DNA of 64,000 nucleotides from an uncultured delta proteobacterium (GTDB lineage: Bacteria > Myxococcota_A > Polyangia > Palsa-1104), in NCBI GenBank assembly GCA_963785725.1, contig CAWAWS010000027.1:1-64000 (forward strand). The letters are read 5' to 3'. The position numbers and the translations under genes were made by a program. Shown one piece after another: positions 1-64,000 of the stretch. The notes beneath the pieces are model-generated. The model was not told where the DNA came from. It made no database searches and worked only from the letters and a program-made list of their open reading frames with translations. Positions within the stretch are counted from its first letter, which is position 1. Each line of letters opens with the position of its first letter.

Positions 1-713
1 TCGGTGCCGTTGCCGCTCGTGTCGTAGGTCGTGAAAAGCGGATGCGCGACGTGGATGCCGACGGTGGCCGACGCCTTCAGCGTCAACGCCGACAGCTGAA
101 TCGACGTGCCGATCATCTTGGCGTTGAACGTCAACGTCATGCCGGCCAACTTCGCGTTGAACACCGACAGGTCGATGCTGTTGACCGCCGTCATCGACGG
201 CGCGAACGGCTTGAGCAGCGGCGCCGCACTGGCGCCGCCGTCAGTGCCCGACGACGACGCCGTCTTGCCGGCGTTGTAGGCCGTGATCCAGTTGCCGACC
301 GTCGTCAGCTGATCGGGCGTGAAGGCCGGGCCCTCGTGGTTGCCCTTGGTGTAGAGCAGCGAGTCCTGCGGCGAGTCGCCGATGAGGCCGGCGAAGGCCA
401 ACACGTTGGTCAAGATATCCGGCGTCGGCGCCATGAAGATCGGCGCGTTCGCCAAGCCCGTCGCGTGGCACGTCCCGCACGACGACGTCAGGATCGGCGC
501 CACCGTCGCGTTGAAGAGCGCCGTGGTGTCGACGGACATGTCGGGGCCGCTCGCGCCGCCGCTGCCGGCGCTGCCACCGCTGCCGGCGCTGCCACCGCTG
601 CCGCCGCCGGAGCTCGAGCCACCGCCCGAGCCGCTGCCAGAGTTGACCGCCGAGCCGAGACAACCGACCGTCGACAGCGACATCACCATTGCGACGAAGA
701 GGACGTTGCGCAT
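1..713 (-). CDS. c-type cytochrome lipoprotein (CxxCH), 3' end truncated by the window edge; absent from the ORF track
   Basis: Manual translation from ATG 713: MRNVLFVAMVMSLSTVGC (lipobox-like), Gly/Ser linker, then LTSSCGTCHAT (CxxCH at 479-465) and LLYTKGNHEGP; the frame stays open to base 1. Confidence 0.8.
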   Translation of the reverse strand, partial: MRNVLFVAMVMSLSTVGCLGSAVNSGSGSGGGSSSGGGSGGSAGSGGSAGSGGASGPDMSVDTTALFNATVAPILTSSCGTCHATGLANAPIFMAPTPDILTNVLAFAGLIGDSPQDSLLYTKGNHEGPAFTPDQLTTVGNWITAYNAGKTASSSGTDGGASAAPLLKPFAPSMTAVNSIDLSVFNAKLAGMTLTFNAKMIGTSIQLSALTLKASATVGIHVAHPLFTTYDTSGNGT

Positions 714-1021
714 CTCGGCAGGAGCGCATTGCGACCGCCGTGCCGTCTCGCAAATGAGACTGCCGACCGAGTATTCCCGGCGCTTTAGGTCACTTTAGGA
801 TTTGTAAACTCGAGGTTGACGTGGGGAGTTTGCGCCCACATCGGGGAGCGCAAACCTCCGCACGCATACGGTGCGGCGAATTCGCCGTTTACGCCCTTAT
901 ATCGATAGCGTTCGCCGATCGGCGCGCCCAGCCGAGACTAAAGGCTCCACAGTGAGACGTCGGCTCACCAGGCCGGCGCGACAAATTGGTTGCAGCGCAA
1001 GGCTTTGCCACGACCGACGGC

Positions 1022-1037
1022 GGGCACGAGACTGGCA
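1022..1037 (+). promoter_or_regulatory. putative sigma-54 (-24/-12) promoter of tatA
   Basis: GGGCACGAGACTGGCA: GG-N10-GC spacing, close to TGGCACG-N4-TTGCW, ~40 bp upstream of tatA. Confidence 0.4.
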
Positions 1038-1075
1038 GTAGGCGCATCCGTCGATTCGATTCAAGGAGACCACAA

Positions 1076-1291
1076 ATGTTGGGACTGGGAATGGGAGAGC
1101 TCGTGCTCATCCTCGCCATCGCGCTCTTGGTACTCGGGCCTTCGAAGCTGCCGCAGCTGGCCACCGGCCTCGGCAAGGCGATCCGCAGCTTCAAGCGCGC
1201 CACCGACGGCCTGGGCGAGCAGGTCATGGGCGACGAGCTGGCCAAGCCGGTCGCCGAGCTCAAGCGCGCCATCAAAGACGAAGCCGCCTAA
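1076..1291 (+). CDS. tatA: twin-arginine translocase TatA/TatE subunit
   Basis: MLGLGMGELVLILAIALLVLGPSKLPQLATGLGKAIRSFKRA signature; AAGGAG RBS at 1063-1068. Confidence 0.92.
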   Translation: MLGLGMGELVLILAIALLVLGPSKLPQLATGLGKAIRSFKRATDGLGEQVMGDELAKPVAELKRAIKDEAA

Positions 1292-1301
1292 TCGTCGGCC
1301 A

Positions 1302-1357
1302 CGCGGCTAAGTAAACGCTCGATTACTTAGCCGCGGCGCAAGTAAACGAGCGTTTAC
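1302..1357. terminator. interleaved inverted repeats between convergent genes, likely bidirectional terminator
   Basis: CGCGGCTAAGTAA (1302-1314) pairs with TTACTTAGCCGCG (1323-1335); GTAAACG-AG-CGTTTAC at 1342-1357. Confidence 0.5.
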
Positions 1358-1923
1358 AAGCGACCGGCGAGCGCCAGATACAAGAGCGGCAGCGCTACGC
1401 CGATGAAGACGAAGACGGCGCCGCGCCCGCGAATGCCGCGCTTGCCGGGCAGCATGAAGAGGCCCGACAGCGCCAGATAGAGCAGAAACACCGCGTAGCT
1501 GTCGGCGAACCAGCGCCACGCTTTCTTGCCGCGGTTGAGATGCAGCCAGTTGGCCGTGCGCAAGAAGAAGCGCGGCTCCTGCCCTTCGTCGACGACGCGA
1601 CCGGAGCTGGTGTCGACGTGCACCGTCCGCTTGTCGAACGAGATCTCGAGCTGCGACGGGCTGGCGCGATAGACGTCGCGCGGCTCGCCGGCGATGTGCA
1701 GCGCCGCCAGCACCTGCCGCGCGGCCGCGGTGTCATCGGCCGGCAGCGGCAGCGGCACCCGTTGCGTATGCTCGTAGCTCTTGAAATTTGGATCCCAGTC
1801 GGAGATGTGGTTCACCGCCAAGCCCGACAGCGCGTACACGAGCGTCAAGCCGACGGCGAGATAGCCGACGTCCCGATGAATCGCGCGCAGCCACGGCCGC
1901 CAGCGCGTGCTTCCCTCACCCAT
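1354..1923 (-). CDS. PepSY-associated TM helix protein
   Basis: RAIHRDVGY...YALSGLAVNH, NWLHLNRGKKAWRWFAD; three hydrophobic segments. Confidence 0.8.
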   Translation of the reverse strand: MGEGSTRWRPWLRAIHRDVGYLAVGLTLVYALSGLAVNHISDWDPNFKSYEHTQRVPLPLPADDTAAARQVLAALHIAGEPRDVYRASPSQLEISFDKRTVHVDTSSGRVVDEGQEPRFFLRTANWLHLNRGKKAWRWFADSYAVFLLYLALSGLFMLPGKRGIRGRGAVFVFIGVALPLLYLALAGRL

Positions 1924-2635
1924 ATCGCTCCTCGAGCCAGGGATCGGCGTGGTTGTGATAGCCGCGCGTCTCCCAGAAGCCGGGCTCGTCGCGCGCGACG
2001 AACTTCACGCCGGTGAGCCACTTGGCGCTCTTCCAGAAGTACAGCGACGGCACCAGCGCGCGCACCGGCGGACCGTGCGGACGCGGCAGCGGCTTGCCGT
2101 CGAGCTGATGGGCGACGAGCACGTCGGGCGCCAGCGCCTCCGCCAGCCGCACGTTGGCCGTGTAGCCGCCGGCTGCTTCGAGCACGACGTGATGCGCCGA
2201 CGGCTTGACGCCGGCCAGCTTCGCCAGCTCCGACAGCCGCACGCCTTTCCAGCGCGCGTCGAACAGCGACCAGCCGGTGACGCAATGAACGTCGCTCAGC
2301 TGCTCCGTCTGCGCCAGCGTCAGGAGCTTGGCGAAGTCGATCGTCAACGGCCGCTCGACCTCGCCGTGAACCTGCAGCCGAAACGCCGCCGGATCGGGAT
2401 CGCCGGGGAAGCCGCCCATCGGCCTGAGCGCGCTCAACAGGCGCTGCCCCGGCGGCAAGCGCGGGCGACCGTCGAGCCGCTTCTGCGCGCGCGCTTGCCG
2501 CTCGATGTCGCGGCCGGCGAGCCGGAAGAGCGCGCCGCCGAACGCGACCACCGCCGCGCCCGCGCCCAGCTGCTTGAGGAAGGTGCGGCGCCCTTCGTTG
2601 CGTGTGACGTATTCGGCGAATGGTGGTTTGGCCAA
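1916..2635 (-). CDS. Tat-exported molybdopterin-dependent oxidoreductase (sulfite oxidase/MsrP-YuiH family)
   Basis: TTG start after GGAGG; RRTFLK twin-arginine motif; DVHCVTGWS, HGPPVR, YFWKSAKWL, GFWETRGYH motifs. Confidence 0.88.
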   Translation of the reverse strand: MAKPPFAEYVTRNEGRRTFLKQLGAGAAVVAFGGALFRLAGRDIERQARAQKRLDGRPRLPPGQRLLSALRPMGGFPGDPDPAAFRLQVHGEVERPLTIDFAKLLTLAQTEQLSDVHCVTGWSLFDARWKGVRLSELAKLAGVKPSAHHVVLEAAGGYTANVRLAEALAPDVLVAHQLDGKPLPRPHGPPVRALVPSLYFWKSAKWLTGVKFVARDEPGFWETRGYHNHADPWLEERYG

Positions 2636-2694
2636 CGAGGTCCTCCGCCAGGTAATACGAACGCGGCGGCGTGGCGGTTTCGCGGAACGGACGA

Positions 2695-3192
2695 TTACGC
2701 GGCCGAAGACTTCGTCGCCGCCGCCGGCGCGGCGTCTTTGCGGCCGTCGATCCACAGGCGCGCGATGAGGTGATCGAGCGAAGCCTTGCCCGGGCCGGCC
2801 AGCGCCAACCACAGGAACATGACGAGGTAGGAGAACTCCTCGAAGCCGAGCAGCGTCGACACGCCGTCGATGTCGCCGCGCTTGGCCGTCAAGATCGCGA
2901 CGACCATCGTGAACGCCAGCGGCAGCGCCGCCAGCCGCGTGCCCAAGCCGAGGAGCACGGCCAAGCCGCCGAAGAACTCGGTCGACGAGGCGACGATCGC
3001 GTTGACGTGCGGCATCGGAATGCCGAGCTCGCCGAAGAATTTGGTGATGCCGTCGAGGTTGTGCAGCTTGCCCCAGCCGGTGCCCATGAACACGACGCCG
3101 ACCGTGATGCGAACGAGCAGCGGCCCGAGCCACGCGATCTTGTCCACCAAGTCGAGCAGTCGCTTGCGGAGCGCTATCAGCTTACCAACCAT
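2695..3192 (-). CDS. DoxX family membrane protein
   Basis: LLVRITVGVVFMGTGWGKL...EFFGGLAVLLGLGTRLAA...GPGKASLD; GGGGAGG RBS. Confidence 0.9.
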   Translation of the reverse strand: MVGKLIALRKRLLDLVDKIAWLGPLLVRITVGVVFMGTGWGKLHNLDGITKFFGELGIPMPHVNAIVASSTEFFGGLAVLLGLGTRLAALPLAFTMVVAILTAKRGDIDGVSTLLGFEEFSYLVMFLWLALAGPGKASLDHLIARLWIDGRKDAAPAAATKSSAA

Positions 3193-3261
3193 CGTCGTTG
3201 CCTCCCCTTTGGGTAGCATACGCCGCTCGCGACGACTGGTTACGAACGACCTCGACGATCG

Positions 3262-3804
3262 TTACATCTGCGTCCGTTCGTTCGCCATCGCCTGCAGCGC
3301 GCGCAAGTCGGACTGCATCTTCGCCAGCGCGCGCTTGCGCTTCATGCCCTTCGACGCGAACGTGCCGAGCGCCCCGTGCACCTCGCTCGAGCTCTGCAGG
3401 ATCACTTCCGTATGATTGTCGTCGATCGGGCGCATGAAGATCTTGCCCTGCGTCGTCACGTCCTTGCCGAAGCCGTCGTAGGTGACCATGTTCTCGGCCA
3501 CGTGCAGCTTGATCGTCATGTCGCGCCCGATGATCTTCGAGTGAAACCGCAGCGTCGTCACGCCGTCGGCGCGACTGAGAATGCGCGCCGAGGTGACGTC
3601 GTTGAAGCGTTCGGGCCAGTGCACGAAGTCGGTCATCCACTGTCGAACGTCGGCGATCGGGGCGTCGATGGTCGATTTTGCCTCCTGCCATTTACCGGAC
3701 GAGCCGGAGATGTCGCCCATTTTGATCGGGCTGTTGGGCTCGGCATACACGAAGGACCCGAGCGTCAGAGCGGCGAGGAACGCGACTGTCGTGGTGGTTC
3801 GCAT
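3262..3804 (-). CDS. secreted SRPBCC/polyketide cyclase-like protein
   Basis: Signal peptide; TIDAPIADVRQWMTDFVHWPERF pattern typical of START/SRPBCC fold. Confidence 0.6.
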   Translation of the reverse strand: MRTTTTVAFLAALTLGSFVYAEPNSPIKMGDISGSSGKWQEAKSTIDAPIADVRQWMTDFVHWPERFNDVTSARILSRADGVTTLRFHSKIIGRDMTIKLHVAENMVTYDGFGKDVTTQGKIFMRPIDDNHTEVILQSSSEVHGALGTFASKGMKRKRALAKMQSDLRALQAMANERTQM

Positions 3805-3908
3805 GCGCAGATCGAGTTGCAAGAGCGGCACCGCATAGTTGCGACAGAAGCGACCGCAAGGCGCCAACGCGATAAATGCAACCGAAGGTGCGGCCGAGGC
3901 GTAACGAG

Positions 3909-4472
3909 ATGATGAGACGAACGCGGCTCTGGGTCTTGTTGACGCTCTTCGCGCTGTCGCTCGTGGCGCTGTCGCGACGCACGGCCCTGCAAGTGTGGGC
4001 GTCGGGCGCGAGCGACGGCGTCCGCACGCTCGCCGGCGGCGCGGCGCCGGCGTTGCCGTCCGACACGCACGCGCTCGACGGCGCGCCGATCACGCTCGAC
4101 GGCTTGCGCGGCCGCGTCGTGCTCTTGCACTTCTGGACGTTCGGCTGCTCGAGCTGCGCGCACATGCTGCCCGCTTACAACGCCTGGGATCGCACGCTGC
4201 GCGGCCGCGGGCTGTCGATCGTCGGCGTGCATACGCCCGAGCTCGACTTCGAGCGCGACACCGAGGCGCTGCGGCAGTTCGCGCGGACGCAGCAGCTGAC
4301 GTGGCCGATCGTCGTCGATGCCGACGAGGCGATCTGGACGCGCTATCACGTCGCCGCCTGGCCCACCGTCGTGCTCATCGATCGCCGGGGCGTCGTGCGC
4401 AACACCTTCGTCGGCGATGACACGGCGCCGGCGATCGAAGCCGCGCTCACGACGCTCCTCGCCGCGCCCTGA
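3909..4472 (+). CDS. TlpA/DipZ-like thioredoxin-fold redoxin
   Basis: GRVVLLHFWTFGCSSC, VGVHTPE, AWPT; N-terminal membrane anchor. Confidence 0.88.
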   Translation: MMRRTRLWVLLTLFALSLVALSRRTALQVWASGASDGVRTLAGGAAPALPSDTHALDGAPITLDGLRGRVVLLHFWTFGCSSCAHMLPAYNAWDRTLRGRGLSIVGVHTPELDFERDTEALRQFARTQQLTWPIVVDADEAIWTRYHVAAWPTVVLIDRRGVVRNTFVGDDTAPAIEAALTTLLAAP

Positions 4473-4664
4473 GCCATCGGCCAAGGTGATCCGCTTAGAA
4501 TGGCTGACCTTTACGCATAGCGGATGTAGCGAATGGGAGCGCACGGGACGCGCTGTCACACCGAGCTTTACAGTTCCGCCGGCGATGTGGAATCGAGCCC
4601 TTAGAGCCGCAAGTGTTTCACAAAGGGTACAGTCTTCGCATTGGCAGCGCGACAGGAGGTTCTC

Positions 4665-6200
4665 ATGCGCGCCGCTGCCTGCAGCACCCGGTCCCGCTGC
4701 ACCTACACGCTAGGCTTCACCCTCTCCGCGATCGTGGGAGCCCTTGGCTTGGCCGGCTGCTCCGGCACCGTCGGCGTCGATGAGCCCGGCAGCGCCGGCA
4801 CGTTGTCGGCGGCCTCCACGTACAAAGTGAACTTCAAGACCGCGGTCGTCGGCGACTTCGTCACGGCCGAGAACGGCGGCGGCGGCACCGTCAACGCCAA
4901 CCGCACCGTCGCCAGCACGTGGGAGACGTTCACGCTCTACGACTTGAACGGCGGCGCGCTCGTCGACGGCGACCAGATCGAGATCGCGGCCTTGAACGGC
5001 GACTTCGTCAGCGCCGAGAACGGCGGCGGCGGCGCGGTCAACGCCAACCGCACCGTCGCGCTCGATTGGGAGACGTTCACCATCCATCGCATCGCCGGCG
5101 CCGGGACCATCGCCAACGGCGACCAGATTTCACTGCAGACGAAGACGCTCGGCGAGTACGTGTCGGCGGCCAACGGCGGCGGCGCCGGCGTCACCGCCGA
5201 TCGCACCGTCGCCAGCGGCTGGGAGACGTTCGCGCTCGAGATCCTGAGCGGCGGCGGCACCGCGGGCGGCGGTGGCACCGCGGGCGGCGGCGGCACGTCC
5301 AGCGGCGGCGGCGGCGGCAGCGCCGGTGGCGGCGGCAGCGCCGGCGGTGGCGGGACGACGAGCGGCTTGCGCGTCGTCGCCTACTTGCCCAACTACAGCG
5401 GCAGCTACGCGACGTGGGCCAAGTCGATCGACTTCACGAAGATGACGCACCTCAACCTCGCCTTCGCCTCGGCCACGAGCAGCAACGGCTGGGACATGGG
5501 CGCCTCCGACTCCGACGTCCAGGCGCTCGTCGCCGCGGCGCACGCCAAGGGCGTCAAGGTGTTGGCCTCGCTCGGCGGCGGCGGCGGCGATCAGACGGTC
5601 ATCGCGCGCTACCAGACCACGAGCAACATCGCCCCGCTCGTCTCCAACTTGACGTCGTTCATCAACCGCCTCGGCCTCGACGGCGCCGACATCGACATCG
5701 AGGACGAAGGCAACTTGGGCGCGCAGTACACGCTGTTCGTCAACGCCGTCGTCGGCGCGCTGCGTCCGAGCGGCAAGCTCGTGACCGCCGCTGTCGCGCA
5801 GTATCTGCAGGACGGCATGGCCGACGCGACGCTGCACAGCTTCGACTTCATCAACGTCATGATCTACTCGAGCTACAACGACAGCGTCTCGGCGATGACC
5901 TATTACGCGTCGACCAAGTCGGTGCCGAAGACGCAGATCACGCTCGGCGCCGGCTTCTTCGGCTCGAATGAGAGCGGCGACACCGAGTGGTCGTACTCCG
6001 ACATCTTGGCCGCCGACAGCACGGCGTGGAGCAAGGACTCGACGACGATCAGCGGCCAGACCGTCAACTACACCGGCATGGCGACGATGAAGAAGCTGGC
6101 CGACTACTCGAAGGGCTTCGGCGGCATCATGTTCTGGGAGTTGTCCGAGGACACCACCGATTCGCACTCGCTCTACAAGGTCATCCAGGGCGAATTCTAA
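4665..6200 (+). CDS. GH18 chitinase-like lipoprotein with N-terminal fascin-like beta-trefoil
   Basis: Lipobox LAGC; three (FV/YV)xAxNGGG..VxAxRTVA..WETF repeats; Gly linker; catalytic DGADIDIE; GGIMFWEL. Confidence 0.88.
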   Translation: MRAAACSTRSRCTYTLGFTLSAIVGALGLAGCSGTVGVDEPGSAGTLSAASTYKVNFKTAVVGDFVTAENGGGGTVNANRTVASTWETFTLYDLNGGALVDGDQIEIAALNGDFVSAENGGGGAVNANRTVALDWETFTIHRIAGAGTIANGDQISLQTKTLGEYVSAANGGGAGVTADRTVASGWETFALEILSGGGTAGGGGTAGGGGTSSGGGGGSAGGGGSAGGGGTTSGLRVVAYLPNYSGSYATWAKSIDFTKMTHLNLAFASATSSNGWDMGASDSDVQALVAAAHAKGVKVLASLGGGGGDQTVIARYQTTSNIAPLVSNLTSFINRLGLDGADIDIEDEGNLGAQYTLFVNAVVGALRPSGKLVTAAVAQYLQDGMADATLHSFDFINVMIYSSYNDSVSAMTYYASTKSVPKTQITLGAGFFGSNESGDTEWSYSDILAADSTAWSKDSTTISGQTVNYTGMATMKKLADYSKGFGGIMFWELSEDTTDSHSLYKVIQGEF

Positions 6201-6226
6201 GCGTTCGGCAATCGGAGTAACCCCTG

Positions 6227-6264
6227 CAGCGCCATCGGTTTGCCGCCGGTGGCGCTGTTTCATT
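6227..6264 (+). terminator. rho-independent terminator
   Basis: CAGCGCCATCGG/CCGGTGGCGCTG stem followed by TTTCATT, right after the GH18 stop. Confidence 0.55.
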
Positions 6265-6265
6265 C

Positions 6266-6919
6266 TCAGCCGGAGCTGCGGCGGTCGGCGGCGCGCATGG
6301 CGGCGAAGCTGGCGTCGTTGACGCGCAGGCGCGCGGCGAGCTCGGCGTGGGCCTCGAGCAGCGCCGCCAGCGTCGTCAGGCGTCGGCCGGAGGCGGCGTC
6401 GCGCGGCTGGGCCGTCAGCGTGGCCACCAGCGCGTCGTCGAGGAAGTCGAGGCCGGCGAGGCGCGCGGCGCCGCGGGCGAAGGCGCGCTCGCCCCAGACT
6501 TCCTGCAGCGCTTCGGTTTGCCGCGCCTGACGGGCGCGCACCAGCGTTCGCGCGGCGGCGACGAAGCTGGCCGGAGACGGCGCAGCCACGAAGGCGTCGA
6601 CGGCGGCGGCACCGGCGGCGCGCTCGGCGGCGTCGAGCGCCGGCCACACGCGACGCGCCAGACGCGCCAGCGCCGTCGCCAGCCGCCGCGGACCGTCGAC
6701 GACGGCTTTAGGGACGGCCGCCACGTCCGCAGCCGCGGCGCCGGCGGCATCGGCCGCGTCATCTTCAGCGCGCGCCGTTGCCGCATCGAGCGCAGCGGCG
6801 CCGGCTTCTTCATCGCGCGTCACGATCAGATCGGCTGCGGCTGCAGCAGGCTCGGCGGCGGGCGCGACTTCGGGCGGTGGCGCGAGGACAGCGGCCGCGC
6901 TGCGCCGCTTCTTGCTCAT
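6266..6919 (-). CDS. hypothetical Ala-rich helical protein, last gene of the MotA/MotB-like operon
   Basis: ATG overlaps the stop of the MotB-like gene (ATGA); disordered N-terminus; no recognisable motif. Confidence 0.6.
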   Translation of the reverse strand: MSKKRRSAAAVLAPPPEVAPAAEPAAAAADLIVTRDEEAGAAALDAATARAEDDAADAAGAAAADVAAVPKAVVDGPRRLATALARLARRVWPALDAAERAAGAAAVDAFVAAPSPASFVAAARTLVRARQARQTEALQEVWGERAFARGAARLAGLDFLDDALVATLTAQPRDAASGRRLTTLAALLEAHAELAARLRVNDASFAAMRAADRRSSG

Positions 6920-7542
6920 CGGCTCGACACCGAGCGCAGCGGCACGAGCAGCACCTCGATGCGACGATTGCGCCGGCGATCGGCGTCGCTGCGGTTCGGT
7001 GTCCGCGGATGAAACGCGCCGAACCCGGAGGCCACGACGCGCGTCGGCGACAGCCCGGCAGCGACGAGCGCGCGTGCCACCGACGTCGAGCGCGCCGCCG
7101 ACAGCTCCCAATTACTGGCGAAGCGATCGTTGGCGATCGGCACGTCGTCGGTGTGGCCGCCGACGAGCACCATCTGATCGGGCTCGGCGGCGAGCAGGCT
7201 CGACAACGGCGGCGCCAGCGCCGCGACCGTCTTCAAGCCGGCCGGGCTCAGCTCGTCGGAGCCGGAGGCGAACAGCACCTCGCCCTGCATGATGACCTTG
7301 CCGTCGTCGACCTCGACCGCGCCGTTGGCGGCCAGCGCGCGCAGGCGGCGCTCGATGCGCGCCTTCTCCGAGCGCACCCGCTCGAGCTCGCAATCGTTGG
7401 CGCGCAGGCGAGCCATGAGGCCGCTCTGCGCCAGCGTCGCCACGACCATGATGAGCACGAAGGCCGCCAGCACCAACACCAGCGCGTCGACGAAAGGCGG
7501 CCAGACGTTCACCGGGAAGAGCGGCTGGCGCGCCCGTCTCAC
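6916..7542 (-). CDS. MotB/ZorB-like single-TM protein with OmpA peptidoglycan-binding domain
   Basis: GTG overlaps upstream TGA; NVWPPFVDAL (TM Asp); VLFASGSDEL, GHTDDVPI, SNWELSAARS, NRRIEV. Confidence 0.85.
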   Translation of the reverse strand: MRRARQPLFPVNVWPPFVDALVLVLAAFVLIMVVATLAQSGLMARLRANDCELERVRSEKARIERRLRALAANGAVEVDDGKVIMQGEVLFASGSDELSPAGLKTVAALAPPLSSLLAAEPDQMVLVGGHTDDVPIANDRFASNWELSAARSTSVARALVAAGLSPTRVVASGFGAFHPRTPNRSDADRRRNRRIEVLLVPLRSVSSR

Positions 7543-9824
7543 GCGCGATCCTCGGGCGTCGTCGGCGCCTTCGGCTCGCTGGTCAAGGCCGTCGCCGCGG
7601 CCGTCGCGGCTTCGGGCCGCGCCAACATCGCCTCCAGCCGCTCGAGGCCGTCGCCGAGACGGCCCAGCTCGTCGCCGAGGCCGAGCTCGGCGGCGGCGTC
7701 GCTGCGCGCGGCCAAGAGCGCCACTTCGCGGCCGAGCGCGGACAGCTCCGGCGCCAGCGTCGTCACGGCCGCCGCCAACGCCGACGCGCCGTCGCGCAGG
7801 CCGCCGGCGGCGTCGCTGAGCGCTTGACCGGCGGCGACGAGCTGCGCCTCGGCGGCGTGCGCGGCTTCGGTGGCGGCGATTTGACCGCGCGCGTGCGCGT
7901 CTTCGACGAGCGCCACCGCGCGCTCGGCGAGCGCGTCGGCGGCCGCCAGCGAGCGCGCTCCGCCGTCGACGAGCGCGGCGCCCGCGCGTTCGGCGGTCGC
8001 GCTCAGGCTGCTCGTCGTCGTCTCGGCCGCGGCGGCAATCGTCGCCGCGCTGGCCTGCGCCGCTTGCGCGATCGCGGCGCCGGCCGCCGCATTCGCCGCC
8101 GTCAACGCTTCGGCCGCACCGGCCACGGCGCGCGTCAGCTCGGCCAACGCCGCCGCCGAAGACGCGCCGGTCGCGCTCGCGGCCGCGGCGACCGCCTCTT
8201 GCAGCGCCGTCGTCGCGCGGGCGCCGGCTTGCGCCAACGTCTCGGTCGCGCGCGCGCCGGCCGCGGCCATCGCCTCGGCGGCCAGCGCGCCGGCATCGGC
8301 CAGCGTCGCGGTGCCACGCTCGCTCAGCTGCGCCAACGCCGCCGTCGCCGCCGCGCTCGACTCCGCCAGCGTCGCCGCCACCCGCTCGCTCGCCTGCGCC
8401 GACGTCTGCGCGGCCGACGCCGTCGACTCGGCCAACAGCGCCGTCGCCGCCGCGCTCGACTCCGCCAGCGTCGTCGTCGCGCGCGTGCTCGCTTGCGTCA
8501 CCGCCGCCGCCAGCTGCTCGCCCGACGCGACCAGGCTCGCCGTCGCCGCCGCGCTCGCCTGCGCCACCGTCGCCGCCGCGCGCTCGCTCGACTGCGCCAG
8601 CGCCGCCGTCGTCTGCTCGCCCGCTTTCGCCAGCGCCGCCGTCGCCTGCTCGCCCGCTTTCGTCAGCGCTGCCGTCGTTTGCGTGCCGGCGTTCGCCAGC
8701 GCCGCCGTCGTCTGCTCGCCCGCTTTCGCCAGCGCCGCCGTCGTCTGCGTCCCGGCCGTCGCCAGCGCCGTCGTGACGCGCTCGCTCGACTGCGCCAGCG
8801 CCGCCGCCGCCGTCGCGCCCGACTCCGCCAGCGCGCCCGTCGCCTGCGTCAGCGCCGCCGCCGTGCGCGTGCCGACCAGCTCGAGCGCCGCGCCGGCGCG
8901 CGCGCCGACTTCGGTCAACGCCGTCGCCGCCGCCGAGACCGCCGCGCCCGAGCGCTCGGCTTCGGCCACCGTCGCCGCCTGAATCGTCCGCGCCGCGTCC
9001 GCCGTCGCCGTCGCCGCGCCGGCCATCGCCGCGCGCGCGGCTTCGACGAGCCGGTCGACTTCGGCGCGCGCCACCGCCGCCACGCGCGTCGCCGTCGACT
9101 CGCCCGCCGTCGCCAGCGCCGACTGCACGTCGCGGCGCAGCTCGGCCACGTCGCGCGCCAAACGCTCGTCGGCACGCTCGGCCTTCGGCCAAATCGACGG
9201 CACCAACACGTGCGCCGTCACCTCTTCCAGCTGCGCCAAGGCCTGCTCTTCGGCCAAGACCAAGTCGCCTTGCACGAGCGCCAGAGCCAGCGTCACCAAG
9301 ATGCCGACGACGCTGGCGCCGAACGTGACGTCGAGGCCCGCGAGCGGCAGAGCCAGCGCCTGCACCGTCGCCAAGCCGTCGTCGCGCAAGAGCGGCGTCA
9401 CGCCGTGCAGCGTATCCATCAAGCCCGCGAACGTGCCCACGAGCCCGACGAGCACGGTGACGGCCACGAAATAGCGGCCGAGATAGGCCTGACCGCGCTC
9501 TTCGGCGGCGGTGGCGTTGGCGAGCGCGTCCAGATCGGCGGTCGCGCCCGCGTCATGCACGGCCGTGAGCCGGGCGCGCCGCCGCGTGACCCAGTCGCCG
9601 CGCGCCGGCGTGGCCAGAAGGCCGTCGAGCGCCAGGCCCACACGCTGCCGCGCCCGCCATAGGCTGAGCATGCCGGCGACGGCGATGAGGCCGAGCAGCA
9701 GCACCGACAGACAGCCGAGCCACAGCCGATGCGCGCCGTACGCGCCGAGCGCGCGAACGGCGACGACCAAGGCGATGACGGTGATGGCGAGGCCCAGCCC
9801 CCAACGCAGCCGGCTCAACGCCAT
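7539..9824 (-). CDS. MotA/TolQ/ExbB-like membrane protein with long 11-residue-repeat helical tail (ZorA-like architecture)
   Basis: N-terminal TMs; VLVGLVGTFAGL and GLDVTFGASVVGILVTLAL MotA-type helices; ~550-aa Ala-rich tail. Confidence 0.78.
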   Translation of the reverse strand: MALSRLRWGLGLAITVIALVVAVRALGAYGAHRLWLGCLSVLLLGLIAVAGMLSLWRARQRVGLALDGLLATPARGDWVTRRRARLTAVHDAGATADLDALANATAAEERGQAYLGRYFVAVTVLVGLVGTFAGLMDTLHGVTPLLRDDGLATVQALALPLAGLDVTFGASVVGILVTLALALVQGDLVLAEEQALAQLEEVTAHVLVPSIWPKAERADERLARDVAELRRDVQSALATAGESTATRVAAVARAEVDRLVEAARAAMAGAATATADAARTIQAATVAEAERSGAAVSAAATALTEVGARAGAALELVGTRTAAALTQATGALAESGATAAAALAQSSERVTTALATAGTQTTAALAKAGEQTTAALANAGTQTTAALTKAGEQATAALAKAGEQTTAALAQSSERAAATVAQASAAATASLVASGEQLAAAVTQASTRATTTLAESSAAATALLAESTASAAQTSAQASERVAATLAESSAAATAALAQLSERGTATLADAGALAAEAMAAAGARATETLAQAGARATTALQEAVAAAASATGASSAAALAELTRAVAGAAEALTAANAAAGAAIAQAAQASAATIAAAAETTTSSLSATAERAGAALVDGGARSLAAADALAERAVALVEDAHARGQIAATEAAHAAEAQLVAAGQALSDAAGGLRDGASALAAAVTTLAPELSALGREVALLAARSDAAAELGLGDELGRLGDGLERLEAMLARPEAATAAATALTSEPKAPTTPEDRA
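8170..8870 (-). repeat. 33-bp (11-aa) coding tandem repeats in the helical tail
   Basis: Units such as KAGEQTTAALA, NAGTQTTAALT, QSSERVTTALA, ESSAAATAALA; about 20 degenerate copies; boundaries approximate. Confidence 0.8.
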
Positions 9825-10348
9825 CGACGCGCTGCCTCCGCCAAGGCCGCTGCCACGTCGAGGAATGGGCGTCCGTCGATCAATAGATCGGGCGTGACCG
9901 AGCGTAGCCGCAAGCGCACCAGCGACGCAAAACGCCGCTCGACGAGCGCCACCAAGCCGACGGCGGCGTCGATGGCCAAGCGCGCCTCGACGCCGGCCGC
10001 GCGTTCGCTCGGATCGTCGGCGGAGGCGAGCGCGTCGGCCGCCAGCGCCAACGACGCCGTCTCGCCGCGCAATTCGTCATCGAGGATCGCGAACGCGTCG
10101 ACCTGATCCCACGCCGTCTGCGCCAAGTGCAGCGCCGCCGGCACGGCCTCGTCGACGCGCTGCGCCAACGCGGCCAACAAAGACGCCGTGCGCGCGCGCA
10201 ACACCGGCAGCGCCAACGGCAGCGACGGCGAGGCCGCCGCCGGCTGTACCACCGGACGAACGGCCGCGCGCGGCAAGCTGAGCTCGAGGTGCTCGCCGGG
10301 CAAGGTGCGAATCTGCGCGACGAGCGTATCCAACGCCAGGTACGACAT
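9815..10348 (-). CDS. hypothetical helical protein, first gene of the MotA/MotB-like operon
   Basis: 177-aa ORF overlapping the MotA-like start by 10 nt; alternative start 10366. Confidence 0.65.
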   Translation of the reverse strand: MSYLALDTLVAQIRTLPGEHLELSLPRAAVRPVVQPAAASPSLPLALPVLRARTASLLAALAQRVDEAVPAALHLAQTAWDQVDAFAILDDELRGETASLALAADALASADDPSERAAGVEARLAIDAAVGLVALVERRFASLVRLRLRSVTPDLLIDGRPFLDVAAALAEAARRWR

Positions 10349-10514
10349 GCGGCGCTCATACTGCACGACGACCCGGAGCAGTCAACGCCATCTTCGCGTC
10401 TGACAACGCGTGTGCACAGCAGCGTTTGCAGCGAGGCGCGTACACCCGGCGCAGATCTGCGTTCGCTTACAGATCTCACACAGTTGCGAGCCCTGAAAGC
10501 GGTCCCGTCATTGC

Positions 10515-11897
10515 TTGCTTGCAACGCTCGTGCGCACATCCATCCTGATCGCGTTTCTCGTCGCTGGTTGCGGAGAAGCGGGTGTCTCGTCCACGGGACA
10601 GAACGAGGGCTCGACCAGCGCCGCGTTGGGCGAGCAACAGAACGGCTTTCCCAACGCGTGGGAGCGGGCGACGTTCATGGCCGCCAACCGCGCGCGCTCC
10701 GATCCATCGACGGTGAAAGGCGCGTCGTCGATGATCTATCCGGCGCAGCCGCCGCTCGGGCTCAACTACGATCTCGAGCGCTCGTCGCGCTTCCATTCGA
10801 CGACGCTGGAGACGGGCATGGCGCCGCTCATGCACGAGTCGCCGTGCATCCTCAACAGCAACGTCGGCACGTCGGGCTGCGACGGCACGCCGAGCTGCGC
10901 CTGCACGACGGGCATGACCTGTAATTCCTGTGGCACCTGCGCCGCCGGCACCGAGCCCTTCGATCGCATCAAGCTGTTCTACACGGCCGGCGGCAACGGC
11001 GAGGTCGCCGCCGCCGGTTACGGCGATCCGTGGAGCGTCATGGACGGCTGGGTCGACGAAGCGGCCGGCGCCGACGGCCATCGCGCCATCATCGACGGCG
11101 CCGGGTTCACGACCGCCGGCTTCGGCCACGCCGGCGGCACGCAAGGCGCCTGCTGGAGCACCTTCGACGTCGGCGACTTCTCGGGCGCCAAGCCGACGCT
11201 CGCCAACATCGCCAGCGCGTCGGCCAAGCCCTACGTCGGCAGCGCCGGCACGTTCCGCGTCTACGCCACGTGGCAGGATGCCGGCGGCGCGCCCAAGGAT
11301 CTGAGCGCGGTGGTCGACGGCAACTGCAGCGCGATGACGAAGGAGCTCGGCAGCGACACGCTCAACGCCACCTATTATGCCGACGTGCCGCTCACCAACG
11401 GCTGCCACGCCGTGTTCATCTCGGGGCACACGAGCGGCGGCGTCGCGGCGCTCTATCCGACGACGAAGGCGTTCACCATCAACGTCGGCAGCGCCGCCAA
11501 TTGCGCCGACGAAGTGGCGCAGCCGGCTTCGACCTGCGCGGGCACCGTCGGCACGGGCGGCAGCGACGGCGGTGCCGGCGGCGGCGGCAGCGCCGGCGGC
11601 GGCTCGGGCAGCGCCGGCGGCTCAGGCTCGGCCGGTGGAAGCGGCGCGGCGGGCGGTTCAGGCTCGGCCGGTGGGACTGGCTCGGCGGGCGGCACAGGCA
11701 CGGCGGGCGGCTCAGGCGAGGCGGGCGGCTCCGGCTCGGCCGGCGGCTCCGGCTCGGCCGGCGGCAGCGGCGGCTCGCATGGCGGCTGCTCGGTCAGCGG
11801 CGACAGCGGCCCGTCGGAGGTGGCGTTCGGCCTGTTCGCGCTCGCCGCCTTGCTCTTCGGCCGCGCGACGTCGCTCAGGAAGTGTGGTCGACCGTAA
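10515..11897 (+). CDS. CAP/SCP-domain lipoprotein with Cys-rich insert and MYXO-CTERM-like tail
   Basis: Lipobox LVAGC; LERSSRFHS, GEVAAAG, GWVD...GHRAII CAP motifs; Gly/Ser linker; GGCSVS + TM + basic end; start may be GTG 10530. Confidence 0.75.
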   Translation: MLATLVRTSILIAFLVAGCGEAGVSSTGQNEGSTSAALGEQQNGFPNAWERATFMAANRARSDPSTVKGASSMIYPAQPPLGLNYDLERSSRFHSTTLETGMAPLMHESPCILNSNVGTSGCDGTPSCACTTGMTCNSCGTCAAGTEPFDRIKLFYTAGGNGEVAAAGYGDPWSVMDGWVDEAAGADGHRAIIDGAGFTTAGFGHAGGTQGACWSTFDVGDFSGAKPTLANIASASAKPYVGSAGTFRVYATWQDAGGAPKDLSAVVDGNCSAMTKELGSDTLNATYYADVPLTNGCHAVFISGHTSGGVAALYPTTKAFTINVGSAANCADEVAQPASTCAGTVGTGGSDGGAGGGGSAGGGSGSAGGSGSAGGSGAAGGSGSAGGTGSAGGTGTAGGSGEAGGSGSAGGSGSAGGSGGSHGGCSVSGDSGPSEVAFGLFALAALLFGRATSLRKCGRP

Positions 11898-12309
11898 TTC
11901 GCCAGCCGGCGGCGCTCTTGTGTAGCGTCAACGTGAAGTAGCCGCCGGCATTGCCACCCGCCTCTTTGGCGCGCTCCAAGCTCCAATGGCCGATGGCGAC
12001 GGCATAGTCGCTGCTCAACACCCGCACCTCGAGCTCGCTGAACTTGACGATGCCCATGCGCGCGGCGTCGGGATGGCCCTTGCGATACATGGCGGCGATG
12101 GCGTCCCAGCCGTGATGGATCTGTGTGGCGCCGACGAACTCGGTGGTGGCGGCGCGCTCGTAGCCGGACAAGTAGCCGTCGAGGTCGCCGCGATTCCAGG
12201 CCGCGGCCTCACGCGCGAGCTCGGCGCGCACGGCGTCGGCTTCGTCGGCGCGAGCGAAAGGGGTCGTCAGGAGTGACAGAACGAGCGCGGCCCAGCCCAG
12301 CTTTCCCAT
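11875..12309 (-). CDS. secreted NTF2/SnoaL-like (DUF4440/YybH) protein
   Basis: AAAWNRGDLDGYLSGY...GYFTLTL...GWRITVDHTS; signal peptide. Confidence 0.85.
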   Translation of the reverse strand: MGKLGWAALVLSLLTTPFARADEADAVRAELAREAAAWNRGDLDGYLSGYERAATTEFVGATQIHHGWDAIAAMYRKGHPDAARMGIVKFSELEVRVLSSDYAVAIGHWSLERAKEAGGNAGGYFTLTLHKSAAGWRITVDHTS

Positions 12310-12330
12310 GGGCCGAACAGTAACGCGGCT

Positions 12331-13330
12331 TCAGACCTTGAGGAGCAGCTTGCCGAAGTTCTCGCCTGCGAAGAGCTTGCCGAGCGCGCTCGGGAAGTCG
12401 CCGAAGCCGTCGATGACGTCCTCGCGCGCCTTCAACTTGCCGCTCGCGAGCCAGCCGGCGATGTCGCGCACCGACTCGCCGATGCGCGGAATGTAGTCGC
12501 TGACGAGGAAGCCTTCCATGCGCGCGCGATTGATGAGCAGCGACAAATAATTCTTGAGGACGGGCGGACCGTCGGTGTTGTTGTACTGCGAGATGGCGCC
12601 GCAGATGATGACGCGCGCGTGCAGCCTGAGCTGCGCCAGCGCGCTCTCGAGGATCTCGCCGCCGACGTTGTCGAAGTAGATGTCGATGCCTTCGGGGCAG
12701 TGCTGCTTGAGCGCCTTGTAGACGTTCTCGGCTTTGTAGTCGATGGCGGCGTCGAAGCCGAGCTCGTCGACGAGATAGCGGCATTTCTGCGGCCCGCCGG
12801 CGATGCCGACGACGTGACAGCCTTTGATCTTGGCGATCTGTCCCGACGATCGTGCCGGTGGCGCCGGCGGCGCCCGAGACGACGACGGTCTCGCCCGCTT
12901 GCGGCTCGCCCACGTCGAGGAGGCCGAAGTAGGCGGTGGCGCCGGTCATGCCGAGCGCGCCCAGCCAACGCGTCAGCGGCGCCAGCTTCGTGTCCACTTT
13001 CGCCACATGCTTGGCGTTCATGAGCGCATACGACTGCACGCCGGTCAGGCCGGTCACGAAGTCACCGACGGCGAGCGCCGGATCGTTCGACGCCGCGATG
13101 CGACCGCCGCCGAACGCGCGCATGACGTCGTTGAGCTTCACCGGCGCCACGTACGACTTCTGATCGTTCATCCAGCCGCGCATCGCCGGATCGAGCGACA
13201 GATATTGCACTTCGACGAGCACCTGGCCCGGCTCGGGCTGCGCGACGGGCGTGGTCGCGAGCTCGAAGTCGCTGCGCGTGACCGCGCCCACGGGCCGCGC
13301 GATGAGCTTCCACTGCCGATTCTCGGTCAT
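12331..13330 (-). pseudogene. NADP-dependent oxidoreductase (CurA/YncB, prostaglandin reductase-like) with a +1 frameshift; may be a sequencing error
   Basis: MTENRQWKL...YLSLDPAMRGWM...VSGAAGATG; removing one G at 12842-12844 restores VGQIAKIKGCHVVGIAGG...YFDNVGG...ENFGKLLLKV; span 1000 nt = 3n+1. Confidence 0.85.
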
Positions 13331-13986
13331 GGCGTCTCCTGCTGCAATTCTACGGGTTCGATGACGGCGCCGGCGCGGACGAGCAGCGCGCGGTACCAGT
13401 CGACGGTGCGTTGCGTGCGATCGCCGAGCGCGCGGGCGCCCCACACGATCGACAAGGTGCGGCGCGTGGTCGGGCCCGTCTTCGTGCGCTGCGCGTCTTT
13501 GACGGCGTTGGCGCACGGTCCGACGATGTCGCAGAGGCAAGGCAGGCCGGCGAGCTCGATCTCGTGGCCGCTCGGGTTGAAGATGTACTTCTCGCCGGCG
13601 CCCGCGACGGTGATGCGCAGCGGCTCGGCCACGCGGCCCAAGTCGACGACGCTGATCGGTAGACCGGCGTGCAAGGAGACGGCGTTGCAGGCGTCGACGG
13701 CGAGGTTGATCGACATAAGCGCGCGCTCGCTGGCCGCGCGGATCAGGTACTCCGACGCCGGCTTGCCGCGGCCGGTCGGCTTGTAGCCGCGGGCGCGCAG
13801 GACGTCGCGGACGGCGGCGCGCACAGCGTCGTCCGCCGCCAGCGGCGCTTCCGCCGTCGGCGACAGGAGCGCGCGCAGCCAATCGGGCGACGGCAGCTGC
13901 GCCAGCGGCGACGGCAGCTCGCTCACGAACGCGCCCACGTCCAGGAGGGAATGAGACGACACGGAGAGCCGCACGCGCGGCAGCAT
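13327..13986 (-). CDS. stand-alone B3/B4 (PheT editing-like) domain protein
   Basis: GYKPTGRGKPASEYL, SINLAVDACNAVSL, PCANAVKDAQRTK. Confidence 0.85.
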   Translation of the reverse strand: MLPRVRLSVSSHSLLDVGAFVSELPSPLAQLPSPDWLRALLSPTAEAPLAADDAVRAAVRDVLRARGYKPTGRGKPASEYLIRAASERALMSINLAVDACNAVSLHAGLPISVVDLGRVAEPLRITVAGAGEKYIFNPSGHEIELAGLPCLCDIVGPCANAVKDAQRTKTGPTTRRTLSIVWGARALGDRTQRTVDWYRALLVRAGAVIEPVELQQETP

Positions 13987-14018
13987 AGCCGGCTCGCGCC
14001 GCCGGCGCCATGGCGGAA

Positions 14019-14088
14019 GCCGCGCCGCGCGCCACCGTCGCCACCGATGCCGCGCCGCGCGCCACCGTCGCCACCGATGCCGCGCCGC
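14019..14088. repeat. 30-bp tandem repeat x2.3 in divergent intergenic region
   Basis: GCCGCGCCGCGCGCCACCGTCGCCACCGAT twice, plus a partial copy. Confidence 0.85.
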
Positions 14089-14145
14089 CGACGGCAGCGC
14101 ATCGCCGGTGTACGCGCGGCCGCCGAGCCGCTATCCTCGACGGCG

Positions 14146-16453
14146 ATGCTGCGGGATCGCGCGCGAGGTCCGGTCCTGTTGGCGCTGGTCGTCGCGCTCC
14201 TCCTGTTTCCGCTCGTGCTCGGCCAGTCGTTCTGGCTGCGCGACATGCTCGTGTTCGCCTACCCGCTGAAGGCCTATCTGCGCCAGCGGCTCCTGCACGG
14301 CGAGTTGGCGCTGTGGAATCCGCGGCTCGGCTTGGGACGGCCGTTCCTCGGCGTCGTGCAGCCGGGCGTGCTCTATCCGCTCAACGTCGTGCTGCTCTTG
14401 CCTTATCCGCGCGGCGTCGACGCCTTCTTCGCGCTGCACGCGTTCGTGGCGGCGTTCGGCGCGCGGGCCTGGTGCAGAGCGCGCGGCGACGGCGAAACGG
14501 CGGCCACGTTCGGCGGCGCGCTCTTCGCGCTGTCGGGCTACTACGTGTCGCAGCTGGTCGGCAACGGCAGCTTCGCCGTCGGCGCGGCGTGGATTCCCTG
14601 GGCGCTGGCGGCGCACGCGCGGGCGATCGCCGGCACGCTCTCGTCGCGTCGCGCCATCGCGGCCGTGGCCGGCTGTCTCGGGCTCATGGTGTTGGGCGGC
14701 GATCCGCAAGCGGCCTGGTTCGCCGGCGTGCTCTTGACGACGCAAGCGCTCGGCGCCGGCGCTCGACGTCCGCTGGGTCGCGGCCTCGTCGTCGTCGCCG
14801 CGGCCGCGCTCTTGGCCGCCGCTTTGGCCGCCGCGCAGCTCTTGCCGGCGCTGGAGGTTGCGGCGGTCGGTCGTCCCGGTGGCGTGCCGCTGGCCGACGC
14901 GTCGCACTGGTCGTTTCCGCCGATTCGGCTGGTCGAGCTCGTGTGGCCGGCGGCGTTCGGGCCTTATTACGCCGAAAACTGGCCCATCCACGCGCTGTAC
15001 GACGAAGGCACCGGCGTCGCCTACGAGCCGTGGTCGGCCGGCATCTATCTCGGCTTGGCGACGCCGCTGTTGGCCTTGGCGGCGCTGGCGCGACGTCGAC
15101 CCCGCGCCGCCGAGGTCGCGCTCGCCGTTGCCGCGCTGACGCTGCTCGTCGTCGCCATGGGTGCGCACGCGCCCTTGTTCGCGCTCTTTTTCGACTGGGT
15201 GCCGGGCGTCCGGCAGTTTCGCTATCCCGAGAAGTACCTGCTGCCGGTGACGCTCTGCCTGACGACGCTGGCCGCGCGCGGGCTCGACGTCGTGACGGCT
15301 GAGCCGCGGCGCCTCCTCATCGTCGCCGTCGTCGTGTGGGCGGCGTTGGCCGTGGCCGCGATGGCGTCGGTGCACCTCGGCGGCGAATGGGTCGCGCGCT
15401 GGCTCGGCCGACTGCCGCCCGAGCGCGTGCACGACGCCGGCGTGTGGCTGGCGCAGCGCGCGCACCGCTCGATCTTCGTGGCGACGCTGCTGACGCTGGC
15501 GCTGCTGGTGGCGCGGGCGCGCCGGGCGCTGCCGCGGACGCTGGCGCTCGTCGTCGCGGTGGTGACCGTCGCCGACGTCGGCATCGAGAGCGCGCAGCTG
15601 TGTGACTTCGCGCCGTCGTCGCTGTATGTCGAGACGCCGCCGCCCATCGTCGCTGCGCGGGAACGAGCGGGCGCCGGCAACTTCCGGCTCTATCGGCCGA
15701 GCCAGCTGATCTTCGACGCGCCCGGCGTGCCGGCGCGGGCGCTGTTGCGCGCGACGCTGCGGCCGGACTGCGGTCTCGAAGACGACGTCACGCAGATCGA
15801 GGCCTACGACAACTTTCCACTCGCCCACATGACCGCCTTGTGGACGGCGCTCCAAGGTCGACCGCTGCAGCTGCTGCAAATGACGGCGACGCGGTTCGCG
15901 CTCTTGCCGTCGTCGCTGTTTCGCCCGCAGCCGAGCTTGACGTTGGTGCGGCAATGGCCGGCGCTGCAGGCGCTCTTGGCCGAGGTCACGCCGCCGCCGC
16001 CGCGCGCCTACCTCGCCGCCGACGCCCGCGTCGCCGCCGATGAGGCGGCCGCGCAGGTGTTGGCGGCGCGCGACTTTCAGCCCGGCCGCAGCGTCGTCCT
16101 CGCGCCCGGCGACGGCGCGCAGACCGTCGCGCAGGCCGCGGGCGACTGCCGCATCGTTACCGACGCGCCCGAGCGCATCGTCATTCACTGCCAGAGCGAT
16201 CGCCCGAGCTTCGCCGTCCTCGCCGACAGCTGGTTCCCCGGTTGGTCGGCGCGCGTCGACGGCCACGCCGCGCCCATCGTGCGCGCCAACTTGGCCATGC
16301 GCGCCGTGCCGCTGCCAGCCGGGCGAGCACGACGTCGCCTTCGTCTACCGCCCGGCGCACCTCGGGCTCGGCCTCTTCATCAGCGCCGTCGCCTGCCTAG
16401 CGTTGCTGGCGCTGGTTTGGCGTCGCCGGCCGCCCAAGATCGCGCTCGGCTAG
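14146..16453 (+). CDS. YfhO family (GT-C-like) multi-pass membrane protein; +1 frameshift near the C-terminus
   Basis: LWNPRLGLGRPF, LYPLN, FRYPEKY, ADSWFPGWSARVDG; removing one G at 16321-16323 restores AGEHDVAFVYRP plus the final TM. Confidence 0.82.
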
Positions 16454-16473
16454 AGCGGCGCCGATCGCCACGA

Positions 16474-17679
16474 CTACTCGCACTCGGCGCCGGCCGTGAG
16501 CACGTCGGCGTCGAAGCGCACGCTGACGTCACCGACGGTGACCAGGCTGCCGACGAAGAGCGCGCCGGTCGCGTTCAGCCCTTCGTCGCTGAGGAGGACA
16601 GCGTCGGGCGCGTAGACGATCGCCGACAGCGTCGCCTGCGCGCCCAGCTGCACCGTCGTCGACGCGAGCCACAGCCGCACCGCCGCCGCCGTCGGCGAGC
16701 CGACCACGCCGGCGGTCACGATGACGTCGCCGTTGACGAACAGGTCGAGCTCGGCGCCGTCATCGAGCGTCACGCGCAGACCGTCGGCCAAGCTGACGTC
16801 GCCGCCAATCGACAGCGCGCTGCGCCCGTGGACGCGAATTTCCAGCGTGTCGTCGCTCGTCAGCGACGGCAAATAGTAGCTGCCGCAGGGCAGATCGAAG
16901 CCGGTCGGGCCATGCGTCGTCGCCAGCGCCGTCGCGTCGAGGCCGGCCGCAGCATCGTCGTTCTGCGTGGCCGCGGCCTTGACGACGGCCGCGACATCGA
17001 CGACCGGACCGGCGGCGCAATTACATGGCGGCGGCACCTCGATCGCTTGCGACACGATGAAGTTGTTGGCCGCCGACTGCGACACGGTCGACGACGGCGA
17101 GACATAGAGCGTGCCGAGGACGACGGGGCGACCGAGCACGTCACCGGCGACATAGGCGCTGCCGCTGACGGTCGCGATCTGCGAGGCCACGAGGCTGCCG
17201 GCGGTGTATAGGTCGCCCAAGATCTGGGCCGGCCGATCGAAGCTGACGCCGCCCGAGCCGCCGCCCGTCAAGCTGCCGCCGACCTCGGCCGAGCCGGAGA
17301 TCTCGATATTGCCGTCGCTGGCGACGCCGGCGCTGCCGCTGCTCGGCGCCAGCGTGCCGCCGCCGCCGCCGCTGCCGCCACCGCCGCCCATTGGACCGGG
17401 CGGGCCGCTGCCGCCCTGCGTGAACAGGCCGCCGGCGAGCTCGATCGAGTCGCACGAGCAGAGCGCGTGGTCGACGGTGCCGGCGGCGAGCGCGGCGGCG
17501 CAGCGTCCGTCGCCGCCGCCGATGCGAACCGGCGCGCCCAAGCCGCTGCAGGCCGGCGCGCCGCCGTCGAAGCCGCCGCCGCCGCCCAGATCCGGCGGAC
17601 GCAACAGCTCCGTGCGCTGCGTGCAGCCGGCCAGGATTGCGCCGGCGGCGACAGCGACGACGAGCGCCGCTCGGGTCAT
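16474..17679 (-). CDS. myxobacterial lipoprotein with beta-helix-like repeats
   Basis: Lipobox LAGC; LPCGSYYL, AIVYAPDA, GALFVG motifs; ATG overlaps the anti-sigma stop. Confidence 0.7.
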   Translation of the reverse strand: MTRAALVVAVAAGAILAGCTQRTELLRPPDLGGGGGFDGGAPACSGLGAPVRIGGGDGRCAAALAAGTVDHALCSCDSIELAGGLFTQGGSGPPGPMGGGGGSGGGGGTLAPSSGSAGVASDGNIEISGSAEVGGSLTGGGSGGVSFDRPAQILGDLYTAGSLVASQIATVSGSAYVAGDVLGRPVVLGTLYVSPSSTVSQSAANNFIVSQAIEVPPPCNCAAGPVVDVAAVVKAAATQNDDAAAGLDATALATTHGPTGFDLPCGSYYLPSLTSDDTLEIRVHGRSALSIGGDVSLADGLRVTLDDGAELDLFVNGDVIVTAGVVGSPTAAAVRLWLASTTVQLGAQATLSAIVYAPDAVLLSDEGLNATGALFVGSLVTVGDVSVRFDADVLTAGAECE

Positions 17680-18860
17680 CGCGCCGAAGCGCGCAGCTCG
17701 GCCAGGCGATCGCGCGCTTCCCGCGCGAATTGACCATCGGGATAGCGGTCGAGATAGCCGCGCAGCGCCGTCTCCGCCTCGGCGTGCTGGCCGCGCTCGC
17801 TCCACAGCTGCGCCGCCGCGAACGCCGCCGCTTCGCCTTCGGGCGCGCGCGGGAAGTCACGGGCGACGACGACATAAGCCGCCAGCGCGCGCTCGCTATC
17901 GGACTCGACGAGATACGATTCGGCGACGAAGATCTGCGCCTGCGCGCGCTCGGCCGTCGTCGGATGGCCGGTCAACGCATGGCGAATCAGCTCGCGCGCG
18001 CCGGCCGCGTCGCCGTCGGCCAGCCGCGCCCGCGCGCGATCGAGCGTCAGGCGAATGCTGCCCGCCGTCGCCGTCGTCGTCGTCGCCGCGTGCGCCGGCG
18101 CGACGCTCGGTGCCGTCGCCGGCACCTTGGCGACGGGCGCGGCCGCTATCGCCGGCCATTGCGCGCCGGCACCGACCGTCGCCAAGCGGCGGCCGTCGAG
18201 CGCGTAGACCTCGACGGCGCCATCGAGCACGCGCACCGCGTCCGACGCAAAGCGCGCATGCGCCCGCGTCAACACCATCTCGAACTGCGGGCCGCGCACG
18301 TGCAACGGTGCGACGGCCACCGGCGCCGACAGCTCGAGCGCGCCCGAGCCGAGGGCGATCTCGCGCGCCGCCGGCCGCAGCTCGACGTCGCTGCCCGTGG
18401 CGATGCGCAGCTCGGCGCCGCCAAAGCGGCTGACCCGCTCACGCGCCGCCGGCGTCAGCTTGGTCGCCAACATCTTCGTCACGGGCACCTGCGACACGGC
18501 CACGTCAGGCCGAACGCGCGGCTGGAGACGCCACGTCGCGATCGCGCCCAGCGTCGCCGCCGCCAGCGTGCCCGCCATCGCCCACGTCCAAACGCGCGCG
18601 TGCGGCCGCGACGCCGCCGCGCGCGTCGCCGGCTGCCGCCCCGCTTTGCGCAGCTGGGCGGCGATGCGCTCCTTCGCCGCCGTGCCCAACGCCGGCGGCG
18701 TCCAGCTGCGCAGCTCGCCCACCGTGCCCCAGCGCGCGCGCTCGGCGCGACACGCCGTGCACTCGGCCAGGTGCTGATCGAGCTGCAACAGAGTCGGCTC
18801 GCCCACGCCACCACGCACGTGCTCGACGAGGATGTCGCGCGCACGCCGGCAAGACATCAT
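17676..18860 (-). CDS. anti-sigma factor: zf-HC2 + TM + FecR-like + TPR
   Basis: HLAECTAC zinc finger; TM helix; C-terminal YLDRYPDGQFAREA TPR-like. Confidence 0.8.
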   Translation of the reverse strand: MMSCRRARDILVEHVRGGVGEPTLLQLDQHLAECTACRAERARWGTVGELRSWTPPALGTAAKERIAAQLRKAGRQPATRAAASRPHARVWTWAMAGTLAAATLGAIATWRLQPRVRPDVAVSQVPVTKMLATKLTPAARERVSRFGGAELRIATGSDVELRPAAREIALGSGALELSAPVAVAPLHVRGPQFEMVLTRAHARFASDAVRVLDGAVEVYALDGRRLATVGAGAQWPAIAAAPVAKVPATAPSVAPAHAATTTTATAGSIRLTLDRARARLADGDAAGARELIRHALTGHPTTAERAQAQIFVAESYLVESDSERALAAYVVVARDFPRAPEGEAAAFAAAQLWSERGQHAEAETALRGYLDRYPDGQFAREARDRLAELRASAR

Positions 18861-19477
18861 CGCTCGCCTCCCGATTCCAAGAGCGCGGCTACGTGCGCCG
18901 CCATCCGCTTGTCGCTCGACAGCCGCTTACGCAGCTCGCGCCGAGCGAAGAACACGCGCGACCGCGTCGCCGTCTGCGTCGCGCCCATCAATGACGCCAC
19001 TTCTTCGATCGAATAGCCTTCGATGACGTAGAGCAGTAGCGCGATCCGCTTCTTGGGCGCGATCGTGTCGAGCAGCTCGTGCAGCACCGGGCCCAAGCTG
19101 CGCTCGTCGAGCATGCGATCGTGATCGGGATGCTCGAGGATCGCCTCGTTGGGCACGACATCGAGCGGCACGTGGCGGCGAATCTTCCCGGCGCGCAGGT
19201 AATGCTGACCGACGTGCACCGCGATGCTGAGCAGCCACGTCTTGAAGCTGGCGTCGCCGCGATAACGCGACAGCGCCGTCATCGCCTCGAGAAACACCGT
19301 CTGCGTCAGATCCTCCAGATCGGCGACGGGACCGACGAGCCGGCCGAGCACGTGCTCGACGAGCCCGACGTGCGCGCGAAACAGCTGCTCGATGGCGTCG
19401 CCGTTGCCCGCGCGGCATTCGTCGAGCGTGGTAGGGCTCGGCTCGACGGTCAGGCGGGTGGACGACATGGGGCGCAT
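18857..19477 (-). CDS. ECF RNA polymerase sigma factor
   Basis: DLEDLTQTVFL, FKTWLLSIA, EGYSIEEVA...TRSRVFFARREL. Confidence 0.92.
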   Translation of the reverse strand: MRPMSSTRLTVEPSPTTLDECRAGNGDAIEQLFRAHVGLVEHVLGRLVGPVADLEDLTQTVFLEAMTALSRYRGDASFKTWLLSIAVHVGQHYLRAGKIRRHVPLDVVPNEAILEHPDHDRMLDERSLGPVLHELLDTIAPKKRIALLLYVIEGYSIEEVASLMGATQTATRSRVFFARRELRKRLSSDKRMAAHVAALLESGGER

Positions 19478-19517
19478 CTCCTATGTTGTGCCGCGTTACC
19501 GCTTTTTGTTGAAGGGG

Positions 19518-20696
19518 TCATGGCACCCGCACCAATAGACCAGCAGTTACGGTAAATTGCGCCCATCCGAGATCGGTCGAATGGGGGCTGCCGGCGGAAA
19601 GTTGCTGACGCGGCAGCAGCGCCTCGCCGCCGAGCGCGACGACAGCGCCGGCGTAGCGCGAGAAGAGCCACGCGCCTTCGATGTGCAGGCCGAGGCCGGC
19701 CGACAGTCGCTGCGCGCTGCCGCTGCGCAGGCCGGCGCGGGCGTCGGCGTCGATGATCTGCAGGCTGGCGCGCGGGCCGGCCGCGAGCTGCCAGCGCGGC
19801 CGAACCAGGCGCGCGACGAGGCCGGCGCCGACGGGCCAGACGCGCGCGCCGATCGTCGCCGCGTCGACGGCGACCGACGGTGCCGTCGTGAACGCGGCGT
19901 CGACGAACGCGGCCAGCGGCAGGCGTCCCCACGGCAGCGTCAGCCGCACGACGAGCCCTTGGCGCAGCCAGTCGACGTTGGTGGGCACGATGAGCGTGTA
20001 GGCCGCCGCCAGCTCGAGCCGCGTCTGCCGATGCGGCGGCGCCGGTAACGGCACGATCGCCGCCGCTTTCGCCGTCGGGCTCGGCGGCGGCGGCACGATC
20101 GCCGGTGGCGGCGTCACCATCGCCGGCGGCGGCGTCACGATCGCCGGCGGCGGCGTCACGATCGCCGGCGGCGGTGTCACGATCGCCGGCGGCGGCGTCA
20201 CGACCGTTGGCGGCGCCGGCGTCGTCGGTTCGGCGCGCGGCGGCGGCGCTTCGGGCGGCACGACCCACTGCGTGTCGTCGGCGACGGGCGCCAGAAGCGC
20301 GCGCACCTTCAGCGCCGTCACGCGCGCGCTGCCGAGCGTGTCGTCGCGCGCCACCGCCGTCTCGCGCAGCTCGAGCGACGCCGCCTTGAGCGCGTACAAG
20401 AGCGGCACGCCGGCGCGCTCGCCGAACCAGACGACGACGTCGGCGCCGCCCGACCGCGCGTCGGCGGCGACGCGATCGAGCGCCTCGGCGGTCAGCTCCG
20501 TCGGTGCCGCGCCGCCGAGCCGGACCGCGCGGCCGAGGTCACGCGTATAAATGCGCAAGGCATCGACGAGCACCGCTTCGCGGCCGCCGTTCGACGGACG
20601 CGAATCGGCGCCGGTCAGGACGAGGATCGCGCCCACCGGCTCGTTCGCGTGCGCCCAACCGCATGTGAGCAGCGCCAGCGCGCAACCAAGCCGCAT
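19518..20696 (-). CDS. secreted/outer-membrane protein with Pro-rich 21-bp (IVTPPPA) repeats and a C-terminal beta-barrel-like domain
   Basis: Signal peptide; ~6 xVTPPPA units at about 20085-20205; amphipathic beta strands. Confidence 0.62.
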   Translation of the reverse strand: MRLGCALALLTCGWAHANEPVGAILVLTGADSRPSNGGREAVLVDALRIYTRDLGRAVRLGGAAPTELTAEALDRVAADARSGGADVVVWFGERAGVPLLYALKAASLELRETAVARDDTLGSARVTALKVRALLAPVADDTQWVVPPEAPPPRAEPTTPAPPTVVTPPPAIVTPPPAIVTPPPAIVTPPPAMVTPPPAIVPPPPSPTAKAAAIVPLPAPPHRQTRLELAAAYTLIVPTNVDWLRQGLVVRLTLPWGRLPLAAFVDAAFTTAPSVAVDAATIGARVWPVGAGLVARLVRPRWQLAAGPRASLQIIDADARAGLRSGSAQRLSAGLGLHIEGAWLFSRYAGAVVALGGEALLPRQQLSAGSPHSTDLGWAQFTVTAGLLVRVP

Positions 20697-20728
20697 CCAA
20701 GGCTGGTGGTCGCGCCGCGGACGAACGT

Positions 20729-21979
20729 TCAAACGGGGCCGTCGTCCCGTCGCTGCGCGTGCGTCTCGGGAGCCAGCAGCGTCAACAGCGTCGTCGCCAA
20801 CAAGAGCGCGACCATGAGCCAGACGGCGGGGCCGTAGTCGCTGCCCGGACCTTTGATGAGCGCCATGGCGAAGCTGACGACGACGCCGCCCAAGTTGCCG
20901 GCCATCATGAGGATGCTGGTGGCGCTGCCGGCCGCGTGCGCGCCGGCGAGCTGCGCGCACATCTCGAGCAAGAGCGCGAACGCCGGCAAAAAGAAGAAGC
21001 CATGCAGACCGGCCAGCCACAAGAGGACGTGGTAATGGCCGCCGCTACAGAGCGGATGAATCGTCGCCAGCGCCATGCCCACGCTGACGAGGACGAACGG
21101 TTTACGCCGCTTCGACAGGTCGGACAGCGTCGGGATGGCGACGGCGCCCAAGATGCCGCCGCCGATGAGCGCGCCGCCGATGAGCCCCGCTTGATCGGCG
21201 TTGATGCCGTGCGGCGCCAGGATCTGCTCGAGCCAGGTCGTCAGGCCGTTGAAGACGCCGAGACCGAGGAACGCGAGCACGTACAAGAGCAGCAAACGAC
21301 GATCGGCGAAGAGCGAACGCAAGCGCGCCGGCTCGGTCGCCGCGGCGGTCGCCACGTGCTGATCGTTGGGATGGACGAGCCAGCCGAAGAGCACGAGCGT
21401 GACCAGCGCGACGACGGCGAAGACGACCATCGTGCCGCGCAAGCCGAAGGCGTCGACGGACAGCGGCGTCGTGGCCAAGCCGGCGGCCATGCCGATGAAC
21501 ATGCCCATCGTGCCGAGGCCGGTGGCGATGGCGCCCTCGCCTTCCGAGAACCAATCGGCGACGAGCTTGGAGATGCCGTTGACGACGTAGGGCTGCGCGA
21601 CGGCGATGCCCATTTGACCGATGAGCAGGACGGCGAAGCGATCGTCCCAGATGCGCAAGGCGGCGAAGGCGGTCATGACGATGGCGCCGATGCCGACGGT
21701 GAAGCGATAGCCGCGCCGATCGGTGAGCGCGCCCGCCGACAGCGAGAACACGACGTAGAGCAGCGGAAACACCAGCACCAACAGGCTGGCCATGAGCTCG
21801 CTCACGCCGTAGCGCGACTGCACCATCGTCAACAGCGGCGCGAAGTTGAGCCACAAGAGCTGGCTGACGCCGACGACCAGCGTGTAGGCTGCGAGCACGG
21901 CCCAGCGACGCGGACGATGCAGCGCCGGATCGCGCGCGCCGGCGACGCCTTCGACGGACGACGACGGAAGGCCGGTCAT
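20729..21979 (-). CDS. MFS transporter
   Basis: ~12 TMs; GALTDRRGYR motif A; TLSDLSKRRK. Confidence 0.9.
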   Translation of the reverse strand: MTGLPSSSVEGVAGARDPALHRPRRWAVLAAYTLVVGVSQLLWLNFAPLLTMVQSRYGVSELMASLLVLVFPLLYVVFSLSAGALTDRRGYRFTVGIGAIVMTAFAALRIWDDRFAVLLIGQMGIAVAQPYVVNGISKLVADWFSEGEGAIATGLGTMGMFIGMAAGLATTPLSVDAFGLRGTMVVFAVVALVTLVLFGWLVHPNDQHVATAAATEPARLRSLFADRRLLLLYVLAFLGLGVFNGLTTWLEQILAPHGINADQAGLIGGALIGGGILGAVAIPTLSDLSKRRKPFVLVSVGMALATIHPLCSGGHYHVLLWLAGLHGFFFLPAFALLLEMCAQLAGAHAAGSATSILMMAGNLGGVVVSFAMALIKGPGSDYGPAVWLMVALLLATTLLTLLAPETHAQRRDDGPV

Positions 21980-22548
21980 ACCCAGTGCGCTTCCATGTCC
22001 ATGGTCTCCTCGCCGTCGTGGCCGCCGGCGCGCGTGTGCATGCGCACCTCTTTGGCGCCGGCGACCTCGAGCATGCCGCCCGAGGCGCCGATGATTTCGG
22101 TCCACATGTTGCCGTCGAAGCCGACGCAGCCGGTCAGCCGCGCCAACGAATAGCCGCGCCGCGACTCGAGAATCGTCAGCGATCCGGTGTCGTAATAGGT
22201 GCTGAACAGGCGCGCCGAGAACGAGAGCAGCAGTTGCGGCGACACCAGCTTCAGGAACAGCTGCTTGTAGACGCTGCGCATGTCGTGCTGCACGGTCAGC
22301 TTGCCGATCTGCCGCGCGATCTCCGCGCCGTCGCTGCTGGCGACGCGAAAGGCGCGAAAGGCGTCGCGATACCACGAGATCGGGTACCAGCTCGCCGACA
22401 GGATCAGCCCCGAGCGATAGGCCTCGCTCAGCTGTGGCAGCATGAGCCCACGCGCCCGCGCATGCGCCGCCTGCCCGCGCAGCTCGAGATAGCAGGCGTC
22501 GATGGAACGGAACGCCACCCCTTTGACCCGCGGCTCTTTAGTGTCCAC
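21976..22548 (-). CDS. myxobacterial TIGR02265/DUF2378-like protein
   Basis: RVKGVAF...ILSASWYP...VYKQLFLKLVSPQ...YYDTG; paralogous pattern to 40319-40948. Confidence 0.6.
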   Translation of the reverse strand: MDTKEPRVKGVAFRSIDACYLELRGQAAHARARGLMLPQLSEAYRSGLILSASWYPISWYRDAFRAFRVASSDGAEIARQIGKLTVQHDMRSVYKQLFLKLVSPQLLLSFSARLFSTYYDTGSLTILESRRGYSLARLTGCVGFDGNMWTEIIGASGGMLEVAGAKEVRMHTRAGGHDGEETMDMEAHWV

Positions 22549-22657
22549 CCGCCCGCGATAATGACACGACAGCAACATTCGTAAACGCGCGAATGCGAGC
22601 ACCCAATCGACCAGATCTGCGATGGACAGGTGCCGCGGCGATCGTCAAGATGCCCCG

Positions 22658-25108
22658 ATGTTTTCTCGTAACGCCTTGCACGCCCTGTTTTTCGCGACTT
22701 TTGCGGCCGGCTGCTCGAGCCACGGCGCCGCGCTCGACGCGCCCTTCGCCGCCGACAGCCCGTGGCCCAAGTTCCGCCACGACGCCGTGCAGGACGGCAG
22801 ATCGAGCCTGAAGCCGACGTCGAAGAGCGGCACGTTCTGGAGCTATCGCACCGGCAAGGGCGTCTTCAGCTCGCCGGTCGTCAGCGGCGACGGCACCATC
22901 TACGTCGGCTCGGCCGATCGCACGTTCTACGCGCTCAAAGCCGACGGCACCGTCGACTGGAAGCTGCTCACGGGCGAGATCATCGACTCCTCGGCGCTGC
23001 TCGACGACAAAGGGCGCGTCTACTTCGGCTCCGGCGACGGCAACTTGCGCGCGCTCGACGCCAAGACCGGCACGCTCGCCTGGATGGCCACCGCCGACAA
23101 CGCCGTCAACGGCTCGTACATCAACTGGTTCGAAGGCAACGTGCAGCTGTCACCGACGGGCGAGCTGTACGCGCCCAACGACGACTTCTTCCTCTTTCAG
23201 CTCGATCGCGACACCGGCATGTTCACGCAGAAGCTGCGCCTGCCCGACCAAACGTGGTCGTCGCCGGCGTTCGACAAGAACGGGCAGCTCTACATCGGCA
23301 ACAACAACTTGGTGCAGGCGTTGGGCTCGAACTTGTTCTCGTTCGACAAGGCCAGCGTCGAGAAGTGGGAAGATTACGTGGGCGTGGGCTCGGTGGCGGC
23401 CAGCCCGCTCGTGACGCCGAGCGGCCTCATCGTCGCCGGCAGCTTCGACGGCTACGTGCGCGGCTTCTCCGCCGTCGACGGCACGCCGAAGTGGCAGTTC
23501 GGCGCGCGCGATCACATCTACGCCTCGGCCGCGCGCCAGTCCGACGGCACGATCGTGCAGGCCGCCACCGACGGCAGCGTCTACGGCCTCGACGAGACCG
23601 ACGGCACGCTGCGCTGGACGTTCGACTCGCGCGATCCCATCCGCTCGTCGCCCGCCGTCGACGGCGACGACAACGTCTACTTCGGCTCCGGCGACGGCCG
23701 CTTGTACGTGCTCAACAAGGACGGAACCTTGCGCTGGTCGGTGCAGCTCATCAGCGAGGACCGCAATGACGTCAACAGCTCGCCGGCGCTCGGCAAGGAC
23801 GCGATCTACGTCGGCGGCGAGAGCGGCGAAGTGTTCAGCGTGCCCTACGACTACTGCTTGCGCGCGCCCGGCATGACCGATCCGCGCTGCGCGCCGGCGA
23901 CGGCGCCGACGCTGCCCGACGACGGCGGCACGCTGCTCGTCACGACCTCGTTCGGCGCGGAGCTGGCGACGCCGCCGGCGACGATCGATCCCAATCAGCC
24001 CATCGTGCTCTCGCTGGTGGCGCGCCAAGGCGGTCACGACGAGCTGGCGCTGCTCGACGCGTCGTCGGTGGTGGTGACGATCACGCCGCCGGCGCAGTTC
24101 ACGACCGACGTCGCCGGCAACGGCAAGTTCGTCACCATCACGCCGACGGCGCCGCTGACCGCCGCCGCCGACGGCACCGTCACGATCGCCGTCACCGGCG
24201 GCTTCCTCGTGTCGCCGATGCGCAGCGGGCTCAAGCTGTCGGGCGGCACGGCCGGCGGCAACGTCAGCTTCATGATGCAGCCGACCTTGAACGTGCCGAT
24301 GGCGACGCCGGTGCCGCTCACCGTCGGCTCGGTGTGGCAAATCGCGCGCATCGCCTTGCCGCTGCCGACGCTCTTGCCGAGCTACAATCAGATCGGCTTC
24401 GACTCGCTGCAGTACCTCGTCAGCATCGTCGAGACGTTGCCGAACGGACAGGCGATCGCGTGGATGGCCGGCGCCACGCTCGACGACAACAACGACACGA
24501 TCATCGACCCGAAGACGCAGGCGCTCTTCCCGCTGCAGGTCACGAGCGACGGCACCTTCATGACGATGATCAATCAAGCGGGCGTGAGCGTGAAGGTCAC
24601 CAACATCGTCATTCCGTTTCAATCGTTCCGCCTGTCGGTCGCGCTCGGCGCAGACGGCAACGGCGCCGGCCCCGTGCGCCTGACGGGCTCGACGATCTGC
24701 GCCGACATCGCCACCTACGGCTCGTTCTTGCAGCAGCTCGGCCTGTGCAATCCGACCACCGATCTACTGACCGTCGTCGGCGCCGCCAACTTCACGACGT
24801 TCACCGCGCCCGCGCCGACGACCGCCACCGCGACCTTCGCCAGCGACGGCATGAACGTGACGGCGACGCTGACGGGCTCGCAGATCGTGGCCGCCGATCA
24901 CGTGGCGTCGCTGTTGCTCGTCGACGCGACCACGAACGCGCCCATCTCGCTCAACTACGGCCTGACGACGAAGACGACGGCGGATCCCAACGGCATGTTG
25001 GCGACGGTGACGGTGCCGCTCGCCGGCAAGACGCTGCCGGCGACGACGCGCGTGCATCTCATGATCGATACGGCGTCGGCGGCAACAGGCGACATCACCA
25101 CACCTTGA
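22658..25108 (+). CDS. PQQ-like/BamB-type beta-propeller lipoprotein
   Basis: Lipobox AAGC; SPWPKFRHD; repeated SSP(V/A)...IYVGS.DG.LYAL...G.L.W. Confidence 0.85.
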   Translation: MFSRNALHALFFATFAAGCSSHGAALDAPFAADSPWPKFRHDAVQDGRSSLKPTSKSGTFWSYRTGKGVFSSPVVSGDGTIYVGSADRTFYALKADGTVDWKLLTGEIIDSSALLDDKGRVYFGSGDGNLRALDAKTGTLAWMATADNAVNGSYINWFEGNVQLSPTGELYAPNDDFFLFQLDRDTGMFTQKLRLPDQTWSSPAFDKNGQLYIGNNNLVQALGSNLFSFDKASVEKWEDYVGVGSVAASPLVTPSGLIVAGSFDGYVRGFSAVDGTPKWQFGARDHIYASAARQSDGTIVQAATDGSVYGLDETDGTLRWTFDSRDPIRSSPAVDGDDNVYFGSGDGRLYVLNKDGTLRWSVQLISEDRNDVNSSPALGKDAIYVGGESGEVFSVPYDYCLRAPGMTDPRCAPATAPTLPDDGGTLLVTTSFGAELATPPATIDPNQPIVLSLVARQGGHDELALLDASSVVVTITPPAQFTTDVAGNGKFVTITPTAPLTAAADGTVTIAVTGGFLVSPMRSGLKLSGGTAGGNVSFMMQPTLNVPMATPVPLTVGSVWQIARIALPLPTLLPSYNQIGFDSLQYLVSIVETLPNGQAIAWMAGATLDDNNDTIIDPKTQALFPLQVTSDGTFMTMINQAGVSVKVTNIVIPFQSFRLSVALGADGNGAGPVRLTGSTICADIATYGSFLQQLGLCNPTTDLLTVVGAANFTTFTAPAPTTATATFASDGMNVTATLTGSQIVAADHVASLLLVDATTNAPISLNYGLTTKTTADPNGMLATVTVPLAGKTLPATTRVHLMIDTASAATGDITTP

Positions 25109-25162
25109 GCCCGTTTTGAGCGGCTGCGCGAACGACAAAAGCTGATACAGTCGGGTCGCGCC

Positions 25163-26023
25163 ATGAAGTCGACACTCGATGGTGAGATACCGGAGTACAG
25201 TCTCGCGCCGCGCGGGAAGTCCTCCAAACTGCCCTGGATCGTGGGCTTCCTCGGATTGGCCGCGGGTGCGGCCGGCGGCTGGCTGGCCGTCGACGAGCAC
25301 GGCAAGGCGAGCAGCGACGCCGCGAAGCTCGCCGAGCTGTCGTCGAAGCTGGCCGGCGCCGAAGCGAAAACGAAGGACCTGCAGGCGAAGCTCGACGCCG
25401 CCGAGACCGAGCGCTCGGCGCTGGCGGCATCGCGCGACGAGCTGTCAAAGAACGTGCAGTCCAAAGACGAGGAGCTGGCCAAGCTCAAAGGCACCTACGA
25501 CGAGCTGCAGGACAAGCTCAAGGGCGAGCTGAAGTCGGGCGACGTGAGCGTGACCCAAGTGGGCGGCAAGCTGCGCGTCGATCTCGTCGACAAGCTCCTG
25601 TTCACGTCCGGCGAAGCGCAGATCTCCAAGCGCGGCGAGAACGTGCTCCTGCGCGTCGGCGCGATCTTGGCCAACATCCCCGACAAGCTGATCCAAGTCT
25701 CGGGTCACACCGATCAAACGCCGATCGGCGAGAAGCGCTCGGCGCAGTTCCCGAGCAATTGGGAGCTGTCGGTCGCGCGCGCCACCAACGTCGTGCGCTT
25801 CTTGCAGGACAAAGGCAGCGTTCCCGGCGAGCGGCTCGTCGCCAGCGGCTACGGCGAGTTCCATCCCGTCGCCAGCAACAAGAGCGCCACCGGCCGCGCG
25901 CGCAATCGCCGCATCGAGATTCTGCTGACGCCGTCGCTCGATCCGAAGGCCATCGCCATGCGCAAGCTGAAGGCGGAGGCGGTCGCGGGCGAGCCCAAGT
26001 CGGTGGTGAAGCGCCAGAAGTAG
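25163..26023 (+). CDS. OmpA/MotB family protein with TM anchor and coiled coil
   Basis: LLFTSGEAQI, GHTDQTPI, SNWELSVARA, NRRIEI. Confidence 0.9.
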   Translation: MKSTLDGEIPEYSLAPRGKSSKLPWIVGFLGLAAGAAGGWLAVDEHGKASSDAAKLAELSSKLAGAEAKTKDLQAKLDAAETERSALAASRDELSKNVQSKDEELAKLKGTYDELQDKLKGELKSGDVSVTQVGGKLRVDLVDKLLFTSGEAQISKRGENVLLRVGAILANIPDKLIQVSGHTDQTPIGEKRSAQFPSNWELSVARATNVVRFLQDKGSVPGERLVASGYGEFHPVASNKSATGRARNRRIEILLTPSLDPKAIAMRKLKAEAVAGEPKSVVKRQK

Positions 26024-26024
26024 C

Positions 26025-27563
<1,539 letters not shown>

Positions 27564-27650
27564 AAATTCATAAATCGCTGCAAGGTTTTTGGGCGGCGCT
27601 CGTAACACCTCCCTCGTCGTGAAGCATTCGCGCTTCGCGGGGAGGATTTC

Positions 27651-29168
27651 ATGGAGCGGATCGAAAGCGCTTTTCTCATTCTCGGCATTCTCGGTTTTCT
27701 CGTCGTCAGCGGCTGCGTCGCCGCGCAAGTCGACGACGCGCCTGACGATGGCGATCGCGCGCAGGCGCAGGTCGCGTCGTTGGCGCGCTATCCCAATCGC
27801 CGGCTGTGCGCGCCGGCGACCGAGCCGGGCCAGCTGGCCTGCGCGGCGCGCATCCGCACCGACGCGACGGGACAGATCGTGCCCTTGGCCGCGCCGAGCG
27901 GCTACGGCCCGAGCGACTTGCAGAGCGCCTACGGCGCGACGGCGCTCGTCGCCAGCGGCGGCAGCGACGCCACCATCGCCATCGTCGACGCGCAGGACGA
28001 TCCCGACGCCGAGGCCGACCTCGCCGTCTACCGCAAGCAGTTCGGCTTGCCGGCGTGCACCAGCGCCAGCGGCTGCTTCCGCAAGCTGAACCAAAGCGGC
28101 GCCGCCAGCCCGCTGCCGAAAGCCGACAAAGGCTGGGCCGGCGAGATCATGCTCGACCTCGAGATGGCCTCGGCGTTGTGTCCGCGCTGCAAGCTCTTGC
28201 TCGTCGAAGCGTCGGCGGCGACGACGGCCGATCTGGGCGCGGCCGTGAATGCGGCGGCCAGCTTGGGCGCGACCGTCATCAGCAACAGCTACGGCGGCCC
28301 CGAAGACGCCTCGCTCGCGACGACCGACAAGCAGTATTACGACCATCCGGGCATCGCCGTCTTCGCGTCGTCGGGCGATTCGGGCTACGGCGTCGAATAT
28401 CCGGCGTCGGGCCAGTTCGTGACCGCGGTCGGCGGCACGACGCTCACCAAGTCCTCGTCGGCGGCGCGCGGCTGGGTCGAGACGGTGTGGGGATCGACGA
28501 GCGGTGGCGACGGCGCCGGCTCCGGCTGCTCGGCCTACGCGACGAAGCCGTCGTACCAAAAGGACAGCGGCTGCGCGAAGAAGACGGTCGCCGACATCGC
28601 GGCGCTCGCCGACCCCGACACCGGCGTCGCCGTCTACGACAAATATGGATCGGGCGGCTGGAACGTCTACGGCGGCACGTCGGCGGCGTCGCCCATCGCA
28701 GCGGCCATCCACGCGCTGACCGGCCACGGCAAAGACGCGCTCGGCCTGTCGTACGGCAAAGCGGGCGCGTTCTTCGACGTCACGAGCGGCAGCAACGGCA
28801 GCTGCTCGGGCTCGTACTTGTGCACGGCGCGCGCCGGCTACGACGGACCGACCGGCAACGGGACGCCCAACGCGTCGGTGCTGGCCGGCAAGACCAGCGG
28901 CAGCGGTGGCGGCGGCGGGACCTCGGGCGGCAGCGGCAGCGGCGGCGGCGGTGGCAGCGCCGGCGGCAAGGGATCGGGCGGCGGCAGCGCCGGCGGCGGC
29001 AAATCGACGTGCGCGCACTCCGAATGCACGAGCGGCAAGAAGCTCAGCGCCACCTGCGACGACTGCATCAGCGCCACCTGCAGCCTCGACAGCTACTGCT
29101 GCGCCAACACGTGGGACTCGGTGTGCATCTCGGAAGCGGAGCTGGTATGCGGCCTCAGCTGCGAATGA
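27651..29168 (+). CDS. S53 (sedolisin-like) peptidase lipoprotein with Cys-rich C-terminal domain
   Basis: EIMLD, SSGD, GGTSAASP, GYDGPTGNGTP; DSYCCANTWDSVC tail. Confidence 0.88.
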   Translation: MERIESAFLILGILGFLVVSGCVAAQVDDAPDDGDRAQAQVASLARYPNRRLCAPATEPGQLACAARIRTDATGQIVPLAAPSGYGPSDLQSAYGATALVASGGSDATIAIVDAQDDPDAEADLAVYRKQFGLPACTSASGCFRKLNQSGAASPLPKADKGWAGEIMLDLEMASALCPRCKLLLVEASAATTADLGAAVNAAASLGATVISNSYGGPEDASLATTDKQYYDHPGIAVFASSGDSGYGVEYPASGQFVTAVGGTTLTKSSSAARGWVETVWGSTSGGDGAGSGCSAYATKPSYQKDSGCAKKTVADIAALADPDTGVAVYDKYGSGGWNVYGGTSAASPIAAAIHALTGHGKDALGLSYGKAGAFFDVTSGSNGSCSGSYLCTARAGYDGPTGNGTPNASVLAGKTSGSGGGGGTSGGSGSGGGGGSAGGKGSGGGSAGGGKSTCAHSECTSGKKLSATCDDCISATCSLDSYCCANTWDSVCISEAELVCGLSCE

Positions 29169-29195
29169 TCCGCAAGAGTCGCGCGGCGCGTCGGC

Positions 29196-30083
29196 TCAGG
29201 CGCCGCGCGAGTCGACGGTCGACACGTCCACCGATACGGCGAGCGTGTGCAGGCCGCCACCGAGAATGACGCCGCGAATGGGCGTGACGTCGCCGAAGTC
29301 GCGTCCATGACCGATGGTGACGTGCTCTTCGGCGGGGATGAGATCGTTGGTCGGATCGAAGTCGATCCAGCCGAGATCGGGCACCCACGTGGCGATCCAC
29401 GCGTGCGAGGCGTCGGCGCCGACGAGCTTCGGCTTGCCCGGCGGCGGATGCGTCAGCAAGTAGCCGCTGACGTAACGACCGGCGAGGCCGAGCGCGCGTA
29501 GACAGCCGATGGCGAGGTGCGCGAAGTCCTGGCAGACGCCGCGTCGCGCCGCCAGCACTTCGGACAGCGGCGTCGACACGTCGGTGGCGGTCGGATCGTA
29601 GGCGAAGTCGCGGTAGATGCGATGGGTCAGGTCGCGCACGGCTTGCAAGAGCGGGCGACCGTCGGGAAACGAAGGCGCAGCGTAAGCGGCGAGCTCGGCG
29701 CTGGTGAGGATATGCGTGGAGTCGAACGTCATCTCGTAAGCGTCGAGGACGTCGCGGCGGCGATCGTCGCGCAGTCGGGCGCGCACGTCGTTCCAGGACG
29801 GCGTGCGCGCCAGATCCGGCAGCGGCAGCGGTCGCACGTCGACGACGCTCGTCGCCGTCACTTCGAGGGCACGATGGGGCTCGCTCAAGCTGAAGTGCAG
29901 CGCGCGATTGCCGAAATAGTCGAAGCGCCGTCGTCGCAAGGCCGGACGCGGCACGATCTCGATCTGATGCGAGACCGTGTGCTGATGCTCGTGCTCGCGC
30001 GGCGACAAGCGCGCTTCGTGCTGCGACGTCGTCACGGCGTCGCCATATTGATACGACGTGCGATGGATGACGCGCAGCCTCAC
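29196..30083 (-). CDS. bacterial transglutaminase-like protein
   Basis: RVIHRTSYQY N-terminal domain; GVCQDFAH, ASHAW, DFDPTN catalytic triad. Confidence 0.93.
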   Translation of the reverse strand: MRLRVIHRTSYQYGDAVTTSQHEARLSPREHEHQHTVSHQIEIVPRPALRRRRFDYFGNRALHFSLSEPHRALEVTATSVVDVRPLPLPDLARTPSWNDVRARLRDDRRRDVLDAYEMTFDSTHILTSAELAAYAAPSFPDGRPLLQAVRDLTHRIYRDFAYDPTATDVSTPLSEVLAARRGVCQDFAHLAIGCLRALGLAGRYVSGYLLTHPPPGKPKLVGADASHAWIATWVPDLGWIDFDPTNDLIPAEEHVTIGHGRDFGDVTPIRGVILGGGLHTLAVSVDVSTVDSRGA

Positions 30084-32695
30084 GGCTCGCCTCCGCCCGA
30101 GATCGAGACTCGCCGGGGCGACGCGTCCTCTTGGCTCAAGTGGCGCGGCGTGCTGGCGTGATTGAGATAGCTGTCGGACAAGGACTCGCTCAGCTGCGGC
30201 AAGCTCGTGCCGAGGCGGCGCAAGAGCGCATCGAGCGCCGGTCGCGTGGCGCCCGCGGCGTCGAGCGCGCACAGCCGATCGATCTCGGCCAGCTCGAGCT
30301 CGCCCTGCGTCGCCAGCGCCAGCCGCAGCTGCGGGCTGCGCACGCCCGCGCCCGGCAAGAGAGGCAGCGCCCGCACGTGATCGACGAGCGCGCGCACTTG
30401 GTACACGATGCTGCGCGGATTGCCGTCATCGGCGAGCAGCAAGTCGACGACGGGCGCGGGCTGCAGCGTCGCCAAGTAACGACGGCGATAGGTCATGCCG
30501 CTGTCGGCGATCTCGAGCACGGCCTCGAGCAGCGGGCGTTCGCGATCGGTGGCGCGCACGGTCGTCGCACGCAGGAGGGTCACCAGCGTCACGGCGCGCT
30601 CCAAGCGACGACCGAGATCCAAGAAGCGCCAGGACTGACCGCGCGTCATGCTCTCCATCGCCAGACCGCTGAAGGCCGCGAGCGTGATGACGACGCGGTT
30701 GAGGCCGTGGACGAGCGTCGACAGCCGATCGGCGCCGGCGGCGGCAATGCCGGCCAGACGCGCGACGTCCTCGTCGAGCGCCGCGAGCACGCGCCAGGTG
30801 TCGATGGAGATGCGGTCGCGCACCATGCGGCCGACGCGCAAGGTCGCCTTGACGACGGACGCGAGCGAGCCGACGCTGCTCGCGTCGCACATGGCGGCGA
30901 TGAGCTGCGCCTCGGCGCCGGCCAGGTGCGGCGTGCGATCGACGGGAATGTCGACGCTGTAGAGGAACTCGTTTTGCGCGCGCAACGCGGCCAAGAGCGC
31001 CGAGAACTCGCTCGACCGATCGAGCTCGGGCTGACCGGCGAGCTCCGAGAGGCGGCCGCCGATGACGCGACCGAGGCGCGCGATGCCTTCGGCGCGTTCG
31101 GCGTAACGACCGAGCCAATAGAGGTTGTCGGCGGCGCGGCTGGGCAACTCGCTGCCGCCGCGCGACAGCTCGATGGCGCGCTGCGCCGGCGGCAAGAGCG
31201 AGAACGGGCTGACGGCCTCGTGCGACAGCACCCACACGTCTTTGCTGCGCGCGCCCCGCTCCATCGTCACTTCGGCGCCGCTCTCGGGACCGGCGACGCG
31301 CGCCAGGCCGCCCGGCATGACCAAGTAGTCGTGGCCGCCGTTGGCGACGGCGTAGGCGCGCAAGACGAGCGGCCGCGGCGCGATGGTGCCGTCGGTCAGA
31401 AGCGGCGTCGTCGACGGCGGCACGTACGCTTGCGCGACATACGCGCTCGGACGCGCGGCGATCTTGCCGCGCAGCGCCTCGCGTTCGGCGGCCGGCAAGG
31501 CGGCCGTGAAGATGGGCGAGCTCGAGCCGTCGGGGAAGGTCTTGCGGATGACCCAGTCGTCGAAGCGGCCGAGCACCTCGTCGCGCCCCGCCGCCTCGCC
31601 GAGCCAGAGCGTGCGCACCGACGGCATCATCAACGTCTCGTTGAGGAGCCCGCGACAGATCTCGGGCAGATACGGCAAGATCGCCGCCGTCTGCAGCACG
31701 CCCGAGCCGAGCGGATTGACGATGGCGACGTTGCGCGCGCGCGCCGCCTGCACGAGGCCGGGCACGCCGAGCGCCGAGTCCTCGCGCAGCTCGAGCGGAT
31801 CGCAGAAGTCGTCGTTGACGCGGCGAAAGACGACGTCGACCGGCTGCAGCCCACCGAGCGTCTTCAGGAACACGCGATCGTCGCGCACGGTCAAGTCGCC
31901 ACCGTCGACGAGCGTGAAGCCGAGATACTGCGCCAGATAGGCCTGCTCGAAATAGGTGGCGTCGTAAGAGCCCGGCGTCAGGAGCACGATGCGCGGGTTG
32001 TCGCGATTGTGCGCCGCGCGCGCCTGCAGCATCTCGCGCAAGACGCGGAAGAACGGGGCCAGCCGCTGCACGTTGCCGGCGCGAAACAGCTCCGGCAGCG
32101 CGCTCGACACGACGATGCGATTCTCGAGCGCGTAGCCGGCGCCCGTCGGGGCTTGCACGCGATCTTCGACGACGTGGAAGCTGCCGTCGAGCGTCCGCAC
32201 CAGATCGGCGCCGAAGATGGGCAGCCAATCGTCCTGCGGCACCGCCATGCCGTGCAGCGGACGCAAAAAGCGCGGGTTGGCGAACACGAGCTCGGGCGGC
32301 AGCCAGCGTTCGACGAGCGATCGCTGCGGCCCGTAGAGGTCGGCCAAGAGCGCAGCCAAGAGGCGGCCGCGCTGCTCGAGCGCGTGCTCCAGCTTCGACC
32401 AATCCTCGGGCGGGATGACGACCGGCAGCGGCGACAGGCTCCACGGCCGCTCCATGCCTTGCGCGTCGTCGTAAACGTTGTAGCTGACGCCGTTCTCGTG
32501 GATGAGCTGGCGCGCCTTGTCCCAGCGACGGGCGAGCTCGGCCTCTCCGAGCGCGTCGAGCTGCTCGATGAGCGGACGCCAAGCCGGCCGCAGCTGACCG
32601 AGCGCGTCGACCATCTCGTCGAAGCCGCCGGCGGGCGCCGTGTAGCCGCGCGCCAATCCCGTCGTCGCGGCGGCTGCGTGCAGTGCGTCGATCAT
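30080..32695 (-). CDS. circularly permuted type 2 ATP-grasp fused to alpha-E domain
   Basis: PTGAGYALENR, YFEQAYLAQYLG, VMPGGLARV, ADNLYWLGRYAERAE. Confidence 0.92.
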   Translation of the reverse strand: MIDALHAAAATTGLARGYTAPAGGFDEMVDALGQLRPAWRPLIEQLDALGEAELARRWDKARQLIHENGVSYNVYDDAQGMERPWSLSPLPVVIPPEDWSKLEHALEQRGRLLAALLADLYGPQRSLVERWLPPELVFANPRFLRPLHGMAVPQDDWLPIFGADLVRTLDGSFHVVEDRVQAPTGAGYALENRIVVSSALPELFRAGNVQRLAPFFRVLREMLQARAAHNRDNPRIVLLTPGSYDATYFEQAYLAQYLGFTLVDGGDLTVRDDRVFLKTLGGLQPVDVVFRRVNDDFCDPLELREDSALGVPGLVQAARARNVAIVNPLGSGVLQTAAILPYLPEICRGLLNETLMMPSVRTLWLGEAAGRDEVLGRFDDWVIRKTFPDGSSSPIFTAALPAAEREALRGKIAARPSAYVAQAYVPPSTTPLLTDGTIAPRPLVLRAYAVANGGHDYLVMPGGLARVAGPESGAEVTMERGARSKDVWVLSHEAVSPFSLLPPAQRAIELSRGGSELPSRAADNLYWLGRYAERAEGIARLGRVIGGRLSELAGQPELDRSSEFSALLAALRAQNEFLYSVDIPVDRTPHLAGAEAQLIAAMCDASSVGSLASVVKATLRVGRMVRDRISIDTWRVLAALDEDVARLAGIAAAGADRLSTLVHGLNRVVITLAAFSGLAMESMTRGQSWRFLDLGRRLERAVTLVTLLRATTVRATDRERPLLEAVLEIADSGMTYRRRYLATLQPAPVVDLLLADDGNPRSIVYQVRALVDHVRALPLLPGAGVRSPQLRLALATQGELELAEIDRLCALDAAGATRPALDALLRRLGTSLPQLSESLSDSYLNHASTPRHLSQEDASPRRVSISGGGEP

Positions 32696-32836
32696 ACGAA
32701 CGACATCATACAGAACGGGGCGGTCGCCGTCGCTGCCCGAGTGCGTTCCGACACGGCGATTTGGGCGAGCGCACGGACGTTCGTCGCCGCGCCCGAGCGG
32801 TCATGGTCGATGTTGCGCCGGTGGACAGGGTTGCGT

Positions 32837-35800
32837 TCAGCCGGGCCGGCGCAGATCGAGCGTGAACGGCAGCTCGAGGCTGCGCGACTCCGGCGGCGGC
32901 GTCATCTTGCCCGGCGTGTGACCGAACGGCGCGAAGCGCGTCGCCCGGCGCGCCTCGGCTTCGAGCCCGTTGCGCGGATAGGTGTCGTAGTGACGACCGG
33001 CCGGATGCGACACGTAATACGTGCAGCCACCGACGGCACGACCGGACCAGGTGTCGACGAGATCGAAGGTCAGCGGCGCATCCACGTTCAGCGTCGGATG
33101 CAGCGACGACGGCGGCTTCCACGCTTTGTAGCGCACGCCGGCCACACCTTCGCCGGCGCGACCGGTCGGATGCAGCGGCACGCGCCGGCCGTTGCAGGCG
33201 ACGACGTGACGGCCGGGAACGAGCCCGCGCGCCAACACCTGCACGCGCTCGACGGACGAGTCGACGTAACGCACGGTGCCGCCGCCGCCCGGCTCCTCGC
33301 CGAGCACGTGCCAAGGCTCGATCGCCTGTCGAATCTCGAGGTCGACGCCTTCGATGGCGACGGCGCCGTGGCGCGGAAAGCGGAACTCCCAGTGCGGGCG
33401 GAACCACTCGGCGTCGACGGCGAGGTCGCGGCGGCCGAGCTCGGCGGTGACGTCGGCCAAGTCCTGCCAGACGAAGTGCGGCAGCATGAACCGATCGTGC
33501 AGCGACGTCCCCCAGCGCACGAGCGGCTGCTCGTATGGCGTCTTCCAGAAGCTCGCCACCAACGCGCGCACGAGCAACTGCTGCGCGCAGCTCATCCGCG
33601 CATCGGGCGGCATCTCGAAGCCGCGCATTTCCAACAGGCCGAGCCGTCCCGTCGCCGAATCGGGGCTGAACAGCTTGTCGAGGCAGAGCTCGGTGCGATG
33701 GCCGTTGCCGGTGACGTCGACGAGCAGGTGGCGGAACAGCCGATCGACGAGCCACGGCGGCGCCGGATTGTGGCTCGCGGTGAGCGCGGCGAAGGCGGCT
33801 TCCAGCTCGTACAGACTGTCCTGGCGCGCTTCGTCGAGCCGCGGCGCCTGGCTCGTGGGACCGACGAACTGCCCCGAAAACAGATAGGACAGCGACGGGT
33901 GATTGATGAAGTACGCGATGAGGCTGCGCAAGAGCTCGGGCTTGCGCAAGAGCGGGCTGTCGGCCGCGCGATCGCCGCCGATGACGACGTGGTTGCCGCC
34001 GCCGGTGCCGGTGTGGCGGCCGTCGATCATGAACTTGTCGGTGCCGAGCCGAACTTGGCGCGCCTCGTCGTACAGCGCGGTCGTGTTGTCGACGAGCTGC
34101 CGCCACGACGACGCCGGCTGCACATTGACCTCGATGACGCCGGGATCGGGCGTGACCGACAGCTTGTGCAGCCGCGGATCGCCGGGCGGCGCATAGCCTT
34201 CGAGCCGCACCGGCAGGCGCAGCTCGGCCGCGCACGCTTCCACTTTGGCGATGAGATCGAGGTAATGCTCGAGATGACCGACCGGCGGCAGGAACACGTG
34301 CAGCCGACCGTTGCGCGGCTCGACGCACAAGGCGGTGCGCACGATCGGCCGCGCCGCGACGCCGCGCTGCATCGGCACGCCGCGACGGATCGTGCCCGGT
34401 CGCGACTGCTCGAGCGCGCGCCGCGGCGGCAAGGGCGGCCGCTGCGCGAACGGATCGCGCTCGGCGTCGGCCAACAGCTCCTCGGGCGTCGTCCACGGCA
34501 GCGTATCGAGCGGCAGACGCAGGCCCATCGGCGAATCGCCGGGGAAAAGATAGAGCCGCTCGTCGCGCAAGAGCCAGGCGCCGCTCTGCCATTGCGTGCC
34601 CGCGGGCGCCTCCTCGGCGCGCAGCGGCAGCGTCCAGCCGACCACCTTGCCCAGCCCTTGGCCGAAGATGCGCCGCAGCCGCGCGCGCTCCTCCTCGTCG
34701 TCGAGGTTGGACTCGAGCGGATCGACGTTCACCGGCAGGCGGCGCTCTTTCCACAGCCAATACCAGACGTCTTCGTAGGCCGGCATCACGTAGCCGTCTT
34801 CGATGCCCAGCTTGGCGACGAGCGCGCGCACGAACGCTCGCGCCTGCTCGCTGCCGTCGTTGCGCGGCTGGCTGCCGGCGATGAGCGTCGGATCGCGCCA
34901 CACCGGCTCGCCGTCCTTGCGCCAATAGATCGAGTAGGCCCAGCGCGGCAAAGACTCGCCCGGGTACCACTTGCCGAGGCCGTGATGCAAGAAGCCGCCC
35001 GCGGCGAAGCGCGCCCACAGACGGCGGGCGAGCGCGTCGGCGCGCGCCTCTTTGTCGGGCCCGGTGGCGGCCGTCGACCACTCCGGGCTCTCCATGTCGT
35101 CGACGGAGACGAAGGTCGGCTCGCCACCCATCGTCAAGCGCACGTCGCCGGCCACGAGCGCGCGCTCGACGGCGTCGCCGGCGGCCAAGATCGCCTGCCA
35201 CTGCTCGTCGGTGTACGAGCGCGTCGGCCGCGGCCGATCTTCGACGCGCGTCACCTGCATCACGACGTCGAATTCGCAGCCGAGCTCGTCGCCCTCTTCG
35301 CGCTTGTCCCACGAGAAGCTGCCGGTGATGGGCGCGGCGGCCGACGGATCGGCGGTGCAGGCCAGCGGAATGTGCCCTTCGGACGCGAACAGGCCGCTCG
35401 TCGCGTCGAGGCCGACCCAGCCGGCGCCGGGCAGATATGTCTCGGCCCAGGCGTGCAAGTCGCAGCAGTCCTCGCTGACGCCCGCCGGACCGTCGAGCGG
35501 CTTTTGATCGGGCGTCAGCTGGATCGAGTAGCCGCTGACGAAGCGCGCGGCCAAGCCGATGCTGCGCAGGAGATTGACGAGCAGCCAGGCGAAGTCGCGG
35601 CACGAGCCGTGCCCGCGCTCGAGCGTCTCTTCGGGCGTGAAGACGCCCGGCTCCATGCGAATTTCGTAGCGCAACGCGCGGTGCACGAGCCGATTGATGT
35701 CGACGAGCACGTCGACCATGCGCCGGCCGGGACGCGCGATGTCGTCGCGCACGCGGCCGACGAGCTGCGCAAAGCCGGGCCCCGCGTCGACGACTTCGAG

Positions 35801-36151
35801 ATAGGTCGTGAGGTCGTGCAGCACCGTCGCGTCGTAAGCGAACGGAAAATGCTCGACCGACTCCTCGAGGAAAAAGTCGAAGGGATTGATGGTCGTCAGC
35901 TCGGCGATCAAGTCGACGGCGACGGTAAACTCCTTCGACTTCTGCGGGAACACGAGGCGCGCCACGTGATTGCCGAAGGGATCCTGCTGCCAGCCGACGA
36001 ACTGCTCGGACGGCGTCACCTTCAGCGAATAGGCGAGAATCGGCGTTCGACAATGCGGCGCCGGCCGCAAGCGCACGAGCTGCGGCGACAGCTGAATCTC
36101 GCGATCGTAGACGTAACGGGTGACGTGATGGAGCGCGACGCGGGTCGCCAT
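32837..36151 (-). CDS. transglutaminase + DUF2126 (putative amidoligase) fusion
   Basis: GSCRDFAW, DLHAWAE, LTMGGEPTF, TPDPGVIEVN, TGGGNH. Confidence 0.93.
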   Translation of the reverse strand: MATRVALHHVTRYVYDREIQLSPQLVRLRPAPHCRTPILAYSLKVTPSEQFVGWQQDPFGNHVARLVFPQKSKEFTVAVDLIAELTTINPFDFFLEESVEHFPFAYDATVLHDLTTYLEVVDAGPGFAQLVGRVRDDIARPGRRMVDVLVDINRLVHRALRYEIRMEPGVFTPEETLERGHGSCRDFAWLLVNLLRSIGLAARFVSGYSIQLTPDQKPLDGPAGVSEDCCDLHAWAETYLPGAGWVGLDATSGLFASEGHIPLACTADPSAAAPITGSFSWDKREEGDELGCEFDVVMQVTRVEDRPRPTRSYTDEQWQAILAAGDAVERALVAGDVRLTMGGEPTFVSVDDMESPEWSTAATGPDKEARADALARRLWARFAAGGFLHHGLGKWYPGESLPRWAYSIYWRKDGEPVWRDPTLIAGSQPRNDGSEQARAFVRALVAKLGIEDGYVMPAYEDVWYWLWKERRLPVNVDPLESNLDDEEERARLRRIFGQGLGKVVGWTLPLRAEEAPAGTQWQSGAWLLRDERLYLFPGDSPMGLRLPLDTLPWTTPEELLADAERDPFAQRPPLPPRRALEQSRPGTIRRGVPMQRGVAARPIVRTALCVEPRNGRLHVFLPPVGHLEHYLDLIAKVEACAAELRLPVRLEGYAPPGDPRLHKLSVTPDPGVIEVNVQPASSWRQLVDNTTALYDEARQVRLGTDKFMIDGRHTGTGGGNHVVIGGDRAADSPLLRKPELLRSLIAYFINHPSLSYLFSGQFVGPTSQAPRLDEARQDSLYELEAAFAALTASHNPAPPWLVDRLFRHLLVDVTGNGHRTELCLDKLFSPDSATGRLGLLEMRGFEMPPDARMSCAQQLLVRALVASFWKTPYEQPLVRWGTSLHDRFMLPHFVWQDLADVTAELGRRDLAVDAEWFRPHWEFRFPRHGAVAIEGVDLEIRQAIEPWHVLGEEPGGGGTVRYVDSSVERVQVLARGLVPGRHVVACNGRRVPLHPTGRAGEGVAGVRYKAWKPPSSLHPTLNVDAPLTFDLVDTWSGRAVGGCTYYVSHPAGRHYDTYPRNGLEAEARRATRFAPFGHTPGKMTPPPESRSLELPFTLDLRRPG

Positions 36152-36189
36152 AGTCGTTCATCCATATCACCGACTGCGGGTCGAGTCCG

Positions 36190-36227
36190 GTAAACGTTAT
36201 GTTTCCATTGCGTACAAACGACGTAAC
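36190..36227. promoter_or_regulatory. four GT-starting pentamers with 11-bp periodicity in a divergent promoter
   Basis: GTAAA-N6-GTTTC-N6-GTACA-N6-GTAAC. Confidence 0.35.
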
Positions 36228-36279
36228 TGGAGGGAATCGCCCTATCGCGAAGCCCGCGAACGCGCTTAAATCTTCATTC

Positions 36280-37809
36280 GTGCCTGTCGCGCGACCTTCG
36301 CAGAGTCAGTCGCAGTCGTCGGCTAATCCCGGCCCGTCGTCGCTGCTGTCGGCCTATCGCCCACTGTCGAGCAGCTGGGACGAGCTGGTCGCGCCCGACG
36401 GCCGACCGCGCTCGCACGCCCAGCAGACCTTCGACATGCTGGGCGCGCTCGGCGCCGCCGATTTCGCACGCTATCAATCGCTGGCCGAGCTCTCGTTATA
36501 TAACCAGGGCATTACATTCTCGGTCTATTCCGACCAGCGCGGCACCGAGAAGATATTTCCCATTTGCCTCGTTCCGCGCGTCATCGACGCCGTCGAATGG
36601 GCCGCCGTCGAAAAAGGGTTGGTGCAGCGGGTTCAGGCGCTGAACCTCTTTCTCGACGATCTGTACGGCGAGCAGCGCATCCTCAAGGACGGCTGCGTGC
36701 CCGCCGATTTGGTGCTGGGCGCGAAGTTCTACTTGCCGCAGCTGCACGGCATGAAGCCACCGGGCGGCGTGCGCATTCCCATCGCCGGCATCGACCTCAT
36801 CCGCGGCCCCGACGGCATCTTGCGCGTGCTCGAGGACAACGTGCGCACGCCGTCGGGTGTGTCGTATGTCGTCGAGAATCGGCTGGTGACGAAGCGAATC
36901 TTCCAGCACTCGACGGAGATCTCGGGCGAGATGTCGAGCATCCGGCCGGTCGAGCAATATCCGATCGAGCTCGCGCGCACGCTGCGTTCGATCGCGCCGA
37001 CCGAGAGCGACGACATTCGCGCGGTCGTGCTGACGCCGGGATCGTTCAACTCGGCCTACTTCGAGCACACGTTCTTGGCGCGCCACATGGGCATCGAGCT
37101 GGTCGAGGCGAGCGACCTGTTCGTCGAGAAAGACGCGGTGTTCGTGCGCACGACGCAAGGGCCGAAGCGCGTCGACGTCATCTATCGCCGCATCGACGAC
37201 GCTTACCTCGACCCCGAGTTCTTCCGGCCCGACAGCATGCTGGGCGTGCCCGGCCTCATGCGCGCCTACGCCGCCGGCAACGTCGCGCTCGCCAACGCGC
37301 CCGGCAACGGCTGCGCCGACGACAAGGCCGTGTATGCGTTCGTGCCCGATATGATTCGCTATTACCTCGGCGAAGAGGCGCTGCTGGCACAAGTCGACAC
37401 CTACGCCTGTGCGCGTCCCGACGATCTGGCGTATGTCGTCGATCATCTGTCGCGGCTCGTGGTCAAGTCGGTCGACGAAGCGGGCGGCTACGGCATGCTC
37501 ATGGGCCCGCAAGCGAGCGCCGACGAGATCGCGACCTTCCGCAAGCGCATCATCGCCGAGCCGCGCAAATACATCGCGCAGGAGCGCATCGAGCTGTCGA
37601 CGTGTCCGACGTGGGATCCGGCGCGGCAGGCGTTGGCGCCGCGGCGCGTGGATTTGCGGCCGTTCGTGCTCACGCGTCCCGACGGCGCGTGGGTCTTGCC
37701 CGGCGGCTTGACGCGCGTCGCGCTCGTCGAAGGCTCGTACGTCGTCAACTCGAGCCAAGGCGGCGGCAGCAAAGACACGTGGGTCCAGCGCGCCGACGGT
37801 GGCGCATGA
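36280..37809 (+). CDS. circularly permuted type 2 ATP-grasp protein
   Basis: LEDNVRTPSGVSY, NSAYFEHTFLA, RRVDLRPF, VVNSSQGGGSKDTWV; start uncertain (36199 or 36280). Confidence 0.92.
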   Translation: MPVARPSQSQSQSSANPGPSSLLSAYRPLSSSWDELVAPDGRPRSHAQQTFDMLGALGAADFARYQSLAELSLYNQGITFSVYSDQRGTEKIFPICLVPRVIDAVEWAAVEKGLVQRVQALNLFLDDLYGEQRILKDGCVPADLVLGAKFYLPQLHGMKPPGGVRIPIAGIDLIRGPDGILRVLEDNVRTPSGVSYVVENRLVTKRIFQHSTEISGEMSSIRPVEQYPIELARTLRSIAPTESDDIRAVVLTPGSFNSAYFEHTFLARHMGIELVEASDLFVEKDAVFVRTTQGPKRVDVIYRRIDDAYLDPEFFRPDSMLGVPGLMRAYAAGNVALANAPGNGCADDKAVYAFVPDMIRYYLGEEALLAQVDTYACARPDDLAYVVDHLSRLVVKSVDEAGGYGMLMGPQASADEIATFRKRIIAEPRKYIAQERIELSTCPTWDPARQALAPRRVDLRPFVLTRPDGAWVLPGGLTRVALVEGSYVVNSSQGGGSKDTWVQRADGGA

Positions 37810-38786
37810 TCTCGCGGGTCGCCGATCACTGCTTCTGGTTCGGCCGTTACGTCGAGCGCGCCGAGTCGAGCGCGCGGCTTTTGCAGGCAACGCGCGCGCT
37901 CGTGTTCGACACCGAGCTGCCGGTGACGCAATGCTGGACGCCGCTCGTCATCGTCTCCGGTGAGTACGACCACTTCTGCGAGCGCTATGACGCCGAGGCC
38001 GCCGGCGACGGCGAGCGCGTCCAGGAGCACCTGACCTGGAGCGACTCGGGCGTGAGCCTCTTGACGTCGGTGCGGGCGGCGCGTGAGAGCGCGCGCGTCA
38101 TCCGCGACGTGCTGTCACTCGAGACGTGGGAAGCGATCAACGAGCTGTACCTGTTTCTCGGCCGCGACTCGACGGAGCAGCTCTATCGCGAGCATCGCGA
38201 GGAGCTCTATCGCACGGTGCGGCGCTCGACGCAGCTGGTGCTCGGCCTCGTGCGCTCGACGATGCTGCACGACGAGCCGATGAGCTTTCTGTGGCTGGGC
38301 GCGATGATCGAGCGCGCCGGACAAGTGGCGCGCATGCTCGACATGCATCACCACACGATGGCGCGCGAGCATGCGCATTACATCGTGCAAGTGGCCCTCT
38401 GGCTTTCACTCTTGCGCGCGTCGTCGGGCTACGAAGCGTACATGAAGAAGCACCAAGGGCGCGTCACGGTGCAGTCGCTGGCGTCGTTCCTGCTGTTCGA
38501 GCCGAGCTTTCCGCGTTCGCTCGGCTACTGCTTGAAGTCGTCGCGCTCGCTGCTCGGCAACATCTGGCCCGACGCGCCCGCCGACGGCCAGCCGCGCGAG
38601 TCGTTGGCGCGGCTCGACGCGCTGCTCAACTGGCTCGACGAGCAGAAGACGCGCGGCATCGAAGGCACCGACTTCCACGAGCTGCTCACGCGCGTCGTCG
38701 ACGAAACCGCGGAGATCTGCGGCCAAGTCTCGACCGAGATCCAAGGCCCGGTGCATCCCAAGCCCGCCGCCGCCGCTACCGGCTGA
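37806..38786 (+). CDS. alpha-E domain protein (DUF403)
   Basis: MISRVADHCFWFGRYVERAESSAR, FPRSL; ATGA overlap with the upstream gene. Confidence 0.92.
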   Translation: MISRVADHCFWFGRYVERAESSARLLQATRALVFDTELPVTQCWTPLVIVSGEYDHFCERYDAEAAGDGERVQEHLTWSDSGVSLLTSVRAARESARVIRDVLSLETWEAINELYLFLGRDSTEQLYREHREELYRTVRRSTQLVLGLVRSTMLHDEPMSFLWLGAMIERAGQVARMLDMHHHTMAREHAHYIVQVALWLSLLRASSGYEAYMKKHQGRVTVQSLASFLLFEPSFPRSLGYCLKSSRSLLGNIWPDAPADGQPRESLARLDALLNWLDEQKTRGIEGTDFHELLTRVVDETAEICGQVSTEIQGPVHPKPAAAATG

Positions 38787-38840
38787 CGTTCGTCCGCGCT
38801 CTCTCGGCCGCGTCGTGCAGCGCGCCATCGTTCTACTTCA

Positions 38841-38935
38841 AGCCCAAGCGGAGACATGCTGGGCGCCGGCGAGTTGTCTCCCGCAGGCTGTAAGCCGAGG
38901 ACTGTCTGAGCCGGCGCCCAGCATGTCGGAGCGCC
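38841..38935 (+). repeat. 95-nt structured non-coding element, copy A
   Basis: 18-bp perfect inverted repeat (38853-38870/38910-38927); 75/95 identical to the reverse complement of 40952-41046 with compensatory changes; its last 26 bp are tandemly duplicated (38936-38961). Confidence 0.85.
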
Positions 38936-38970
38936 GCCGGCGCCCAGCATGTCGGAGCGCCGCCGGAGCG

Positions 38971-40164
38971 TCAGTTATTGACGCCGGCGAAGATGTTGGC
39001 GAACTGGAACGTGCTCGTGTCGACGTTGGAGCAAGCGTCGCCGTCGGCGTAACCGCCCGCGCCGCACTTTTCGTCGCGCTGGATGGCCCAGAACGAGACG
39101 AGGCCGAGCTTGACGTCCTTGGCGTGCGCGATGAACGTCTGGGCGTTGGCGAGCGAGAAGACCGAGCTGTCGTCGTTCTTGCCGATCATGGCCGTGCCGC
39201 CGACCATGCGATAGGCGTCGGCGAGCGACAAGCCGGAGATGGCCGACGTCAGCTGCTTCGCGGTCGAGTCCACCGAGTCGACGGGCGTCTTGCCGAGGTC
39301 GGTGCCGTCGCCGTAGTCCATCGTCATGACGTTGACGTACTGAATCGTGACGCCGGCCTTGAGCGCGGAGGTGACGACGGCCAAGCCCAAGTCGTCGAGC
39401 CCGTCGTCATTGACCGGCAGCGTGAACGCGACCTTGATGCCCTTGGACGTCTGCACCGACTTCAACGCGGTGGCGCGCATGGCGTTGATGGTGGCGTTGC
39501 TCGTCGACGAGCCCTGCTCGATGTCGAAGTCGAGGTCGGTGATGCCGGTGGCGTCGACGAAGTCGCTGATGGCCGACGCCAGCGCCGTCGCGCTCGTGCA
39601 CGCGCTCTCCAAGTACGTGCCGTCGGCGCCGCCGAAGCTCGCTTTGACGTGGCCGCCGCCGGCGATGTAGGCCTTGACGTCGGCGAGGTTGTCTTGAATG
39701 TCCGTCGACGTCGTGCAGCCGCCGCCCGAGAGCACGAAGGCGATCGTCACTTCCTTCGGCCCCGACATCTGCTGCATCTGCACGAGCGAGTTGAACGAGT
39801 ACGCGTTGCCGCCCCAGCTCCACGTGTAGAAATAGGGGGCAAACTCGGTGACTTCGGGGTTCGCCGTCGTGCCGCCGCCGCCCGCGGTGCCACCGCCGCC
39901 GGCGCTGCCGCCGCCACCGCCGGCGCTGCCGCCGCCACCGGCCGTCTCGCCGCCGCCGCCGGCCGCGCCGATGCCGCCGCCGGCGCTGCCGCTACCGCCG
40001 GCGCTCGTGCTGCCGCCGGCGTTGCCGCTGCCGCCACCCGCGCTGCTGCCGCCACCGTTGCCCGACGGATCGCCGATGCCGGACGAACCGCCGCAACCGA
40101 CGAGCGCGAGGCAGAGCGCGAACGAAGAAGCCAGACCGACCGAGAGGCGCGTGGATGCGAACAT
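38971..40164 (-). CDS. GH18-like chitinase lipoprotein
   Basis: Lipobox LVGC; Gly linker; FAPYFYTW, SFGGADG, DLDFDIE, VNVMTMDYG, SFWAIQRD. Confidence 0.82.
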   Translation of the reverse strand: MFASTRLSVGLASSFALCLALVGCGGSSGIGDPSGNGGGSSAGGGSGNAGGSTSAGGSGSAGGGIGAAGGGGETAGGGGSAGGGGGSAGGGGTAGGGGTTANPEVTEFAPYFYTWSWGGNAYSFNSLVQMQQMSGPKEVTIAFVLSGGGCTTSTDIQDNLADVKAYIAGGGHVKASFGGADGTYLESACTSATALASAISDFVDATGITDLDFDIEQGSSTSNATINAMRATALKSVQTSKGIKVAFTLPVNDDGLDDLGLAVVTSALKAGVTIQYVNVMTMDYGDGTDLGKTPVDSVDSTAKQLTSAISGLSLADAYRMVGGTAMIGKNDDSSVFSLANAQTFIAHAKDVKLGLVSFWAIQRDEKCGAGGYADGDACSNVDTSTFQFANIFAGVNN

Positions 40165-40318
40165 AATGGCGCACATTCGCAAGTGTCACGCCAAGGAGAC
40201 ACGCATGCATGTAGCTGATTTTACGACTGAACCGATAAGCGCTCGATGAGACTGCGGACCACGGATGTAAACTTCGAGGTGACGAGCATGCCGGCTGTGG
40301 AATGTTACAATTACACTG

Positions 40319-40948
40319 ATGGCTGTTCCACCGGCGCCGCAGCGGCACCCGTTCGCTCCTGGTAGGAGCCCGTTTCACGTCAAGGGCGTCGTTTATCGCA
40401 ACTTCGTCGAGTACATCGATGGCGCGGTCGACGGCGGGATTGCCCGGCTGGTGACGCTGCTCGACGAGCCGGAGCTGCAGACGTTCGCGCAGCAGCCCTT
40501 CTTGGCGAGCAGCTTCTACGACGCGCTGCCGACGGTGCCGCTGTGCGAGACGGCGGCCAAGGCGCTCAATCGTCCGTTCGGTCAGCTGGTGCGCGAGTTT
40601 TCGGCGTACGCGTCCGAGCGCGACACGAAGGGCATCTATCGGCTGCTCTTGAAGTTGGTGTCGCCCGAGATGGTCATGGAGCGGACGCCGGCGGCGGCGA
40701 AGCAGTATTTCGACTTCGTCGTGGTGACGGCAGAAAAAAGCGGGCCCAAGAGCTTTCGCACGATGGTGCGCGGGGTGCCGCGGTTCGTGGCGCCGTTCTA
40801 TATGACGGTGACCGAGGCGTTCTTGAGTCGGGCGTTGACGCTGGCGGGCGCGAAGGAGCCGCGGCACGCGTGGCAGGCGCCGCTGCCGGACGGCGAGCGC
40901 GACGGCGTGCCGCTGGTGCGGCTGCGGCGTGAGGTGAGCTGGCGATAG
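40319..40948 (+). CDS. myxobacterial TIGR02265/DUF2378-like protein
   Basis: HVKGVVY...FLASSFYD...IYRLLLKLVSPE...QYFDF; paralogous pattern to 21976-22548. Confidence 0.65.
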   Translation: MAVPPAPQRHPFAPGRSPFHVKGVVYRNFVEYIDGAVDGGIARLVTLLDEPELQTFAQQPFLASSFYDALPTVPLCETAAKALNRPFGQLVREFSAYASERDTKGIYRLLLKLVSPEMVMERTPAAAKQYFDFVVVTAEKSGPKSFRTMVRGVPRFVAPFYMTVTEAFLSRALTLAGAKEPRHAWQAPLPDGERDGVPLVRLRREVSWR

Positions 40949-40951
40949 TCG

Positions 40952-41046
40952 GGCGCTCCGACAAAACGGGCGCGCGCTCGGACAGTGCTCGCCCTACGGG
41001 CTGCGCAAGACAACTCGCGCGCGCCCATTTTGTCTCCGCTCGGGCT
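40952..41046 (-). repeat. 95-nt structured non-coding element, copy B
   Basis: GACAAAATGGGCGCGCGC/GCGCGCGCCCGTTTTGTC stem; colinear with copy A, no indels. Confidence 0.85.
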
Positions 41047-41337
41047 GTGGAAGGCGGAGGCGGAAGCAGACGACGGCGTTCGGTTTGCGGCGCAGCCGTC
41101 GTTCGGCTGCGATTGAGGGCGGATGCGGAGGCGAGCCACGGCGGGATGGCGCGCGGCTTCGGCTGAAGGGGCGGATGCGGAGGCGAGGCGTGGCGTGCGT
41201 GCTGTCTGGTGCAACCGTCGGTCGGCTTCGGCTGCGGAGCTGGCGGCGGAAGCGAGCGACGGTGCCGCGCAGTCGCAGTGAGCGCGTGGTCGCGATCGGT
41301 CGTGATCGCGAGGCTGCAGCGCGTGGGCGGCGCGGCG

Positions 41338-41381
41338 GCGGTCGTAGCTGTGCGGTCGTAGCTGTGCGGTCGTAGCCGTGC
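41338..41381. repeat. 14-bp tandem repeat x3
   Basis: (GCG)GTCGTAGCTGT units. Confidence 0.75.
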
Positions 41382-41429
41382 TGTGGGTGGTCGCGGTGGA
41401 TTTCGGGGGCGGATGGGTTTGGGCGGGGT

Positions 41430-41559
41430 GGCGACGGCGCCCGGGCGCGCGGTGCGCGCGGGCGCTGTCGCTCCGTCGGAGTCGGCCATCGTGTAGTCAG
41501 GCACGCCGATCGATGGCTTATCGCGGGCGCACGCGCTCCGCACCCACGCGCGCCCCCAA
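41430..41559 (+). repeat. ~130-bp dispersed hairpin repeat (family 2), copy 1
   Basis: About 90% identical to the reverse complement of 52351-52479. Confidence 0.88.
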
Positions 41560-41590
41560 TGGCGGCAGCTCAGCGTGACTTCGCGGGCGG

Positions 41591-42400
41591 CTATGCCGGT
41601 CGCTTGGCGGCTAGGAAGCGCACCTTGTTGCGGGCGCCGCGTTTCTCCATGATCGGCCGCAGCCATGCGAACATGCGCGGCGAGAGGTAGCCGAGCGTCG
41701 CCAGCTTGCCCGACAGCGCGGGGATGTCGATCTCGGCCTCGCCCGTTTCGATCGCGCGCACGACCGCGGTCGCGACCTCTTCGGCCGTCGACATCGGCTG
41801 CGAGAACACGAGGTCCGGCACCTTGGCCAGATCGTCGCCGAAGAAGCCGGTGTCGACGGGACCGGGGCAGACGGTGCAGGCGCGCAGCCCGCGCGCCGTG
41901 AGCTCGACGTCGAGCGCGCGCGTAAAAGCGCGCAGCCCCGCCTTCGACGCCGAGTACGTCGCCTCGTGCGGCACCGGCACCTTGCCCGCGAGGCTCGCCA
42001 GATTGACGATGACGCCGCCCGGTCGCAGCAGCGTGAGCGCCGCCTGCGTCAACAAGATCGGCGCCGTCAGGTTGGTCTCGAGGATCGTCGCCAGCTCGTC
42101 GCTCGTGCGCTCGCGAACCGATCCGCGATGGTTGACGCCGGCGTTGTTGACGATGAAGTCGAGCCGGCCGAAGCGCGCGTCGACCTGCGCCGGCAGCGCC
42201 AACAGCGCCGCGCGGTCGGTGACGTCGAGCGGGAACGCCGCCGCCCGCGTGCCGAGCTCGCGCGCCGCCGCTTCCAGCTTGTCGACCGAGCGCGCGACGA
42301 GCGCCACATGCACACCGCGCTGCACCAGCTCGCGCGCGACCGCCAAGCCTATCCCGCTCGACGCGCCGGTCACGATGGCGCTCTTGTCTGACCACTGCAT
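41591..42400 (-). CDS. SDR family oxidoreductase
   Basis: TGASSGIG, NNAG, YSASK; GGAGG RBS. Confidence 0.93.
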   Translation of the reverse strand: MQWSDKSAIVTGASSGIGLAVARELVQRGVHVALVARSVDKLEAAARELGTRAAAFPLDVTDRAALLALPAQVDARFGRLDFIVNNAGVNHRGSVRERTSDELATILETNLTAPILLTQAALTLLRPGGVIVNLASLAGKVPVPHEATYSASKAGLRAFTRALDVELTARGLRACTVCPGPVDTGFFGDDLAKVPDLVFSQPMSTAEEVATAVVRAIETGEAEIDIPALSGKLATLGYLSPRMFAWLRPIMEKRGARNKVRFLAAKRPA

Positions 42401-42699
42401 CGACTTACCTCCAGCCGTCATCGATACTCGGCGGCGCGGCGGCGTCAAGCGAAGTGAGCAGAAAAGGGCTACCCGGCGGCGACGGCGTCTCAGACGCGGG
42501 GGGACACGTTCGACGGCCGCCGCCGGGTTGCGATCGATCGAGAAGCTACCTTCGTGCCAAACGCAAAGGCCCGATAAGACTCGAACTGACGAACGGGTAG
42601 CTGCAAGAAATCCAGACAGGTGTTCGAACTGCGAACACACCGGTTTGATTGCGCCGGCGGCAGGGCTATGATCCCCGGCGTTGGTGGCGGGGGGTGGTG

Positions 42700-44094
42700 A
42701 TGTCGTCAGTTCGCTGGCTGGTGGCGGTGACAGTAGGTGTCGTGGCGAGCTTCGTGGCCTCGACGCTTTACATCCAAACCCGCGTTGCGCTCGTCGACGA
42801 CGAGGTCATGGACATCGTCGGGAACGCGACGCCGAGCATCGAGGAGCTGGCCGCGGCGCGCACCGAGATGCGCCACTTCGAGCTCGGCGTCGGCCGTTAC
42901 ATCGGCGCACGGTTGCAGAGCCTGCCGCTCTCGCGCGAGCGGCTCGTGACAGCGCGCACCGCCATCGACGAGCACTTGGCGGCCTACTCGCACCTGCCGC
43001 AGTTCGACCGCGAGGTCGCCGTGTATCGCCCGCTACTCGCGGCGCGTGAGCGGCTTTACGCGGCCGCCGACATCGTGCTCGACTACGTCGACGCCGGCGA
43101 CATCAAGGCCGCGCGCGCCAAGCTGACCGGCGACTTCGACGAGGCGGCCGAGGACATCGATCGCGCGACGCAGCGCCTCATCGCCTTCAACGCCGGGATG
43201 GCCAACGAGAACGGGCGGGCCATCGATCGTATTCGCCACAGCACGTCGCTCGTCGCCATCGTGCTCGATGGCGCGACGGTGCTGATGGCGGCGGTCATCC
43301 TGATGCTGGCGGTGCGCGCCACGCGGCTGCACGAGCGCATCCTGCTCGCCCAGAACAAAGCGGCGGCGGCGCGCGCCAACGAGCTCGACCATTTCGCGGC
43401 GCGTGTGGCGCACGATCTGAAGGCGCCGCTGACGTCGGTGTTGATGGGCGTGTCGGCGGCGCAGCAGTATCCGCACGACGCGCCGCGGCTGCTCGATCGC
43501 GTGCGGCGCGCATCGGGCACGATGAACAACATGATCGACGCGCTGCTCGACTTCGCGCGCGCCGGCTCGACGCCGCAGCGCGGGACCGCGTCGCAGCTGG
43601 CGCCGGTATTGGACGCGGTGGTCTTGTCGGCGCAGCCCTCGCTCGAAGAGGCGCACGCCGAGCTCGTCGTGGCGCCGGTGCCGCCGGGCTGCATCGTCGG
43701 CTGCAGCAGCGGCGCGCTCGCGTCGGTGCTGTCGAATTTGGTGCAGAACGCCATCAAATACCTCGGCAGCGACGCCAGCGAGCGCCGCGTCGAGATCGGC
43801 GTGACGGCGACCGCGACGACCGTGCGCATCGAGGTGTCCGACAGCGGCCCAGGCCTGCCCGAAGACGTGCACGACAAGATCTTCGAGATGTACACGCGGG
43901 CGCCGACGAGCATCGGTAAACCCGGCCTCGGCTTGGGCTTGGCGACGGTCAAGCGGCTCGTCGAAGCGCACGGAGGGACGCTCGGCGTGCGCTCGCGGCT
44001 CGGCGAAGGCGCCTGCTTCTGGATCGAGCTGTGCCGCGCGAACGCCGTCAAAGCACCGGTCCCGGTGACGCTACCGGCGACCCGCAACGCCTGA
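42700..44094 (+). CDS. sensor histidine kinase (4-helix-bundle sensor, HisKA, HATPase)
   Basis: Two TMs; AHDLKAPL, NLVQNAIKY, DSGPG, GLGLGL. Confidence 0.92.
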   Translation: MSSVRWLVAVTVGVVASFVASTLYIQTRVALVDDEVMDIVGNATPSIEELAAARTEMRHFELGVGRYIGARLQSLPLSRERLVTARTAIDEHLAAYSHLPQFDREVAVYRPLLAARERLYAAADIVLDYVDAGDIKAARAKLTGDFDEAAEDIDRATQRLIAFNAGMANENGRAIDRIRHSTSLVAIVLDGATVLMAAVILMLAVRATRLHERILLAQNKAAAARANELDHFAARVAHDLKAPLTSVLMGVSAAQQYPHDAPRLLDRVRRASGTMNNMIDALLDFARAGSTPQRGTASQLAPVLDAVVLSAQPSLEEAHAELVVAPVPPGCIVGCSSGALASVLSNLVQNAIKYLGSDASERRVEIGVTATATTVRIEVSDSGPGLPEDVHDKIFEMYTRAPTSIGKPGLGLGLATVKRLVEAHGGTLGVRSRLGEGACFWIELCRANAVKAPVPVTLPATRNA

Positions 44095-44149
44095 GACAGG
44101 CGCAGCCCGGCCTATCGTCGGAGCAGGTTGATCAACGTTGACGGTCGAA

Positions 44150-44947
44150 TCAACCGGAGCGGCGGCGAGAGGTGCCGGCGCGCTGTGCCAGGCCGGCGAC
44201 GACCATGAGCGCCAGCGCCAGGCAGCGCGCGAGCTCGGTCCACGGCTTCAAACGCGCCGACGAGTGGTTCGCTTCGCCGAGGCCGATGAGGACGTCGAAG
44301 GCCATCCAGCCGAGCTTGCTGAGGACGACGAAGAGCCAGGCCCAAAAGAGCGTGCCGCCGCGCAGCGCGAACGTGACGAGCGCCAGCGGCGCGATGAGGC
44401 AGAACGTCGCGAAGTCGCCCAAGTCGGACGCCAGGTGCTCGAGCGCGCCGCCGTGGCCGTGCTCGAGGCCGCGCAAGTTGACCGACATCGCGAAGCCGGC
44501 GGTCAGCGTCGCCAGCACGACGGCGGTCAGCGTCGCCGCAATCCGGCGGCCGCGCGACTCGAGCTGCCCGAGGCCGGCCGAACGCCAGGTGCCGGCCAAC
44601 AGCGCCATCGCGACGACCGTCGCCAAGTTGCCGGCGATGACGAGCCCGCTGCGCAGCGTGGCGGCATCGGCGGCGCCGCTCCACAGATGCAGCTGCGCGC
44701 CGAAGAGCACGTCTTTGATCAGCAAGAGGACGAGGTTGAGCGCGAACAGCAGCCAGGCGACGAGCATGCGATCGCCTGCCGAATAGCGCAGCGCCGCCGC
44801 CGTGCACGCCAGCGCCGCCAAGACGCGCAGCCCTTCGACGAAGCCGAAATAGACGAGCGGACGCGACGCCGCCGGAGCCGCCGCCAGCGCGACGCCGTAC
44901 GCGATCGCGATCAAAATCGGCACCAGCCAAAAGCGTCCCGGTTTCAT
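44150..44947 (-). CDS. hypothetical multi-pass membrane protein
   Basis: 7-8 hydrophobic segments; shares one base with the upstream small ORF (TGATG). Confidence 0.7.
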   Translation of the reverse strand: MKPGRFWLVPILIAIAYGVALAAAPAASRPLVYFGFVEGLRVLAALACTAAALRYSAGDRMLVAWLLFALNLVLLLIKDVLFGAQLHLWSGAADAATLRSGLVIAGNLATVVAMALLAGTWRSAGLGQLESRGRRIAATLTAVVLATLTAGFAMSVNLRGLEHGHGGALEHLASDLGDFATFCLIAPLALVTFALRGGTLFWAWLFVVLSKLGWMAFDVLIGLGEANHSSARLKPWTELARCLALALMVVAGLAQRAGTSRRRSG

Positions 44948-45183
44948 CAGCCGAGCTCCCGGCGCAGGTCGGCGAGCACGGCGTCCGTCTCGCGGCTGCC
45001 GATGAGCGTGCGCAACATCGGTCGCAGCGCCGCCAAGAGCGGCTCGAGATCGTGGTAGCCGAGCTCGTCGGGCGCTTTGTGCACCGACTTTTGCGCGAAC
45101 AATCGCAGCGCGTTCTTCGCCGTGTGGGGCCCGAGATATCGCGTCAGCTCTCGAATCACGACATCTGCGAACACGACCGGCAC
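44947..45183 (-). CDS. small hypothetical helical protein
   Basis: ELTRYLGPHTAKNALRLFAQK...LRPMLRTLIG; start uncertain. Confidence 0.6.
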   Translation of the reverse strand: MPVVFADVVIRELTRYLGPHTAKNALRLFAQKSVHKAPDELGYHDLEPLLAALRPMLRTLIGSRETDAVLADLRRELG

Positions 45184-45503
45184 CCGGGCGGGAATCCTAG
45201 CGCGGCAGTTTCGATCCGACAATGACGTTCGTCTATCGCACCTTCATAGTCAGTCGCACACTTCACCCACAAACAGCGATAGTCGCGCCGTCGATGAAGC
45301 ACACGACTGTTACAGCCCTTATCGCGTCATTGTCGGACTGTCGCGCTAAGGACGGCAAACGTCCGAGACTAAACGCGCGACCGAGCGCTGGCTTAGCGCA
45401 CTGACTATATTGAAGGAGCACGGCCACTAAGGACGCGCTCGGTTACGGTCGCTCGTCACTCAGTCGATGCGGTATTTCGTGAGGATTTGTGCGGCGAGCC
45501 GCG

Positions 45504-45821
45504 TTACGTCGCGGCGGCCGCGGCGAGCGACTTCTTGTCGCGCGGCGGCTTATCGTCGGCATCGGGCTTGCTCGGCGCCAATACGACGTTCAGCTCCAAC
45601 ACTTCGCAACCGCCCGAGCGATCGACATTGACGCTCACTTGCCCGATGTCGATGAGCTCGTATTTGGCGATCACTTGCAGCAGCTCTTGTTGCAGCTGCG
45701 GCAAATAGTCCGGCGCGTCGCGCAAGACCGAGCGCTCGCGGGCGACGATGATCTGCAGCCGATCTTTCGCGATGGACGCGGTCTTCGGCTGCGAACGCTT
45801 GAAGTAATCGAGGAATCCCAT
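45504..45821 (-). CDS. minE: cell division topological specificity factor MinE
   Basis: MGFLDYF...TASIAKDRLQIIVARER...PDYLPQLQQELLQVIAKY...VLELNV. Confidence 0.95.
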   Translation of the reverse strand: MGFLDYFKRSQPKTASIAKDRLQIIVARERSVLRDAPDYLPQLQQELLQVIAKYELIDIGQVSVNVDRSGGCEVLELNVVLAPSKPDADDKPPRDKKSLAAAAAT

Positions 45822-45845
45822 GTTCAACCTCGCTTGTGAGTCGGC

Positions 45846-46655
45846 TCAGCCGAACAGGCGCTTCAACAATCCACGCTTCTCCATTTCGATGAAGCGATGC
45901 GGCCGCTCTTCACCGAGGAAGCGATTGACGACGTCGGTATAGGCCTGCGACACCTCGGTCAGCTCATCGAGGATGACGGGCGTGCCCTTATTGGACGCTT
46001 GCAGTACGGCGCGCGACTCGGGAATGACGCCCAAAAAGGGAATACCCAAGATCTCGAGCACGTCGGCGACCGAGAGCATCTCGCCCTTCTGCACTTGCGC
46101 CGGCGAATAACGCGTCAGTAGCAAATGCGTGCGAATCGGCTCGCCGCCGCTCTCGGCGCGATTGGTCTTCGCATTCAATAAGCCGAGCACGCGATCGGAG
46201 TCGCGCACCGACGAGACTTCGGGGTTCGTGACCACGATGGCTTCATCGGCAAAATACATGGCCATTTGCGCGCCCTTTTCGATACCGGCCGGCGAATCGC
46301 AAATGATGTATTCGAAGCCGAGCTCTTTGAGCTCGCTAATGACGCGGCCGACGCCTTCGGGATCGAGCGCGTCCTTATCACGCGTCTGCGAAGCGGGCAG
46401 CATATACAGGTTCTCGATCCGCTTATCGCGGATCATGGCCTGCTGAATCTTCGCCTCGCCTTTGATGACATTGACGAGATCGTAAATGACCCGGCGCTCG
46501 CAGCCCATGACGAGATCGAGGTTGCGCAGCCCGACGTCGAAGTCGATGGCGATGGTCTTGTGGCCGCGGAGCGCGATGCCGGTGGCAATGTTCGCGCTGG
46601 TGGTGGTCTTGCCGACACCGCCCTTACCAGACGTGATGACGATGACTTTCGACAC
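45846..46655 (-). CDS. minD: septum site-determining ATPase MinD
   Basis: TSGKGGVGKTT, DFDVGLRNLD, DSPAGIE, NPEVSSVRDSDR, C-terminal MTS GLLKRLFG. Confidence 0.97.
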   Translation of the reverse strand: MSKVIVITSGKGGVGKTTTSANIATGIALRGHKTIAIDFDVGLRNLDLVMGCERRVIYDLVNVIKGEAKIQQAMIRDKRIENLYMLPASQTRDKDALDPEGVGRVISELKELGFEYIICDSPAGIEKGAQMAMYFADEAIVVTNPEVSSVRDSDRVLGLLNAKTNRAESGGEPIRTHLLLTRYSPAQVQKGEMLSVADVLEILGIPFLGVIPESRAVLQASNKGTPVILDELTEVSQAYTDVVNRFLGEERPHRFIEMEKRGLLKRLFG

Positions 46656-46760
46656 TGGAGACCTCCTGCCGTGGTCGGTTGTTTCTCGTGAGACCGCTTT
46701 TCACCAATTAGCGGCAAGCCCGCGGCTTCCGCAAATTTTCTGCGTACTTTTGTTAGTGAA

Positions 46761-47576
46761 TTAAAGCGGGCCCACTTTGACGGCGCCGTTCTCCAAGTAG
46801 ACCTGTGCCGGACGTCCCAAGAGCTCCTTCGGGATGTCGTCGGCGGTCAGGAACTCGCCGGCGACGGCGATGAGCTCGGCTTCGAGGCACTGGCAGAATA
46901 CGCGGGCGTCGACGTTGCCGCGGGCGCCGGCGAGCGCGCGACCGCGCAGGCGGCCGTAGATGTGAATGTGGCCGTCGGCGATGACCTGGGCGCCGGCGTT
47001 GACGGGCGCGCACACGACGAGATCGCCGTGCGAATACACGACTTGGCCGCCGCGAACGGGCTGGCTCACCGTCATCGACTGCGCGGCCGGCTCGGCGGAT
47101 GTCGCGGCCGCTTTCGGCGCGGCGGCGACGGGCGCGGCGGCCGGCTGCACCGCGCGCACCGCCTGCGGATGCGGCGCCGGCGGCTCCATGAGCGAGCTCG
47201 AGTTGGCGCGCGCGCCGCGGCTCTTGCCGAAGCCGAGCTGCACGATGGCGAGCCCGACTTCGGCCGCCAACGCCACCTGCTCCGGCGCCAAGTGCGCGAC
47301 ACCAATCGGAACCATGCGGCACGCCCGCACCCGCGCCACGATGTCGGCGAGCGGCAAAACGCCGGCGTTGGGATCGATGTCGGCGACGTCGATGACGACG
47401 GGCGCGTTCAGGAACAGCTGCGGCGCCGGATCGACGCGCGCGCGCAGCTCCTTCTCGATGCGCGCAGCGTCGACGGAGCGCAGACAGATCACCGTCACCG
47501 GCGTGATGGTGCCTTTGACCTCGAGCGCCGGTCCTCCCGACGACGGCGCTAACGCCTCCGCAACATTCCTGGCCAT
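46761..47576 (-). CDS. minC: septum site-determining protein MinC
   Basis: PQLFLNAPVVID; PVRGGQVVY, VNAGAQVIADGHIHIYGRLRGRALAG, LEAELIAVAG. Confidence 0.93.
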   Translation of the reverse strand: MARNVAEALAPSSGGPALEVKGTITPVTVICLRSVDAARIEKELRARVDPAPQLFLNAPVVIDVADIDPNAGVLPLADIVARVRACRMVPIGVAHLAPEQVALAAEVGLAIVQLGFGKSRGARANSSSLMEPPAPHPQAVRAVQPAAAPVAAAPKAAATSAEPAAQSMTVSQPVRGGQVVYSHGDLVVCAPVNAGAQVIADGHIHIYGRLRGRALAGARGNVDARVFCQCLEAELIAVAGEFLTADDIPKELLGRPAQVYLENGAVKVGPL

Positions 47577-47719
47577 GGACGTTCTCCCCGATAGCGCTCG
47601 CGTGTCGCCGCCGGATTTGCCGATGGACGGCGGCTCACGAGAGATGCGCTTCTCGCGTCATGTTCTGCCGTCCGGCAAAACGCGCAAGTTTCCTACAGCA
47701 ATCGTCACGGAGAGCCGCG

Positions 47720-49555
47720 CTAAGCAGCGGGGAGCGTGAACCAGAAGATGCTGCCGTGGCCGAGCTCGCTCTCGACGCCGATCTGGCCGCCGTGCGCCTC
47801 GACGATCTCCTTGCAGATGTAGAGGCCGAGGCCGGCGCCGCCGCGCTCGGCGCCGGGCACGCGATAGAAGCGCTCGAACAGGTGCGGGATGAACTCGGCG
47901 GCGATGCCGCTGCCGGAGTCGGCGACCTCGAAGCGGACCTGGCCGCCGCGATGCGGCGCGGCGCGCAGCCGGACCGAGCCGCCGGCGGGCGTGTGCCGCA
48001 AGCCGTTGGTGACGAGGTTGGTGAAGACGAGGTCGAGGCGATCGGGGTCGGCGATGACCGGCCTATCGATCGTCGGCGCGCCCATCTCCAGCGTCACGTT
48101 ACGCTCGCGCGCCTGCGCCGAATGCTGCGCGATGGCGGCGTCGAGCAGCGCCTGGGCCGGCAGCGGCCGCAACGACAGCTCGATGCGCCCCGACTGAATG
48201 CGCGACAGGTCGAGCAGGTCGTCGACGATGCCTTGCAGCCGCTCGCAATCTTCACGCGCCGCGAACAGGAGGTCGGCCTGCTTGGGCAAGAGCGGACCGA
48301 CCGTTTCCTCGACGCACAAGTGAATCGCCATGCGCAACGACGTCAACGGCGTACGGAATTCGTGGGCCACCGTCGCCACGAGATCGTTCTTGAGCTCGTC
48401 GAAGCGGCGCAGGCGCGTGACGTCTTGCAAGACGATCGTCAACGCGGCCACGTCGCCCGCCTCGGCGACGACGGGATGGGCGCGAATGAGCAGGAAGTGC
48501 TGGCCGTCGCGTGCCGCCACCGGCAGCGCGTCCTCGAAGCCTTTGGGCAGCCACGCGCCTTTGCCGGCGCGCACGTGCTCGACGACGTCGGCGACCTCGG
48601 CGCGCAGCGCCGGCTCCAGCACCTCCAAACCGCGGCCCTCCTCTTCGACGTCGAGGCCGAGCAGCTCGCCGGCGGCGCGGTTGGCGTTCAAGAGCTCGCC
48701 CGCGGTGCTCAAGACGATGACCGGATCGCTCAAGCTGTCGATGGTCGCCTGCGCCGCGTGCTGTGCTTGCAAGAGCTCGCCGAGCGAGCTCGAGCGATAT
48801 TGCTGCAGGTGATCGGCCATCAAGTTGAAGTCGCGCGCCACCTCCGCGATCTCGTCGTGACCGCCGACGCGCGCGCGCACCACCAGATCGCCGGCGCCGA
48901 GTCGTCGCGCCGCCTGGCTGAGCACCGACAGCGGGCGCACGAGCCGCGTCGTCAAGATCGTCGTCGCCGCCATGCCGAGCACGAACGCACCCAGCGTCAG
49001 GAGCAGCAGCGCGCCGTTCATGCGCTCGGCGTCGTGACGGGCGCGATCGCTCTTGCGCACCATGGCGTCTTGGTTGACGTTCAAGATGTCGTCGGTGGAG
49101 CGTTCGACGGCGACCAGCGCCGGCAGCAGCGTGTCGACGTAGCGGGCGCCGATGGCGTCGGCCGGCGTGTCGTCGAGCGCCGACAGGGCGGCGAAGAAGA
49201 CGCGCCAATGCTCGCGCAGCGTCGCCGTCAGCTCGCGCTCGCCCAATTCGGTGACGTTGCCCTCTTGAAACTGCAGCTGCTCGGCGAATGCGGCGCTCGC
49301 CGTCGCCTCGGCGGTCGCGTCCATCGTCGCTGTGGGTTTGCCGTGCGCCAGCGCCCGCGCCGCGGCCAGGCGACCGAGCTCGTCGGCGGAGTCGCGCATT
49401 CGCTGCGCCGCGAGCACGCTCTGGTAGTTGTCCTTCAAGATGTCCTGCGACGAGCGATCGAGCGTCGTGATGGTCCCGCGCGAGACATAGCCGACGAGCG
49501 CCAAGGCCAGCGCCAGCGGCACTTGCGCGAGCAGCAGCTTCGAACGCAGCCTCAT
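47720..49555 (-). CDS. sensor histidine kinase (HAMP, PAS, HisKA, HATPase), likely partner of the split KdpD
   Basis: ILKDNYQSV, SSLGELL, AHEFRTPLTS, NLVTNGLRHT, GAGLGL; ATGA overlap with the KdpD-N gene. Confidence 0.9.
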   Translation of the reverse strand: MRLRSKLLLAQVPLALALALVGYVSRGTITTLDRSSQDILKDNYQSVLAAQRMRDSADELGRLAAARALAHGKPTATMDATAEATASAAFAEQLQFQEGNVTELGERELTATLREHWRVFFAALSALDDTPADAIGARYVDTLLPALVAVERSTDDILNVNQDAMVRKSDRARHDAERMNGALLLLTLGAFVLGMAATTILTTRLVRPLSVLSQAARRLGAGDLVVRARVGGHDEIAEVARDFNLMADHLQQYRSSSLGELLQAQHAAQATIDSLSDPVIVLSTAGELLNANRAAGELLGLDVEEEGRGLEVLEPALRAEVADVVEHVRAGKGAWLPKGFEDALPVAARDGQHFLLIRAHPVVAEAGDVAALTIVLQDVTRLRRFDELKNDLVATVAHEFRTPLTSLRMAIHLCVEETVGPLLPKQADLLFAAREDCERLQGIVDDLLDLSRIQSGRIELSLRPLPAQALLDAAIAQHSAQARERNVTLEMGAPTIDRPVIADPDRLDLVFTNLVTNGLRHTPAGGSVRLRAAPHRGGQVRFEVADSGSGIAAEFIPHLFERFYRVPGAERGGAGLGLYICKEIVEAHGGQIGVESELGHGSIFWFTLPAA

Positions 49556-50703
49556 GGCGCCCGCTCTTCGTCGTCGAAGGAGACGATGTGCAGGTCGAAG
49601 CCGTCGCTGTCGCGGACGAGGCGCAGCGGCACCGAGCGGCCGAGCAGCTGCTTCCACCACGGCTGATGCGAGCGGCCGATCAAGATGTGACCGACGCCGT
49701 GCGAGCGCGCGAAGTCGAGCAGGCAGTCGACCGGATCGCGGCCTTGCAAGCGGACCACTTCGGCGCCCAGCTCGCGCGCCGACTGGATGTTGTCGTGCAA
49801 GTGGCGCTGCACCTCGGCGTCGATGCGATCGGGCGACTCGCGCGGCGTCTCGACGTAGACGACGAACCAGTCGGTCGACAGGCGGCCGGCCATGCGACTG
49901 CCGCGGCGCAACAGCGTGGCGGCGTGCGGCGGATAGGACGACATGCACACCATGACGCGGCCGCCGGCCGACCAGCGCGACGCCGATCCGACGGGCGTGC
50001 GCGCCTGCGCCGTGCGCTCGAGCGACTCGGCCACTTCGCGCAGCGACAGCTCGCGCAGCGCCGACAGGTTCTCTACTTGGAAGAAGTGCTCGAGCGCCCA
50101 GGCTACTTTGTCGGCGGGATAAATCTTGCCGCCTTCCAGTCGCTGTAAGAGGTCCTCGACGGCCAAGTCGATATTGACGATCTGATCGGCCTGCTTCAGA
50201 AAGCCGTCGGGGATGGTCTCGCGCACTTGCACTTTGGCGTTGCGCGACACGATGTCGTTGAGGCTCTCCAAGTGCTGCACGTTGAAGGCGCCGATGACGT
50301 TGATGCCGGCGGCGAGCAGCTCGAGCACGTCTTGGTAGCGCTTTTTGTTGCGCGCGCCGGGGACGTTGGTGTGCGCCAGCTCGTCGACGACGGCGATGGT
50401 CGGCTTGCGCGCCAAGATGGCATCGAGGTCCATCTCCTCGATGCGAACGCCGCGATATTCGAGGGCGCGGCGCGGGACGGTCGGCAGGTCGGCGAGGAGC
50501 GCGGCGGTGTCGGCGCGGCCGTGCGTCTCGATGAAGCCGAGCACGAGATCGACGCCTCTTTGGCGCAGCGCGTGTGCCTCTTCGAGCATGCGATAGGTCT
50601 TGCCGACACCGGCGGCGAAGCCGAGATAGAGCTTGAGCCGTCCGCGCTGCGAACGCTCGACGAGCGCCAGGAAGTCCTCGGCGCGTGTGCCGGCGCGGCT
50701 CAT
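49552..50703 (-). CDS. kdpD: KdpD N-terminal sensor domain + Usp domain (split KdpD)
   Basis: RGRLKLYLGFAAGVGKTYRML, VDELAHTN, KRYQDV, NVQHLESLND; Usp C-terminal half. Confidence 0.9.
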   Translation of the reverse strand: MSRAGTRAEDFLALVERSQRGRLKLYLGFAAGVGKTYRMLEEAHALRQRGVDLVLGFIETHGRADTAALLADLPTVPRRALEYRGVRIEEMDLDAILARKPTIAVVDELAHTNVPGARNKKRYQDVLELLAAGINVIGAFNVQHLESLNDIVSRNAKVQVRETIPDGFLKQADQIVNIDLAVEDLLQRLEGGKIYPADKVAWALEHFFQVENLSALRELSLREVAESLERTAQARTPVGSASRWSAGGRVMVCMSSYPPHAATLLRRGSRMAGRLSTDWFVVYVETPRESPDRIDAEVQRHLHDNIQSARELGAEVVRLQGRDPVDCLLDFARSHGVGHILIGRSHQPWWKQLLGRSVPLRLVRDSDGFDLHIVSFDDEERAP

Positions 50704-50720
50704 CGACGGATGAATTCAAT

Positions 50721-50737
50721 AGCACGGATTGTGCCCG
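50721..50737 (-). promoter_or_regulatory. putative sigma-54 promoter of kdpD-N
   Basis: Minus strand CGGGCACAATCCGTGCT, GG-N10-GC. Confidence 0.55.
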
Positions 50738-50786
50738 ACCACGTCAGGGCGCCGTCGCTGTCCGATCGCGACGACTGCTGCTCGGC

Positions 50787-50831
50787 TTGCAAAACGAAAG
50801 GGATGAGCGTACCGGCGATTGCAAAGCGCAA
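50787..50831. promoter_or_regulatory. paired putative enhancer-binding-protein sites
   Basis: TTGCAAAACGAAA (50787) and TTGCAAAGCGCAA (50819), 32 bp apart. Confidence 0.5.
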
Positions 50832-50883
50832 CATGACGCGCTTTTCGTTGAAGCGACCCGGGATCGGCGCTACTTCTCACATC

Positions 50884-52281
<1,398 letters not shown>

Positions 52282-52350
52282 CGCCGGCGTAGCCCGCCGG
52301 TGACGCGCGGAGCTCGGCGCGTGCGGGTGTGCTTGTTTTTGCCGTCGCTG

Positions 52351-52479
52351 TTGGGGGCGCGCGTGGGTGCCGAGCGCGTGCGCCCGCGATAAACCATTGA
52401 TCGGCGTGCCCGACTACACGATGGCCGGCGCGACGAAGCGACGACGCCCGCGCGCACCGCGCGCCCGGGCGCCGTCGCC
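52351..52479 (-). repeat. ~130-bp dispersed hairpin repeat (family 2), copy 2
   Basis: Reverse complement of 41430-41559 with ~10 differences including one indel. Confidence 0.88.
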
Positions 52480-52520
52480 GACTCGCCCAAGCCCCAGCGA
52501 CCGCACGCCCCCACTTCGCC

Positions 52521-52776
52521 GGCCGCAATCCGCGCCCCACGCCGCGCAATCCGCGCCCCCACGCCGCGCAATCCGCGCCCCCACGCCGCACAATCCGCGC
52601 CCACACTCCGCGCAATCCGCGCCCGCACTCCGCGCAATCCGCGCCCGCACTCCACGCTCGCCGCGCCCCACTCCGCGCAATCCGCGCCCACACTCCGCGC
52701 AATCCGCGCCCACACTCCGCGCAATCCGCGCCCACACTCCGCGCAATCCGCGCCCGCACTCCACGCTCGCCGCGCC
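52521..52776. repeat. 22-bp minisatellite, ~12 units
   Basis: Consensus CCGCGCAATCCGCGCCCACACT; variant CCACGCTCGCCGCGCC at units 7 and 12. Confidence 0.92.
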
Positions 52777-52788
52777 GCCCGCCGCGCC

Positions 52789-53340
52789 TTACGCGCCGCC
52801 CGCCGCCCCGACCGCCGCCACCAAAGCCGCGACGCTGCGCCGCAGCGTCGCTCGATCCTCGCCGCCCATCGCCCCCTCCGCCGTCAGCCGCTGCGTCAGA
52901 AACGGCGCGAACAGCGAAGCCTCGAGCACGCGCGCCTCGAGGGTCCGCAAAATCTCCGCCAGCTGCGCCTGCGCAAACTGTCCGCCCGCCGACGCATTCA
53001 ACGCCAGCAGCGGCTTGCCCGCCAGCTCGCCGCTCGACACGATCCAATCGAGCGCATTCTTGAACGCGCCCGGCAGCCCGTGCGCATACTCCGGCACCGA
53101 CACGATGAACCCATCGGCCGACCGCAACAGCGCACGCCACTCGGCGACGGCCGGCGGCGGCACGTCACCCTCCTGGTCGAGATCGGGATTGAAGCTGGGC
53201 AGCCCGCCAACGCCTTCGTACAAGAGCGTCTCGATTTCAGCCGGCACGAGCGCAAACGCCGCCCGCACCAGCCCCGCGTTCGACGACTGCGCCCGCAAGC
53301 TGCCCGACAGCCCGACGATTCGCTTCCGCTCGGCGCTCAT
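52789..53340 (-). CDS. NADPH-dependent FMN reductase
   Basis: GLSGSLRAQSSN, PEYAHGLPGAFKNALDW. Confidence 0.92.
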   Translation of the reverse strand: MSAERKRIVGLSGSLRAQSSNAGLVRAAFALVPAEIETLLYEGVGGLPSFNPDLDQEGDVPPPAVAEWRALLRSADGFIVSVPEYAHGLPGAFKNALDWIVSSGELAGKPLLALNASAGGQFAQAQLAEILRTLEARVLEASLFAPFLTQRLTAEGAMGGEDRATLRRSVAALVAAVGAAGGA

Positions 53341-53416
53341 GAGGTGGAGGCGAGCTTATCTGCACGCGCCGCTTGTCGCTCGAAAATGAGCCGAGCTCGC
53401 GCAAGATCCCGGTGCG

Positions 53417-53743
53417 TCAGCGCGGCGTGAAGGCGATGATGGCCATGCCGACCAACGCCACGGCGCCGCCGGTCAGATCCCAACGATCGGGCCGTTGTCC
53501 GTCGACGAGCCAGAGCCAAGCGAGCGCGGTCGCGACATAGACCCCGCCGTAGGCTGCATACGTGCGTCCGGCGGAAGTGGGATGCAGCGTCAACAGCCAG
53601 ACGAACAGCGACAGACTGAGCGCGGCCGGCGCTATCAATAACGGTGATTGCTGTTTGCGCAGCCATAAATACGGCAGATAGCAGCCGACAATCTCCGCCA
53701 GCGCCGTCGCCACGAACAGTCCCAGCGTGCGTAAGACGATCAT
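53417..53743 (-). CDS. ynfA: YnfA/UPF0060 small membrane protein
   Basis: [34 protein letters not shown]. Confidence 0.92.
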
Positions 53744-55179
53744 AGGCGTAAGGTCGCATTGACGATCAACCGATCGTCGCTCTTTTCGAGATCGGGCGTG
53801 AACGTCGGGACCAAAGGCGCCTGAATTCCGCCGGGGCCGGTGATGCCGCCGTGGCCGGCGAAATAGGGCTGATTCGAGGCCCGATGCGAATATTCGAGGC
53901 GGAAGAGCACCCACGGCGACGGCTGAAAGTCGTTGGTGATGCTGAAGCCGCCGAGCAGATAAGGCCCCTTGCTCGGCAGTGAATAGGGATCGCCGAGCGG
54001 CAGCCGCATGATGATTGAGCCGCGCTGGTCGTAAAAGACATCGCCGCGCACCGTCGTCGCCAGCCAGTCGGTCCAGGCGACGCGATGCGCGAGGCTCATG
54101 CCGCCCATCCAGCCGTTGGGCGTCGGCGCGCCGCGCTTCTCGTAGCCGATATCGCCGGTAAACGAAATGGCGGCGCTGTGAATCTTATGGGGGTTGCCGC
54201 CTTTGTAATATTCGATCTGCACGTTGCTGTCGCTCCACGGACGCAGCGAATGCGGGTCGTTCTCGACCTCTTGGCCGATATAGAACGAGTTGACGAGCGA
54301 GAGCCACTGCCGCGGACGCCAGTTGACGAGATAGCCGCCGGCCTTGCCTTCGTGCCATTGACCGAACGTTTGCCAGCCATTGACGAGCCAGAGCTCGACC
54401 TTCAAACGCCGCGTCGCGAAGATTTGTGTCCGTAAGCCAAAGAAGTAATAGGGCGTAAAGTCCGATAAGAACGCGTGCGTATAAGACCAGTTCTCTTGCG
54501 GGAGATAGCTCTCGAGACCGACATAAGAGGGAAAGATGCCGAGCTCGATGTTGAGGCCGTGCAGCAGATGAAAGTGCCAGCCGACCGCCGCTTGCTCGAT
54601 GTATTTGAAGACGCTGGCCGACAAGAAATAGCCGCGCGTCACGGTCGGGTCTTGACCGGCGTCGGTCTCGACGTTGGAGCCGTATTGAATGTAAATGCGG
54701 CCGAGGGGACCGTCCAAACCGGTGACGTCGACGCCGAGAATCCCGAGGTTGAAGGAGATCTCGTTATGGCGCGCCGCGACCGTCGTCGGGAAGATCGTGT
54801 GATCGATGGGCGCGTGGAATTGATAGGCATAATAGGCGTCGATATAGATCGACCACGTGAGCGGCCCCGACACGAGCAGCGATTGCGGCTGATTGTTGTT
54901 GCCGTTGAGCCAGCTGAAGTCGAATTCACCGAAGGTCGGCTCGCGCTCGTCGAGCCGTAACGGCTTGGCCGGCGCGCTCGGTGGCGGCGAAGCCGACGGC
55001 GCGGGCACGCTCGGCGGCGGCGCGGCCAGCTTTTGCTGCAGCGCCTTCAGCTCCGCCTCGAGGTGCAGGATGCGCGCGTGATCGGCGGCGGCGTCAGCGG
55101 CCGCCGGCGACTCTTGCGCCGCGGCGACGGGCGCCACGGCCAGAAAGACCCACACGAGGGCAAAACGGCAGCGCGACAT
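53740..55179 (-). CDS. outer-membrane beta-barrel porin (BBP2/OmpL-like)
   Basis: Signal peptide and coiled coil; [43 protein letters not shown]. Confidence 0.78.
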
Positions 55180-55437
55180 CGCGGTCTCCTTGCGCACGAC
55201 GAGGGCGCGACGATCTCCCGCCGGACGGCCCAGCGTCAACTTTTGTCGACGGCAACCGCAACGGAGCGGCGATTTGCGCGGATTCGTGCGAGCGCGCGTG
55301 ACTCGGCGTCGCAGCCGTTTCCCGACCGTCACGGGATGGCCAGGCTCGCCGGCCCGCGCGGTCGCCGAGCGAGCGAGCGTGGGCTCGGCCGCTAAGTCGC
55401 CCCTTGGCCGTGCGCAATGGCAGGCGCGTCGCGCGTT

Positions 55438-55457
55438 TCTATCGAACGTTCGATAGA
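55438..55457. promoter_or_regulatory. perfect 20-bp palindrome, putative operator
   Basis: TCTATCGAACGTTCGATAGA between divergent genes. Confidence 0.55.
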
Positions 55458-55537
55458 CCGACCGCACTAAGCGTGACTCTCGCCGCCCGCTCATTTTCTG
55501 ACTGGCCGAGCGACCGTTCGAGGTCAAACTAAGGGGA

Positions 55538-56158
55538 ATGCGATTTTCGCCCCTCTTGGTCATCGTGCTGGCTACAGTCCTCGTCGCCGGTTGTGCGACC
55601 TACTCAGCGGCGCCGCGGCGAATCTGCGTGGTCGAGCCGGGCTCGAAGCTCCAGGCATTCCAGGCGCTGCAGTCACGGCGCGGGCCGACCCGCTTCGCGC
55701 AGGTGACGCCGACGATCTATCGCGGCGGCGAGCCCAACGAGGAGCAGATGGCGCAGCTGAGCGCGCTCGGCGTGCGCACCATCATCGACCTGCGCAATCG
55801 GCCGCTCGACGTGGCCGCCGAGGCCGCGAGCGCCCGCAAGGTGGGCATCCAGGCGCTCAATTTCCCGTTCAGCGGCCTATCGGAGCCGGACCCGGCGGTG
55901 CTGCAGCACGCGGTGGCGGCGATTCAGGGGGCGTCGTCGGGCTCGGTCTACGTGCATTGCCAGCAGGGCCGCGATCGCACGTCGCTCATCGTCGCGCTCT
56001 ACCGCGTCTGGGTCGAAGGCTGGAATCCCAATGTCGCCTGGCGCAAGGAGGCGCTCGACTTCGGGCACGGCGGCATGCGCGCCATCTTCTTCCGCAAGCT
56101 CGACCGCGTGTTCGTGCGGCTGACCGCGCCGACGGCGACGGCGCCGCATCTCACCTGA
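55538..56158 (+). CDS. exported dual-specificity/tyrosine-phosphatase-family lipoprotein
   Basis: Lipobox LVAGC; IYRGGEP, GVRTIIDLR, VHCQQGRDRT (CX5R). Confidence 0.88.
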   Translation: MRFSPLLVIVLATVLVAGCATYSAAPRRICVVEPGSKLQAFQALQSRRGPTRFAQVTPTIYRGGEPNEEQMAQLSALGVRTIIDLRNRPLDVAAEAASARKVGIQALNFPFSGLSEPDPAVLQHAVAAIQGASSGSVYVHCQQGRDRTSLIVALYRVWVEGWNPNVAWRKEALDFGHGGMRAIFFRKLDRVFVRLTAPTATAPHLT

Positions 56159-56234
56159 CCTGACGACCTGACGCGCGCCCATCGGCCGCGCGACCGCAGC
56201 ACACCCAACGAATCCTTAAAGCAGCAATGAGCGG

Positions 56235-57863
56235 TTAGTTCGCGCGCAAAAGCTCGGCGCAGCGTTCGCCGATCATCATGCAGGGCGCGTTCGTGTTGCC
56301 GCCGGTGATCGACGGCATGATGGCGGCATCGGCGACGCGCAGCCCTTCGATGCCGCGCACCCGCAGCTGCGGGTCGACGACGGCGCGCTCGTCGGTGCCC
56401 ATGCGGCACGTGCCGACCGGGTGGTAGACGGTGTGGATGCGGTTGGGCAGCTCGGCCGCCATCGCCTCCGCCGACGCGAACTCGGCGCCGGGATGGAGCT
56501 CGCCCGTGACCACCCCCGACAGCGCCGACGCGGCCATGATGTCACGCACCATCGTAATGCCCTCGAGCAAGAGGCGGCGATCGTCACCCTGCTCGAGGAA
56601 GTGCGGATCGATGTGCGGCGCCGCCGTCGGATCGGCCGACACGAGCCGCATTTCGCCGCGGCTCTTCGGGTAAATCAGCGTCGGCATCACCGTCAGCGCC
56701 GGTCGCTTGTCGACGGTCGGACGCACCGGCTTGTCCTGATTCGGCGACGGATACGACCACGGCAGACAGTGAATCTGCAGGTCGGGAACGCCGGCGCGCG
56801 CTTGGCTCGAACGCAGAAAGCCCATGGCGTCGAACACCGTGCGGCCGAACCAGCTGTCGCCCTTGAACGTCTGCGCCAGCATGCCGCCGAAGAAGTGCCA
56901 GGCCGTGCCGCGATGCACCGCTTTCGGCGCCAAAAAGGTCATGGGCACGAAGAGGTGATCGTGCAGGTTCTTGCCGACGGGGAGATCGGCAACGGTCGTA
57001 ATGCCGTGCGCCGCCAGCTCTGCGGCGGGCCCGACGCCCGACAGCATGAGCAGCTGCGCCGAGCCGATGACGCCGGCCGACAAGATGACCTCGCGCCGCG
57101 CCCGAATCGTGCGCGTCTGCCCGTCGGCGATGAGCTCGACGCCGACGGCGCGGCCGCGCTCGATGACGACGCGCGCCACCGTCGCGCCCGTCTGCACGTG
57201 GAAGTTGGCGCGCGCCTTGGCCGGATGCACGTACGCCTCCGATGAGCTGAAGCGACGACCGTCGCGCGCGTTCATCTGGCACACGCCGATGCCCTCCTGC
57301 GACGCGCCGTTGTAGTCGTCGAGGATCGGCACGCCCTGCTGCTCCGCCAGCGCCTGCATGAACGCCGTCGTCGCGGGCACGAGATCCTTCGTCGGCGACA
57401 CGCGAATGGGACCGCCGGCGCCGCGGAATTCGTTGGCGCCGCCCTCCCAATCTTCGAGCCGGCGGAAGCAGCGCAGCGCGTCGGACCAGCCCCAGCCGCT
57501 GCAGCCTTCGGCGGCCCAATCCTCGTAGTTCTGCTTGTTGCCGCGGACGTAGACCATGCCGTTGATGGCGCTCGAGCCGCCGAGCACGCGGCCGCGCACG
57601 TACGGGATGCGGCGGCCGGCGGCGTTCGACTGCGGCGCCGTGTAGTAGCCCCAGTCGAAGCGCTTCTTGACCTTGGGCTCGGTGTGGATGATCGACACCA
57701 TGCCGGGAATCGTGCACAGCTTGGTGCGGTCGCTGCCGCCGGCCTCGAGGAGCAGGACTTCCGTGCCGGCGTCCTCCGACAGGCGGCTGGCGACGATGCC
57801 GCCCGCCGACCCGGCCCCGACGACGATGTAGTCCACTTCCGCGACTTCGGATGACGCTTTCAT
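56235..57863 (-). CDS. GMC oxidoreductase (choline/alcohol dehydrogenase-like)
   Basis: VGAGSAG, GRVLGGSSAINGM, GKNLHDH, YHPVGTCRMG, GGNTNAP. Confidence 0.93.
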   Translation of the reverse strand: MKASSEVAEVDYIVVGAGSAGGIVASRLSEDAGTEVLLLEAGGSDRTKLCTIPGMVSIIHTEPKVKKRFDWGYYTAPQSNAAGRRIPYVRGRVLGGSSAINGMVYVRGNKQNYEDWAAEGCSGWGWSDALRCFRRLEDWEGGANEFRGAGGPIRVSPTKDLVPATTAFMQALAEQQGVPILDDYNGASQEGIGVCQMNARDGRRFSSSEAYVHPAKARANFHVQTGATVARVVIERGRAVGVELIADGQTRTIRARREVILSAGVIGSAQLLMLSGVGPAAELAAHGITTVADLPVGKNLHDHLFVPMTFLAPKAVHRGTAWHFFGGMLAQTFKGDSWFGRTVFDAMGFLRSSQARAGVPDLQIHCLPWSYPSPNQDKPVRPTVDKRPALTVMPTLIYPKSRGEMRLVSADPTAAPHIDPHFLEQGDDRRLLLEGITMVRDIMAASALSGVVTGELHPGAEFASAEAMAAELPNRIHTVYHPVGTCRMGTDERAVVDPQLRVRGIEGLRVADAAIMPSITGGNTNAPCMMIGERCAELLRAN

Positions 57864-57918
57864 GCCGGCTGGCCTCCAGGCGACCGCCCTAGTCGCCTAC
57901 GCCTAGTCTGCACGAAAT

Positions 57919-57953
57919 TGAAACTTGTTCTAGTCCTTAAAGAACGCGTTCTA
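57919..57953. promoter_or_regulatory. tandem TetR-type (KstR-like) operators
   Basis: TGAAACTTGTTCTA (57919-57932) and AAGAACGCGTTCTA (57940-57953) versus TnnAACnnGTTnnA. Confidence 0.5.
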
Positions 57954-58177
57954 GCGGATGCGCTAGTCGGCCGCGCCACTGCGGCGACCGCGAAGAATGT
58001 CCGTGCGTGAGATGTCGCCGGCGACCGATTCGTAACCGGGCGCGCGCGGTTCGCCGCCAACGACCGCCCGCCTACGTGCATCAACGTAGCGCGCGCTCGT
58101 CGACGACGCGCTCGTCGAGCCGCCACTTGCTAGCCCGAATGTAGTCGTTACATGTTCCGCGACTCTTCGCTGGAGGC

Positions 58178-59341
58178 GTGGTGGTGACTAGGCGGACGAT
58201 CGGCGCGATCGGTTTCCTTCTGCTCTCCGGATGCCGCAAGCCACCGCCACCGCCGCCGCCGGCCGCGACCGTCGTGGCCGACGTGGTGACGACGCGCAGC
58301 GTGCCGCTCGTCAAAGAATATCTGGCGACGATCGAGGGCGCGACGACCGCGCAGATCGAGCCGCAAGTCGCCGGGTATATCCTCGAGGTCAACTACACCG
58401 AAGGCAGTATCGTCCAAAAGGGTCAGCTCTTGTTCACCATCGACCCGCGCCCGCTGGCGGCGGCGCTGGAGAAGGCGCGCGGCGATCACGCGAGCGCGCT
58501 GGCCCAGCTCGACAAGTCCAAGGCCGACGTCGCGCGCTACACGCCGCTCGTGGCGCAGCACGCGCTCAGCCGCGAGCAGCTCGACGACGCCAAGGCCGCG
58601 GTGCTGGAGGCGCAAGGCAACGTCGTCTCGACCGCCGGTCAGCTGCACACGGCCAAGCTCAACCTCGACTGGACGCAGGTGCGCTCGCCCATCGCCGGCC
58701 TCGTCGGCCTGGCGCAGACGCGCGTCGGCACGCTGGTGACCGCGAACCAGGTGCTGACGGTGGTCTCGACGGTCGATCCGATCCGCGCGTCGTTTCACGT
58801 CAGCCAGCAGGAGTACCTGAAATATGCCGACGTGCTCAATCGGCCGGCGGCGCCGGAGTATGCGCGGCTGCGCTACTTCGAGCTCATCCTCGGCAACGGT
58901 CAGCCCTATCCCGAGCGGGCGCGCGAGGTCGTCGTCAATCGCCAGATCGACGTCAGCACGGGAACCTTGACGGTCGAGGCGTTCTTCCCCAATCCGAAGC
59001 GCATCTTGCGGCCGGGGCTCACCGGCAATGTGCGCGTCCACGTCGGCACCGACGTGCCGACGCCGGTCGTGCCCGAGCGCGCCGTGACCGAGCTGCAAGG
59101 GCAGTCGCAGGTGTCGATCATCGACAACGACGGGCGCGTGCAGACGCGCAAGGTCAAGCTGGGCGGGCAGCTCGAGCACTCGTTCGTCGTCGAGAGTGGC
59201 CTTATGGCCGGCGATCGCGTCATCACCGAAGGGCAGCAGAACATCATGCCCGGCGCCAAAGTGAACGTGCGCAACGCGTCGGCACGGGCGCCGTCGTCGC
59301 CGCTGTCGAGCGCGGAAAAGCCGCATCAACAGGAGCCGTAG
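58178..59341 (+). CDS. RND efflux periplasmic adaptor (MFP)
   Basis: Lipobox LSGC; IEPQVAGYI, GQLLFTIDPRP, VRSPIAG, LRPG. Confidence 0.93.
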   Translation: MVVTRRTIGAIGFLLLSGCRKPPPPPPPAATVVADVVTTRSVPLVKEYLATIEGATTAQIEPQVAGYILEVNYTEGSIVQKGQLLFTIDPRPLAAALEKARGDHASALAQLDKSKADVARYTPLVAQHALSREQLDDAKAAVLEAQGNVVSTAGQLHTAKLNLDWTQVRSPIAGLVGLAQTRVGTLVTANQVLTVVSTVDPIRASFHVSQQEYLKYADVLNRPAAPEYARLRYFELILGNGQPYPERAREVVVNRQIDVSTGTLTVEAFFPNPKRILRPGLTGNVRVHVGTDVPTPVVPERAVTELQGQSQVSIIDNDGRVQTRKVKLGGQLEHSFVVESGLMAGDRVITEGQQNIMPGAKVNVRNASARAPSSPLSSAEKPHQQEP

Positions 59342-59344
59342 CCG

Positions 59345-62300
59345 ATGTCCGCCTTTTTCGTGGGCCGACCGATCGTGGCCATGGTCATCTCGCTCGTCAT
59401 CGTCATCGCCGGCGCGACCTCGATGCGCGCGCTGCCGATCGCGCAGTTTCCCGAGATCGCGCCGCCCGAAGTGCAGGTGACGGCGAACTACACCGGCGCC
59501 GACGCGGTGACCGTCGAGCAGTCGGTGGCGACGCCGATCGAGCAGCAGATGAACGGCGTCGAGCGCATGATCTACATGCAGTCCATCAACGGCAGCGACG
59601 GCACCTTCACGCTCAACGTCAACTTCGAGGTCGGCACGTCGCCCGACACCGCCAACGTGCTGGCGCAGAACCGCGTCACGCAGGCGCAGGCGCGCTTGCC
59701 CGAGGCCGTGAGCGCGTACGGCCTGACGGTGAAGAAGGAGTTCGCCTCGCCGCTGTTGGTGCTCGCGCTCTACTCGCCGGGCGCCAGCTACGACAACCGC
59801 TTCTTGGCCAACTACGCGACCATCAACTTGGTCGATCAGCTGCTGCGCGTGCCCGGCGTCGGCGACGTCAAAGTCTTCGGCTCGTCCGACTATTCGATGC
59901 GCGTCTGGATCAACCCCGACGTGCTGGCCAACCTCGGGCTGACCGTGGCCGACCTCGTGCTCGCGCTGCAGCGGCAGAGCACCGTCAATCCCGCCGGCCA
60001 GGTCGGCGCCGAGCCGGTGCCCAAAGGCCAGGAGTTCACATACACCATCCGCGCCAAAGGACGCCTGGTCAGCGCCGACGAGTTCGCCAACGTCATCGTG
60101 CGCGAGAACCTCGACGGCTCGGTGGTGCGCCTCAAAGACGTCGCGCGCATCGACCTCGGCACCGAGACCTACTCCGAGATGGGCCGCTTCATGAGCAAGA
60201 ACGCGGCGGTCATGGTCGTCTATCAAGTGCCGGGCTCGAACGCGCTCGACATCGCCAAGCTGGCGCGCCAGACGATGCAGGTCGCGCAGGCGAAGTTTCC
60301 CAAGGACATGTCCTACTCGGTCTCGCTCGACAGCACCGAGCCGGTGGTCGAAGGCATCCGCGAGATCGTCGTCGCGCTGATCGAGACGCTGGCGCTGGTC
60401 ATCGCCGTCGTCTTCTTGTTCCTGCAGAGCTGGCGCGCGACGCTGATTCCGCTCTTGACCGTGCCGGTGTCGCTGCTCGGCACGTTCATCCTCTTTCCGC
60501 TCTTCGGCTTCTCGGTCAACACGCTGTCGCTGTTCGGCCTGTTGCTCGCCATCGGCCTCGTCGTCGACGACGCCATCGTCGTCGTCGAGGCGGTGCAGCG
60601 ACACATCGAGGACGGCATGCCGCCGCGCGAGGCGACGCTGCAGGCGATGCGCGAAGTCTCCGGTCCGGTCGTCGCCATCGCGCTGGTGCTCGCCGCCGTG
60701 TTCGTCCCCATCGCCTTCGTCGTCGGCATCAAAGGGCGGCTGTTCCAGCAGTTCGCGCTCACCATCGCCGCGTCGGTCATCATCTCGGCGTTCACCGCGC
60801 TCACGCTCAGCCCGGCCTTGACCGCGATGCTGCTCAAGCCGCAAAAGCGCGGTCGCGGCCTCATCGCGCGCTTCTTCGCCGGCTTCGATCGCGTGTTCGG
60901 CTGGACGACCGGCCACTACGTCAATTTGGCCGGCATCCTCGTGCGCAAGACCTTCATCGCCTTCGTGATCTTGGCGCTGTTCGGCGCCGGCGCGGCGCTC
61001 GTGGGCCGGCGGCTGCCGTCGAGCTTCGTGCCCGACGAGGACCAAGGCTTCATCTTCGGCAACCTGCAGCTGCCCGACGCCGCCTCCTTGCAGCGCACCA
61101 ACGAGATGATGGGCAAGCTCGAAGAGATCATGGCGCACACCGACGGCATCGAGTCTTACACGACCGTCGCCGGCTTCAGCCTCCTGACCTCGACGGCGGC
61201 GAGCAACCAAGGCCTCATGTTCATCAAGCTCAAGCCGTGGAAAGTGCGCAAGTCGCAGGCGCTGTCGGTCGAAGGCATCGTCGGCGCGCTCAATCGGCGC
61301 TTCGCCGGCGTCATCGAAGGGCGCGCCTTTACGTTTCCACCGCCGGCCATCCTCGGCATCGGCACGTCGGGCGGCTTCGACATGATGCTCGAAGATCGCG
61401 CCGGCATCTCCGTCGAGGAGCTGGCGACCAACGTCGAGAAGTTCATGGCGGTGGCCAAGCAGCGGCCCGAGCTCGTCCGCCTCAACGACGGCTTCCGCCC
61501 GGTCGTGCCGCAGCTCTATGCGCACGTCAACGAGGCGCTGGCGCTCAAGCAAGGCGTCGACTTGGGTGACGTCTACACGACCTTGGGCAGCTTCATGGGC
61601 GGCCAGTACATCAACGACTTCAACCGCTTTGGCCGCGTCTGGCGCGTCTATCTCGAGGCCGACGGCGACTTCCGCACGCGCCCCGACAACATCGATCGCT
61701 TCTACGTGCGCAACAAGAACAACGAGATGGTGCCGCTCTCGACGCTGGTGACGATCGAGAAGGTCAACGGACCGCTGTTCACGACGCGCTTCAACATGTA
61801 TCGCTCGGCCGAGATCACCGGCTCGGCGGCGCCCGGCTACAGCTCGGGACAGGCGATGGCGGCGCTGGTCGAGGTCGCGCACCAGACGCTGCCGAAGGAG
61901 ATGTCGTTCGACTGGTCCGGCATGTCGTATCAAGAGCAAAAGGCCGGCGGCGTCGGCGGCGTGCTGACGTTGGCGCTGCTCTTGGTGTTCCTCATTCTGG
62001 CGGCGCAATACGAGAGCTGGTCGCTGCCGTTCAGCGTGCTGTTGTCGACGCCCATCGCGCTCTTCGGCGCGCTCGCCGGCCTCTTCATCCGCAAGCTGTC
62101 GCTCGACGTCTACGGGCAGATCGGCCTCATCATGCTCATTGGCCTCGCGGCGAAGAACGCCATCTTGATCGTCGAGTTCGCGCGCGCCCAGCTCGAAGGC
62201 GAAGGCCACGTGACCATCGAGGATTCGGCGCTGGCGGCGGCGCGACTGCGCTTTCGCCCGATCTTGATGACGTCGTTCGCCTTCATCTTCGGCATGACGC

Positions 62301-62545
62301 CGTTGTGGGTCGCGGCCGGCGCCGGCGCCGTGTCGCGCCGCGAGCTGGGCTCGGCCGTCATCGTCGGCATGCTGATCGCGACCGCGTTCGGCGTCTTCGT
62401 CGTGCCGGCGCTGTTCACGTTCGTCGAGTGGGTGGTGCGACGCGGCTGGCGGCACGCGCCGACGCCCGAGAAGCCGCCGACGGCACCGGCGACGCCCGCT
62501 CCGCCGGTCACGCACATCGGCGGCGGCGGGGAGCAGCCGGCATGA
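59345..62545 (+). CDS. RND efflux permease (HAE1 family)
   Basis: [45 protein letters not shown]. Confidence 0.96.
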
Positions 62546-63978
62546 GCCGCCTCGTCGTCGTCGTGCTGGCGCTTGGGCTCGCCGGCTGCCCGCTCGGGCC
62601 CAACTACAAGCGGCCGTCGACGCCGATGACGAGCACCTTTCGCGACCAGGCGGTGGCCGAGGCGACGTCGTTCGCCGACCTGCCGTGGTGGGAGGTGCTG
62701 CGCGACCCGGCGTTGAGCGCGCTCATCCGCGAGGCGCTCGACAACAGCTTCGACCTGCAAGACGCCGTGGCCCGCGTCGACGTGGCGCGCGAGAACGCGC
62801 ACATCGGCACCGACAAGCTGCTGCCGGCGATCGGCATCCAAGGCGGCCCCGGATATCAACAAGTTTACTTCGGCACCTTCCCCGGGTTGAAAGCGGGAAA
62901 CGTGCGCTACGCCAGCTACGAAGCCGAGGCCACCGTCTCGTGGGAGGTCGATGTGTGGGGCCGGCTGCGGCGCTTGCGGCAATCGGCGATCGCCGACTTC
63001 TTCGCCAGCGAGGACAATCGGCGCGCCGTCGTCGTCTCGTTGATCGGCGACATCGCGGAGAATTACTTCAATCTGCTGGCGCTCGATCGACAGCTGCAGA
63101 TCGCGCGGCGCACCGTCGATTCGCGACAGGAGACGCTGGTCCTGTTCCAAAAGCGCGAGACCGGCGGCGTCGGCGACGCGCTCGACACGACGTCCGAGCA
63201 GGCGCAGCTGGCCGACGCGCGCGCCACGCAGGCGAGCGTGGAGCGGCAGATCGTGCAGACCGAGAATCAGCTGGCGCTGCTCATCGGACGGCCGCCGGGA
63301 CCGATCGCGCGCGACATCGCGCTGCTCGACCGGCCGGTGCCCGCCGATCAGCCGACCGGGCAGCCGCTGGCGCTCCTGACGCGACGGCCCGACGTGCACC
63401 GCGCCGAGTCGCAGCTGGTGTCGGGCAACGCGCAGGTCGGCGCCGCGTTCGCCGCGCTCTTTCCGTCGTTCACGTTCAACGGCAGCGCCGGGCTCGAGAG
63501 CGGCTCGCTGTCGAACCTATTCACGTCGACCGCCTTCACGTTCGGGCTCAGCCTCTTGGTCAACTGGATGGCGCCCATCTTGAACGGCGCGCAATATGCG
63601 CATCAATATCGCGGGCAACAGGCCAACTATCGCGCGCTCGTGGCCGACTATCGGCGCGCGGTGCTGAACGCGCTCGTCGACGTCGCCAACGCGCTCGTCA
63701 CCATCCAGACCTATCGCCTGCAGCGCGTGCAGCAGGAGCTGGGCGTCGTGGCGCTGACCGAGCGGCTGAGGCTGGCCAAGGTGCGCTTCGCCAACGGCGT
63801 CGCCAGCTACTTGGATGTCGTCAACGCCGAGCAGGTCCTGTTTCCGGCGGAGCTGGCGCTGGCGCAGACGATGGGCTCGCAGCTCGTCGCCTATACGCAG
63901 CTGTATCGTTCGCTCGGCGGCGGCTGGCAGACCGCGCCGTCGCAGGCGGTCGCAGCGCGGCAGCAGCGCGATCGTTAG
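62542..63978 (+). CDS. RND outer-membrane factor lipoprotein (NodT/OprM family)
   Basis: [40 protein letters not shown]. Confidence 0.94.
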
Positions 63979-64000
63979 CGCATGCGCTTGCCGCGACCGC

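Follow-up and report, generated by a model that had tools for sequence, protein, structure and literature searches.

A dispersed hairpin repeat with a two-strand core shared across bacterial phyla, possibly acting as folded single-stranded DNA

Several long-known palindromic repeats of bacteria have no assigned mobilising enzyme. Among described elements, Salmonella Sal-1 with its E. coli counterparts, and Rickettsia Rpe-5 (PMC2267715), come closest to the one reported here, with an architecture that is alike by eye. The comparison with Sal-1 draws on Table 3 and supplement 1 of that paper, and Sal-1 is not known to have an assigned transposase; the four E. coli K-12 counterparts are our loci L438-L440 and L442. 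GCGNAGC mini-hairpins are extra-stable as DNA and have far less stable RNA counterparts (PMC13037366).

The window (the whole 64,000-nucleotide stretch analysed) holds two inverted copies, A and B, of a 95-nt rod with three internal loops (Table 1). Our main reading, to which we give a probability of about 0.55, treats the element as a hairpin repeat without genes, dispersed through the genome, which likely acts as folded single-stranded DNA (ssDNA) and is copied by a putative DNA-processing enzyme. The free stems would hold both invariant strands side by side to form an internal-loop module rich in purines, in which tandem G·A pairs and a C-GCA-G / C-GA-G loop are predicted to form as drawn, in DNA rather than RNA. 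The putative enzyme, a protein probably acting in trans, would bind this module, nick the element and copy it to new sites; a nick at the 3' foot may be what causes the 3'-arm duplications described below.

Table 1. Features of the two element copies and their neighbouring genes
Feature	Position	Strand	Remark
Copy A of the element, a short form with a GTA triloop at its tip	38841..38935	+	5' boundary set by column conservation
Outer stem of copy A, in which 38853-38870 pairs with 38910-38927 over 18 bp	38853..38927	+	pairing kept, sequence free
Copy A core strand 1, GC-GA-G-T-[TGTCT]-YSC-GCA-G	38869..38886	+	bracketed 5 nt peculiar to the short form
Copy A tip, 4-bp stem and GTA triloop	38886..38896	+	relatives have longer arms or unpaired loops instead
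Copy A core strand 2, C-GA-GSA-CTGTY-Y-GA-GC	38896..38911	+	near-invariant across phyla
37-nt tandem duplication of copy A 3' arm	38927..38963	+	a complete 26-nt unit plus a remnant of 11 nt
Element copy B	40952..41046	-	3 nt lie between its 3' foot and the stop codon of the gene on the other strand
Alpha-E gene of a transglutaminase / CP-ATP-grasp / alpha-E operon	37809..38786	+	neighbour outside the element
GH18-like gene	38971..40182	-	neighbour, not cargo; stop faces copy A 3' foot; Pfam score just below cut-off
TIGR02265-like gene	40319..40948	+	neighbour, not cargo; stop faces copy B 3' foot

Covarying stems in a multicopy element

Copies A and B align over 95 nt without a gap and differ at 20 positions, 19 of which are compatible with the fold. 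As the earlier, sequence-only reading of this DNA had reported, RNAalifold finds eight two-sided compensatory changes (pairs 17-83, 18-82, 19-81, 27-73, 28-72, 41-60, 47-55 and 49-53) and one wobble, T-A becoming T·G at pair 20-80; elsewhere, the difference at position 40 creates a T-A pair and that at position 67 converts G·T to G-C. Folded as DNA, the two copies have z scores of -4.6 and -3.8 relative to shuffles, with 0 of 200 shuffles as good. That reading counted two copies, but the source genome has the element in 24 places on 14 contigs (19 short, 3 long, 1 degenerate and 1 variant). When 19 copies of this genome are aligned, 97.7% of cells are paired and covariation is seen at 15 of the 28 pairs (0 of 500 shuffles); among 52 distinct copies from relatives it is seen at 24 of the 28, in an alignment that was fitted to the model. 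This supports the proposal that the structure is under selection. The covariation persisted in the larger alignment, where its loss had been taken as the mark of an ordinary terminator, and a terminator scan of A and B gave neither a call nor a T-tract.

Lengths in the family run from 95 to 130 nt, tip stems are free in sequence, and the feet are conserved as AGCCAGAGCGGAG and CGGAGCGAC. The 3' flank GGAGCGCC had been thought conserved but departs from the family consensus: 10 of 17 copies have an A at position 94. The element is present in 14 of the 46 relatives searched and occurs in patchy, single-lineage bursts: G002 has 49 matches and G004 27, while G003, of the same genus and 99% complete, has none, and only 3 of 301 genomes of the phylum carry six or more exact strand-2 matches. 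A full-length degenerate pattern had no match in the genome contig collection, nor a long-form pattern in viral contigs; two further pattern matches and locus L062 are not the element. The plasmid collection gave no match to a permuted copy and two weak, short matches to a long one.

Because A and B stand inverted around two genes, they had been taken to terminate a mobile unit of 2 kb, and further inverted pairs occur in the source genome (C3) and in a relative (G004:C113). We now regard such a unit as highly improbable. A and B are members of different sub-lineages: their mutual similarity (68/87) is among the lowest either shows, whereas their best partners elsewhere reach 81 and 84/87. In 4 of the 5 relatives searched, GH18 orthologues lack an element within 1.5 kb; the GC content of the bracketed 2 kb equals that of its flanks, and the genes bracketed by other element pairs are housekeeping genes. 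Contigs of closer relatives retain the alpha-E/A/GH18, GH18/DUF and DUF/B junctions, and none of the joints listed there deletes the 2 kb. With dispersal over 14 contigs as well, we abandon the unit: A and B are independent insertions behind two ordinary genes, and they are inverted because each docks antisense at the stop of one of two divergent genes. The GH18-like gene falls just below the Pfam cut-off (E 1.5e-6, 28.6 against 29.6 bits), and the gene called DUF2378-like has no Pfam match and only a weak one to TIGR02265 (E 0.059).

Elements lie at the 3' ends of genes, in many cases where two genes converge; the chromosomal genes next to them are unrelated and occur in either orientation. 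One copy lies in frame in the linker of a CoA-transferase, being present in P0001 and P0005 and missing from P0002 (in this comparison, both are 87% identical to the query). Duplications of the 3' arm that end at the 3' foot occur at five sites, with larger arrays elsewhere; that of copy A is missing from relatives' contigs, where 38926 joins 38964 in three of four runs (X1, X2 and X3) from two studies. Run X1 has loose ends at the boundaries of copy B, one at 40954 and one at 41046. Twelve copies gave no target duplication (longest shared word 3.4, against 3.2 in mismatched pairs), and no clean empty site appeared among the joints listed in 4+4 runs, so that mobility is argued from distribution and one protein-level presence/absence.

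A permutable core and one folding strand

The exact core of 11+15 nt (26 nt) occurs in at least 124 genome loci, counts that are not independent since Eggerthellaceae are over-represented, and eight phylum labels appear among the 80 titles listed; we estimate the chance expectation in 596 Gb at about 0.03. With its strand order swapped, the core occurs in at least 122 metagenome loci and in three of four viral matches. Its presence in both circular orders makes the module independent of which end is closed. Culturable core-bearing hosts include Bdellovibrio bacteriovorus, Adlercreutzia and Enteroscipio. We found no literature on the family itself, and a text search with five 13-14-nt core strings gave no match, although the original RPE/RSA descriptions and consensus figures may still hold the motif. 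The core strings are absent from four supplements of PMC3733652, and in PMC6006769 and PMC2267715 they gave unrelated or Sal matches only, among 3 of 6 and 5 of 11 places listed.

One strand of the element folds. Isolated stem mismatches are G·T rather than A·C by 90 to 9 in the 112 of 122 cores with a stem, by 7 to 0 in 19 copies of the source genome and by 42 to 9 in the permuted form. The tips are mostly triloops (82 in one set of 106 distinct cores and 59 in another of 90, by a loop caller that prefers short loops on ties): GNA tips number 32 and 34 (66 of 196), other triloops, chiefly AGT from one Eggerthellaceae subfamily, make up 41 of the 106, and GNRA (3 and 0) and UNCG (0) tetraloops are nearly absent. 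Among 22 sites of the source genome, the folding strand is antisense to a gene whose stop lies within 20 nt in nine cases and sense in two; among 67 intergenic foreign cores, with a 90-nt limit, the numbers are 32 and 9. The fold would thus lie mostly outside the mRNA of the abutted gene. One folding strand, predominantly triloop tips and antisense placement together favour ssDNA over RNA. The earlier reading had offered either; ssDNA with GNA mini-hairpins now fits best.

If the element were an ordinary 3'-UTR hairpin, a terminator or mRNA stabiliser, its 'covariation' would come from arm copying by template switching. Block changes such as TGC/GCA to AAA/TTT fit arm copying, the placement at gene 3' ends suits such a role, and translation is affected by REPs that lie no more than 15 nt from a stop (PMC12306157); a side effect of the element on mRNA is likely under any model. 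Arm copying, however, yields no one-strand G·T excess and offers no means of keeping unpaired loops the same from phylum to phylum, the mRNA mostly bears the worse-folding strand, and A and B lack the terminator signals noted above. The cross-phylum core and the G·T excess largely refute this explanation, which we consider improbable.

A structured RNA transcribed from the folding strand, self-cleaving or protein-binding and moving via an RNA intermediate, strikes us as unlikely. It would account for the strong covariation and invariant internal loops; circular permutation is typical of small ribozymes; cDNA synthesis that started anew could have left the partial repeats anchored at the 3' side; antisense docking could reflect selection against the element inside mRNAs; and RNA parameters make the same strand the better folder in 15 of 18 copies. 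Against it stand the scarcity of RNA-type tetraloops, the failure to find a promoter-like site at A or B, and the distribution of reverse transcriptase (RT) domains (RVT_1), which we found neither in G002, G012 and G019 nor near the core, and only as a fragment in the source genome. Nor did Rfam give a match for A and B at E up to 10, for the window at the gathering cut-off, for cores in 9 and 20 foreign loci, or for the E. coli K-12 counterparts. The description of the element as uncharacterised needs qualifying, since Sal-1 and Rpe-5 share the architecture.

Two further observations concern the fold itself. G·T pairs and tandem G·A are compatible with RNA as much as with DNA. K-turn, hammerhead and hairpin-ribozyme cores were dropped by eye because the covarying pair 41-60 fixes a different register; the element may resemble in-vitro-selected self-cleaving DNAs. 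More generally, strong covariation in bacterial intergenic DNA can reflect an ssDNA fold rather than RNA.

Candidate enzymes

The sequence-only reading had proposed looking for a RAYT/HUH or integrase gene next to copies. None lies beside the copies examined, none of 54 scanned neighbours is an integrase, and we found no HUH, GIY-YIG or RT gene near an element. Y1_Tnp (PF01797) was not found in five many-copy genomes: G000 (the source genome; 88% complete, with frameshifted genes), G002 (53% complete), G288, G062 and G063. Conversely, the core is missing from 26 fetched Y1 loci (20 of 50 and 6 of 6), bar a weak 20.8-bit model match in L124, and from the 10 GIY-YIG and 2 RT loci fetched; the loose fuzzy core pattern, with 26 matches in a real and 10 in a shuffled genome, was applied only to such absences near enzyme genes. 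Clustering of neighbours, first in 124 and then in 253 loci, shows no recurrent nuclease among 362 core-adjacent proteins, and neither a Pfam scan of the short neighbours outside clusters (81 out of 128) nor the genes between inverted or tandem element pairs gave an enzyme candidate. A parent element with core strands around a gene was found neither in G000 nor at 13 orphan strand-1 sites in three genomes. A 2.4-kb split-core pair in G061 is a chance match within a gene.

Such results would suit a core that is bound by, or signals to, a DNA enzyme found in every host (primase, a PriA/RecG-type helicase, gyrase or a polymerase) on transient ssDNA; copies would then spread as the host repairs and recombines its DNA and would need no transposase of their own. 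This is rather doubtful to us, though the invariance of the core across phyla in both circular orders fits it too. Some cores adjoin SSB genes and genes that we take, from their sequences, to be RecG/PriA-like, RuvA-like and YraN-like, but helicase neighbours amount to about four independent events in 253 loci, a count that has no formal control. The priming sites of phage G4 and ssiA contain mini-hairpins, as do N4 promoters (PMC13037366). On the other side, the element is missing from most genomes searched, and two complete Bdellovibrio chromosomes, with few copies, show no clear strand switch between their halves.

A broader proposal is that the core is a portable ssDNA motif of a superfamily spanning at least nine phyla, including Sal-1, its E. 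coli counterparts and Rpe-5, usable in either circular order, with no transposase of its own, and either read by a universal host enzyme or self-cutting. We hold this possible but tentative; if true, it would be a new route by which enzyme-less elements spread between phyla.

Comparison with known repeats and sites

The element resembles MITEs (ERIC, Correia/NEMIS, RUP) in size, non-coding nature and patchy bursts. It differs in showing no target duplication in the 12 copies compared and in having variable arms rather than conserved terminal repeats, and no parent whose core strands enclose a gene turned up in G000 or at the orphan strand-1 sites. Integron attC sites, whose ends follow the consensus RYYYAAC...GTTRRRY, are likewise strand-specific, imperfect ssDNA hairpins with conserved unpaired bases. 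Here, however, R''/R' end boxes occur in 0 of 19 copies on either strand, there are no cassette arrays, and sequence conservation lies in the loops.

With the REP/BIME/REPIN-RAYT systems (PMC3733652, PMC6006769 and 10.1101/2021.07.10.451892), the element shares an extragenic, multicopy distribution near gene 3' ends, inverted dimers, tandem mosaics, occasional in-frame copies and an ssDNA hairpin logic. Yet a REP is a 20-40-nt hairpin and the element a 95-130-nt one with invariant internal loops, and its foot bears no GT[AG]G/CGTC tag (loose matches in 5 of 19 copies, at no fixed place). The GTAG of the element is its tip loop, C-GTA-G. No RAYT adjoins the copies examined, and the core is permutable and common to many phyla; RAYT-REPIN pairs are lineage-specific (10.1101/2021.07.10.451892), a poor fit with a core identical across phyla.

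Rpe-5 has the paired-GNA/GA module of Sal-1 on the reverse strand (by eye, in two members from the supplement of PMC2267715), with different loop and stem letters. The in-frame CoA-transferase copy recalls the RPE habit of inserting into proteins (PMC3733652), and the translated element matched no NCBIfam model.

The likeness to Sal-1 and its E. coli counterparts goes furthest: they too are intergenic rods of about 100-115 nt and, by eye, their outer junction, with CGCGCAG in one strand and GAGCAC in its partner, is that of the relatives' variant, followed by two C-G pairs and a GNA/GA internal loop with the same C-G to G-C swap, and most members listed have C(GNA)G tips. Sal-1 differs in loop letters (GGA where the element has GCA), in strand 1 (3 nt, A-rich, against TT) and strand 2 (4 nt against CTGTYT), and in a fixed tip stem, CGTAC/GTACG, that is free here; no permuted form of Sal-1 is described in that table or supplement. 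Model R2 with strict filters found no candidate in E. coli K-12, whose counterparts we take to be the RSA repeats, and with filters off it scored the copies at E values no better than 0.02, 0.49 and 4.1 in 7.2 kb of preselected DNA, with a shifted alignment. For the palindromic repeats that still lack an enzyme, the family offers a sharp handle: a 26-nt motif, invariant across phyla, strand-specific and permutable, which is present in culturable hosts and probably has distant relatives in E. coli K-12.

Fold, covariation and anatomy

Copies A and B form a gap-free alignment of 95 positions with 20 differences, as the sequence-only reading had described, and its account of these differences also held: 16 form eight compensatory pairs and one gives a T·G wobble, while two of the three left over are also compatible with the fold. 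Folded as DNA, each copy beats 200 of 200 shuffles. The covariation was retained when a covariance model was built and searched in the genome and its relatives: in the genome's 19 short copies, pairing holds in 97.7% of cells and covariation is present in 15 of 28 pairs, which exceeds every one of 500 shuffles and every slid control, and 52 distinct copies from relatives, in an alignment fitted to the model, covary at 24 of 28 pairs. The Rfam match that would have removed novelty was not found: neither copy matched a family at E up to 10; the whole window gave no match at gathering score. We conclude that the repeat is a real, strongly constrained structured element.

Read upward from its foot, the rod begins with a short GC pair followed by a GGA/GGA loop and a stem of 18 bp whose sequence is free. 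Above this stem come the tandem G·A, one G·Y pair, an asymmetric pyrimidine loop, three pairs including the covarying C-G/G-C, a C-GCA-G / C-GA-G loop, and the tip; we infer its non-canonical pairs, such as the tandem G·A. The core comprises two strands, strand 1 on the 5′ side of the tip and strand 2 on its 3′ side. In the long form and the relatives' copies strand 1 is shorter by 5 nt and the tips are different, and both core strands are nearly unchanged in them (48 distinct copies, pattern-selected and hence partly circular). The element's ends were set by column conservation and are also marked by loose ends in an independent soil run. A target duplication was sought at 12 copies and not found (longest shared word 3.4 vs 3.2 in mismatched pairs). 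In a Bdellovibrio genome, G061, the place of the tip is taken by a loop of 45-75 nt that is A/C-rich and unpaired.

Features of the window (plain positions) and DNA loci (L numbers) of the repeat
Feature	Location	Strand
Copy A	38841-38935	+
Copy B	40952-41046	-
Loose ends, soil run	40954 and 41046
DUF2126, ATP-grasp and alpha-E genes	32837-38786
Second repeat	41429-41559; 52351-52488
CoA-transferase linker copy	L006:3802-3896 (source genome, contig C3)	antisense
Contig C9 copy with its flanking genes	L017:2996-5401
Stop codon inside 3′ arm	L007, L009, L010
tRNA-adjacent elements	L014:3776-3948, L099:3127-3799, L152, L153, L158
Tandem mosaics	L392-L397, L300
G061 elements	L405, L407, L404:1650-1860
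Split or frameshifted genes	L003, L004, L007, L008
SSB and presumed RecG/PriA-, RuvA- and YraN-like neighbours	L166, L198, L282, L336, L292, L297, L319, L330

Copies A and B and signs of movement

The sequence-only reading likened A and B to the ends of a mobilisable unit, but they are closest to other copies (A to that on contig C9, 81/87; B to C6b, 84/87) rather than to each other (68/87). No element lies within 1.5 kb of the GH18 orthologue in four of the five relatives searched, and the second bracketed gene, a TIGR02265-like DUF gene, was matched in one relative only (G012), on a different contig from the GH18 orthologue. Contigs of closer relatives from two read runs span alpha-E/A/GH18 (X2), GH18/DUF and DUF/B (both X1), and none of the joints listed deletes the 2 kb. 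That A and B bound a 2-kb unit is, on these grounds, extremely improbable. Their inverted arrangement arises because the 3′ foot faces an opposite-strand stop and the two genes diverge: such a stop codon lies within 20 nt of the 3′ foot at 9 of 22 sites, and of the 5′ foot at 2 of 22. We consider it very unlikely that the element is a plain 3′ hairpin; no terminator-like site is present at A or B, so the ordinary terminator named as an alternative outcome did not materialize, and no promoter-like site was found at either.

The 3′ arm contains the stop codon of the adjacent gene at three sites. In a tRNA/SRP cluster, one copy is separated by 2-3 nt from the 3′ end of a tRNA, an inverted pair surrounds a tRNA gene (identified by eye) in genome G045, and three further loci have tRNAs. 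Upstream of copy A, the genes for a transglutaminase-amidoligase (DUF2126), a circularly permuted ATP-grasp and alpha-E form a known gene set, and the C9 copy is flanked by a sterol methyltransferase and an ERG4/ERG24-family gene. The window also holds an unrelated structured repeat of ~130 nt that forms two hairpins whose arms covary. BLAST recovers 49 pieces of it from the genome (E up to 1e-4), its read cover in four soil runs is deep and multi-copy, and it has no match in Rfam.

The linker of a CoA-transferase in the source genome holds an in-frame, antisense copy; of two homologues, each 87% identical to that protein, P0005 has the copy and P0002 lacks it. Three of four read runs compared lack the 37 nt that follow copy A. 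Tandem copies of the 3′ arm at five sites all end at the 3′ foot and vary in their start points; these duplications fit a 3′ end lying free at the foot and may also be slippage on short repeats. Relatives carry inverted dimers and mosaic arrays. At some loci the core lies inside BIME-like tandem mosaics, 100-700 nt long, of which flanking DNA is a part.

Folding strand, dispersal and a proposed mobilising enzyme

On the GA-rich strand, isolated stem mismatches favour G·T over A·C (90:9, a stem being present in 112 of 122 cores; 7:0 in the source genome's own copies; 42:9 for permuted cores, 99 of 117), and this strand is therefore the one that folds. Covariation cannot tell ssDNA from RNA, according to PMC5737381. 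Among the distinct cores of two sets, 82 of 106 and 59 of 90 have triloop tips, with GNA tips in 32 and 34; GNRA tetraloops number 3 and 0, and UNCG never occurs. Where tips are shortest, they reproduce the GCGNAGC mini-hairpin, which is extra-stable as DNA and much weaker as RNA (PMC13037366). However, other triloops account for 41 tips of the first set and come mostly from one subfamily, which speaks against the ssDNA reading. In other phyla the folding strand runs antisense to its neighbouring gene at 44 of the 63 cores that have called genes on both sides, and 32 versus 9 within 90 nt (72 cores with enough flank, five inside called genes; the gene calls are crude and the genomes related). 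An RNA element appears improbable. We favour, at a probability of roughly 0.55, a non-autonomous element whose active form is folded ssDNA, which would be recognised and moved by a putative enzyme.

In the genome, which comprises 8.9 Mb on 47 contigs, is 88% complete and has close protein matches labelled Polyangia, profile searches found the element at 24 places on 14 contigs, namely 19 short, 3 long, 1 degenerate and 1 variant (the 26 model matches include two reverse-strand self matches). Counting this genome, 14 of 46 genomes have matches: two congeners at least 49 and at least 27, lower bounds since 87 candidates were scored per genome, and a third, 99% complete, none. Exact strand-2 matches reach six or more in only three of the phylum's 301 genomes, and 32 have any, against 22 for the reversed control, which puts singles near control level. 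The exact core (11+15 nt) occurs at 124 loci or more, and 80 titles among the matches listed carry the labels Bacillota, Omnitrophota, Actinomycetota, Latescibacteria, Bdellovibrionota, Planctomycetota, Dormiibacterota and Proteobacteria. With its strands in swapped order it occurs at 122 or more metagenome loci and in three viral contigs. Five named genomes carry 7 to 42 exact strand-2 matches each.

A RAYT/HUH gene near copies, which the sequence-only reading had proposed to look for, was not seen: Y1_Tnp was not found in five copy-rich genomes, and in genomes that have it the core was absent beside Y1 at 26 loci, except for one weak match. Ten GIY-YIG and two RT loci had no core, 362 proteins beside cores in 253 loci gave no recurring transposase-like cluster, the 81 of 128 short unclustered neighbour proteins scanned had no HUH, GIY-YIG, RT or transposase domain, and no form with core strands either side of a gene was seen. 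In the source genome relA, valS, acrB, lon and clpX seem split or frameshifted, suggesting indel errors in the assembly and weakening claims of gene absence there. That the core is instead a signal for a host enzyme seems unlikely. Some cores adjoin SSB genes and genes that we take to be RecG/PriA-like, RuvA-like and YraN-like (~8 events in 253 loci, without a control set).

Comparison with known families

The element differs from REPs in tag, size and RAYT, going by the REP features described in PMC3733652 and PMC6006769, and it likewise differs from attC sites and MITEs. The core strings occur in none of the paper texts searched. The closest likeness is to members of Salmonella Sal-1 and Rickettsia Rpe-5 in the PMC2267715 supplement, which, compared by eye, share the junction, the GNA/GA loop and the C-G/G-C swap; Sal-1 tips there are mostly C(GNA)G. 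E. coli K-12 has four Sal-1-like elements (in 4 of 12 regions fetched). However, the loop letters of all these counterparts are unlike the element's, and profile model R2 scores the Sal-1-like elements weakly. They are probably distant kin that form a separate family.
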